Source: Octopus vulgaris (Eukaryota). From it: 64,000 nt of DNA. Position numbers and translations under genes: made by a program. Below the pieces are notes generated by a model that was not told where the DNA came from, did not search any database, and worked only from the letters and a program-made list of their open reading frames with translations. This document shows positions 1 through 64,000 of the stretch, piece by piece (position 1 is the first letter of the stretch; the number at the start of each line of letters is the position of its first letter). The stretch is from positions 153,016,001-153,080,000 of the forward strand of contig OX597816.1 in the NCBI GenBank assembly GCA_951406725.2, in the 5' to 3' direction.

Positions 1-669
1 GTTCACCCATTTCGACACAGTGCAACTCACTGCTGCCGCCACCTCCACCACCACTAGCACATCACTATGTTATTCACTAGTAAGTACATACCACCACTCC
101 GACACTACAAAATACATTCTATCACCATTATTCTTGTTCCCAAGTCGGACATACCGTTAGAACACTAACCAACGGCCATCAACTCTACAGCTGTACCCAT
201 TTTTTTAATTAATGACTTGTATGGGGCGAGGTATTTCCTTATGCAACCACAATATACTATATAGTATATTAAAAACTTTTTATAAGTTAATACTGTGTTC
301 TATTATGTAAGCAGTGCGCTTAACGTCGTTTATTAAGGTTATCTCTACAGATATTCTGTAGAAATTATAACCAGCACTGACCTTTGCTACGACCTTTCGT
401 ATTCGAGATATCTGACGCCTTGGATACGAAACGTCGTAACAAAATCAGTGCTGGCTATAATTTCTTATATAACCACTTATTGTAATAACTTAGGCGAGAA
501 AAAGACGATATCCATAACCTTTTTTAACTCTTCCAATACTTGTGGGAGAAAAGCAAGAAGTTCTTCTATAAAAAACCTGGTTCGAATCCCAAGGGTCCGG
601 TGTTTGTATTCAAATAGAAGAAGGATCAAGTCTATCACACAAGATTTGGTACAGTCGACTTCGCCTGGT

Positions 670-800
670 TCAGTTTCTGTCTGCCGAACTTTACTTATAA
701 ATATTTGGCTGATCTGAACTATGGCATAAAATACTTGTCTAAAGTACCTCGCAGTGGGGTCGAACGAATCCAAAGCACACAGCTACGAAGACACACCTAT
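670..800 (-). mobile_element. Degenerate tRNA-derived SINE head (same family as 25436-25815)
   Basis: Minus strand gttcgaccccactgcgaggtactttagacaagtatttt...ggcagacagaaactg aligns by eye to the better-preserved SINE copies in the window. Confidence 0.6.
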
Positions 801-910
801 GTCACAGCAATACCTGTCCCATCAATATACCAACGTATAATATAGGTAGCTATGCACTTTATACTGTTATCTGACTCAAAGTGGGTGAGGTCACTTGATG
901 ATAGAAATCT

Positions 911-1052
911 CAATTTATCCAGATGTTGATGTACCGCTCACGGCGGCGTTGGAGAGAGTAGAGTTTCAAGGCTTTAAGGTGGTCCCAATAATCGAGATCA
1001 GTTATGCCTTCAATTCGTTTAATGAGTCCTCTCTGGGGTGATTCAATCCTTG
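911..1052 (-). mobile_element. CR1-group LINE RT C-terminal fragment
   Basis: Translates as IESPQRGLIKRIEGITDLDYWDHLKALKLYSLQRRRERYI; nearly identical to the plus-strand fragment at 2074-2180. Confidence 0.85.
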
Positions 1053-1256
1053 AGATGTTTATATATATATATATATATAAAACTACTCCCATCCAACATG
1101 GATGCGATTACCAACATTGTTAAGTGAATCGCTTGGAAAATGTGAACCATACCGCAAGATACCGTTGGTAGCACTATTAATCCACAAAGAATATTTATTC
1201 ATCAAATGCGGTGTTTTGCACTCATTCTCACTGTTCCATACTATCGTTTACATATA

Positions 1257-1298
<42 letters not shown>

Positions 1299-1743
1299 TG
1301 TGTACCTACATGCACAAATATACGCACACGTATGTGTGTGTGAGCGAGTTTGTGCGAGTGTGTGTGCATTGGCAGGTTTACTTTGACTTACTTTAGATTT
1401 GCAACCTGAAAAGCTTTTGAAGTGGAACCGTTACTGCTTAGTAACTAACGGTATTCTCTTTCAGCCACACGAGTTTATTTAATTCTCAAATTCAACAGTT
1501 AAGGGTTTGAAAATCCAGAATGTACAGGAAAAATTATATTTTAGGCAGCAGAGAGCCTTAACACAGACACCTGATCTTTTAGAAATAACTGTCAAATATC
1601 CTTCAAATCATACAGTCGTCATGAGCAAGCAGAACACAAGGAATAATGTGATTCTAGATTGTGGTGTTCCTGAAAAAAAGGACGGTCGCGGCTGGAATTC
1701 CTTAGACCATACGTTTGCCATGTCAGTACTGACCTGTTGTTTA

Positions 1744-1810
1744 AACTTAGATATACTTAGATATGTTTCGACCAAAGATTAGTCCAGGCCATGTCTAACT
1801 CAACAGCACC
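1744..1810 (-). mobile_element. Isolated 3' tail of the same LINE
   Basis: Reverse complement of about 2534-2590 (ggtgct...gttagacatg.cctgga..aatctttggtcgaaacatatctaagt). Confidence 0.8.
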
Positions 1811-1860
1811 TATATATATAAACATCTCGACAGAGGGCACTCACTAAACAAATTGAAGAA

Positions 1861-2061
1861 TTCAAGTAAACAAAACGATCGTCAATTATATCGTGCACCT
1901 ACCAAATATGATGATGAAGCGAACCTGTACACACTTAATATGCATACCTCTTGTGGTCAGAATTTCGACTGAGGAGGCTATCATTTATCGAAATGGGTAC
2001 ACTATTAGCAGTCCAATTTGCTGGGGAAAACGAGTTAAAATAGATATCTATATAATAATCT
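1861..2061. repeat. About 200-bp segment, inverted copy of 4060-4260
   Basis: 5 mismatches in about 201 bp to the reverse complement of 4060-4260; flanked by a 16-bp direct repeat. Confidence 0.9.
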
Positions 2062-2073
2062 ATTTCTTTCTCA

Positions 2074-2590
2074 ACTAAACGAATTGAAGGCATGACTGAT
2101 CTCGATTATTGGGACCGCCTTAAAGCCTTGAAACTCTACTTTCTCCAGCGCCACCGCGAGCGGTACATTATTTGAACGATGTGGAGAGTATACCGCCAGC
2201 ATTGCCCAAACGACCTGAACATTAGTTTCAAGGTTCATCCAAGGCTGGGACCACGGGCCATACGTCCCCTGCCCAATTCAGGATCACAGCATATAGGTAC
2301 ACTGCGACATAATTTCTTTTCCTCAACAGGCCCTGCCCTGTTTAACATTATCCCGAAAGAGATCAAAGAGGGAAAGGATCCCATCGCCTTTAAACGGAGT
2401 CTGGACAGATTTCTTCAAGGTATACCGGATAAGCCACCCATACCTGGATACAACTCAATTAACAAGAACTCACTACTTGAATGGACCATAAACAAAACTT
2501 GACTTAAACAGGATTTAGATAATCCTATCAGGTGGTGCTATTAAGTTAGACATGACCTGGACCAATCTTTGGTCGAAACATATCTAAGTT
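2074..2590 (+). mobile_element. 5'-truncated CR1-group LINE 3' end (ORF2 C-terminus and 3' UTR)
   Basis: KRIEGMTDLDYWDRLKALKLY.LQRHRERYII, an in-frame stop, then ...GPALFNIIPKEIKE...FKRSLDRFLQGIPDKPPIPGY...NSLLEW, a typical CR1-type ORF2 end. Confidence 0.85.
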
Positions 2591-2601
2591 TATGTGTGTG
2601 T

Positions 2602-2632
<31 letters not shown>

Positions 2633-2647
2633 ACTGTATGCAAAGCA

Positions 2648-2729
2648 GTCATCGTGGCCGAGTGTTTAAGGCGATGGACTAGAAATCCATTGGGGTCTCC
2701 ACACGTAGGTTCGAATCCTACCGATGACG
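2648..2729 (+). tRNA. tRNA-Ser(AGA), possibly impaired variant or pseudogene
   Basis: 82 nt. Acceptor GTCATCG/CGATGAC plus discriminator G, anticodon arm ATGGA-CTAGAAA-TCCAT, long variable arm, T arm GTAGG-TTCGAAT-CCTAC, followed by TTTT terminator. D-loop has GT instead of the invariant GG. Confidence 0.9.
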
Positions 2730-4059
2730 CTTTTCTTTTTATAAAGCGTGCCCCAGAAGGGCCGCGGTCTAGTGACTGAAAGTAATGGATAAAATTATAT
2801 ATTTGTGTGCGTATATGTGTAAGCCACACAAATTATTCACAGTACTCTACCTGTTTTATTTATGCTGAATGAATTATTCATTCTCTTCTACATCACTCTA
2901 TTTCTCGCTTTCTCTTTCTCTGTGTATGTGTGTGTGTTTGTGACTTTATCTCTGTGAGTGGGTGAGAGTAAAGCATTGTCACCCCTTCCAAAAGATGTGT
3001 TCCAAACACCCACCCACCCACATAAAACCACTTTTTTACATTCCGTCCCGAAAACCTGGGAACTCGTATATATTAGTCACACGAAAGGTTCAAAAAGTCC
3101 AAAACAGAATGATAATGGGTTTTTTTTTAATTTTAATTTTTTTATTTTTACTTCATGGTGGTAATTTCTAAATTAAAATTTAAAAACATTTCATCAAAGG
3201 TATTCTGGCACGCCTATTTAAAACAAAATACAAAGCGAACAGTTTTCACGATTTTCGTACAAACTAACGACGTAAGTTGTTAGAATCGTGGGAAATACAG
3301 ATTAAATATCCATTATATAAAATTAATTGCTATCCTCTCCATTCTCAGTTCAAATCCCACCGAAAATGGCACTGCGTTTAATCACTCTTATGATTTCTCA
3401 TAGGGATGGCCCATAAATAGCATCACCAAAACTGTATCTCAATGACCAGACTTATACATGAACTGTAAAAATTACAGTTTCAGTTAGATGCTATTCCTAT
3501 ACAAAGCTCAAGTTAAATTCACATTAACCAAGGCGATGCCTTTGCTACACATACACAGACAACTAACTAATACTGTATGCAGAATAAGATCATCTTACTG
3601 ATACTGAGTCACCAAAAGCTCTCTGCTCTTAGTTAAAATCCCAATACCGTTGACAATGCATATGTTCATTCATCATCAGCTACAACCATTGGCTTCTTCC
3701 AGAATAACAACGGCCTCTGCTCTTCTGAACCAGCGAATTCAACAGCTCTTCTTACCCAGGTACACCTACTTTTCTATAGCTCAACTGTGTCTATGCTCCC
3801 AAATTAAAACTAAACGCATTCTTCTAATCTCTTCTAATGACTCGAGTGTGTTATGAACTCACATTATTCTCTCGTACTTCACTTCTACCTTCAGCTGACC
3901 GCGTGACCATTTGGCCTTAGCGTATTAACATTAATCACTTTTCTCTATATCTTCCTCTTTTCTTTCTTCACTCCTCTCTCTCTCACTCTTACTCCACCTC
4001 TCACTCACTCCACCCCCACCTCTCTAACTAACTAATGAATAACGGGCGAACGAACCAGC

Positions 4060-4260
4060 AGATTATTATATAGATATCTATTTTAACTCGTTTTCCCCAG
4101 CCAATTGGACTGCTAATAGTGTACCCATTTCGATAAATGACAGCCTCCTCAGTCGAAATTCTGACCACAAGAGGTATGCATATTAAGTGTGTACAGGTTC
4201 GCTTCATCATCGTATTTGGTTGGTGCACGATATAACTGACGATCGTTTTGTTTACTTGAA
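4060..4260. repeat. About 200-bp segment, inverted copy of 1861-2061
   Basis: Direct comparison of the two copies. Confidence 0.9.
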
Positions 4261-4587
4261 ATGTTGATTTCTAATATAATACAACGACTCTAGATAAAAA
4301 GTTAACCGACCCTCGATTAAATTAAATTATAGCTTTTTCCGCAACAACTTCTTGTTGTGGACACCATTTTGGTACTGAACAATGATTCTTTAAGTTTCAG
4401 TGGGTGGAACCCGTCTTGTTTATTTGTTGTTGATTTAATCATTTATTTATTAAATGAAAGAAAAAGGAGATTTGTTAATAGGTTATGCGAATGCGTGTGG
4501 GGGTTAAAAAAAGGTCTCCAACCACAAACGTATAAAAGATGATTTATTATTAAATCATCTTTTATACAGCACAACTGGGAGGGTCTT

Positions 4588-4661
<74 letters not shown>

Positions 4662-4687
4662 CATACATACATACATACATACATACA

Positions 4688-4718
<31 letters not shown>

Positions 4719-4720
4719 GT
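4588..4720. repeat. (TA)n/(TACA)n microsatellite
   Basis: Visible simple repeat. Confidence 0.95.
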
Positions 4721-4946
4721 GAGTGTGTGTATTCTAAAACTAAATTGTTTGTTTTGAAGACGTTGTAGTTAAATAAACAGTAGAAAATTGCTCTCATTCA
4801 GAATTGATAGTGCTGTCGAAGGTAAGAAAGGGTATGTGTACGTAGGAGAGAGAATTGGATTGAAAGAGAGATTGCGTATAATTTGTAAGAATGATTTAGT
4901 GTCATTCGTAAGAGAAAACGGGGAGATAAAGCTAGAAAAAAAAGGA

Positions 4947-4978
<32 letters not shown>

Positions 4979-5406
4979 AGGAAAGAAAGAAAGAAAGAAA
5001 AAGAGGTAATGCGCTGGAATGAATGGGCAAATGAGATTGTAACGATGTTAGAAATATGTATGAAAGAAACAAACAAAAAGAGAAATGGAAAAGACAGAAG
5101 TGGAGAATTACTGTTTGGGAGAAGAAATGTGGATATATGTATGTGTGCCAGTTGCGAGTTTGTGGGGTGGGGGAAGAATATAAAAAACAAAAAGAAACGT
5201 ATATTGAAGTGGATTGAAGAACATGGAAGGACAGACTGACAAAGAGATGGGAGGAACAACGAAAAACGAATAAGGAGAGTGATATATAGACTAAGAAATA
5301 GGCTTTGATTGTAGGTATAACTTATATTGGTTACATTGTGAATGTTGGTCTGGACTTATACATTTTTCATGCAGAAGGCACCCCCGAGAAATGTTCTAGT
5401 CCCCGG

Positions 5407-5464
<58 letters not shown>
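5407..5464. repeat. (TAGA)n microsatellite
   Basis: Visible simple repeat. Confidence 0.95.
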
Positions 5465-5519
5465 TTACAGTTAAGTTAATTATCTGCTTATCACTCTTAA
5501 TTTACAAGGACTGCATAAA

Positions 5520-5920
5520 ACGTTAAAGAAGTGCTACTTTATAGGTGCGAATCCTGAGACACTACTGAGGCTACAATCAAGAAAGTGCTGATCTTCACGA
5601 ACGATTACTTAGGAAGAATCCTTTGGTAACACTGTTAGCTGGTGAAGAATCCGTCAACTCTTTGCTAAACAATGAATAAATTGAAGCAGCCGGGAATGGT
5701 TTTGACATACATTACACAAACCATTAAATAACATTACAAGGCAGCCCTTTCATGGAATTTTCAAAGGAAATGGTTGATAAAAAAGTACTTTGTACAGAGC
5801 CCTACAGGTGAATGTCAAAGAGGCGAAGGACTTCTGGGATGGCCCAGAAAAGGAAAAGGCAGAGAATTTTTGTAAGTGACCTGCGTCACAGGACAATGAC
5901 TAAAGAAGAGGAATATCACT
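5520..5920 (+). mobile_element. Highly decayed RTE-type LINE RT C-terminal fossil
   Basis: LLYRCES*DTTEATIKKVLIFTNDYLGRILW resembles the RTE motif LLYGCETW...F.N.CLRRIL. Confidence 0.55.
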
Positions 5921-6337
5921 GATAGATTCATCTTTGCAATCGTACCTTCCATAACCCATTGGGACATTGGGAACCATTAAAACCGTTCATTCTTATATAG
6001 GTGGTCCTACTAGAGTCCATCCTTCTTTAAGTGATAATGATTGCATTAATTCAGTACTGAAGGTTAACGAAACCTCCGTTACTTTTACAATATCTTATTT
6101 CTTCTACAGACCGTCGTGGCTTACCTGGATCAGTGCACTAACCAAGGGAGCTTCTCTATAAACAAATGGAGAAAAGTCCGTCAACTTACAAGTAATAGCA
6201 AGCAAATCTCCCTTAAATCACACTATATAATCCATAAAAAGGTGGAATGCTCGCAGCTAAAATACTTTTGACAAAAGATCTGCTAAATCAGAGCTTAAAT
6301 GGTATTAAACAGCAACAATAGCAGCAGCAACAACAGT

Positions 6338-6725
6338 GGAGGCGCAATGGCCCAATGGTTAGGGCTGCGGACTCGCGGTCGGAGGATCGCGGTTTCGATT
6401 CCCAGACCGGGCGTTGTATGTGTTTATTGAGCGAAAACACCTAAAGCTCTACGAGGCTCCGGCAGGGGGGGGGGGGGGCGACCCCCTGCTGTCCTCTTTC
6501 GCTCCAACTTTCTCTCACTCTTTCTTCCTGTTTCTTGTCCCCGACTTCCTACGCAACCGCTGAGCCTGGATGCGCATTCATCCATCCGTCGATGCTCTCG
6601 GTGTCGGGGGTTGACCTGCTTTCTCTTCTGCGGGTCTTACGAATAGCAAAGGACCACGTTTCGGACTTATCCCATGTTGCGAGCTCTGGTACGAAGACCG
6701 TTCGCTCAACAGCAGCAACAACAAC
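6338..6725 (+). mobile_element. tRNA(Arg)-like-headed SINE with (CAA)n tail
   Basis: A box tggcccaatgg, TCG anticodon-like loop (ggactcgcggtc), B box gtttcgattccc; CpG-rich body; CAA/CAG repeats at both ends. Confidence 0.85.
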
Positions 6726-7247
6726 TATGACAGTGCTTATCAATCTTCTGTCGTTCAGTGAATGAGAAACGCCGTGATATTTGTCATACCTGTTCAAAGT
6801 TTGATGAACCCAAACGTTGAAGGTTGCAATGACCACAAAACTAACATAGCATCATTGACAAGATACAAACTACCGATCTCTTTGATTGGTTTTTTGGCAT
6901 TCTGTCGACTCGTCCAAATCGTTTCTCCAATCATACAGTGCTCTATTACTAGCTTCACAGTATTGTTTAGGCGTGTTTTGTAATTCAGCAATAAATGAAT
7001 AATTGCATATATGATCGCTGATTATTGTAATACATAGAGAGGTTTATTTATCGCTACAAGCAATATATTGTTTCGGCAGCAGACAGTTGAATGACAACGG
7101 CCAAGCTCACCTTACTGTATGAGGTTTTTCATGGGTAGGATTATTAACTACTGAAAGCAAAAACGGCGTAATAGACTGAGCCGATATATCGTTACTGATT
7201 TGATTCCTCTCGTCATAAAGTTACCCGTGATAAAGTAGCGTTATACT

Positions 7248-7324
7248 GAAAGAAAGAAAGAAAGAAAGAAAGAAAAATGAATGAATGAATGAATGAATGA
7301 ATGAATGAATGAATGAATGAATGA
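7248..7324. repeat. (GAAA)n/(GAAT)n microsatellite
   Basis: Visible simple repeat. Confidence 0.95.
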
Positions 7325-8059
7325 AAGGAAGAAAGAGAATAGGGAATGAGTTATTTCATATATTAAATACTGCTAAAAACCTGATCGTCGTAATCATCAC
7401 AGTATTAACAAACGTCGGTAATTTATACATTTTCAGCGAGCCAGTTTTGGAAATTCTAGGGGTCGCTGGTTAGAAGTAGCAGCGAAAAAATCCCTCAAGT
7501 ATCACGGTTGAAATGCTTTTCATCGAAGGTCTGTCTTGTTAGAAGTGATTTAGTGCCCAAACAACACTTTCTGATTGATGAACAAACTCAGCGAAAATTA
7601 AGTAGCGTGGATATGGAAACAGTGCCGTGTTGATGACGGAAACAACCAGCTGAAGTACCATCAAATATACAGAGGAAATAAAATGCGATACCTTGACTCT
7701 CATACTTCTGCTAAGACTTTTAATGTAATGAATAAAATGGCTTTAAATAAAGAACCAGCATTTAGTAACAGAGGAACCCTCAAAGTATTTTTAACATGAT
7801 ACCAAACTGTCAGTTACTTATACTATTTATAATACTAGTAAAATATCTGGTATCGGACTTTGTTCACTGCAGTAAATCGACAACAGCACCTTACACCGCA
7901 ACTGTAAGATGGAGTAAAATGCAACTAGAACCCTCGAGATTGCTACAAATACTAGGGTTCACCATAACTAAAGACCCCCTCCTGATGAATTCACATCCTC
8001 AGCAAAACCAAAACTGCATGCTTGTGATGCAGTTTTAGATATGCTGAGATAAATAAGTT

Positions 8060-8420
8060 GCTGTTCAAATCCAGAAAAAACATCAGACCATCACGACTAT
8101 TTGCTCTTTAATAATATGGTAAGATCCACAGACTGCTCCCACTGTTAGCGGCGCTGCTGACATATAAACTGACATCCAAGACCACGTCCAATGAAAGGCC
8201 ACTCAACTGGGATGATGTTACTCATCAAACACGCCAAACAGCGGCTCACAAACATTGTCTCATCTTTCGGCCTTTTCCACCTCTTCAACAGTAAGTTGTG
8301 CTCCTCGGATTTGGCTCATCACGTACTATACCAACCCAGGCTTTCCCAGTTCCACCTCCCATCCCGTCTTTTTACCCATATTGTGTCCACTTCCCTCCCC
8401 AGACCCAGCACCAACGTTAC
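8060..8420 (+). mobile_element. Decayed CR1/L2-type LINE RT C-terminal fossil
   Basis: DIQDHVQ*KATQL...SSFGLFHLFNSKLCSSDLAHHV resembles the LDRVQRKA...SLSLFYRYF.G.CSSEL motif. Confidence 0.55.
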
Positions 8421-9749
8421 CTACGCTGATCTCACCTCTCTCAAGTGGAAGATGGGGTGTAAAAAGCTTTAGGCAACGATTACACAAGCCAACAATGAAG
8501 CCTCTACACACTATAAATTGTAGCAGTTCTGAATACTTTACCTAAAAATATGATAGGATGGTCGTGGGTGGAACTCCCTGATCATAGATCTGCTTAATAA
8601 GAACTAATATGAGGGTAAACAAAAACTGTAAGTAACTAGAATATTGTAGAGTTAAAGAATGGTTCAGAAGTTTGCGACGCTAGAACCAAGTTAACCTGCA
8701 TTGGAGGCACTTACCATAGCTTTCAATAAGAAATCCAGTTTTCGTTGTTGTAAGGGAAATAACTGGAATAAAAAATCTTGGCTTATGTCCCTTGAAGCAT
8801 TATTGCCGAGAAAAGAAATATACGAGTCAAAATTTAGAATGCCGATCTGAAATGACAAAAATTAGTCAATAAAATTTTCTGAATTCACTATAGCCACATT
8901 TAAATCTGAATTGTATTCAGTTTTGTGAAGTAAAATACCAGAATTGACCTAATAAGCTGCTATTCCATACATAACAAAATTTTTTCCTTCATTACTTTCT
9001 AATAACAACATTCGTGCAGGAGTATATCATATTATGCTATACCATTGCATGCATTTCTTTCTCCTTATAAAATTTACAAATTTAGTAATAGTTGTTTTTA
9101 ATTTAGACATAAGGCCAGCAATTCTGAGGTTACGGGGCAAGTCGATACCGCTGATTCGAGTACATGACGGGTACTAATTTCCTCGTCCCTCTGGAGTTCC
9201 TGAAAGGCAAATTTAAGCTCGGTATGATTCAAACTCAGAAGATAAGAGAGTCCGAATAAATGCTGTGAAATTTTTCTTTCTTTTCGTTTTCGTTTTCGTT
9301 TTCTTTTTTTTTATATCCTGATAATTCTGCCAACATTACTAACATCATGTATTAGTTTGAATTATAATAATACACTGTAAAATCCTACAAGTTTTTAAAC
9401 TTTCTACTTCCTTCAGGATGAAGTATTTTCTTTATTGCATCTGTTCAACAAATGCTTTCGAAAACAAATTTCTGTTAAATAAAGACATTCATCAATATCA
9501 ATTTATTTGCGTGGTTAATTATATTTCAATGCAGTACCACAATTACTTCCCTTTAATACTCACGGGAGGTAAGTATTGCGGAATTATTAAAAAAGTTATT
9601 CTTTTATCATCATTGTAACGGCATAACCTTAATAATAACTTCATAAACTCTGATCATGTTGCTTGAGATACACCAACACATTATATTTCTATCATTTTTC
9701 TATTTTCGTCTAAATACAAAAAGCAAATATATATATATATATATATAGC

Positions 9750-10075
9750 AATAATAAATCTCTGAACGAGATGTAGACAGTAACCGCTCGACAACGTAAA
9801 GTATACTAGCCATCTCAATATGGCTAACCACTAACAACGTAAAGTATACTAACCACTCAATATGGCTAACCACTGGGTGTTACTGTAGCTTTTAGCCCCA
9901 GGAGATCATCGTCTCCAGCTGGCTTTAGGCACACTTTCTGTGCCCTTATGGTATTTGCAAAGGGAGGTCATCCCTCTTTCGTAGACCAAAGCGATACGCA
10001 CGGACTGCAGTTTCGAGGTAATTTGTCTCTTGTCAACGTAAGGTAATCACCGGTTTACGATGAAAGGAAGACCTG
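9750..10075 (-). mobile_element. Retrozyme-like unit (diverged relative of the 25861-27103 array)
   Basis: Contains an HHR-like fold and blocks shared with the array unit (aatatggc, ttagc.cc..gag..catcg, aagggaggtca); internal tandem duplication of about 42 bp at 9791-9873. Confidence 0.7.
9979..10060 (-). ncRNA. Extended type-I hammerhead ribozyme, U3:A8 core variant (two stem mismatches)
   Basis: GGUGAU-UAC-CUUACG-UUGACAA-GAGA-CAAAUUA-CCUC-GAAA-CUGCAG-UC^CGUGCG-U-AUCGCU. Confidence 0.7.
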
Positions 10076-10193
10076 TTTGCAAATACCTATGGGTTTTTCT
10101 AGTAACTTCCGTCACGTTTATATATACGTTTATGAATTTGTGTTGCCTGATGTGAAACCGTGTATTGAAACAGTTGAAACAGATGCATTTTTT

Positions 10194-10546
10194 GTTTTGC
10201 TAAATAAACACACACACTATATATTTGTTCCTCACTCGTTTATTACTGTTCTTATTCTAACTCATGTCTAATTGTCCGGAAATCTTTCGCTACACATCTG
10301 TGACCTCTTTAGCGACACTTTCCGTCTCCGTATGTACTCTTGCTCCGCTTATTCCATTCTCTTGTGACTCTGTGAGAATGGAATAAGCTCAACAAGAGCA
10401 CACACGAAGGCGGAAAGTGTCGGTGAAGAGGTCACAGATGTGTAGCGAAAGATTTCCAGACAATGGACATGTGTTAGAATAAGAACAGTAATAAACGAGT
10501 GAATAACGAATATATAGAGCGTGTGTTTATTTAGCAAAAAGAAATG
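10194..10546. repeat. Fold-back inverted repeat (arms about 170 bp, 12-nt loop) with degenerate HHR-like motif
   Basis: 10194-10361 is the reverse complement of 10374-10546. Confidence 0.85.
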
Positions 10547-10593
10547 ACCGTCCCGAAATGCAACAATATATGTATATATATATTTTTTTTTTT

Positions 10594-10931
10594 GTGACCC
10601 CCTTCGATCAGACACTGACCATGGGCTTGCACCTAGAGAGTTACCCTCTGAGCCACAAGTCTGGGCAAGGTTGTTTTTATGGAAGACCAGCAGTCGCCCA
10701 TGCATACCGGCCTCCCCTCTCCACGTCACCAGTGTTATCCAAGGGAAAGGCAAGGGCCGATACAGCTTGGCACCTGTGACGTCGCAACTCATTTCTACAG
10801 CTGAGTGAACTGGAGCAACGTGAAATAAAGCATCTTGCTCATGAACACAACACGCAGCCCAGTCTGGGAATCGAGCTCACAACCTCACGATCGTAAGCTC
10901 GACGCTCTAACCACTGAACCACGCACCTTCA
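10594..10931 (-). mobile_element. tRNA-derived SINE
   Basis: Minus-strand head gtggttcagtggttagagcg...gctcgattccc, then the gagcaagatgctttatttcacgttgctccagttcactcagctg core. Confidence 0.85.
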
Positions 10932-10955
10932 CACACACCTTCACACACACCTTAT

Positions 10956-11054
<99 letters not shown>

Positions 11055-11423
11055 GATGTCGGGCGCGAAAATACCTTAAGCTAAGCCTGAAAGCAATGAA
11101 GTCATAAAAGAATCATCCATAACTTGCAGTAAGCAACATTTATTAAAATAAAAGTATTCTGAACACAGAATAACATGTAACAAAAACAATTTGCAGACAT
11201 ATTTACATTCCATTATAACAGTTAAAAACATCACCATTATTGTATTACGCATGCGCGGAAGTGTTTGTTCGACTAGGTGCTGCTGGTTTAATTACGCACG
11301 ACTCGACTCAAGTTAGAGAAGGGATACGTATTATACAAAAGGTTTAGATTTTTCAGAGGTACAGACCCCTAAAAATCCCCTGCGTATTATACTCAAGGGC
11401 GGACTATATTCGAGGATTTACGG

Positions 11424-11458
<35 letters not shown>

Positions 11459-11551
11459 ATGGGTCTTATATTTGTGTGTGTGTGTGTATGTGCGTGCGCG
11501 CGCGCGCGCGAGTGTGTGTGTGTGTGCGCGCGCGTGTATGTGTGTGTGTGC

Positions 11552-12482
11552 GTGAAGGTGGATGGTTTAGTGGTTTTGATGTTGTACTCACAATTGCGAG
11601 ACCGTGGGTTCGATTCCCAGACCGGGCGTTGCGTTGTGATCTTCAGCAAAGCACTTCATTTCACGTTGCTCTGCGATCGTTTTGTCATCTGGGATCTTTC
11701 ACTTTTGAACGGCAGATGTTAACACAATTTCTAGTTAACTAAACACTTTTAAACTTCGTATACTGGTAGAATGTGTTTATAAAACATCATTTTCTCTTGG
11801 TTTTATTGAGAAAATTCTATAGTTTGTAAGATATTTCGTCTGAAAATCCGAGCATTTCGGCAATTTTAACCAATCGATTACCTCCATTCAACTAAAATCA
11901 TTTGCTGCGTCTAAAACTGAGACAACATCCTGTCTAAACCTCCCCCCTAACCCTAACCCTTTTTTTTTTTTCTTAATTGTTATGCATGTAAAAAAAACTA
12001 AAGCAATGGAATTAAATTAATTTAACAATTAAGAAAAAAAAATTTAGGGTTAGGGTTAGGGTTAGCAGGGAGGTTTAGGGTTAGTTACAGGACGTTGTCT
12101 CAGTTTTAGACGCAGCAAATGATTTTAGCTCAAAAGAGCGCATAGGATTGGTTAAAATTCGAAAAATCAAACTACGTTAAACAAACAAATTACAATTTTC
12201 TCAAGAAAGCCAAGAGAAAAAATGTTTTATTTTGACACATTCTACCAGTATACGAAGTTTTAAAGTGTTTAGTTAACTAGAAATTGTCTGCCGTTCAAAA
12301 GGAAAAGATCCGTCATCTGACTTATGGAACATGGCGCACCTGTACAGGTAATGTCGATTTGATGGAGTGGGTAAGTTTAAGTGAACACAAACATTCGATC
12401 ACTATATACAAATCCCCTGTGTTTCCGTTAAGCAAGAAATTGTCGAACCCCCATACGTCGTCTAACGACGGGAGAGTCCATT
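11552..12482 (+). mobile_element. tRNA-derived SINE split by a MITE insertion
   Basis: Head tggtttagtgg...ggttcgattccc at 11552-11691; the body resumes after the TSD at 12312. Confidence 0.75.
11692..12311. mobile_element. Non-autonomous TIR element (Merlin-like MITE) with internal telomeric repeats
   Basis: GGATCTTT...AAAGATCC termini, imperfect TIRs of about 270 bp, exact 8-bp TSD gtcatctg (11684-11691 and 12312-12319). GG ends with an 8-bp TSD match the Merlin superfamily. Confidence 0.8.
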
Positions 12483-12899
12483 TTATAAATATATATATAT
12501 ATATGTGTGTGTGTGTATGTATGTATATATATACGACAGGCTTCTTTCAGTATCCGTCAACCAAACCCACTCGAGGCAATAGTAAGACACCTACCGAAGG
12601 TAGGTGTCTTACCATGGTTGGGAAACTAACTTCTTACTACACAGCCACGTCTGCACACAGCTATGCCTAAGTACATTTTTTTAAAATGAAATTAACTAAA
12701 ATGCATGGTTTCTAGGTCGTTTTGTGTTTTCTGATTTCAGCGTGAAAGCTCTCCAAAGTTGACACCAGTAATGTATAAAGGTTCATAATTTGCTTAAGTC
12801 TCACCCATACAAAAATGTTTCCTCTAGAAAAAAGAATTATAATAATGCAAAGAAATAATTTTAAAATAAATCATTTTAAGATATTAAACATTTCGTTCA

Positions 12900-13520
12900 A
12901 AGTTTGTATGTTTATACGTATATTGATTTCGTTCAATACTCTGAAAAAGACTCGTTATATCTAATATGTTTAATGGTTCGTTAAATGTGGATGATTTTTG
13001 GCTCTCATTCACCCTAAGAGATGTCCCACATTGACAGAACGTGGTGGTTCACCATTAATAAAATGAATACAAACATAGGAGGAAAATATTGCCTGTAGCA
13101 CTAATTACACTAAAAATAATCACTAGCTGTCTTTGCCTTGCTGAAACTATGGTGCCTATTTTTTTGGCCACTTTTGTAGATTTGATTTTTCTTGGACTCT
13201 GCACTGTCGTATATCCACTAAAAAGAAGTTACATATATTAACAGGAAAATAATTACGCTATGGTTATTGTAAGCTGGTTGTTCGACAAAGGGTCAAAATC
13301 TCAAATGTCCTCAATGAAGTGTTCTCATGTTTCTTAAAATGATGCAGCCAATCTTTGCTTGCACTTGCATTCTACACCCAAGATTCGGGTAGTGTTGTAG
13401 TGGAGTGTACTGACCGCATAGACTGGCCACTTTACTTTTGATATGGGGGTAACCAGTTTGGTGACTGCACAGAGCAGCCAAAACCCTCGTAATGCCACTA
13501 GATTCAAGTATCTGCAGAAA
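12900..13520 (-). pseudogene. Decayed pogo/Tigger-like (CENP-B HTH + DDE_1) transposase
   Basis: Frameshifted motifs LPESWV*NASASKDWLHHFKKHENTSLRTFE, KKIGTIVSARQRQLVIIFSVISATGN, PPMFVF, GEPPRS. Confidence 0.7.
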
Positions 13521-15094
13521 AAAAATCGACTCCTATATTCAAATGCCAAACTCTTGACTTCTTTTATAGTTTAAGTACTACATATGCTGGCGTACGTGTT
13601 ACTACATGTATCAGTGTACTTGTCATAACGGAGTTAGAACATTTTCCAAATAACCCTTTTTATCACGTTCCAACTAGCCCCATACAATAAAGACTACAAC
13701 ATATGACGTATACACATCACAAATTAGAACAGGCAAATTATTTTCTTCCCAATTCCAGTTACTACTCAACAATCAGTACAGAAAAAACATACATTCCTAA
13801 CTACAGTATTTTCTAAACAAACTGAATAATCCTAACAAATCGAAATTATACTTTATTATGTAAAGAAATACAGAAATCTTTGTTGGCTTGAAAACCTACA
13901 TCAACTTAATACCAATATGACTGAAAGGTGGTATGAGAAGCTGTCACAAGATGGCAGCATAGTCCTCAACAGATTTTTCATTTCTTCTGAAAATGGATGA
14001 TTCAATTTAACCTATATTCCAAATAACTACTCCATCCTTCCTCTTCCCCCACTCTCTTTCTCTATTTTTTATTTACTTTACAATTTCTATACAGTGGAAG
14101 TAATAAAACCTTGAAGTAAATGTTTCTAGCACTCAAACACAATAAGCAAAATATTACAATTGTTTAGATATTTTTCTCTTTATATTTCTTTTCATTTAGT
14201 ATTACTGTTATATTTTATTTATTTATTCATGTATTTATTATTATTGTTGTTACAGCTCACACGATTGTTGGCTAAAAGTACCAACCTACATTGAAACTTT
14301 GATAAAATGAAAATGCAATTACGAAACGAATTCAAGGAGATATAAAAAGAATTGAATGACTTAGCAATATTTTACAAGATGGAAACCACAGTAATTTAAT
14401 TTTTCGGTTTTTTGTTTATTTTGATCGTTAATGTCATTCAGTAATCTCTGTTGGTGATGATGGATATGGAGAAACGGTAGACTTGGTATTATTTAGCTTT
14501 ATCCCTTTCAATCTTGATTTGAAATCTTATCAAAGTTGATTTCAGCTTTGTTCCGTTAGGATCCCATGAAAGATATAGAAGGTGATTCAATTACACGTAC
14601 TCTTTTACCAATAAAAATTTCACTTTATGCAAAAGGAACGTAGCTAAGCAATTTGCGATATTATAATCTTTGCAGTGAATTGGTGTATACAAAAGGACCC
14701 ATTCTCTTTTGTAGCGTTATAAGAAACATTTCTCAATCATTCCAATGTGTACTTAGTCCAAAATTCTTGCGTTTGTTTAGATTTTGGAGTCTGACACATA
14801 AGGACTAATAATAAATATAGGAAAACTCCTAAAATGTAATCAATGCAGATGCTAGGGATTTATAATTTGAAGGTGTTACCATTAAAATTTGGTCACAAAA
14901 TGCTGCTGTATAAAAATATATAACTGGTAATAGTCATAAAAAATAACTCTTGTTCTCAGCACTTGGTAACGATTTGGCTTTATAACATAAGGACTGCTAA
15001 TAAACATGTAAAATATCTCTGGTGTAAGAGAAAATTGTGTTGGAAACAATCTTTAAATCATTTTCATTGAAAACTGTTTGAAAAGGGCAGCTTA

Positions 15095-15884
15095 CATAGG
15101 ATGATGCTCGAAAAAGTATCCTGGGTTCCGTATCATAGTGTAAATACAGATATAAATTTACATACACGGAAAAGAACTGAACATTTCTTTCGCAAGTGTC
15201 ATTGTATTATTTCGACTGTTTGTAACCGCTGAACAATGACGGCACACTAGTCGACTGTTTGCTACGAAATTTTTACTGCATCCTCACCAGATTAGTTGAT
15301 TGTAAGATTGTATCTCTAGCTTTTTCTGCTAAATGACGTACTCAGTAGCGGAAAGAGTGAAGATCGTGGAAGCATATATGAGAACGGGTTATGTTAAGCA
15401 AACGCGTGAAATTCTTGAAGTCAAATTTCCGGGTAATGGCTTACCAGCAAAGAGAACGATGCAAATGTTGGTTAAGAAGTGACGCGTTACGGGGTCAGAG
15501 AACAACGCCCCTAAGGAAAGAGACCCTGCAGTTCGAACGCCGGAAGTTATTCAGGACATTCGCCGAAGGATTACTCGAAGTCCAAAGAAGTCAACACGTA
15601 AATTGACGCAGCAATCTCACATAAGCAGGAAGTCATGCCAACGGGTGAGGAAAAGTATCAAGTTAAAGTCATTTCATTTCACATGTGTACAACAATTAAA
15701 AGTGGATGGCAAAAGTAAACGAGTGAATTACTGCGCATGGCTTCTGAATAGCAGATACCAACGGTCGAAATAAAAACAAAGACACTTGCAAACGAAAGGC
15801 TGGGTGCTTTTTCGCGCGTGTAAATTTATTTCTATATTTACACAATGCTACGGAACCCAGGCTACTTTTTCGTGTGCCACTCTG
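15095..15884 (+). mobile_element. Internally deleted mariner/IS630-type element (DUF4817-like N-terminus)
   Basis: TIRs of about 80 bp (cgaaaaagta.cctgggttccgta / tacggaacccagg.tactttttcg) with TA at the right end. From 15333: MTYSVAERVKIVEAYMRTG...VRTPEVIQDIRRRITRSPKKSTRKL, with a stop. Confidence 0.8.
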
Positions 15885-16829
15885 TAAAAGGATTAACAAA
15901 GTTTGAAAAATAATACAGATAAAAACCACAACTGTGTTATCAATTTTCACCAATTTGCTTTATTTATTTGAATGTATTATTATGTTTACCGTTTTTTAAT
16001 CGTAATCATACTTGTTTACCAAATGATTTGAATCCGTATGTTGAAACCGGATCAATTACATCCTGGAAAAGTCATTTTAGTCATATCTAAAAACACAAAA
16101 ACTCCATTATTAACTTTTCAATTATTGCTTAATGATACTGTGCATTTTTTTAAAGAAAATTTCTATTTTATTTATTTATTTAAATAATTCATATTTTTCA
16201 CCTCAAATTTCAGATTGACAAAACAGATCGTTTTCATAAGCTGAAATTTATATGAAGAAAAATAATAGAATCAGAAAAAGAATGAGAAATTCGAATCGAA
16301 GGAATTTGTAAAAGCATTCTAAAATATTGTAATTGTTCATATTTCAAATTCCTCTAAGTTACTGCTGACTACAAAAACGTTTTAACACTAGTACACCGGG
16401 CCCCAAGATCTGTGGCAGATTCTCTGAATGATGTTGTCAAGAGCCGCAGTGTATCTTGCACCCATTTTCACATAGATAAAAGGAAAACAAAATACAAATC
16501 CATTTTCACGTCTTCCCTCTGATTTACAAATTTTATTTATCAATATATTATTTTTCTTAACACAGAAACAGACACTTATTATTATATACTCTGCGCACTC
16601 GTCCTAACTCATCCTGCACGAGTTCACTACCTTCATTAGATGCAAATAAATAAAAACTGATAGAATCCCAGATTACTCTTACGGAAAGAAACGAGTCTCT
16701 GTGAATTAACAAGCTTTCCAACATTCACAAAAGTGTGCGATGAAATTTCTTTTTTTGAAGTAGTCGTACCTCATACAATGTATTAAGCCTCACTTAAACA
16801 AGTGCGCGCACACACATACTCACACACAA

Positions 16830-16860
16830 CTAGCTGGGGCACCCAGCGTTGCCCAGGTAC
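16830..16860 (-). mobile_element. Helitron-like 3' terminus
   Basis: Minus strand cctgggcaacgctgggt...CTAG|T: short GC hairpin followed by CTAG; same motif as 34501-34530. Confidence 0.5.
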
Positions 16861-17513
16861 CAACTTTTCTTTTTCCGTTATGTTTATAGTAAACTTTAAT
16901 GTATATCATTTTGTATTTTATGTTGTAATACATATACAGGTCTAAAGGGGAATTTCCTTGTTATTCTATGTGTGAAGCTTTTAAACTGTTTATTAATAAT
17001 TTTATTTTTGTGATTTACGAAATTACTCTCTTTATATTTAACTTTGTGTGTATTCTTGTAATTCTAATTTGATATGCAACACAAAGCAAAAGCAATTCTA
17101 ACCGATGTTTTATTCCGTAAAGGTTCTGTGATGGAGAACTTTTCTTATTCTATAGACTGGCGTTCTGATGAAAAGATATCCACTTCACACGCGCGTGAAC
17201 ATATATCAGAGTTGACCAGGAAAGAAACAATTGTCAATTCAACTCAATAGTGTTACGGGGAAAGCAGCTTGAACTGAAACGGCATATTTGATTAGAGAAA
17301 TGCGTTGAACGAAAACCTCTTTTTCTTCGGTACAAACTTTCAACTTACTAGCTTCGATTATATGGACTTTAAAGAGTGCTACTTAGGTGTGTGATCGACA
17401 ACCGACAACTGAAAGTAAGAGCATTCATTAGTTTATACAGTTCTATATTTAAGAGATGAGGTATTATGTACATTATTTACATTTGATGGCTATTTGTCCT
17501 CAGCTTGTTTGTT

Positions 17514-17559
17514 AACACAACATTTCGGCTGATATACCCTCCAGCCTTCATCAGGTGTC
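17514..17559 (-). ncRNA. Minimal type-I hammerhead motif (inverted copy)
   Basis: GACAC-CUGAUGA-A-GGCUG..CAGCC-GAAA-UG-UU^GUGUU. Confidence 0.6.
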
Positions 17560-17620
17560 TTGGGGAAATTTCGAACCTGGGTTCTCATTCCTAAGGTATG
17601 TTTCGATATTATTATTATTA

Positions 17621-17657
<37 letters not shown>

Positions 17658-17819
17658 GCCAGTGGGCATATGGTGTAATGGTTAAGAGCGCGGGCTACTA
17701 ACCCCAAGATTCCACGTTCGATTCCAGGCAGTGACCTGATTATTAATAATAATTATAACAACAACAACAACATCGAAAAATACCTTAGGAATGAGAACCC
17801 AGGTTCAAAATTTCCCCCT

Positions 17820-17865
17820 GACACCTGATGAAGGCTGGAGGGTATATCAGCCGAAACGTTGGGTT
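17820..17865 (+). ncRNA. Minimal type-I hammerhead motif
   Basis: GACAC-CUGAUGA-A-GGCUG-gagggUaUaU-CAGCC-GAAA-CG-UU^GGGUU (one stem I mismatch). Confidence 0.6.
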
Positions 17866-20049
17866 AATAACACAAGATGAGGACAAATATCCGTCAACTG
17901 TAAATAATGTGCATTCATTAGCTTATTGTGAAATTTGGATGCACCAACACTTTGTAACGGTACAAATCTAGCTGTCAAAACTTAAATGGGTGCTGTTATG
18001 TCGTGTGATCTACAAATTAAAGGGAGATTACTTTAGGTTACTTTTTAGTTTACTTTTCAGTTTCTAAAATTCCTGAAGATGTTGAAAGCCATAGACTGTA
18101 CATTATTTTCAATGAAAATCAGTGTTTGATTGTTCGTGACAAAGGTAATTTATAGGTGTTATCATATTTTTTACTCCTGAAATGCTTGATATATGTCTTC
18201 TGTAATATTGTCTTGATGATTATGCTAAGATTACTTAGAATTCGATGATGAACAGATACATAGAAGAGATTGTCTTCTTGTTTCAAACCTCTACCAAATA
18301 TACTCCAAACTGCGTCATCAAAGAAACATCTCTGGGGAATTTTGTGATATGTTGTGCAAATATAGCAAACAATACTTTTAAGATCCTGGCACGTGATTGG
18401 ACCATGGATATTGTATAGGAACTCTTTGAAATTTAAAAAGGTAATTCAAACTCATCATTTAACAATTAGATCTCAAAAAAATTAGTATGTGGTTTCAAAT
18501 ACTAAGAAAGATAAGATAATGTTTCTCATTTAAATTTGTTTATTTTGCTTTCAGAACATGTTTTCTATAAGTACACTTCCAGAATCTGTAACAATAACTG
18601 TGAGACAATTATATATCACACAGAATATTTAGACAGTATGTTTACTGGGATACTATCATAATTAAAATCCCTCACGAACAAAGAAGTAAAAATAAAAGTC
18701 TTTAAGAAGTTCAAACGCAGTTTCAAATGTCATGGAAGAAAAAAAATTTGTTGTTTCATATTTAATCTAGTTTATATTTCATAGAGATTTGAACTTCAAC
18801 CGTATGATATTCAGTTAGAGATTACGAGTGATCCACCACAGTTTTACGTGATTGATGTATAAACCAACTAATCAACATGAAGCTATGGCATGATATAGCT
18901 CCTCAGATTATCTAAAATTCACTCCCTTTTCACCCTATAAAAGCTGTTTGGCGCTTAACTCACTCAGACAACTTCGAGAGACTGTTATGATCTGACGGCC
19001 CTGGACATTTGCGTTGGCCACTTTAGGCACTAGACCAAACCATATCGGGCACTCGGACAGACTACCTTGAGCAAGAAACAACTTCGGGTACTGACACACA
19101 ATGTACAACAGCTAGCTTTCTACTAGACTCAGCACGGTTCTCTCCTCCCAGTCGATGGTTATATTATCAACATCTTTCTTTTGTAAAGAGCCAATGCAGT
19201 GAATCATCTCCAGCAATAAATATATAAAGCTAGAAGTTCATGAGTTTGCTTTTTTATAATATCTGCTGCCAGCTAGACCACACTACGATGGTGTTCAATA
19301 ATACAACACGCAACCAACAAGCAGCCATCACAACAGTACTAAAGCATTCGGGTATTATGCTCTATGAACCTGACTGTTAATTTGTATAAAATTTAAAATA
19401 TATGCAATCATTATAAAAGCAAAACTTAACAGTTCAGTTTATAGCATAATGCATGAACATTTTAGAAATATAAACTATTTTGAATATGAAACAATGAAAG
19501 AATAATTATTGTTATCTATACACAGGTGTGTGTGTGTAAAGGCCTTGAACCTTATGCTAACAGGCAAGTAGATATGAGAATATTTTCGTCGAAATTTCAG
19601 ACCATTTACAATAACTATTGTTCTGTTTATGACTTAACAACAGCAGTCTATCTTCTGCTTAAATAATTTATCATTATATTGTTAAGGAAATGTTTTGAAT
19701 GGCTACAAGATATATAGGGTACTGTATAACAGCATTTTTAAAAATTTCTAATCAGTACCTGTTAACACCATGTTAGATGTAAGATCCAGCAGAACAGGGA
19801 CGTAATTTTATGATATTTGTTAACTGAAGGAATATGAGTGAACGAAAGTGTTACTGTTAATGTATTTGTTTAGCCCCACAAGCCTGAATTGCGCATACCT
19901 ATGATGAAACAAGAGATCTTTGGTTTTAAGTGCATATATCCGCAGAATTTATAAGTAAGCCAAAGCAATTCAAAGAAAGATACAAAAATAGGTTTTGGTA
20001 TCCCGAATAAGTGAAACGAATTTGTAAATACTCAAAAGTTACTTATTAA

Positions 20050-20790
20050 ACTAGAAAAATACTCGGAGAGCATAAACCTCCACCAAACAGCTCATTTCCA
20101 CCCATATATATGCATGCTGAAAATTGCCCAATTTCCCAAACCAACGCCGGCGAAAACATAACCTTGGCGGGGGTAAAAATAATAATAACACAGCCATATG
20201 ATTTTAAGAAAAAAAAACCCTTTAAAAACAGGAATCATCTGAAGTGGTTCACAACCACCAACATCATCAGAAGCATTGTCATTGCTTCCACTTCAACCAC
20301 ATACACCGCCATCAATGTTATCATTACGGTCACTTCCACCACTACAATACCACCATCACACAACAAACACTATCATCAACACCACTATTACCACCATCAC
20401 TTCAGCATCACACTGCTCCTGTTGCCATCATAACCACCGTTACTATTTTATCCTCCTCCCATACTTATCTCGACCATTATCATCATCAACACTGTCTTTA
20501 AACAGCAATGCCACCATAGGTTTTGTGGAACAATGTGTTTTCAAGGAAGATAATCAAAGAACGTAACATTGTAATACTTCATGTAAAGTAAATATTACAA
20601 ATGAAAAATCCTGCAAGAATCCACAAAATTCCAGGATCACTACCAAAATTTCATCTTCTGTTCCTTGTGTCATTACCAACTTTTCCTGCAAATTTCATCA
20701 AATACCGTTCACATCTTTTTGAGTTATTTTGCACACAGATGGACAAACCAATGCCAATGAAAACATAACCTTCCTTGGCAGAGGTAATAA
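20050..20790 (-). mobile_element. Helentron-associated (HINE/DINE-1-like) non-autonomous element with low-complexity insert
   Basis: Minus strand starts ttattacctctgccaaggaaggttatgtttt, contains gatgaaatttgcaggaaaagttggtaatgacacaaggaacag, and ends ttggtggaggtttatgctctccgagtatttttctagtt (subterminal IR, hairpin, T-rich end). Confidence 0.65.
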
Positions 20791-20993
20791 TCTGTTTGAC
20801 AACCTTTTATTTTATTTTTATTTTCTTAAAAGACTTAACTTTTTCTATAACAACACATTTCCTTTAACTCTAATGATGAAGTTGTTCAACTTCGAAAGGC
20901 CCACAAACAGGACCATTCTTTATTAGGGGAAAACTGCGTGTCGAATAACTGAAGCAAACTCATGACATTTGACTGTAACATTTATTACCGGAT

Positions 20994-21392
20994 AGGCAGC
21001 AAGGTGGCAGAAGCGTTAGCACGCCTGGCGAAATGCCTAGCCGTATTTCGTCTGCCGTTACGTTCTGAGTTCAAGTTCCACCGAGGTCGACTTTGCTTTT
21101 CATCCTTTCAGGGTCGATTAAATAAGTACCAGTTACGCACTGGGGTTGATGTAATTGACTTAATCCATTTGTCTGTCCTTGTTTGTCCGCTCTATGTTTA
21201 GCCCCTTGTGGGTAGTAAAGAAATAGGTATTTCGTCTGTCTTTATGTTCTGAGTTCAAATTCCGCCGAAGTAGACTTTGCCTTTCATCCTTTCGGGGTCA
21301 ATAAATTACGTACCAGTTACGTAATGGAGTCAATCTAATCGACTGGCTCTCTCTCCAAAACTTTTGGGCCATGTACCTGGAGTAGAAAAGAA
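20994..21392 (+). mobile_element. tRNA-derived SINE with ctttcatcctttcggggtcgataaa core (Meta-domain-like), internally duplicated
   Basis: Head tggcagaagcgttagc...gagttcaagttcc; the core block occurs twice. Decayed copies at about 9100-9335(-), 21885-22090(-), 43680-43885(+) and 61480-61683(-). Confidence 0.8.
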
Positions 21393-22249
21393 TATTTAAT
21401 ACTGGACATAATATATTTCATGTCGGTTATTTACAATGAAAAAATATTAATGATTGCCGACTTGAAGGAGAGAAAAACCACGCCGCCTCCGTAGAAGCTT
21501 CTAATAGGACATCGTGTAAATGTTCAGAATTGGTCTGTCCAAGAAACAGTTGTCTGTGCAAAAGTTCGGAGATCGTCTGCTTAGCAAAAGATGAGGCGTG
21601 TAAATCAGTCGGCTGCCCTAAGAGCCAAATGGATTATAAGGGGACAAGAGGTTAAATTTTAAAACATCCGAAAAAGCTATATCTCATCACAGGTTCACAC
21701 TGACTGATCGATCAATCACGTGAAACTGTGGTGGTTCACACAAGGTGTCTAGCTGAGTAACTAGCGCTTAGAGTTCGAATTTCGGCTACATTGCCACACT
21801 TCTATAAACATAAGTAGTTGTGTTGTAATCAAACTCAATAAGAAGAATAACCAGAAGAATAAAACAATCCCTAAGCAATTATAATCCTTACTGCTATAGT
21901 TACAAAGCCTGAAATTTTGTGGGAGGGGGCTAGTCAATAACATCGGCTTCAGTGCTCAACATGTACTTATTTCCTCGACTTAAGAAGAATGAAAGGTAAA
22001 GTCAACCTCAGTGGAATTTGAAGATAAAGACAGGCAAAATACTGTTAAGCGTTTTGTCCAGCGTGCTAACTGTTCTGCCAGCTCGCCACTTTAACAATAA
22101 TCCTTTCCACTATGCGCAGTAAAGATCTTGCCAGCTCATCGCCTTAACAATAATAATAATTATTATTTTATTTTGACAGAATGCCAGCAAATTTTAGAGA
22201 TGGGGAAGTTGATTATATCGACTCACGTGCTCAACTGGTACTTAATCTA

Positions 22250-22440
22250 AAAGGAAAACCTGAAAGTACTTAGTGTTGATGAAGAGCAATAACCCTGGAA
22301 CTAGTCCATAAATGTTGCTTTGTGCTGAGCAGGGATGCTGAATTCACGGTTCGAAAATATAAGGACACAGATAATGTGTTGTATAGCCAGCTAGAAACGA
22401 TGTTTCTTGGGGTTAATAAACAGGACAGCCATATTGTTGG
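22250..22440 (+). mobile_element. Decayed third member of the hammerhead/retrozyme-like family
   Basis: UAC-UUAGUG-UUGAUGA-AGAG-CAAUAA-CCCU-GGAA-CUAG-UC^CAUAAA plus the homologous downstream module. Confidence 0.6.
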
Positions 22441-24769
22441 CAATTAAATCCTACCTGAAAGTGCACATTCTCAGGAAATGTTCTGAATCTTCTACACTTT
22501 CGGTCCTCAAAATGCACAAGGACAAATATATTTGTGAGTTATTAACATCACGCCAAAGGAATGAATAAAATGAGAGGGGAATTTCATCATATTTACACAA
22601 AAATGTTCAATTAAATATTCTTTTCTCTTTTTTTATTTTCCTCTTTTTCTTTCTTTTTCTTTTTGCTAGTTGCAAAATTGGAAATTGAAGACTGATGATG
22701 CCATTCCGTCAAAGTGGGATCGCAGGATTTCCTCATTCAAACTTTTGAATTTGAATTTCTGTATTCATTTTTACATTTTGAACTTGAATAAGACAGGCAA
22801 GCTGTGGAAATATCGTTCAAATCAATAAACAAACTATTTAAATCGCACTGCACTCTTTGTATTTTCTATTTACCTTCACAAAGAGTATGTCAATATTTTT
22901 AAAATTTTTAAATGATGATAATAATAATAATAATAATAATAATAATATATTGATGATAATTATGATGATGATGATGAAAACTGGAAGCCTTTAACTGAAG
23001 AGAAACTTAAATTCATATATTTCCATTTAATGACATTTAGTAAGTGACCTTTAAGTGTTTACATATTCGTTTCGTTTACTTGACATATCTGAGGCTATTT
23101 TTTACATTTTTTACTCTTGTTTTCATTCCATTTTCAGTTAGCAGATTTATGTACTTAGAACCAACGATTGTCAAGAAAGACATACCAGCGTTTTATTATT
23201 CAAAATTTTTTTTAATTATTTTTTTTATTTCGATCACATCCATGTCTGTTTCCATAGTAACAAGCCGAACATCAGAACTCTTTTGTCTGCAAGAAAGCAC
23301 GTGTTGACAAATATATTGAAACCACTTGTTGACGCTGTGTTCTATTATGTTTATCGCATGAAATGCATATCGAATGCTTAAATTTTTTTTTTTAATATTT
23401 ACTTTGTAATGTGCTGTTTATTGCATTAAATGCATATTGAATGCTTAAAATTACAAAAGACATGTTGTTTATTCATTTTCCGTGTGCAGAATACAAATTG
23501 ACAACATGAGCTATTTTCAGGATGTTGACAAAGTGTGCTGTCATGCACCAAATGACACATTCAGATTGTGTTTGCTGAATGGGTGAAAATGATCAAACTT
23601 TAAACCCCTATAACTTTTTTTTTTTAAATTCTGGAAAAAGTACTCCAGCAATTCAGCTCGGAAAACTACATTAATCTATCAAATTTTTAAATTTTCGATT
23701 AACTTTAATTTTTGAAACCTTGGCAGCCAAACAGAAAAGATCCTTTCATTTCCATGCTTCAATTCAGTGATCTGTATTAAATGTGTCTTTCTAATTTTGA
23801 AGAAGCATGATGTGATAGTAGAGAAATTCAATTGCCATTTCTAACAATCGATTGATTTCACAGAGTAGAAGCTCTCTCATTACCTCAAGGTATCTATTTC
23901 CTGTTTTCCAAGTTGTGTCACGGTGACATTGCGAGTTGTATGAACCATTAAAATAGAGCATCCAATTAAATTGCAAGTGCAAACAAATATACCAGTCGGT
24001 TGGTCGCTGGGAAAGTAGTATTGATGGAATATAGACCAATCGGTTGGTCCGTCAGTAGGTAGGTAGGTCGGTAGGTAGAGGGCCGTGAAGCAAGAGGTTC
24101 AGCTAATATAATAGTTTAGGGTGCGAAAAGCCAAGGAAAGACCTTTGAATTAGGAAAAAGGGAGGAGGAGAGAGGGGAGGAGGAGAAGAAGAAAAAGAAA
24201 ATCACCGACAAAACCATTGAATTTTGAATTGATCCTCCCTCTATCCCCATCGGGGTAGACTGAAAGTAAATCTTGCTCATCCTTGCAAAAGTTCTCTTGG
24301 AGATTCTGAATCAGATAGACTGGATTGGGTGTAAAGGTGGAAGAATACATGTTCCAAGTCCAAGAGGATCTGGTTACACTTTGCTCAGCAAGATGAGTCA
24401 TTACAGCCAGCAAAAGCCACTATGAGCATTGGGCAGTTGGCACCATCCTGGCCACCTCAGCCTGAGTAGGGTAGTGTGCAGGAAATTTCATCTGAGTGGA
24501 GGAAATGTGAACAAAAGGCGCTACTCTACTTAATAACATCTACAAGTTTGCCAGCCTGCAACTGTAGTCAGTATTGGCCACAATCCTCAAAAATATGACA
24601 GCCCAACTAGAGCAACAGCCTCAGTCCCCAGCAGTTCACATGTCAACAGCTATAAGAACGGTTATGCCCAATGAGAAAGCAGTGAGTTGCTATAAGTCTT
24701 TGGTTTTGAATAGACCCTCTCTGTAACTTTCATCACCTGCAAGATCTTCTGGTATGTAAGCAATATTAC

Positions 24770-25380
24770 CGTTGAAACTACTGTCAGTCAGAGCCTAGTT
24801 GCAGTAAGAGGCAGCAGCATCAAAAATCTCTTTGCTTGAAGACAAGCTGGAGATTCTTCTGCTGACGTCCTTAACTAGGTTCCTGGACACTATGGCTGGG
24901 TGGCAGGAACCTGTGTTAATGTAAGACAACTTCTCATATGGTTTCCTAAAGGGCCTATAGGCACCTGATTCCAGGTCTAGGGTCACATCAAGGAAATCTT
25001 CCATTTTCAGGTTGGTCTCTATAGTGACCTTCAGTCCAAAGGAGTTCATGGTGCTCGTTAGGTCCTTTCTGTGTCTATCTAGTGTGTGGCCATTAGCCCC
25101 TCTTGATATTGCCTGCACGTCGTCCCCATAGAGGCCAAAGCTAGTTGAAAGGAATTTCTTTTTTTGTATATCTAGGGTGAAGAAACTGACTAGGTCAGTT
25201 AAATTCACAATGTCAAAAGCATTCATTGCCCCATGTCAAAGGAGCCTCCTAGCCCGGTGCATTTGGTCCAAAGAGACCCCTTATTGAAGAGTAGGGTTCT
25301 TCTGGCATGTATGATAATGTGCGTGTCCTTGTTGACTTCAGTACGGGCCCTAGTGAAGTTCAGTGGCTTTTAGAGGAGAT
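24770..25380 (-). pseudogene. Penelope-like element RT fossil (Naiad/Chlamys-type motifs)
   Basis: IIIHARRTLLFNKGSLWTK, SFGLYGDD (GLYRDD-type), DFLDVTLDLESGAYRPFRKP...YINTGSCHP...RRISSLSSSKEIFDAAA; frameshift and stop present. Confidence 0.85.
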
Positions 25381-25435
25381 CTCTGGATATACAGGGGTAG
25401 ATATATTTTTATTTTAAGATATTTCAGATATAAGT

Positions 25436-25815
25436 GCAGAAGTGGCTGTGTGGTAAGAAGCTTGCTTCCTAACTACATGGTTCTGGGTTCAGTCCCACTG
25501 CGTGACACCTTGAGTAGTGTCTTCTATTATAGCGTCAGGCTGACCAAAGCCTTGTGAGTGGATTTGGTAGATGGAAACTGAAAGAAGCCCATTGTATATA
25601 TATGTACGTACTTGTGTGTCTGTATTTGTCCCCCTGCCATTGCTTGGCAATTGATGTTGGTATGTTTACATCCCCATGACTTATCAGTTCAGCAAAAGAG
25701 ACCAATAGAATAAGTATTAGGCTTACAAAGAATAAGTCCTGGGGTCAATAAGTTCAATTAAAGGCAGTGCTCCAGCATGGCCACAGTCAAATAACTGAAA
25801 GAAGTAAAAAAAGAG
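25436..25815 (+). mobile_element. Abundant tRNA-derived SINE, full length
   Basis: tggctgtgtggtaagaagcttgcttcc...ggttcagtccc head; ccttgtgagtggatttggtaga.ggaaactgaaagaagccc core; ccagcatggcc.cagtc...actgaaa tail. Other copies at about 12533-12655(-), 27188-27352(+), 31720-31910, 34280-34480 and 63900-64000. Confidence 0.85.
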
Positions 25816-25827
25816 TATATGTATATT

Positions 25828-25860
<33 letters not shown>

Positions 25861-26015
25861 ATAATAGTTATCGCCATACTAATATGGCATTCTTATAAAA
25901 ATAAGAAAAAAGCTGTCCGCTTATTAGCTCCATGAGGCCATCGCCTTAAGTTAGCTATTTGATACACAAACTGTATCCATATAACCTTCGAACAAGGGAG
26001 GTCAGTCGCTCCACA

Positions 26016-26086
26016 CTACTTGACCGGCAGCTACAGACGCGTTTCAGGGTATTGCCCCTTTTCAATGCAGCGTAGCCAGCCAGTAG
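26016..26086 (-). ncRNA. Extended type-I hammerhead ribozyme, U3:A8 variant
   Basis: Reverse complement of 26475-26545. Confidence 0.8.
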
Positions 26087-26474
26087 GTGTCGCTTCCGAC
26101 AATCTCTGTTCGATGGTTTTATTTACCTAGTTTCGGTGGAATACATCCACTTGTTTTCAATAATAGAAATATTAAAATAACTAAGTCTCTCTAAAAGAGA
26201 ACAGCGGCAGCGTTCCGGAAAATAATAGTTATTGCCATACTAATATGGCATTCTTATAAAAATAAGAAAAAAGCTGTCCGCTTATTAGCTCCATGAGGCC
26301 ATCGCCTTAAGTTAGCTATTTGATACACAAACTGTATCCATATAACCTTCGAACAAGGGAGGTCAGTCGCTCCACACTACTTGACCGGCAGCTACAGACG
26401 CGTTTCAGGGTATTGCCCTTTTTACCGAAACTAGGTAAATAAAACCATCGAACAGAGATTGTCGGAAGCGACAC

Positions 26475-26545
26475 CTACTGGCTGGCTACGCTGCATTGAA
26501 AAGGGGCAATACCCTGAAACGCGTCTGTAGCTGCCGGTCAAGTAG
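26475..26545 (+). ncRNA. Extended type-I hammerhead ribozyme, U3:A8 variant
   Basis: CUACU-GGCUGGC-UAC-GCUGCA-UUGAAAA-GGGG-CAAUA-CCCU-GAAA-CGCG-UC^UGUAGC-U-GCCGGUC-A-AGUAG; predicted cleavage after 26525. Confidence 0.8.
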
Positions 26546-26836
26546 TGTGGAGCGACTGACCTCCCTTGTTCGAAGGTTATATGGATACAGTTTGTGTATC
26601 AAATAGCTAACTTAAGGCGATGGCCTCATGGAGCTAATAAGCGGACAGCTTTTTTCTTATTTTTATAAGAATGCCATATTAGTATGGCGATAACTATTAT
26701 TTTCCGGGAACGCTGCCGCTGTTCTCTTTTAGAGAGACTTAGTTATTTTAATATTTCTATTATTGAAAACAAGTGGATGTATTCCACCGAAACTAGGTAA
26801 ATAAAACCATCGAACAGAGATTGTCGGAAGCGACAC

Positions 26837-26907
26837 CTACTGGCTGGCTACGCTGCATTGAAAAGGGGCAATACCCTGAAACGCGTCTGTAGCTGCCGGT
26901 CAAGTAG
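26837..26907 (+). ncRNA. Extended type-I hammerhead ribozyme, U3:A8 variant
   Basis: Identical motif 362 nt downstream; predicted cleavage after 26887. Confidence 0.8.
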
Positions 26908-27094
26908 TGTGGAGCGACTGACTCCTTGTTCGAAGGTTATATGGATACAGTTTGTGTATCAAATAGCTAATATCATGGAGCTAATAGCGGACAGCTTTTT
27001 CTTATTTTTATAAGAATGCCATATTAGTATGGCGTAATATTATTTTCCGGGAACGCTGCCGCTGTTCTCTTTTAGAGAGACTTAGTTATTTTAA

Positions 27095-27141
<47 letters not shown>

Positions 27142-27604
27142 TTTATCCCATAATTAGTGGCCTGGTGCCCTGGTTAAAAGGATTATAGGTACAGGCATGG
27201 CTTTGTGGTAAGGAATTTGCTTTCCAACATCATGGTTCTGGGTTCAGTCTCACTGCATGGCACATTGGACAAGTGCCTTCTACTATAGCCTTAAGCTAAC
27301 GAAAACCTTGTAAGTGGAGTTGGTAGGTGGAAACTGAAAGAAGCTGTTGCATGCATATATATATGTTTTTTCTGTGTCCCTTTCTGTAGAAGAGCGTAGG
27401 CTTGAAACGTAAAAGACTTTTTCTATTCCTGAGCGTTATACTAATACATCTGTTTGTTTTGTACACCACCTGTCTTTGTCTTTTTCGTAAACTCTCCCTA
27501 TATACATACACACACACACTTTATCAATAAAGCATATTACTTTACCTCTGGTATTCGAGTACTATTTTTTCTACCTTGTTTCACATTTACATACTTACTA
27601 TGGT

Positions 27605-27930
27605 ATATCATCATCATCATCATAATCATTGTTTAACGTCTGCTTTCCATGCTAGAAAGCTAGGCGGCTGCACCAGGCTCCTGTGTTTCTACAGCTGGAT
27701 GCCCTTCCTAACGCCAACCATTCCGAGAGTGTAGTTGGTGCATTTTTACATGTCACCAGTACAGAAGACATAGGGGGCTGGCATCAACCAATGATCGGAT
27801 GGTGCTTTTTACATGCTACCAGCATGGGAGCCAGTCAAAGCGACACTGGCATCGACCATGTTTGGATGGTACTTTTGATATGCCTCCGGCACAGGGACCA
27901 TAAGTACAATTTCCACTTGATTGTGATTTG
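27605..27930 (-). mobile_element. Dispersed repeat with (GAT)n tail and ggaagggcatccagc.gta motif (probably RTE-mobilised)
   Basis: Same family at about 31225-31447(+), 40656-41100(-), 42254-42520(-), 52025-52270(-), 58800-59115(+) and 62880-63100(+). Confidence 0.7.
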
Positions 27931-27952
27931 ATTTAATTTGATTTTGATTTTG

Positions 27953-28013
<61 letters not shown>

Positions 28014-28017
28014 CATA

Positions 28018-29294
28018 CACAGACATGCAGGAAGTAAATAGACACCTTTAATTTTCAAAATCTTTTATTTAATATGCAAAGTGAACAATTGAAATGTAAT
28101 TGATAGGTAGGACTACATACATTAGTATTTAGTTGACTTTCCCTTTGCAGTTTTTAATTCAGAAACTCTTTTTGGGATAGAATTGATGAGCTTTGTAATT
28201 GTCTCTTTTGGAATTTCTGCCCACTTTTCATGCAACAATCGAAACAATTCATCTTTAGATTTAGGTTTCTGTTGAGTTTTTCATATAGCTCTATCTAGTA
28301 TACTCCAAAGATTTTCAATTGGGTTAATGTCAGGAGATTGGCTCGGCCAAGGAAGCCTTTTGATCCTATTTTCAGTCAACAATTGTTGATTCCTTTTCAC
28401 TGTGTGGCATGGAGCCCCACCTTCCATGAATAAAATCTTATTTCTCATTATGTTATCGTGTGAATACATTGGAAGCAGTCCTTGCTTAAGTATTTCGATG
28501 TATTTTTCAGAGTTTATGGTTCCAACACATTCGATCAGCTCAGAATGACCATTGCTGGTGACAGTTCCCCATACCATTACAAAGATACTGCCATGTTTCA
28601 CAGTTGGTTGGTGTTGTTTCAAATCAAATTCTTGATTGGGAAGCCTCCAGACCCAAACATGTCCACTGTCTGAAAATAATGCAAATCTGGATAATTCTGA
28701 GAAAATTGCTCCAACTCAAAATGAACTGGATTTTTCTGACATCTCCTCAGCCCATTTCTTTCTTTTCATGATATTAATTGGTTGAAGGAGAGGTTTTCTT
28801 CTAGCTGCTCGTCCATAATACCCAAGCTTATGCAGATAAATAACACATGTTCTTGGACTAACTTCTATCTGTTTTGCAATGTCAGCAGCCTTCGAACAAG
28901 GTTCATTTTCCACAATTCTCTTCAAACAGTGTAGCTTCCTTTCCGAGGGCCCAGGTTAGCCAGGACGAGAATCTGTTGATTCTTTTCCCTGGCTTTTGAA
29001 TTGCACTATAATTCTATTAACAGTAGCAAGAGGAATTTGATGATTTTCGGCAATTTTTCGCTGGCTAAGACCAGCCTCAGATTGCCCAACAATATGACCT
29101 CTTTGAAAATCCGACAGTTCTGCTGAATTTTTTGAGCATGGCATGGTTACTCTTCGCAAATATTTAATATAATGGCACCTGGAATGAAAAAGAATAATTA
29201 CATTGTTAATTCTATACTGCTGAAAACATATTAAGATGCTTAGATCAGAAATTTTGAAAATTAAAGGTGTCTATTTACTTCCTGCATGTCTGTG
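28018..29294 (-). mobile_element. Full-length, defective Tc1-family transposon
   Basis: TIRs of about 43 bp (cacagacatgcaggaagtaaatagacacctttaattttcaaaat) with TA TSD. Frameshifted transposase [20 protein letters not shown]...ARRKPLL...VMVWG...WPSQSPDINPIENLW; the first two catalytic Asp positions appear mutated. Confidence 0.92.
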
Positions 29295-29304
29295 TATATA
29301 TAAA

Positions 29305-29884
29305 TTGAAAGGTATAATGAATAAATGCTCCAATTGGTCAAAAAATATAGATAAACATTAAAACAATAGGGCATCCAATGGCAAAACCAATAGTATAAAA
29401 TATACACATATACACGAATGAAAGGTGATGAAACCTAAAAGGGTAATACGAGTGAAATCGAATGAAGAAAAATAATTGTAATAAATTAATGCATAATAAA
29501 GACAACTAATGATGTGAAGCAGCATCCTTTGAAATGATTGTAGAGATGGGCTTGAATGGACTCTGTTCTGGTTACCTTACACTTTATTTTTTATGTTTAT
29601 ATTTTTGTATTTTTATATAATTATCTTATTTTAATTCCATTGTCTTAAATTTTTAGTCGCTTTTATTATGCATTAATTTATTGCATTTATTTTTCGTCAT
29701 TTTACTTTACTTGAATTACCCTTTTAGGTTGCATCACCTTTTATTCAAGTATATTTTATACTGTTGGGTTTTACTATTGGGTGCCCTATCATTTTAATAT
29801 ATATTTATATTCAAATTTTGATAATTTGGGATTGATATAAAGTTGTTTTGACCGATTGGAGTGTTTATTCATTATACCTTTCAA
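29305..29884. repeat. Inverted repeat (arms about 29305-29510 and 29653-29884)
   Basis: ttgaaaggtataatgaataaa...aacctaaaagggtaat is mirrored by attacccttttaggtt...tttattcattatacctttcaa. Confidence 0.85.
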
Positions 29885-30019
29885 TATATTTCTCCTTTTG
29901 CCTCTGTGTCACCTGGGAACTTCCAGCTGCAGTCCTATTTTCATTTTTGTTTTTCGTTTTAACGAAATTGCTTTTTGATTTAATGAAATTATAGAATTAT
30001 CCTCTTATACACACACATA

Positions 30020-30961
30020 TATATTTGAAAAAATGAGAAGAGATGACTTTTTTTGGTGGGATGATTTTTATTTTATCTTAATAATAAAGTTTACAGTGAG
30101 TTACTCTGATATGAGCTTCGAGCTTCAAGTATTTTCAAATTGAAAAAATGCATGTTTTACTGGTTGCTTAAAATAGCAAAAGAATTTTTCTTATAAGCAT
30201 ACATACAATATATATTTATTTATATATATATGTACAATATATAATATAATATAATATATATATATAAATCACAATAAAGATAAGACTAATAGTAATTGAG
30301 AACAGTGGGGAGGAGAGTTAAGTCCATCAAGAATAAAGAAATGGAATATTTTGGAGTGGTCAATATTGTTCTTGTCAAAAGATATGTTTGTATATGTATA
30401 GATATATAGTTATATATAGATATATGTATATGTGTGTGTATATATGTGTACACCATACTACCTGTGAGAACTGAATAGGTGACCTCAAATCAATAGGCAC
30501 CATATAGGTCATCTTTTGACAAGAACATAATATTGGCCACTCTAAAATATTCCATTTCTTTATTCTTGATGAACTTAACTCTCCACCCCACTGTTCTCAA
30601 TTACTATTAGTCTTATCTTTATTTTGATTTTTATTTATATATTTATTTCTAGTTTTTTCTTTATTTCATTTACCTTTTTCTTCTTCTTATCCTTCTCTCT
30701 TCATTCTTGTTGTTGCTGTTCTTCTTCCTCCTCGTCATGTATGTATATATACTCTTTACTCTCTTTTACTCTTTTACTTGTTTCAGTCATTTGACTGCGG
30801 CCATGCTGGAGCACCGCCTTTAGTCAAGCAAATCGACCCCGAGACATATTCTTTGTAAGCCCAGTACTTATTCTATCGGTCTCTTTTGCCGAACCGCTAA
30901 GTGACGGGGACGTAAACACACCAGCATCGGTTGTCAAGCAATGCTAGGAGTACAAACACAG

Positions 30962-30992
<31 letters not shown>

Positions 30993-31192
30993 CATATATA
31001 CGACAGGCTTCTTTCAGTTTCTGTCTACCAAATCCACTCACAAGGCATTGGTCGGCGCGAGGCTATAGCAGAAGACACTTGCCCAAGATGCCATGCAGTG
31101 GGACTGAACTCGGAACCATGTGGTTGGTTAGCAAGCTACTTACCACACAGCCACTCCTGTGCCTACCCACACAGCCACTCCTGCACCTACAT

Positions 31193-31228
<36 letters not shown>

Positions 31229-31448
31229 GTATGTATGTATTTTTTGCCAGACTTGTCTGGCACCTGTGCCGGTGGCACGTAAAAAGCACCCACTACACTC
31301 ACGGAGTGGTTGGCGTTAGGAAGGGCATCCAGCCGTAGAAACATTGCCAGATCAGACTGGGCTTGGTGCAGCCTTCTGGCTTCCCAGACCCTAGTTGAAC
31401 CGTCCAACCCATGCTAGCATGGAAAGCGGATGCTAAACGATGATGATG

Positions 31449-31479
<31 letters not shown>

Positions 31480-31673
31480 GTGTGTGTGTGTATACTTGTA
31501 AGAAAAAATCTTTTGCTATTTAAGCAACCAGTAAAACATACATTTTTCAGTTTGAAAACACCTACTTGAAGCTCGAAACTCTTATCAGAGTAACTCAATG
31601 TAAACATTAAGATTAAAATAAAAATTATCCGCCCCTCCCCAAGCCATCTCTACTAATTTTTTTTTCAAATATA
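30020..31673. repeat. Outer inverted repeat (30020-30202 / 31490-31673) enclosing an inner IR (30273-30382 / 30512-30623) and SINEs
   Basis: Direct reverse-complement matches of both arm pairs. Confidence 0.8.
30770..31190 (-). mobile_element. Full-length copy of the abundant tRNA-derived SINE (5' end tandemly duplicated)
   Basis: Reverse complement of the 25436 family; ccacacagccactcctg occurs twice at the head. Confidence 0.85.
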
Positions 31674-33846
31674 TATATAATACTGTACCATGAACTTTTC
31701 TTTTATTATTCTACTATGTGTGTGTGTCACCACCGCTGACAACCGGTGTTGACGTGTTTATGTCCCTGTAACTTAGCAGTTCGGCAAAAGAAACCGATAG
31801 AATAAGTACCAGACTTTAGAAAAAGTAATGGGTTCGATTCAATCTACTAAAAAATTCTCTGAGATGCTCCAGCATGGCCGCAGTCTAATGACTGAAACAA
31901 GTAAAAAATAAAAGAGATATACATATGTATATATCTGGAACCACGAAATACAACTGTTTCGTTTCGTTTCGTTTTTCCATTCGCGATTTTCAGCTACCAT
32001 TATAAACACTTAAGTGTATTGCACGTGCATTAGCATGTGCTTGCCAACAAGTGGCTTCCACTATCAACGTTGCATCTCTTCCTTTCTCCCACACTCTCTC
32101 TCTTGTTTGTTTTGTCCTCGGTCACTGTTGCACACTCATTTTTTTTATTTTCTACATTTCTGTCTTTTTTTTTAATGGAATTAATGATTCTCAACCCGTC
32201 TATCATTTCCAACGACTATTCAACAAAAACATTATCGGTACTCCCTCGAAGATAAACAGTCATTTTTTTCTTCCCCCGTCGATGCTTCTTCTCTGGAAAT
32301 ACTCCGCAGCTGTACTGTGTTATGCGGGTCGCAGAAACATTTTAATGGTGTCTCCAACTCCAAGTAAGTAAAGAAAAGAAAGGTAAAAAAAATAAGCTTT
32401 TACTCCTATTTTAAGTCCTCTGTATTTGGTGTTCAAAGTAATTGTTATTTTATATATTTGAAAGATGCTTAAATGTATTATTATTTTATCTATTTAATTG
32501 TACAACTGGGTCAAATTTCCGGTACTAGTGGGATACAAGGGTCCCGAAATATTGTCTTAACGATACAAGGGGCCCGACTCGACTTCCGAAATATAGACTT
32601 AACGATGCAAGTTTTGTGTAACATGCAGTGTTATTGTTTAATAACGTAATGAATTTTAATAAAATATAAGCTATATGTTTCTCTTAAGTTGCAAAATGTT
32701 TAGAAATAAAATATGTACAAAGCAATGTTTTGTGACGGGCCGCCCAAAGCTGGTAAATATGACCTAGCCATGTGTGATATTAGGCCCTATATTTCGAACT
32801 GCTCATAAAATACTTTCATTAGTCAATGTTTAATATAATACATAGACTGGGATATTGATAAGTATATGAAGTGTCATGATTTACTAACAAAACACTAGAA
32901 GGTAAAGTTGTCGAACGTAAACAAAACGAAAGGTACGATATAGAAACGACATTCTCCATTCATCCAATTTACAAATCACAAATTTACGTCAGTAACTACT
33001 AAAATTAATTAAACTGAGTTAATAACTGTTTATGGTATATTTTAGAGACAAATAAGAAAAACAGCACACCTGAGAAATTTTATAGATATTCGTGAAGTCC
33101 ATTCGTTTGGTGTAAATACGGTAAAATTTTATCGTAGTAAATATTGTATGAGGTTGCTGTGATTACTGAGACTAATGAGACTGAATTAATTAGTTTATAG
33201 TATATTTTATAAACAATAAAAGGCGAAGGTAAAGAATACGCACACGTGCTGGTTAGGGTCTTTATTACGCTGAAAACGGGTGGTCAGTGTGTTCAGAAAG
33301 ACTTTTTTTTTTTCAGATATTCGGGGATTTCAGTATAACAATTTGTTGGATAATTATTACCAAAGCGTCCTGCTTGTCTTTATCAGGAGTATGTCATCTC
33401 AAAAGCGTAGGCTCATGCCAACTGGTCCACCTACCTCAACTCCTGTCTTGCCTGGTGACAAGTATAATTGGAAAATAATAGTAGTATAAATATTTTGATT
33501 CGATTTGTTCGTCTTGTATGCAGTGGCCTAGGAACGAAATTTGCTTAGGGGGTGCAAACTCACGTCCAAAGTTTTTTTACAAACAAGGCCGATATTTTTT
33601 CAATCTTAATATCAAAACAAACACAGGTATAATAGTACTTTTAATTATTATGCATGGAAAAGGGCAATCGCTCAGATTGAGCCTCAGAATTGTTACTTTC
33701 GTTCATTCCTTTCAGTGAAAAACTTAGCTAGGATTTGGAAGTACGTGTTGTCAACTGTAAACACTCGTGTCGAGGTGGAAGAGGAGTGACAGAAGACGTG
33801 TGTGTGTATATTTATATATGTACGTGTATATCAGATCTTGTATATA

Positions 33847-34529
33847 TCTATGTAAAATTCGATATCTTAGTATAAAACTGAGCATATGTGTGAATCCCTA
33901 GAACTCGAGAACCGATTTCATTCAAATTTTACACATGCCTTACTTAGAGTCCATGCAGTGCTACGACCCCCCCCCCCCAACTTCTTGCCTAATGCGAGCC
34001 CGCAGCAATCTCTTTATCTTTTACACTGTTGTCAAAAGTGAAACAGTAACATCTCTGTTTTAATGTGATTTACTTTGTTCTCATACTGAAACAATTATAT
34101 ACTTTCACTATTAATACTGAAACTATTATCTCACATATACAAACACACACACACACACACATATGCATGTATAGATGTGTATATACATCTGCATATATGT
34201 ATGTATATAGATGTATATGTATACATGCATATGCACATATATGTATGCATATATATGTATAGATGTATGTATATATATATATAATGTGTGTGTATACCCC
34301 CACCACCGCTTGACAACCGATTTTGCTGTGTTTACATACACTGTAACTTAGCGGTTTGTAAAACACTCTGATAGAACAAGTACTAGGCTTACAAAGAATA
34401 AATAATGGTGTCGAGTTCTTCGACTAAAGCTGGTGCTCCAGCATGCCTGTAGTCACATGACTGAAACAAGTAAAACAATAAAAAAAACTATGCCATTTAA
34501 TTCCGAGCAACGCCGGGTATCTCTGCTAG
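33847..34529 (+). mobile_element. Non-autonomous Helitron-like element with nested microsatellite and SINE
   Basis: 5' TC...agtataaaac, ccgatttcattcaaatttt.acaca motif, 3' ccgagcaacgccggg hairpin followed by CTAG|T. Confidence 0.55.
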
Positions 34530-35451
34530 TACATTACTAAAGATAAGTTTAACACATTAAATTAATGCATAACAGTTTCATTAATGGCACTAACTCTCAC
34601 ACACAGGATAGCAAAAACAGTGTTGCATTGTGAGCTTGAGAAAAGCCTTGCTTATTTTTAATGCAAGTATTTTCTCAAAGTTTAAAATGTTTTTGTTATT
34701 GTGAGTGTGTGAATGAATGCAAATACATAAAACAGAACATGTTCACACACCCTATTAGTTTTCTCTACCACTGCGGCACATCATCATCATCATCGTTTAG
34801 CGTCCGTTTTCCATGCTAGCATATGTTGGACGGTTCGAAGCCAGAAGGCTTCATCAGGCCCACGTTAAAAGTAAATTGGTAAACCTTTTACTGAAACCAG
34901 TGAACGAAAGTGACAGTTCTGAGATTCAATCCGAGTGATTGCCTGGAAAAGTAATGATTCAAATCACTCTGAAAATTTTTCCATGCTCACTTGTTTTGGC
35001 AATTAAGTTTTCCAAGAGAATGTCTAAAGTCTTTTCATTGCATGAGATTTTATGTACATGCATTACAGCACTGTCTGACGATTTTACAGCATAATTTTGA
35101 TCCCAGCTCAATATTTTGGCAACAAAAACATCCAGAATAACTGTTTTTAGTGTCTCCGAATTGTAGTCAGGAGAAAATCTTTGTGGACATCCTGGTTTTC
35201 AGAAACATAACAACAATAACTGATCCATGTTCCATTCCAGAGCAATCACATATAATGCCAATAAACATAGAATCCTCAAACTTTTTTTCTGGTCTCATAT
35301 AGGGTGTTATGGGCATATACCTCTAAGATTTCACTTTGTATGGTATCAGATAGGAAATTAACTCGTTGTTTAAGCCACTGACTTACTTCTGCACCATCTT
35401 GTTAGGCAAGTTCTTTTACAAAGTTTCCTGTGACACATTAACTTTGCCCAC

Positions 35452-35719
35452 AGGCATATGGCGTAAGTGATTAAGAGCACTGGCTACTAACCACAAGATT
35501 CCGAGTTCGATTCCAAGCAATGACCTGAATAATAATGATAATAATAATCATATCAAAAAATACCTTAGGAATGAGAACCCAGGTTCGAAATTTTCCCAAG
35601 ACACCTGATGAAGGCTGGAGGGTATATCAGCTGAAATGTCGTGTTAACAACAAACAAGATGACAAATATCCATCAAATGTAAATAATGTACCTAATTCCT
35701 CATCTCTTAAATATAGAAC
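35452..35719 (+). mobile_element. Second copy of the tRNA-headed hammerhead SINE
   Basis: A box tggcgtaagtg, B box gagttcgattcc, (AAT)n, then a tail colinear with 17770-17910. HHR at 35600-35645: GACAC-CUGAUGA-A..GAAA-UG-UC^GUGUU. Confidence 0.8.
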
Positions 35720-36281
35720 ATGTTAACTTTCTATATTTCTATTTCTTGTTCCTTGAAAGAAGGAACTAGAAACTTCTTTTATCTATTACTAAGGATTTCC
35801 TTAATTCTCTGATCATAGAAGTGCTAACAACTATTATCTTTCACTAAGTATATGTTCTTTAATTCTTTGGTGAACTAGTAACTACTAATATACTTTCTTA
35901 AAGGTACTCCTTAATTCTCTCTCTCCAAAGATGGAATAGTTGGCTTACATTGGAAATCTTTGCTCAGTGACATATAATCCACATGCTCAGCTATTCTAGA
36001 AACAACTAAGAAATTTTATGTATTATTTCTTAATCACTTATTTACTATAACTACTCTGCAATTATTTTTGAATCATGAATTACATATTTTACTTGTTCAC
36101 TTCACTTTCTAATATATATCAATCAGCTCAATGACGAACAACTTATAGCCATCTTTGATAGGGAGCTTCAACAACACCTTCGTTTCAGATGCTGTTCAAG
36201 CTGGAATTTTAGTGGTGAACCAACCTCAGCACTTATAGTTCATACCTATTACATTATGTCATTAGACACAGTTTTTTAAAA

Positions 36282-36314
<33 letters not shown>

Positions 36315-36363
36315 CATTTCCACAAGGATGACACGCAAATTCTTGAAGCGTTCCATATTTTCT

Positions 36364-36910
36364 AGGAGCAGGCATGGCTGTATGATAAGAAGCTTGCTTC
36401 CCAACCACATGGTTCTGGCTCAGTCCCACTGCTTGGCACCTTAGGCAAGTGTCTTCTACTATAGCTTTGGGCTGACCAAATCCTTATGTATGGATTTGGG
36501 AGACGGAAACGGAAAGAAGCCTGTTGTATATATATGTTTGTGTGTCTGTGTTTGTCCCCACCACCGTTACTTGACAACTGATGTTGGTGTGTTTATGTCC
36601 TTGTAACTTAGCAGTTCGGCAAAAGAGGTCAGTAGAATATGTACTAGGATTACAAGGAATAAGTACTGGGGTTGATTTGTTCGACTAAAAGTGGTGCTCC
36701 AGCATCGCCACAGTCAATTGTCTGAAACAAATAAAAAACACACATACAACAGGCTTCATCTCCATTTATCAAATTCACTGACATGGCTTTGATTGACCCG
36801 AGGCTATAGTAGAAAACATTTGCCCAAGGTGCTATGCAATGGGATTGAACCTGGAACCATGTAGTTGGGAGGCTTCAGTCATAGGACTGTAGCCATGGTG
36901 GAGCACCACT
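36364..36910. mobile_element. Two tail-to-tail copies of the abundant SINE
   Basis: Plus copy at 36364-36737; minus fragment at 36745-36870. Confidence 0.75.
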
Positions 36911-37049
36911 TTAATTTATTTTCTATCAGCTTTGTTGTCACTTTATGGCTGTAAGTTTTTCTATGATTGAGTTGGTAGCAGCTGATCTCCTCTGAGTGCA
37001 TCCTTGAATGGCTGACTAGTCCAGTATTATTGTTAGTTTAGCCAATGTT

Positions 37050-40000
37050 TTTTGTTTCATGTTTCAGTAGAGGTTCCTTTTATATTTCTGATTACTTCAG
37101 GCAGGTAGTTGAACAGTTGAAGACCTCTTAATATCAGATTAGTACAATAGTGATTTTGCTCATGATTTTGAAGGTGGTATATTTGGAAGTTGACAGTGTC
37201 TAACAGTTTGAGCATTAAAATTCTCTTTAATGCTGAAATTTGGAACAGGATTTTCCATATGTATGTGATAGTATATCTCTCTCTTCAGCATTCAAGATAT
37301 TCCCAGTAGTTAAGGCTTTTAATCAAAGGTATTTCACTGGTAAACGTTCTTTGTAATCCTTCAATTTCTTCTATGAGACCAGATGAGTTAGGAGACTAAA
37401 GTAAGCTAACCTGTTCAGAATCAGGTTTTCCATAGAGTTAGCCTAACTACTGGTTCTCTTGTCATGAAAGTTTGCAGGATTCATCCTATGAGATGTCTGC
37501 ATTTACAGGTCAGTTTGGTGATGTAGATAATGAAAGATGCATCATTTGACATGATTACTCTTAAGTCCTGTATGTCATTAGCACTCTGAATCATTCTGGC
37601 ATCTGAAATTTTGATGTATTAAATTTCATATTGTTTTAATCCATCTATTGATAAATGAGGTTTGGATAGTCATGATATTTTAGTATCATCGGTGTAACTC
37701 GTTATTTTGGATGAGTGCACTTGTGACAGGTTGATAATAAATAATTATAGTGCTAGAACCATTCCCTGAGGCATACCACGTATTGCAGGAGACTTTGCAG
37801 AGTGAAAACCATTTCCAACAACCAATTGGTTCTTACGTAGGAAATCAAAGGGCCATTATCTGAGTTTTCCTGAGATACCAAAATTCCTTAACTTATGACA
37901 AATGATTCCATGAACAATCTTGTCGAATGCCTTAACAAAATCAAAGTATATACAGTCAATGTTCTTTTCTCTCAAGAGATTATTAAGAATAGAGTTATGG
38001 TGCTGTAATAGAATCCAAAAACCATGCTGTATATCATCTATGGGGTCGTTTTCCACAAGGCATGTACTAATTCTATTTCAGACAATGCATTTGATCATTT
38101 TAGATGTGTGAGATGTGAGAGAACAAGTTTGTAATTTTTAGCTTCAACCTTGCTACCTTCCTTTGTGTATAGGTGTTACTATTGTGTCTTTTAATAGTTC
38201 TGGGAATTTGCTGGTATCCAGTGACTTTTGAAATAGTATCTTTAATGGTTTCACAAGGCTGTTTTTGCATGATTTTAGTAGTATGGTTGGGAGACCATCT
38301 GGTTCAGATGCTGAGTTTGAATCTAAGTCATTAGCTGTAAGCTGAGTACTGGGGATCAAAGAATTCATTTGGCTCATATATTATTTTGTTAATATGGGAA
38401 GATGCACTGTTATAATGTCAAGTAAAGAATGTACATATTTGTGATGAATCATTAGTATATGATCCATTAGATGACCAATCTGGTTATGCATTGCTGATTT
38501 TTATTTAGCAAAGGGGAAATAGAACTTAGAAATAGATTTTATATTTTACACTGCTCGTTGTTCTCTTAGGGAAGTTTCTTTTTCATGAGATAGTTTTAGG
38601 TCCAGTTCAATGTTCTTTTTTCTTTTCTCAATCTTGTCTGTTGAGAGAATTTGTTTTTTTTTTAGTTGTTTTGTTGGTCTAATTCTGTTACATATTAGTA
38701 TCTATCTATCATGAAATCAAGTGCTTGGTGCTTATATGGGACATACTTTCAACAGATCCTGATTAACTCTTTGTATAGAAACTTCATAAACTTCTTGACT
38801 GAAATTGTCAATTTGGTTCAAGGATTTCTGTTTTGAATTCATTTCACTTGCACTTCTTGAAATTCAGGTTCCTGAGGAGTGAGTCATGTTTGATGTTATT
38901 TGTGTGTGTTGCACTCTTTGAACCATATGCAAATAATTATAGTATGTTATGGTTAGAAATAGCTGTGGGAATCATCTGAACATTGTGAGTGAAGTCTGTA
39001 TTGATGGTAAAGACTAGGTCGAGTATGTTATTTCTCTTAGTTGGACAGGTAATGATTTGTTGTATGTGGAAGTCTTTTTGTAGTATTGAAAAGAGTATTC
39101 ATTGAGATTAGGAAAACTAAAATCCCCTGCTCAAAGTACATTGGCCAGTGGGCTGGCCTCATTTGAGTTTGACTTATGAGTGACAAAGTATCTTTGAAGT
39201 GATCTCCATGGTTAGCTCCATCAGGATGACTAGATAATGCCTATGATCAAATTGAGGCCAATCACATGCATTATTAGTGTATTGCACACTGTTGGAGTGG
39301 GAGAAGAGGATATTTGTTGCCAGGTCTTCTTGGATGAAGATCACTATTTCTCCTTCTTTCCATATTCTGTGGTCAGTTCTTTGTAGTACATAATCTGGTA
39401 TATGTACTTCCACATCCAATATGTCTGGGATCAGGTACATTTCACTTAGTGCTTCACATATTCTCTTTTCTTGCTGTATGAGGTCTCACTTGCTGTGCAA
39501 GGTCTCTAAGATATGATACTTAAGTTCAATTTGTGAAGTGTGGACGACCTTGTACATTTGGCATTATCATAAAGTTGAGTTTGTGGGTTAATGACAGCAA
39601 AAAGTATTTTTTATTTCTTTTGCCAGATTCATTATGGTTAAAAAAGAATTTTCTTGTTTTTTTTTTGGTGGTGGTGGTGGTGGTGTGTGTCTGGAGTTGG
39701 TATGGTTGCACTGTTGAATATGGTTATAGCTATTTTACAATAGATATCTGGGTGACTCCTGGGTTTTGATGAAAGTCTGGACCAATACTGACACTGTAAG
39801 GAATGTTTCTACTGTGGATTTGGTTGTGGTTTGAAGTCATGCATTTACTGGTGCATTGAGTCCCTGAAAGATGAGTGAAGGGACAGTTGCACATCAGACA
39901 TAATCTTTTGTGTTGGGAATAGCAACAGATTTTAAAGGATTTTGGGTTACATGTTTAGAAGTTATTAAGTGTGATTTAGCATTTAGTAGTGATTGTAGTG

Positions 40001-40200
40001 GTGCTGTAAAGAGTGTGGTTTGGCATTGGTTGGTATTGCTTGTATGACTTGTGCATCTTGTCCCAGGAAAATGGGTGAAGCTACAATCACTGCATATGCA
40101 TAGTCTCTCGTGTTGGGCATAGCAGCATATTTTGGGGTTTTGTGTGTTTATGATTTTACTTTATTTACAGTTGGCAAATTTATCATGGGGCTGTCAGGTA
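37050..40200 (-). mobile_element. Near full-length decayed CR1-group LINE (ORF1 zinc fingers, APE endonuclease, RT)
   Basis: EVHIPDYVLQRTD...GEIVIFIQEDL (APE); SASEPDGLPTILLKSCK; IDCIYFDFVKAFDKIVHG; GMPQG; YTDDTKI; LNYWE..RERYTITYIWK; many stops. Confidence 0.85.
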
Positions 40201-43200
40201 TACATTCAGATTGAAGTGGATAGTGGGACCGGGTGGGAAGAAAGGAATGGTTCTTCACTAATTGTAGTAGTAGTGGTAATGGTAGTCACTGTAGAATAGG
40301 ATGACAATGGTGATGATGGATCTCTTGTGTTATTCTGAGAAGAATTTGAGCGGCCTGACTGTGGAGAAGAGCTAGAGACTGTGTTGTTTAACAGGTCATC
40401 AAGTGTTCTAGTATTGAAGAGGGACTGCCAATGCTGATCATGTTGTTGTTGCTATTGTCTAGTTGTGGTAAGGGTACTACTAGTAGAACATAATGAGAAT
40501 GATGATGATGGGTCACTTGTGGTATTTCCAGGAAATGAGAAAGTGAATGGCTACACAGGGAAGGGCTCTTGATTGTGGAGTTTAATATTTCATCAATTGT
40601 GCTAGTATTGAAGAGTGGCAGTGATTTTTGTTGTTGTTATATTATTGTTACATATATCATCATCATCATCATTGCTTAATGTCCACCTTCCATGCTGACA
40701 TGGGTGGAATGGTTTGACAGGAGCTTGCCAGGCACAAGCCTGCACCAGACTTCTGCAAATGTTTTGCAGGATTTTTACAGTTGGATGCCCTTCCTAACAC
40801 CAACCACTCAGCAGAGTGGACTTAGTGCTTTTTACGTGGCACAAGTACAGGTGAGGTCAGTTTTGGCAAGGCTTTTATAGCTGAATGCCCTTCCAAATGC
40901 CAACCACTTTACAATGTGGATTGGGTGCTTTTAAGTGGCACCTGCACTGACAGGGTTACTAAGTACTTGCGAGACAAAAAAAAATCTCTTTTGAGAGGGG
41001 AGAGGGCATTGGAGGATGTGATCTTATGTCAGATGATGAAAGGTTATAAACAGTTGTCTTACTGTAGAGGACGTACAAGGTTACCCGGTCGGGGAAGTGA
41101 GAGAGAGATTTTGTCTTCCTGTGCAGTCATATTCTCCAATATTCCTGCATAAAAAAGAGTTTATTATTAGCTGACAATGTATTCTTTGTTCTGTATTAGG
41201 TTTCATTTCATTTGGTATAGTGGTTGCTGTGAAATATTAGTGTAACTTTTAATGCAAGTTTTGCTTCCCCACCCTGTACACATTCTCCTACATTAACTGT
41301 ATAATGTTATAGTATTATTTCTGTATTGCCCATCTGCTGCAATGTTTTAATACAGAAATTAAAATAATTTAACTGTCTGTCCTGGGTGATTTATATTATT
41401 TATATAATTTAAATTTAGTTTAATTATATAAATTATTTATGTCTTCAGTAAATATTTCAGATCTATTAGCTATTTATTTTATATGCAAATCAAATAGAAA
41501 CAAACATAAAAAATCAATGAATGATTAACCTTGTTATTGCTATTATGTAACTCCAAGTCATTTAATGGAACAGATCTATGAACAAAGCCATTCTGGATAT
41601 TACCAACCCATCAGTTTTTTCAAGCATTGTGTATTTAGAATTATGTCAGCTAATGTATTCTTCCCTTTTTAAAGACGATAATGTGTTTTAAGAAAGATTT
41701 GGAAGCTATTTCTGGCAGGTCAGGCAACAATGTAGAGGCTACTTAATTGGTCTAGACTAGCACTGAATATGGATGTGAATTTCAAGGGAATTAGCAATAT
41801 CAGTGAAGTGAAAAACTTTAAACAGAAAATGGAAAAAAAAAAATGTGACCTGTTTTGATGGTCAGGAGTTTGCATTTATTCAGCAGTGTTGTTTGCAAAT
41901 TTATAGATAACTAAGTATCTTCATGTTAGTATTGTTACTGCTTTTACATTGATTTTTTTTTTCCATGCAAGTATGAATGAGAGATCTTTTTAATATTCGA
42001 ATAAGGTATGTTTCACTCTTCCTAGTAAATTGAGTTTCCAATATTGTTTCAGTGTTGGTCCCATTAATCTACAGAAAAATTAGACCAAATTCTAAAAGTA
42101 GTTGAGTAAGAATTTTAAACCTACAGTTTGTTTAATGAACATTGTTCATTGGTTCTTTTCTCCATTCTCAATATTTGACCTCAACATTTACAAGTTTGAT
42201 GGAGAAAAGAACCAATGAGCCATGTACAAGATGGAATTATTACATCAGTCAGATCATCATCATCATCGTTTAGCGTCCGCTTTCCATGCTGGCATGGGTT
42301 GGACGGTTCAACTGGGGTCTGGGAAGCCAGAAGGCTGCACCAAGCCCAGTCTTATCTGGCAATGTTACTACGGCTGGATGCCCTTCCTAATGCCAACCAC
42401 TCCATGAGTGTAGTGGGTGCTTTTTACGTACCACTGGCACAGGTGCCAGACGAGGCTGGCAAACATCCACGATTGGATGGTACTTTTTATGTGCCACCGG
42501 CACGGAGGCCAGGCGATGTTTATGGGAATTATCAGCCAGTTAACCAATGATGCACATTGATGGTTACTTAGGGGCTCCCATGTTTTGAGATGCATGCAGA
42601 TGTCAAAGTGTACCAGTGATCATTGTTCCTTGCATCTTTTAATGCATCACTCTATGTTCTGTCAGTTAGTTGCATGTCCTTGTTGATTGTTTTGTGCCAA
42701 TTCAACTTTGGGTGTCCTGTCTGTTTCTTTCCATAAGTTTTCCATTGAAGGACTTAGTTAGTGAGTCTTTCATGTGGGAATTGCATTACATGACTCAGCC
42801 AGCTCAGATAATGTTTGCACACAAAGTTAGACAAAGGTTGGTTGGCTTGTTGCATGTCTTGGTTGGTGATGAAGTCAATCCATTCAGTCAATGAAAAACA
42901 GTTTGTACTGCCAATTGCTTAGTAGAGCATCTTTCAAAGCGTAATACCAGGTTTAAAAGCAAGCTATCGGATAGACTTTTGAGCAAACCTTTACATGGTT
43001 GCTCAACCGACTAGAAATAACAGCTAATCTCCCTGAAATCACAGCATCACAATCTTAAAATAAAGGAAGTACACATTGGATAATGTAGACATAGATATTA
43101 CTAAAATGATGGAATGGTTATGGCAGGAATGTTTCATAGTATTCATAAGTTCAGTCAGGTCTGAGCTGAGGCTAAAGAACAACAGTTTTTGTTAAAGCCA

Positions 43201-46200
43201 ACTTGCTGTAAGTAAACTTCAGCATTTGTGGCTTCCCCACAATGTTATACAGGTTGAACCTCTTAAAGCCAGCAGCTGTTATAGTCTTGTATGTTTTGAA
43301 ATTTTTGGTTTTAAGATCCACTCTTGTCTTTATGTCACTTAACTCTTTGACAGAGCTGCAATATGAGAGTTGTGAAAATGGCACAGCACTTTCCTTGATG
43401 TAATGGTGATTTTGAATCTTGAGGATTCCTTGATTGGCCTGGGTTGGAAGTTCTTATGTAGCAAGCAGTCTGCTGCATCATCTATTATTTGTAATTCATG
43501 CCTTTTTTTTTATGTATCTCCCTTCACTTTATGTCTGCTTTGCAATTATCCACCTCATATATCATCTTATTCATTATCATACCATTTATATTCTGGGATT
43601 GATGTAATTGTTTGACCATCCTACTCAGAATTGTTGGCTTTGTGCTTAAATTAGACACATTAACATCGTCATTAAACCAGCAAGCTGGCAGAATTGTTGG
43701 CACACCATACAAAATTGTTAGAGGTGTTTCCACCAGCTTTATGCTCTGAGTTCAAATGTTGCTGAGGTTAACTTTGTCTGTAATTCTTTCAGGATTGATA
43801 AAATAGGTACCAGTTGATGTATTTGACTAGGGTCCTACCCCTGCTAAAAATGAGTTTCAGGCCTTATACCATATAATAGAAAGGATAATTATTATTCTTA
43901 GCATCATCATCAGAAGAGGCACTGGATTCCTTTGTTTAGATTTGCTTGTGCTGCATTCCTGACAATAACATCTGTTAATTCTCACCAGGTCTTCATTTAA
44001 CTACGCTTAAATTTTTTTTTAGTTCACAAAAGGAAAAAAAAAACAAAAAAAAAATACGGAAAAGAAAAGATGTTTTTATCCATTTATTTTTCTTCAGAAT
44101 ATGAAAATATAGAGAGTACAAGACAGAAACTGTATCAAGAATTCAGTTTATCTGTGAGTTAATTAGTTATTTAGGCAGTCACATTATTAGTCAGTTTGTT
44201 AATTTTAGTGAATTTGTTAATTTATAATGATCTGTGGCTGTAGTTGCAGAGTGAGACAATTTCCAATTTTTCCAAACATCAATCAGCCTCATTTATTTCC
44301 ATCATCTGCATCCTCTCTGTTCATTTCTTGGTGTTGCACAATCTTTTCCCTTGGTGTTTTCATACCTCTTTACCAGGAGTTTATCCACACGTGACTGTAT
44401 TCACTAGAGCTAGAATGTCCTGATGTTAAGTTGCATAACCAAAACACTTCATTTAATCAGATGACTTGTTAATTAATCAGCTCATTAATTAGCTATGCAT
44501 ATTAACCAGTTATCAGTTAACAACAGTGAAAATGGCAGCTAATGGACTGATGCGTTTTTCAAATTAAAATTTTTTTAATTACATGAAATCAGATATGGTA
44601 TGCAGAAATGGAATCTTGCTGTTTTGCAATTTTTGCATTACATGAAAATATGCTGAACATTTCACCAATATCTGCTCACCCTATCAATATAGTACTATAT
44701 AGAGATACAGTAATTGTCTGCATGGAAGCTTTAGTGTGATCACCATACTTGCTAAAAATAAGTCAAATTTCATTCAGCTTATATCCCACAGAATTGTTCG
44801 AGTATTGAATAGAGTGCTTTGTGTTTGTTCCAATTCCTTGCACTTTGGGTTTCAGTCCTGTTAAGGTTGGCTTTGCCTTTCATCACTTCAGGCTTGATAA
44901 AGTATCAGGCCAGAGTAATTAATGATTGACAGATCTGTTAGAACAGATATAGGATGCTTTGCGGTGTCAGTTCCAATAGCAACACCAGCAGTGAATGATT
45001 CTTGTGCCTAGTAATACCAGCAATTACTTTTCCCTTGGACATTGGAAACATGAAGAAGGGACATAGTTTGGACAACTGTTGGTTTTGTACAAAATCAAAA
45101 ACCAAAACCTTTCCTAGGTCAGCATATCAAAGTGGAACATTCTAGGTGCAAGTCTTTCATTTCATGAAACACACCTGTTGGATAATGCAATTATAGAGAT
45201 ACAGTAAGATTGGATGACCTTGATTAGAAAGCTGTGATCATTACTTTGATTAAGGCTGATCTTTAAAATAGTAAACCTTTATTTGTGTGACCAGATCAAC
45301 TACAGGTTATGAAAATATTTTAATGAATAACTTGGAAGATGTTGTTCATTAACTACAACAAAGAAAGTATCTTACGTAATTTCTATTTCTATAATTTATT
45401 AAAGAAAGAAAATTCTTACAGACATTCATGAAATTTGCTGATGTCTCATACAGAATAATGTAAAATAAATAGTTTTCTACAGCAGGATATACTTGTTCCT
45501 TCTTCATCTTCTGTCTCATTTTTATCTTTATTTTATTATAATCAACCATCTCTTATTAATTGCAGCAGCATCTGCACAAAATTCTGCAATGTTTATTTTT
45601 CACTAATAATTGTAAACTGCAGCAGTTGTAAATGAGTTCTGTTACTAGGAAGATGTGCACTGATATGGGTAAAGGCATTTATTTTCATATGTTAATAATA
45701 TGGGCAATGATCATCATTGCTGTCAACTTGGTCATCATTATTGTAATTATTATGTCAACATGTCATCTTTGTTGCTATAACAACCATATTATTATAATCA
45801 ACATCAGTATCACCACCATTGTATTATCTCAGCTACATCATAAAAATATTGAACTAACAGCTCTTGGATCCTGAGTTCACTGTGGCTATATCAAATATGT
45901 TCCACATTACTTTTGTTTATGTAGTTATCAAAATCTAGGATTTAAATTTTCTGGGAAACAGAAGGGTTGGACATGAAAAATCTGAGCACAAATCAGGTAA
46001 TTGCCTTTTATTGTAAGAAAATTAACTATTTACTTTGTTGAAGAAAAGTGGTCAAGTGCAAATAATATTGGATAACTGACTCAATTATCTCACTGTCTCA
46101 TTGCATTGTGGATTTGAATATGTTTAATTCTCCAAATCTTCAAGTTTGCTGTAGGCATTATATTTATTCATCATTGCCACTTTTCCACTCTTGTTTAACA

Positions 46201-46342
46201 TGTCTTGTACATGACTTAAACTATACTAAGCTCAGTCTTGACTCAGATTGATGAATAAGTTTCTATTGATTTAATGTTTATATTTTCTCACAGGAATTGT
46301 CTGTTAAATGGAAAAAAAGTCCTGACATTTTTCTTAGCCAAC

Positions 46343-46370
46343 ATGGTAGCTAATCAGCCGACCTCTGCAA
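46343..46370 (+). CDS. FBXL15: F-box/LRR-repeat protein 15-like, coding exon 1 (MVANQPTSA)
   Basis: Acceptor ctcacag at 46293, ATG in a caacATGG context, phase-1 donor gtaagt compatible with exon 2. Confidence 0.65.
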
Positions 46371-47083
46371 GTAAGTGTCTTCTGTATATGTATGTGTGTG
46401 TGTGATTACATGGGCCGTTGTGTAACTCTACTTGTCAGCAACATAATCACATCTGAACAGGATTGCGCAAATCTTTCCTCTGTGTATGTGTTGGTTTTGT
46501 GTAGTGTATTTGTGTTTGTGGAGATTCTGTAAGTGCATATATGTTTGGAGGGACTGTATGACTGATTGTAGCAGATCTGTGTATTACTGTGTCTATGGAA
46601 GTGTGTGTTTATGTTTTTGGAGGTTTTGTGTGTGACTGTGTCTGAGGAAGGGTGCATTTTGTCTGTTGAGGGTGTAACTGTATGTGATTGTCTGGGGAAC
46701 TTGTGTAGCTTTCACTCTTCTCTAAAGTAAATTTATTATTGACTAACTGAACTCTACAAATATGTTCTCAAATACTTATGTGTTATACAGTTATATATTA
46801 TTTTTTTTTCTTCTGTCTTGTTACCAAATGCAGTATCCTTGAATTTGGATTCAGTTCCTTCTAATTCTTCCTTTACCTATGGTTGTAAGTCAGATCTTTT
46901 CTTGTAATGGCAGAGATTTCGAATGAAAGGTGTCAAACATTTTAACTAACATGAAACAGTAATAAACTAAATTACTAAATTTACCTACCTCACCTTCCAA
47001 AATTAGCTATATGCCAAAAAAATCACTATCACTATGATTTTATTCTTTCTCTAATTTTCTCTATTTTTAAAAATATTTTTCAG

Positions 47084-47621
47084 ACTTTGAAAAGACTTTC
47101 CTTGACTTACCCTGGCAAGATGTCTTATGGAAGCAAGTGCTACCATATCTCAGCATCAAAGATCTCTTCTCTTTGCGCTTGGTTAATTCTCATTGTAAAA
47201 GACTAGCTGAAGGTTATTTCAGCTCACTAAAACAACTAGATATATCTACCGTCTCAGATCAAATCACTTTGACAGCCTTCAACATTATCATAGAAAATAC
47301 TCAGAATTTGACATCACTCAATCTCAAGAATTGCACTCAGTGTGCCTGTGAAGACACTCTTGTTTACCTCATTGAACGTAACCCCCGTCTTTCAAAAGTT
47401 TCCTTCAAGAATTGCAATGCCCTCTCTGACTGTGTGTTGCTGACACTGTCCACCACATGTCTTCACCTCACACATTTGAACCTCTCCCATTGTACATGGT
47501 TACACAATGTTGGGCTGGTGACAATAGCCTTTAAATGTCACTCACTGAAATATCTCAATATCAGTTCCTGTTTCAATATTACTGATGAAAGTATTCGAAT
47601 TTTGGTTTTCAACTGTCACAA
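47084..47621 (+). CDS. FBXL15: F-box/LRR-repeat protein 15-like, exon 2 (F-box and cysteine-containing LRRs)
   Basis: FLDLPWQDVLWKQVLPYLSIKDLFSLRLVN matches the FBXL15 LDLPWEDVL motif; LxxLxLxxC repeats; tttttcag acceptor and gttagt donor. Confidence 0.9.
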
Positions 47622-47968
47622 GTTAGTAATTTTTTTTTCACTCTTCTTTTCTGTCTCTTTTTCTCACTCACTTTTCTGTCTCTATTTTCTCATCATCATC
47701 ATCACATCTAAGGGTGGTGGGTGGACTTGTGAGTGTATCAAACAAAATGCCTCGGGTATTTCATCCAATTCTTTAATGTTCTGAGCTTTAATGTTCAGGG
47801 AACTGTCAACAAAGAACACTTTGTAGCTCAATGCTGTCTTCCATGCAAAGTGCTGAATGTTGATTTTATATATATATATAAAGTAACTATATGAAAGCAT
47901 TATTGCTGTTAAAAACTGTAATAATGAGGCAGTTAGCAAGACTTCTACCTTAATAAGTATAATATTAA

Positions 47969-48130
47969 ATATTTGAATAAAAGAAGGGTAAAAATACTGC
48001 TTGCCAAAGATGAAAACGAAAGCTTCAAAAACCACCATCGTGTGTGTATTTATCGTAGGATTGGTGGTTTTTGAAGCTTTCACTTTTATCTTTGGTAAGT
48101 GGTATTTTTACCCTTCTTTTATTCAAATAT
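47969..48130. repeat. Intronic hairpin (arms about 69 bp)
   Basis: 47969-48037 pairs with 48062-48130. Confidence 0.85.
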
Positions 48131-49211
48131 ATATATATAATACAAACACAGTAAGCATGCACATTCCAAAGCCTCTTCATCAGTGCTGTCTTCTGGAAAT
48201 TTTGTATCAGAATTCTCTTTGCCTAGATTACATGTCTGCATTGCATAACTTACCATGTTATATCTGTTTCCATTCTTTTATTTTGATGCTTTGTCATTCA
48301 TTGTTTCCTGATAATCTACTCTGAGATGACAGTTAAAAACTCTTACTATATATTCTTGAGCATTACTTGCTACTTTGTACAAGATATAGTGGTGGAGTGC
48401 TTCCATTCAGCCTCAAGACCTCAAAATGTTAACAAGTATTCAACTATAGGAAGCATATCAATTGAAAGTTTAGTGTCATAAACATTGAGAGAGTGCAGTA
48501 TTAAAGCCACCAAGCTCTCAGTTACTTCTCTACTGCCCTGTCTTCATTGTCATTTATGTTCTCCCTGTATATCAATATATGTATATATTGTTTTTACTGA
48601 TCCCAATCATTAGACCATAGGGCTCCACCTCCAAATGCATAATCAATTATATTGATTACTGTATTTGATGGCTGAAAAAAAACGAAGCTAACTAGGATAA
48701 AATTTACACTCTGAATTTAAGGGGACATAACTAGTCACCACAAAGTATTTCTTCTGATTCCCTCCTGGTTTAGTCACCCATCACTAGGTTTTCATGTGTG
48801 TGTATTTGTGTGTGAGTGAATGAATGAAGGTGTCTCTGATCTAGCTGACTTGACCATTATATAGACCAGCTAATTTTCTCTTGGATGTCTTTATTATCTC
48901 CATTGCATCTCATCCCCACCACCATAGATCCCTTGCCAAACCTTTAAGTAAAACTTTCCCTGAAGTATATTGCTGTGGAATATACACACTCCTGCTCATA
49001 CCTGTTTTTGTTTCTTCAACTATTTATTGTCATGAACTCATATTGGTCATTAATCATATTTAAACAATCAGTTTTCTATTCCTTGGCATAACCCTTCATC
49101 AAACTATGATTAAAAGTAATTAATACAACTTTTCAGTCAGTTGTCTAGTTTGTTAACAACTCTCTTAACCATGTTTAAAAATTATGTTTTATTTTGAAAT
49201 TTCTTTAATAG

Positions 49212-49343
49212 ATTAACCACTCTGAAGTTCAGCGGTGTTTACAATATAACTGATTATAGTATTGAGATGGTCAGCAAGGCTTGTCCAGAATTGGTCCACT
49301 TGGATATTCAAGGTTGCTATCGGTTAACTGAAGCTTGTGTTAA
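49212..49343 (+). CDS. FBXL15: FBXL15-like exon 3
   Basis: LTTLKFSGVYNITDYSIEMVSKACPELVHLDIQGCYRLTEACV; phase 2/2, AG/GT boundaries. Confidence 0.9.
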
Positions 49344-49639
49344 GTAAGTATTTTTTTTTGCTTCATTTCCTCTTTTATTGTGATATGTATTGCAGTAGGA
49401 ATGTAATTATTTATTGATTCTGATAAAAGAAACAATTTTTACATACTGTTTGGAGAATGTCCTCCTATTAGCTGTAAACTCCTGGTAAAACAAATCTCTG
49501 AACTTGGTTAAATGTTTCACTGTTGCAAATTCACTTACATTAAACCCATCTTTTAATTAGTGTAAGAGGAAATTCTAATTCCTGAGACAGAACTAAAACA
49601 GCTTCTGCAAAGTAGATCAACACAACTACAGATTTTTGT

Positions 49640-50480
49640 TCTTAAAATAATTAAAGAAGAGCTCAGACTCTCCAAATACCATGAAGATCTGCACCTGTGG
49701 TCAGTTTCATCAAATATTTGTTGATTTCTGTACGTCATTTGATAATATCAAATTCTAGTTCTCATAGCTGAATCCATAGGGGAATTACAGAAGAAATTCC
49801 AAGCATGGAAGCTAAATCTGGAGTTAAGAGGCCATAGGGTAAACCTTGCAAAGGCAAAGGTTTTAGTGAGTTGGAAAGAAGACAGTACCCTGTTACTTTC
49901 AGGGGAATGGCCTTGCTTGGTATGCGGAAAAGTAGTAGGTATAAGCTCCATACACTATATTTGTTGTCAGTATGTAATTAGTAAGAGAGGTAGTTGCTCT
50001 GAAAGTATAGTAGCTTGAGTGTGAATTGATTTGAGAAAGTTCAGGGAGCTACTACCACAGCTGATAACAAAAAGTGAAGGGCAGACAGTATGGTGCTTGT
50101 GTTAGAACTGTAATGCTGCTTGGTAGTGAGACATGTGCCTTAAATGCAGAGAACTTGAGAAAATTGAAAAGAAATTAAGTGAGTATTCTCTGGTGGATGT
50201 GTAGTGTAAGTGTGCATGAAAGAATTAGCACAAAGACACTGAGTGAAAAACTTGTCATAATAGGAATCAAATGCTGTGTGTGAGAAAGAAGACTATGCTG
50301 CTATGGACACATAGTGTGTATGGATGAGGACAGCTGCATAAAAAATTGCCTGTCGCTAAATGTGGCTGTTACTTGCAAAAAGGGGAGACCCAGGAAGTGG
50401 TTAATGTTGACTTTGGGAGCCTGAGCCTGACAAAAGCGATGACACAGGACTGGGATCTCTGACGATATGAGGTTCTAAAA
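49640..50480 (+). mobile_element. Decayed RTE LINE RT fragment in intron
   Basis: LVLIAESIGELQKKFQAWKLNLELRGHRVNLAKAKVLVS...GEWPCLVCGKVVG; a similar fossil lies at about 57550-58340. Confidence 0.75.
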
Positions 50481-51232
50481 ACGACCCACTCCTCTTCTGC
50501 AAAACTGAGTTTTGAAAGTGCTATGTATTGTGTTCTCTGCCTACATTACAGTGACTCTCACTCCCATGCATTAATCCTGGCTCTTCTCCCCCAACCCACT
50601 GACTCCTGCAGACTACCCAACCATGTCTTCCCCTCTCTTGTTTTCTATCCAACAGCTGTATCATCTTCACTACTCCTACTGCTTGCTCTCCCATTCTATT
50701 CTGCATTGCTCTATCTCCCCCAACTTGTGGCTTCTTGCTCACTCACCCTTCAACCTTACCCATTTTGGCAGTCTGTCTCTTTATCCCATACAATCTTGCA
50801 CTGTTTCTTCAACTCACCTTGTGCCTTATGGGGCCACCTAGGCACCTTGTCACGATTATCTTTTGCATTCTCTCACCACCTACTAGATGTAAGTAACCAT
50901 GCAGATCTTCTACAAGAACCTGCACTGCCACTGTCCTTCTCAAAGTTCTCTCCAATCATCCCCGAGCATGAAGCTGATCCTTCCCCACTCCCCCAAGATT
51001 TGTAATTCTGCAGGTTGCATGGCAACTGCAATAGTGCAGGTAGCTTGAAAAAGTTATCCAGTTCATGCTGGCTGGCATTAGGAAGGGCACCCAATAGTAG
51101 ACATTGGAACATGATGCAGTATTTGGACACATCAGATCCTGTCTAACCAGCCAGTCTGTTCCAGTATGGAACAGGGATGTTAAATGATGTATAATTTGCT
51201 TTAAATTTAGTGTAATTCTTTCTGTGTTTCAG

Positions 51233-51395
51233 ATTCATTATGACATACTGCAAATCCCTACAAGTACTCAAGGCTAAAAACTGTCAGCATATTAGTGAGC
51301 GATGTCTGCTGGGTCTTGATGAATCCATTAGTGTTGATGTCCTACATGAGACCCTCTCACGAAAGAAAATACCACGGATCACGGACCAAATTTGA
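51233..51395 (+). CDS. FBXL15: FBXL15-like last exon
   Basis: FIMTYCKSLQVLKAKNCQHISERCL...DQI*; phase-consistent; total CDS 861 nt. Confidence 0.88.
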
Positions 51396-52843
51396 ACTCG
51401 GTATTTGATTTTCTGTCTGATGTTCAGGAAAGTCCTTGTAAGAAATGATTCTCCACAGTTTGACTTAATGCACTGAGTTGATGATAATTGGAAATGCTGT
51501 ACTTATTGGGGTATAAAAGTTATCTAATTGGAGTGTTGTAACTAGGAGTTTTAGGGATCTGGAATGATAATGAACACCACATATTTCTTTTAATCACAAT
51601 TTTGCTGGTGGTGGACCTTTTAAAATGTATCAACATTTTGATTATATCCATGACTCTCCAATTGGATTCTCAAATAGTGCACCAAGAATTTTATATATAG
51701 TGATTTATCCTGTTTTGTTTAAATATTATTGTTGATTGTAAACATTTAAGCATAATGGTAGCTGTTGCCAACTACATAGCAAAAAACATTTTTGTAAGCC
51801 TTAAATTAATGGCTTAGTGTTGGAATGTCCAAATTGAAAGTAAATGGTACAATACCTATCGATTATTATTGGATTTTATGTATTTAGCTGAGAAAGTTAG
51901 TATGAATTGGAGATATTGATTATATGTCAAAAAGAGGTGTGTTTGTGTATATGAAACTGCAATGGGTTGTGTAAAAAAAATTGCCTACTTAAGTTGTATT
52001 ATGGTATTAGTTGAAGAAAAAAAGCATCATCATCATCATCAAATATCTGTCTTCCATGCTAGCATGGGTTGGACAGAGGCTTGTAAACAGAGGATGGCAC
52101 CAAGCTCCATTGTCTGCTTTTTACAGCTAGATGCCCTTCCTAATGCCAACCACTTCAGAGAATGGACTGGATGTTTTTTTGCATAGTACCAGCACTGGTT
52201 GTGTCACCAAGTAATTTGCAAGATCCTTTGAAAGGTGGGGGTGAGGTAATGAAAGAGGTGGCTTTGTGCCAGGGGATGCGAGAGACAGTATATCCTCTTT
52301 ATGGTACTGCTTGTGGTCAAACTATCTTGCAAATGACCAAGTTCACCTAGATGTAAATAAGGTACAATGGCATGGAAATTAAATGTCTATAAGCAACAGC
52401 ACTAAAGTTAATATTTCATTAGTTAGAAACAGTGGGTTGAGCACTGGGTGCATCTTGTAATGAAATAGAAGAGTTCTCCCATTAACATTTTCAGCTGGCT
52501 AGCCCTTCTACCATTATTCAAAACTATTTCCTCAGAGCTACAGATACAGTTTTTAAACTGTTCTGAGTTTGATGTGCTTTTTGAAACAAGTCTTGTCTCC
52601 ACATAGCATGCAAACGTTACTGTTCATAGTAAAGGTTTTCTATGTGTCTACCAACTAATACTAGCTGGAACTGCACTGTGTATATAGGAGGTGCTGGAAG
52701 CAAAATAATTGTTTAATGATGAATATGCTTAAGTGGGGTAGCGGAAACAGTGCTAAACTAAATACATTGCAATATTTAACTACAATCTCTTTATGTTCCT
52801 AGCTCAAACCCTGTCAGAGTTGGTTTTGTTTTCGTCCCTTTAA

Positions 52844-53151
52844 CTCTTTCAAGTCGGGTGGTACAAATAAAATAACACTTATTTGTATCAGTTTAATGAG
52901 CAGTGGTACATAATTTGTACTGAAACTTAAAGTTCTTTTCGCTGCATGGTTGGTAGCTTAGAAAACGTACCACTTCATCTATCAGCCAATCAGAAGCTAC
53001 CCTTAATCTGGCAACAATTTCTGCGACACAGACTGTTTTTTCAGTTGAATCAATTTTGTGCCAAAGGTCAGTTGAAGAGAAAACAGGAGTACAAACTTTT
53101 GTTATAAATTTTTGCCCTTCTAGAGTTTTTTTGTTTTGACCCCTGAAAGAC
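52844..53151. mobile_element. Possible piggyBac-like MITE
   Basis: TTAA at both ends with a short imperfect TIR (ctctttca / tgaaagac). Confidence 0.3.
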
Positions 53152-56100
53152 TTAAGATGTTCTGCATATATGGCATTTTCAGTCCATTTGGGGTCATGTT
53201 GGCAAGTGCCAGTAATGCACCTTGGTTAATTAAATTAAATAACTGATATGCTTTATCCAATGATCTGTATATAAGCCTTGACAATTAACAGTAATTAAGC
53301 TGCATTGGCATAGATTAACTACTACCCCACCACGACTATCTGTAAAAAAATAATTACAATACCATAAATTTTACCAACTGCAAAAGGCAGTTTTTATTGA
53401 TATAAACTATTACACACATACTATTATATTTACCATTTATATTATACAATATTCTGATATAATTCAGCTTTACAAGTGATTGTTAACATTAACTATCTTT
53501 CAGTGATCACTATATTGTATGTAATAATTTTATACGAAATTTGACTATGGTAGCACAAAGCATTAAAATTAAGGCAAGGAAAGTTGAGATTCTAGTATTA
53601 ATTTTCTTATCAAGGGCTTTATCCATGTGAGGTGAAAAGACTAAAAACAAGTTTACAACATTATTATTAATCGAAAGCTTATCTTTAGTTTCCATTATCT
53701 GCTAGGCATTATGGTGCACTTAACCCTACTAACTCGGTTACAATTAGAAAGGTAATTTAAACGTAATTGCAAGGGAAATAACTCGTAAACATACTTCATT
53801 TATTAAGGGACGTAATCAATCCCCTTCAAGAAAATATCAAGTTTGTAGTAGCTCAGTTATTAATTATGAATTCACTATGGCATTGGCTGTGTAATAGTAA
53901 TATTAAGGTGAATATTTTCTCAATTGTGGTCTTTTCTATGCTCTCTAGTTAATCTGCTTCATGACCAATTTAACTACCATTAAGTTCACTGAAAATGATC
54001 AGTAGTTCATTACGTTTTGAGTTGGAAAATTGTGATAAAAAACAAAAAAGTTACAATAAAATGTTAAAAATGGGAGGGTAACAGATGTAAATTGTAAGCA
54101 GTATAGTTTCCTTATTTCTATAATATTTTTGTTTTAGTTACACTTAAATAAAAGATGTCAATGAGGAATCTAATTTTACAGAATTAGAAGAAATCATGTC
54201 AGAGTTGGTGCAATAGAACTGAGGTAAAGTGAATGTGGAAAGTGTAATACCTGATTTTTTTTTTTTTTACATAATATCTCTTATTTTGAAAGGCAATTTA
54301 GTATAATTAAGTTTAGTTGAAGGATAACAAAAGGAATCTACTTAGGTAAACTGTATCAAAATTGAAGCAATAGAAAAACTTATGAGCAATGCAAGTAATG
54401 CCAAAATTCATTTTTAAGCTGTCATATGTTATTTTAAAAAAATTAGTATAATTAAGATTTCATAAAAGATCTAAATGAGGAAAATCTAATCTTGCAAACT
54501 GTCAAAATTGGTAAGGTAGAAAAAAAAGTTGTGACAAAACATGGTCCAACTTGAGCCAGTACAAAACACAGACATTAAATGATGATTGGTATATATATGT
54601 AGTATGTGTAATATTTCATGTAATGTACCCTGCTTTGTTAATCTTATTCTATCTTTTAGAACTGTCGAGGTTTTCTCAATGTGAGTAAAAGATTCTTTAT
54701 ACTTATCGAAATATTTTATTAATAGTAATCTAAATGAATAGTAGACAGATTTTAGCAATATATAAGCTTGTTAGCAAGTCCTACCCCAATAACAACCAAT
54801 GATATTCATACCACTATCAGTTAAAAATGTCTAGATGAAGACAAGGCACTTCAGCTTTTAAGTAGCCGTGTCTACTCCAAATCTAGTATAGACCTTAGGC
54901 ATAAATCTGCTGGCCTTTGAGACGGTCTTATCACAATGTACTCTGTAGGCCAGCTAAGAATCACCAGTTGAAATGGCTGGGCCAATTAGTGTACTTGAGT
55001 GACCGAATGATCTCAAAATGGCTGCTCTATTGCTAATTTGTAACAAGATAAACTTATCTGTAGAACAACCAAAAAGGAAAAAAAATACTAGAATAAACTA
55101 GCAACTATATTAAATTGTTATTGTATTGGTCTCTCTATCTTGAAAAAAAGATTCATATTTGAGTATTTAGAGTGATAATTTGAAAAATATTAAAGACATC
55201 ATCCTCTAAGATGTAGCAAAGATGCAAGTTGAAATGAGAGTGCAATCAGTACATCTACTCACATTTGGACAATACTTTTCCCTTCTGCTCCATTCTTTCA
55301 TACTCTGCAAAAGTTTGTTATTCATTGGCTAACTCTTTTCCCTTTTGTTATAGGTTAGGGATAATGGATTAAGAACAACTGTACATAGGTAATTGAGTGT
55401 GTGTGTAAGAGTGTATGTATAATATTTATGACATAATACACATTTGCAAGTGATGGGAAATAAAAAAAATAAGTTGGTTGGTATAACACTTTATAATAAA
55501 TAATATATTTATAATCATTTGTATTTTCACATTACAAGATTTGACCAGATTTTGATAAAGAAAAATATTTTGCTCACCTCATCTTTCATCTTTTTCTATG
55601 ATTAAAAACATATTCGAGACATAAGTCACATTTTTCCTGCCGTTCCAAAGATTTCATGTATACACCTGATATATTAAGGAGACTTGAATAAGAGTTATCT
55701 CTCATCAACTAGAATGTCTTATTACAAGCTGTTATCTGACTCACAATCCAGTTCATTACTTGAGTCTAATTTTCACATCCACTCCGTCATCATTTCAAGT
55801 CTTTTCATTTTACATATCACAATTTTAACTTAGCAGTAAATTATTGGATAAAACCCAGAATCTAAAAATATTGATGATGGTCTCCAATAACAAAAATTAT
55901 TCTGTTTGTGACTTCATAGAAGAGTTTGGTAAGGTTGGTTGCTGTGAACAATTAAGAAAATTAATGTTCCAGCTTCTTGTGCTTAGTCTGAGACTAAGAA
56001 AGAGAAAATATTGTCTGTTTGGCTGCAAACTTGTGAAATTATTGCTCCAATATCAAAACATTCCAAATTTCTTCCTGTCTGATAAAAGTTTTCACAATTT

Positions 56101-56573
56101 GAATTATACAATTTACATTGTGTGTCTGCAAACAAATTAATTTTTCAATACACATTTGAAGGAAAGTGTAGAAGAATTTAACTTATTGTAGTAATCAGTT
56201 GCAGTTATTTTGATATCTGTATATATTGGGTGATTTTAAGAAGATATTTGTATAGCAGACTGCAGTGTTGCAGATGTGTTTGTGGGCAGTAGATGTAAGA
56301 CCTATGAGTTCAGGTAGACTGATTTCTTTAACTGTCATCCATGTATTAAATGCCCTTTTACAAGTGCAACGGTGAAAATTTTAAGATTTTTTTTTTCTTA
56401 ACTAGATAAAAAAGAGAAACAAATCATCCATTACTGCACGAGGAAATGGATTCAAATACATTTCTTTTGTAACATCAATTTGATGTTAAAAGATTTTTAA
56501 ACAAAGCTTTTTTGCCTTTACCAGTGATATACTCAATAAATGAACATCATTAACCATAGCTAAGAAATACATA

Positions 56574-56841
56574 TCAGTGCTTGAAAAATGCAGTTAAAGC
56601 TGTTTGCCCTTTAATCTGTGGTAAGAGTTTCCGGCGACATTTTTGCTTTGCTTTTTTTGGGTCTGATTCCTTTTTGCGTTTAGTTGCCTCACTTTTTTTG
56701 GAAGGTTGAGTGACAGGTGATAATATATCTTGAGCAGCTTCCAATATACTAGGATCATTCTCTTTATCTTTGGTTCTATTTGATGGTGTGAGTTTGGCAA
56801 AAGCTGTCTTTTTGCCACTAGCTGGGTACATCAAGGTCTTA
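56574..56841 (-). CDS. PARPBP: PCNA-interacting partner (PARI), last exon with PIP box
   Basis: Ends RRKLLPQIKGQTALTAFFKH* (Qxx[L]xxFF PIP box, like the PARI C-terminus); ttttag acceptor, phase 2. Confidence 0.85.
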
Positions 56842-59459
56842 CTAAAACCAAAGGAAACAATCAAATACTTTTAGAAACAAAAAAAAAATAATTATCAGGA
56901 TTATTATACCCCTCCAAAAAATTATGTGTGTTATCTTGACTAAGATTAATACTATTTACAAATTTTCTTAAATAATAGCATAGACATTGTGGATTTCAAT
57001 ATCTTAAAAGGTTGATAACAATTTCTATTATGTGACAGAGTAAGACCTGCTTTCCTTCACGTTAAAAATAATAGCTTCTCTGGTAGACTATGACATCTCC
57101 AATAGCTCATTACAATTGTAACTAATGTAAATTATTCAGATGCAGTGAACTGTATTCCCTCATATGTAAAATAATGTCTGACCACATGTACATACAGATA
57201 CAAAATTTTGCCACCTATGTCTGTTGACCCATACAATTGTTATCACTTCCTGTGCACACAAACACTGAACCTTGTCTTGGTAATACAACAGTGAATTTGT
57301 TAATTACTGTTTTCTTTTTCCTCATCTACAGTGACTTCATATGGTTACAGCTCTCTTCTCACTCATTCTCAATGCTATCTAAATTCTTCAGTTGAAAATT
57401 ACATCCCTCTCAGATAAAGTGCCCTCCCCCCCAATCAAATCACTTTCTTCTTATGGCACACAAATTTATCCAAAGCCATGTATATTCTCATAGCTTATAT
57501 TTAAAATAATGTTAAGTTAGAGGCTGAACTGCATCTCATGAAGACTAACTCTCTCTCAGGAAAAAGAACTGCTGATGCTATCTTCCTGGTGGGGCAATTG
57601 TAAAAGTACTTAAGTTAGAAACCATTATAGTTAACATTCATTGACCTGGAGAAAATCTTCAGCAAGGCTGTTAGGAGTAGATGAATGGATTGTGAGAGTT
57701 GTACAAGCCGTGTACAGAAGTGTATTCAGCAAGATGAAAGTTAAATTTAATGTGCACACTAGTGGGAATAACTATATGCTAGTTATCATTCTTATGGTTG
57801 AATTTGGAGGAGAATTATAAAAAAAATTCAGGTGTAGAAGCAAAAGGCCTCACAGTTAGCTTAGTGAAGAAGTAAAAAAGACAATGCTTCCATTTTGGAA
57901 ATGGTTTGTCTGATATATAGACAAATAGAATGGCAATACAACAGATGAAACAAACCTTTGTATTTAGCAGATGCATTGAAGCAAATAAATACTAAGTACA
58001 CAAGGAAAATAAATTCTCTTAAATTTCTTGGAGGATCTCTAGAAGTAACTGGTTTTTCTGTTATTAAAGTAATTTAATTAGCAGTGGCAGAAGAGGTTTT
58101 GAAAGTAGCCAGTGAATGAACTTTCACCTCAAAATATCAACAAATTGCATGATGCTTCTGTGTGAACTGTGATGCTACATGGTGGTCAGACAATCCTGAA
58201 TTAAGGAAATTAGCAAAAACTAGAAAGAAATGAAGTGTGTGCATGGATGATGAGGTACAAATGTTAAAGCAAGCTAGACATAAGAATCAGGATGACTGCA
58301 TTTGTGTGCCTAGAGAAGATGACATATCTGAAATAGTTGGTGACATACTATGCTGAAGAGTGTGTGTGTGTGTATATATATATATGTATGTATGCATACA
58401 CACACCCCTCACCCAATTTGTTCCTTTCAAGTTTACATTTGATCTTCCTATCACTCATGCTTCCATCACTCTTTTACTCATCATTCAACTCATCCCCTTC
58501 ACCCATCCCCTCCTCTATTTACCATATTACTCTATTGTTATTATTAATGAGACCAGAAACTCCCGTCTCACTTTTACCATCAACCACATCCACTCATGCT
58601 TACCATCAATTACCTCTACCCTTGTTGCTATTCATCTCTCAGTCTCCCTCTCTCACATCCTCATAAAGATCACCCACCTTTATGATTCTTGTTCTGTCAC
58701 CTGAGAGAATTTTCAACACCTTATCTAAAGTTATACTGTTATGCCTTATCCTTCTTGGCTGTGGGGGTTCTTCAGTCTTGAGTTACAAGGCACCTCTTTA
58801 TTGCTGGTGTCATGAAATGTGTCCAGTATACTTTATAAAGTGTTTGGTGAATTGCACAAAGACAACACAGGATTGAGAGGATTCTTCAGTTTTGCTGAGG
58901 GCATGGCAACCTCTTTAGGGTTGGTGTCATGGCAAAATGCAATCAGTATAATCTAAAGTGGTTGGTGTTAGAAAAGCCATCCAGCCACAGTATCATTTAA
59001 AATTTGTGACATCTGAGCAAAATGTGGTTGTCTACCCATCTAGGGTAGAATTGACTTAGATCCTGTTCAGCCCTACAACCCATACAAGCATGGAAAATAA
59101 ACAATGATGATGATGATTAACCATATCAATAAGAATTAAGACTTTGTCAGACACAGCACAATGCTCTTTCATGAATATCTAGAAATCTTGCATGAAGTGC
59201 TTCTTTCTGCAATGGACATGTCAAACTTGTGAATTAATTTTGTAATTCTGCAAAAGTTATGCTACCAGGGGAAGGTGAGGATCAATAGCAAAAGTGAACA
59301 TTTATGTTCCAAGGGATTAAAAAAAATGAGTATCTCAATGTGAAAATAAATGTTTGCTCAAATCTAAATTTGAAAGGAAAACATTGCAATATTCACATTA
59401 TATTGAAAATGAAAACACTGAGGTAAAGCTTGTCAAAATCAAAATTGTAGAAGTATTAC

Positions 59460-59548
59460 CTTGGTAAAATATGCTTTACTTCAGTGATTGGGATCTGATT
59501 ATTAGGGCTATTAGATGCCCAATCAAAGTGAGACTTGTTGGTATTCAG
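59460..59548 (-). CDS. PARPBP: PARI internal exon
   Basis: LNTNKSHFDWASNSPNNQIPITEVKHILPS; AG/GT boundaries; phases 0/2 fit the neighbouring exons. Confidence 0.8.
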
Positions 59549-59616
59549 CTACAAAGAAATAAAAATAAAAGAAATTGAATTGTGATGTATCATTATATAT
59601 AAGTACCTTAAGTATA

Positions 59617-60472
59617 TTGAGTCATCCCATATATAATGCAGTTTTTCAATTGCATGAACTAAAAGTTGGAGGGCGACGGAATAAACCACCTGCATCAATT
59701 TGCTATAAAAGCAGGTAGTAATTTTACCATGTCTTTATTCTTAGTGCAAGTTTTGATGTGTGTAGTTCGATTTTAACAGTTATTTTTTCAAAGCTGTAAT
59801 AGAAGTGACAAAGGAACATATTTGGCATATTTTGCTTTATGAGTTCAATAAAGGCAACAATGCAGCAGAAAGTGTGAGGAATATTAATGCAATATATGAG
59901 GATCTGACAATAAGCGTAAGCCAGTGTCAACAGTGGTTCCAGAAATTCTGATCCGGAAACTACAGCTTAGAAGATGAGCCTGACGAGGACATCCTGAAAA
60001 CCCTGGTGGAACAAAATCCCATCATAACTGTTGAGCAGGTATGGGATTTTGAGTTGACACCAGTGCTAGAAGAAAAATGACCATCTTTGGTTTCAAGATG
60101 AAAGGTGTTCTTCCAGGATAATGCTCAGCTACATACGAGGATGACATTTCAAAGGCTGGAGCAGTTTGAATGGGAAACAATGCCCCACCCACCATATTCA
60201 CTGGACATTGCCCTATCTGATTATCATTTATTTCGCAATTTTCAAAATCATTTGGACAGAAAAAATATGAATTCTGTAGATGAGGTCAGAACAGTAATGG
60301 AGGAGTATTTTTCATCACAGATAAGAGAATTTTGGAAGAGGGGCCTTGCAAGCTTACCAGATAGATGGAAGAGCATTGAAGAAAATTAAGGAGAATATAT
60401 TTTAGATTAAAAAATAACTTTATCTTAATTTTGAAAAATAAAAGAAATTGCATTATTTATGGAATGACCCAT
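59617..60472 (+). mobile_element. Internally deleted mariner (Mos1/Hsmar-type) in PARPBP intron
   Basis: TIRs of about 30 bp (ttgagtcatcccatatataatgca / tgcattatttatggaatgaccca), TA TSD; HILLYEFNKGNNAAE... and QDNA...HPPYSLDIALSDYHLF. Confidence 0.9.
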
Positions 60473-61086
60473 TATATCATTGCTAACAAGAATTGATACA
60501 TCCTTTCAATACAACATCCTGTATCAGCTCTTCTCAACAATAATATCTTAATATTTGGTTGCTCTCAGAAAGGGAAAAGTACTTGGGTACTGTGAAATAT
60601 TGTTAAAAGGGCTCTTTTCCTTTTATCATTTAATGGTTTCAGTCATAAGACTGGTTTGTTGATACACTAGCTACAAAACTAAGTCAATTATATCATCCCC
60701 AGTACCTTGTCTGGTACTTATTTTATTGATCTCTTAAATTCCTCTAAGGAACATAACAGACTAAACCCCTAATTGCACATTTTCTTGCTACACCTGTTTT
60801 ATCAGTTTCTATTTTCACTGACACACACACACATACAGCTTTCACATAGTTTCTATTTGAAATTTCACTTGGGATGGCACTCAGAACCATGCAGTTACAA
60901 AGCAGACTTAACTATACAGTTATTGTTTGTGACCTCTGGGAAAAGACTAAAGAAAAAAATTTCAGGTATAAATATCAAACATCTAATATTTTTAAACAAT
61001 TTCATATCAGTTTTTCTATTTTATGTAAATAATAGTGAAGTAATTTAAAAGTGTCAGCCACCAAACAAAGATACAACTTTCTTTAC

Positions 61087-61171
61087 CAAAGCATTTTGTT
61101 CGGTTTTATGTTGTGAAAGACGTTGTGCAAGAGGTTTTTCTTCTTCTATGTCTAGTTCTGGATCTGGAGAC
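61087..61171 (-). CDS. PARPBP: PARI internal exon
   Basis: SPDPELDIEEEKPLAQRLSQHKTEQNAL; phases 2/0. Confidence 0.85.
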
Positions 61172-63264
61172 CTAGAAAAGATAAATCATAATAGAAAAAT
61201 AATTTTCTTTAGGCCACAAAATATTTTAGTAAATTGTTTTTATATATATTTCTGTGCACACACAAATCCTGAATGGGGATGGTTATAGCCAATCTGACTT
61301 CAGAGTCAGTGATTCCGCAATAATTGTAGTGAGGTTTAAACTCCTGGTCATATATCCAACCATTGGTTTTCTTCAGTTATAAATGAAAAGTAAGTATTAT
61401 AAAAGAACTTTCTCACAAATGAGTATTATGATCATCTGTGTTTTTGATGATACAGCTATATGACTTACATTCCTTCTAAATTTGGCAAAAGGTCAGCAAT
61501 TTTGAAGGGAAGAGGAAGTCAATTATATGACCCTCATGTTCAACTGGTACTTATATTATCAATCTCAAAAGGAAAGGCAAAGTTAACCTTGGTGGAATTG
61601 GAACTTGAAAAATAAAGAGCTGAAAGAAATACCATGAAGCATTTTGTCTGACATACTAATGATTCTGCCAGCTTGTTGCCTTAAATTACATTTACTTACA
61701 ACTACTTACATTAATGTCAAGGTGTTGACAATATTACAATTTTTGCAATATGCTCTCACGCTTGCAGTTTTACTGAATTTATAAGTCTGAATTTGAAAAA
61801 CCACAGTAAGTACACCCACCTCATGAAGTCATCCATAAATATCATGAATGATGGGATATAAATAATGGTGGGAGTATTTTAGAGAAAGTGTAAAAGCATG
61901 ATTAAAAATGAAGTGAAAGACATTTAGGAAATTGTTATCTTTGTTGATAACAAGGGGTATCTGCTACAGGGTTAGTTGATCTGCTTGCTTTAGCTGTTAT
62001 ATCTTCAAATCACATCAAAATGTCTTGAATAAGAAAAGTACATATTAGATAATATGGTTTTACATATCTGTTTAAAAAACATGAAATGTCTTTGGTCTGG
62101 GGTTTGCTAATAACGAAAATGGAGATTATATGAAACAGGAGTTAGGAATGTGATACAAGTCTTGTAGGAAGGCCTGGGATTTGAATACAATAGATCTGAG
62201 TTTGAAGAGAAATGAGTTGGTTATGAGTGGTTGAATTTTATGTTTGTTGTTTTGGCAAGTAGTCCAGTTTCCTATTGATTTCTCAAAGAAGCTGTTTGAA
62301 ACCTGAGAGTTTTAAAGATGGATATATTAGAAATAGGCGACAGAGGTTTCTATGAAAGATCACTAAGTGAAATGCAAATTACTTCAGTCAATTAAGGGTG
62401 TTATGCCACTGTATAGTGCTTACATTAGTCTAACATTTGCTTAAAGCAAGACAAATTTATTGGTATTATGATAAAATAAATTATAGTTCAGTTTATATCA
62501 ATGAAGAGTAAATGATAAACTTTTCTGGAAATCCAAAGTAAAAATCACCAAATGAAATGTCAGATACTTTAGGTTGTAACTAACCATGAAGATAGGGTGT
62601 CAGAGCCATTATGAATAATGAATTTATAATTCATATGTTGATAAAATATGTACCAGTAATATGATGGAGTTAGTTGCTTAATTAAAAGAAATCAACAATA
62701 TTGACCAAAACCATACATTTTTACAAGAGAAAGTTGCAGTGAAATGAACTGACTCCAATACAAGCCTGGTCCTGATGTTATTGATCCCAGAAATGTGAAG
62801 GACTTGCCATAAAAGATCGAGATTGTGAGATCTCTGTACCAATTTTCAAGACTTAATTGTATGTTGTTTATAACTGAAAAGGGTGATGCAGCACCTGTGG
62901 CATGATAAAATGCAACTAGTCCCTATTGTAAAGTGGTTGGTGGTAAGGACATCCAACCATAAAAGTCAAACCAAACCTAATACAACATACATAACACCTG
63001 AGTTAGCCAGTTACCTTCTTTTGTTACGTGCTCCAAGTGGTAAAATACAGTGTGACCAGTCCAACATATACCAGCATGGGAAAATAGACGAATGATGATA
63101 TAAGCTTTGAATTCAGAAGAGAGAGAGAGTGAAGCATAACTAAATATTGAGAGTCTCTGTACTTCACAATTTTTGCTAAACCAACATCATTAAAGTGACA
63201 TAAATCAAAATTTCATTTTCTAGGAAGGCAACAAAAAGTAAATAACAAAAAAATGAGGACATAC

Positions 63265-63437
63265 CTGAATTGGGAAATTAAAGATGGAAATCGGATTGGT
63301 GTACCTTGAGTACATAGAATATCAGATAGCACATTTAGTGAATGCATACCAAGTGAATTTAGTACAGCTTTGTCTAGAACTTTCTGTAACACTTGTAAAC
63401 TCTTTCGGCCACAAAGAGAGCCACCCTGATTAGCTGG
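63265..63437 (-). CDS. PARPBP: PARI internal exon (gene continues beyond the window)
   Basis: PANQGGSLCGRKSLQVLQKVLDKAV...SLISQFR|SP resembles the recalled PARI motif G.aYCGRD.vk.L..lLDeeA...lFRSP. Confidence 0.85.
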
Positions 63438-64000
63438 CTGTAAAAAAGGTGGGATAAATGATAAAAACAAAAGCCATATAAACAATGACAGTGCTTAGAG
63501 ATATATTTAATAGATTTATAGAAAGTGGGTACATTCCAATATTTAGAGAAAATGTGAATGTCAAGTCCTAATGGCATTTTAGGAAATGATGTTTAGTTCA
63601 GGTTTCACAAAATAAGATGAGAGAAATATTGCCCTATATATAGAATGCTAGCTTATTTTGGATGAGAATCCTGTATCTCAATATCCAAATGAATTTAAAC
63701 AATAAAGTCAAGTGCTTTGCCTTAGTATACATCGAAACATGCACCTACAACCTTTCAGCTGATAAAGCTGACAGTTCAATATCAATACTGTCTCCTCTAA
63801 CTTGATTTGCTTTTACATATACACTTAGACAGCAAATGCAGATGAAATATGACCCTCTCTACACATCTGTAGATGTATACATAATATTATTGTCATAAGT
63901 GCAGGATTGGCCGTGTGGTAAGAAGCTTGCTTCCCAACTACATGGCTCCGGGTTCAGTCCACTGCGTGACACCTTGGGAATATGTCTTGGGCAGACCAAA

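Follow-up and report, generated by a model that had tools for sequence, protein, structure and literature searches.

Non-coding retroelements that carry hammerhead ribozymes have been described in animals as non-LTR retrozymes. According to Cervera and de la Pena (2020, PMC7229834), these are tandem units of 170-400 nt (350-390 bp in mussels) with a canonical type I hammerhead, a weak helix III, and a predicted circle that leaves the ribozyme fold free. The main text of that study presents no cephalopod family; the giant squid genome paper reports 235 Rfam hammerhead-1 loci, which it only counts. For the movement of animal retrozymes, Penelope-like partners have been proposed from co-occurrence and from likeness to pseudo-LTRs (pLTRs), as in the vertebrate study of Li, Clavereau and Pollet (2026, bioRxiv 10.64898/2026.07.22.740005), in which monomer, dimer, and multimer copies coexist and whose sampling, as described there, includes no mollusc class.

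Penelope-like elements insert as tandem and inverted 5'-truncated copies with a one-sided tail, and for the Hydra clade among them both hammerheads and (TA)n targets are reported (bioRxiv 2021.04.23.441226). The tail is ascribed to two internal starts of reverse transcription (PMC11167929). In Schistosoma, the minimal hammerheads of the Cercyon elements (Cervera and de la Pena 2014, PMC4209133) lie in pLTRs and have a long helix II, a short helix I, and an extra base after A9. They are many-copy, Penelope-tied, and built for dimer cleavage, and ~1,300 minimal motifs of Schistosoma Penelope-like elements, all in a single animal genome, carry U3-A8 in place of the usual C3:G8. Several natural U3-A8 hammerheads were described as rare instances by Perreault et al. 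(2011, PMC3088659), the pair being active in vitro, and an unpaired C3·A8 core did not cleave (PMC8490949). U3:A8 is, thus, already known in nature.

The locus considered here lies near 10 kb of the window, the whole 64-kb stretch of Octopus vulgaris DNA that was analysed (Table 1). It carries a U3:A8 hammerhead motif from a family with a covarying fold, and a sister subfamily at 26 kb forms a tandem, inverted, and tailed insertion. The 10-kb locus is a solo, lightly decayed copy of a multi-copy, non-coding unit of ~350 nt, probably a retrozyme, that would spread by paired self-cleavage, release of rod-clasped and perhaps circularised monomers, and Penelope-like mobilisation into (TA)n. The element would work like a metazoan non-LTR retrozyme, and it is not a new ribozyme class. 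The non-coding tandem unit, the canonical type I hammerhead, the weak helix III, and the predicted circle with a free ribozyme fold all have counterparts in PMC7229834. It differs from the retrozymes of that study in its U3:A8 core, the ~50-bp rod on stem I, and the covarying 3' module, and it is known here from DNA alone. With the Cercyon motifs it has in common U3-A8, many copies, a putative Penelope tie, and a construction apparently suited to dimer cleavage. Unlike them, it has the canonical 6-bp/4-bp geometry, a stem I bulge, and an ORF-less tandem unit. Schistosoma Sm-alpha (PMC6155905) also has helices of 6 bp and 4 bp but a C3:G8 core and unrelated flanks. As in Li et al. (2026), Penelope-like parentage is proposed and copies of different multiplicity coexist; here, however, the evidence lies in the way the copies are inserted, with inversion, a tail on one side, and a TA target, and a pLTR homologue was looked for and not found.

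Table 1. Coordinates of the probable octopus retrozyme copies and associated features (window positions)
Feature	Position	Strand	Remarks
Solo element, subfamily B, about one monomer	9749..10117	minus	(TA)n end; collinear with the 26-kb monomer; 5' boundary approximate (10108-10117)
Type I hammerhead, U3:A8 core	9990-10051	minus	
Distal stem I	GGUGAU 10051-10046 with AUCGCU 9995-9990	minus	
UAC bulge, stem I 5' strand	10045-10043	minus	
Proximal stem I	CUUACG 10042-10037 with CGUGCG 10002-9997	minus	5/6 paired
Stem I 5' strand overall	10037..10051	minus	two 6-nt segments (distal, proximal) around the UAC bulge; private mismatch 10041
Stem I 3' strand	9990..10002	minus	proximal 6 nt, bulged U, distal 6 nt
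Core UUGACAA (U3-U4-G5-A6-C7-A8-A9)	10036-10030	minus	
Stem II GAGA/CCUC (4 bp) and loop II CAAAUUA	10015..10029	minus	3/4 paired; private mismatch 10026
GAAA (G12-A13-A14-A15.1)	10014-10011	minus	
Stem III palindrome ACUGCAGU	10011-10004	minus	
GUC site (U16.1-C17)	block 10003..10014	minus	predicted cut 10003/10002
Rod 5' arm extending stem I	10052..10087	minus	
Rod 3' arm	9950..9987	minus	private mismatches 9984, 9978; 11-nt motif common to 26-kb element
3' module hairpin A, 6 bp	9928..9944	minus	helix 5: 100% paired, 2 pairs changed on both sides, three subfamilies
3' module hairpin B	9894..9924	minus	outer stem of 4 bp and inner stem of 5 bp with a conserved internal loop between them; CGAUG loop invariant
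Local 43-nt tandem duplication with GCCAUAUU..AUGGC hairpin	9791..9874	minus	hairpin also in 26-kb element
(TA)n run at element 3' end	9727..9748		likely insertion target
Subfamily C homologue, decayed	22256..22450	plus	same layout; core UUGAUGA (U3·G8) 22276-22282; GGAA replaces GAAA; palindrome ACUAGU
Hydra-like short C-terminal-endonuclease Penelope-like reverse transcriptase relic	24708..25408	minus	candidate kind of mobiliser
Subfamily A array	25861..27103		(TA)n on both sides
Inverted 5'-truncated dimer, subfamily A	26423-25861		adjacent to monomer; starts at monomer position 76
362-nt monomer, subfamily A	26424-26785	plus	
Tandem copy, subfamily A	onward to 27103	plus	
Subfamily A U3:A8 hammerheads (position of U3)	26065; 26496; 26858	minus; plus; plus	

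The original prediction was made from the letters of this locus, and every element that it listed (stems, bulge, core, loop II, GAAA, palindrome, and GUC site) is present on the minus strand. A type I descriptor applied to both strands of the window gives four matches, all of them U3:A8; three lie in the 26-kb array, and the fourth is the 10-kb copy. The chance expectation, taken from 60 Markov-shuffled windows, was 0.03 matches per window, none palindromic. The motif has a three-way junction, an open stem I, and the conserved U4, G5, A6, A9, G12, A13, A14, A15.1-U16.1, and H17. With 6 bp in helix I, 4 bp in helix II, and a short palindromic helix III, its geometry is that of the canonical (extended) metazoan type I (cf. 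PMC4209133). The minimal Penelope traits (an extra base after A9, a helix II of 7-8 bp, a short helix I) are absent. The UAC bulge and the loop letters C-A-A-U..A, which would take part in a putative tertiary contact of stem I with loop II, are invariant among the three homologues in the window, and the type I hammerhead of Sm-alpha likewise has a stem I bulge facing an A-rich loop II. Rfam returned no hammerhead at the 10-kb or 26-kb site at E<=10, nor in the whole window at E<=1, a result ascribed to the models and not to a defect of the motif.

Membership of a family, and the state of the 10-kb copy within it, can be judged from public contigs. Those of four runs (of 24 listed) were aligned on 9880-10230 at 80% likeness to the 10-kb copy, which makes relatives with other cores and stems invisible. 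Three DNA or probable-DNA runs with three organism labels gave 2153, 1837, and 1087 aligned contigs; the fourth (X14), only guessed to be RNA, gave 6 and was excluded as evidence of transcription. Each majority letter is carried by 18-69 contigs per run in the three runs, a figure that is not a copy number, and the 10-kb element belongs to a multi-copy family. The majority of depth departs from the 10-kb copy at the same six positions in all three runs. It repairs stem I at 10041 (pairing letter in 98-99% of depth), stem II at 10026 (82-92%), and the rod at 9984 and 9978, turns a U·G into a U-A pair at 9992, and differs in the bulge at 9988. Four of the five mismatches are mended in this way, including both in the hammerhead stems, U3 and A8 are unchanged, and the modelled pairs formed rise from 48 to 52 of 53. 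None of the 13 core positions has a variant at 8% or more, and the core UUGACAA has none above this threshold in any of the four runs.

These results bear out the two stem mismatches and the probable decay noted in the original prediction: since the majority letters restore stems I and II, the 10-kb copy is decayed, and G5, A6, G12, and A13, the letters on which the prediction staked itself together with this pairing, are free of variants at 8% or more. With both hammerhead stems broken and no second copy to pair with, it is likely to be inactive. The predicted extent, 9750..10075, contains the motif but falls short of the element, which runs to ~10110-10117, and it was overlooked that stem I is extended by a rod and that 9750-9945 is a conserved structured module common to the 10-kb and 26-kb elements.

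Some positions vary within the family. At position 11.1 (10015), A accounts for 16-62% of depth; the 10.1-11.1 pair would be broken by it, unless the contigs concerned also differ in the 5' strand. Rod pairs are broken by minority variants at 10057 (27-46%), 9983 (17-27%), 9974 (2-32%), 9985, 10071, and 10077. Because the alignment of several contigs ends near 10019, the rod-breaking and 11.1 variants may come from sister subfamilies. The summed depth of the 3' part (9904-9951) is 18-69 times that of the hammerhead part, depth being no copy number; truncated 5' ends would fit this, as would many sister subfamilies whose ribozymes have diverged. Loose contig ends before 9913 show a sister subfamily whose hairpin B has a different inner stem and a different loop. 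That the depth profile marks the cleavage site was considered and rejected, since the step lies near 10019 and not at 10003. No pile-up of ends is seen among the aligned contigs, which as assembled sequences would not reveal RNA ends.

The hammerhead caps a rod of ~50 bp, of which ~35 pairs lie beyond stem I and reach 10087/9950. Its fold has a z of -5.5 in the 10-kb copy (0/200 shuffles), and likewise -5.5 in the 26-kb copy. The minimum-energy fold of the 10-kb copy forms the rod and the distal stem and misfolds the junction, as expected from the mismatches of this copy; that of the 26-kb copy forms stems I and II. Neither site has an ORF of at least 100 aa. Near the approximate 5' boundary of the 10-kb element, contig depth falls from 8,749 to 2,722 and 1,737 over 10096-10131 (run X1).

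The 10-kb and 26-kb elements align collinearly over a ~350-nt unit. Homology is found 3' of the ribozyme (z 6.9 global and 8.2 local, 0/1000 shuffles); between the two subfamilies, A and B, it was not detected in the 5' rod arms (z 0.2-1.1). What the original prediction took for a second family is, thus, not independent, the 10-kb and 26-kb elements being distant sister subfamilies, and an independent origin of the two is rejected on this homology outside the ribozyme. A search with the 3' query found the third homologue, at 22.25-22.45 kb, with a score of 100.9 (next 69.6, median 40.5). Across the three homologues, 91.9% of cells are paired, and 16 of 33 pairs are changed on both sides, six of these in the two 3' hairpins outside the ribozyme; in helices 6-7 of hairpin B the ratio is 4/9. 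Shuffles give 5.6 such pairs (0/500 reach the observed number) and slid controls 1-4. With three sequences and a structure derived from the same three, these numbers lean upward, and the slid controls still lie far below them. Hammerhead stems are identical at 12-14 of 32 letters, and unpaired hammerhead letters at 17-19 of 22-23. The 16 double-sided changes against 5.6 in shuffles show that the fold was selected, as had been proposed from stems that differ in sequence and agree in geometry. A covariance model of the three copies, run on the window, retrieved the training loci and array repeats only, the next match having 13 bits.

Selection of the U3:A8 pair itself does not follow from this covariation, contrary to the original prediction. 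The 3:8 pair is U3:A8 in both subfamilies A and B and a U3·G8 wobble in the decayed subfamily C, with the usual C3:G8 in none. Because both subfamilies inherited U3:A8, stem covariation is silent on any selection of U:A over C:G, and U3:A8 is one inherited, conserved state in A and B. The U3·G8 of the 22-kb copy may be an intermediate or the product of decay. Compared with the rare instances of PMC3088659, U3:A8 is here fixed in a multi-copy family and its distant sister subfamily. At 10.1-11.1, where G-C is the usual pair, the three copies have G-C, G·U, and A-U (10015; 26503/26515; 22283/22297). Constraint thus seems to be relaxed in the octopus lineage at a further position that is normally conserved. 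A 16-nt pattern searched in metagenome contigs matched at least 119 loci; among the matches listed, similarity never extends beyond 31 nt, and they are therefore taken as chance matches. In viral contigs, a degenerate U3:A8 pattern matched 88 loci, none of which passed both stem tests.

The tandem structure of the retrozyme family rests on sister subfamily A, in which head-to-tail copies each have a hammerhead; the 10-kb copy (subfamily B) is a monomer, and no tandem copy of its own subfamily was seen. The 26-kb array stops at monomer position 277 on the left and at 337 on the right, both ends lying in (TA)n, and a tail of ~60 nt is present at the right end only, against 30-40 bp in described Penelope-like insertions. 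It thus combines a tandem and an inverted 5'-truncated copy, a tail at one end, and a microsatellite target, as in Penelope-type insertions. Of these traits, the 10-kb copy has only the (TA)n 3' end; it is one unit, and its (TA)n lies close to where the tailed end stops. The 362-nt monomer falls within the non-coding size range of 170-400 nt, and by sequence criteria the 26-kb array is a non-LTR retrozyme unit as defined in PMC7229834.

The candidate kind of mobiliser in the window is the relic at 24708-25408, which is 34-40% identical to proteins of ~700 aa with a reverse transcriptase and a C-terminal endonuclease. Its best protein relative (59% identity) lies within a gene model of Octopus bimaculoides named PH domain-containing protein. 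The relic is labelled Hydra-like from its length, the order of its domains, and its motifs; Pfam gave no name for it or for three of its relatives. With 11 Penelope-like proteins as queries, tblastn matched only 24708-25408 and nothing near 9.7-10.1 kb, and no reverse transcriptase plus GIY-YIG ORF is flanked by the 10-kb element, as an autonomous pLTR element would show. A physical link of the relic to the 26-kb array is rejected, since a SINE-like repeat and (TA)n lie in between. A Hydra-like protein search confirmed none of 78 candidate stretches in viral contigs, and one of 80 in contigs of prokaryote genomes (L208). This contig, from a bacterial metagenome-assembled genome (Leptonemataceae) and likely to be eukaryotic contamination, contains a Hydra-like Penelope element (2273-5160) that is complete, with the order pLTR-ORF-pLTR, and ends in (TA)n. 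In both pLTRs a hammerhead-like motif with C3:G8 and a long helix II was recognised by eye (near 4983 and 2497). No sequence or fold in common with the retrozyme unit was found (best 9 bits), nor was any autonomous partner of the unit.

The window is otherwise microsatellite-rich animal DNA. Penelope-type minimal hammerheads lie at 17554 (minus), 17825 (plus), and 35605 (plus), in the regions 17440-17870 and 35528-35719; they have a C3:G8 core, an extra base after A9, and an 8-bp helix II, and the first two are the two arms of an inverted pair that encloses a (TAT)n run. Adjoining the 10-kb element is a long imperfect palindrome (10195-10539, 87% identity). Read outward, each of its arms has a stretch like a degenerate hammerhead, in which a CUGAAGA box with one change is followed by GAAA. 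It is probably another Penelope-type relic, although it does not pass the relaxed descriptor. The window also contains a tRNA gene whose variable arm is long (likely tRNA-Ser; 2648-2729, plus; Rfam 61.7 bits), an inverted repeat with telomere-like (TTAGGG)n/(CCCTAA)n tracts in its arms (11924-12096), a relic of a Tc1-type DDE transposase (28281-28715, minus), a short U6 snRNA-like fragment that opens a SINE-like repeat and stays below the gathering score of Rfam (36318-36362, plus), and an F-box/LRR coding exon (47071-47784, plus).

Folding predictions bear on how such a unit might act. As a hairpin, stem III has +2.9 (10-kb copy) and +6.0 kcal/mol, against -11.1 and -7.5 as a self-duplex; the palindrome is, thus, predicted not to form within one copy but to pair between two. 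For the natural dimer 26424-26990, the double hammerhead has -203.2 kcal/mol against -188.7 for two monomeric ones (a gap of 14.5), and the unconstrained fold (-207.8) takes the double-hammerhead register. In the fold of the 26-kb monomer between the cut sites, 37 of the first 59 nt pair with the 3' end, and as a circle this monomer folds at z -7.1 (60 shuffles); the rod is predicted to pair the two ends of the excised 362-nt monomer.

In the proposed cycle, a tandem transcript of units would be made and cleaved in pairs as double hammerheads. The released monomer would be clasped by the long rod and ligated into a circle, which would be stable because a lone stem III cannot form. A Penelope-like protein would then reverse-transcribe the unit and insert it into (TA)n, the 3' hairpins perhaps offering the route for its copying. 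Self-cleavage is the likely reading of the fold, and mobilisation by a Penelope-like protein is considered just as likely from the insertion footprint. The circular RNA is slightly favoured. A role of the 3' hairpin module as a putative protein-binding signal is a tentative suggestion, and a partner from the Hydra clade is a weaker one still.

The strongest competition for this cycle comes from two other readings, both unlikely. The fold might have been kept as a scaffold for protein binding or as a protein-assisted cleaver, with no self-cleavage or circles in the cycle and with U3:A8 as tolerated drift. The ribozyme of an anole Penelope-like element needs protein, and its hammerhead mutants still inserted in vitro (PMC11167929); only one of nine Xenopus retrozyme dimers cleaved, and the other eight did not (bioRxiv 2026.07.22.740005). 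The three states of the 10.1-11.1 pair, and the third copy with U3·G8 and GGAA, also agree with such a role. However, the turnover of the stems has spared all catalytic letters, each subfamily retains a palindrome of its own, and coral and mussel retrozymes of the canonical type cleave and circularise (PMC7229834). About as improbable, or marginally more so, is that the 10-kb copy is a solo or truncated pLTR of an autonomous Penelope-like element, whose long transcript the hammerhead processes. The excess depth of the 3' module is what 5'-truncated retro-copies would give, pLTRs of Penelope-like elements carry hammerheads, with U3-A8 in Schistosoma (PMC4209133), and one 916-nt contig (run X9, record 26) departs from the element at 10019. 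Against this stand the homologous 26-kb unit, which is ORF-less and head-to-tail at 362 nt, the lack of any tblastn match beside the 10-kb copy, and a 6-bp/4-bp geometry that is canonical and not of the minimal type typical of animal pLTRs (PMC4209133).

That the motif is a chance match in an ordinary inverted-repeat (MITE-like) hairpin could be entertained in a genome rich in inverted repeats, at a site where Rfam has no hammerhead and where the own fold of the 10-kb copy misses stem II and proximal stem I. This reading is refuted by the descriptor statistics (0.03 expected matches), the repair of the stems by the family majority, and the covariation of three homologues, and is given almost no weight. 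The preferred reading, held as likely, is a retrozyme copy with paired self-cleavage and Penelope-like mobilisation.

No description of this retrozyme family was found in the literature searched, nor of U3:A8 in a retrozyme hammerhead of canonical geometry; the supplementary lists of retrozyme papers may include cephalopod cases, and supplements may contain such a core. Since searches tied to C3:G8 or to Rfam miss whole families of the canonical type, retrozyme counts may be too low. On how animal retrozymes move, the array at 26 kb is itself a source of evidence, as it bears a Penelope footprint. The three subfamilies mark the parts of the RNA that have been kept, namely the core, the palindrome, the rod, and the 3' hairpins, whose loop is invariant; these parts are direct candidates to be assayed for binding and as templates. 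It is tempting to speculate, although the odds are clearly against the full scenario, that this is an old octopus retrozyme lineage missed by Rfam and CUGANGA searches, in which the core passed from C:G through the U·G of the 22-kb copy to a fixed U:A, the 50-bp rod serves circularisation, and the two 3' hairpins are a recognition signal for a TA-targeting Penelope-like protein. If true, the lineage would provide a natural series for the evolution of the core pair and a defined cis-signal for retrozyme mobilisation in vitro.
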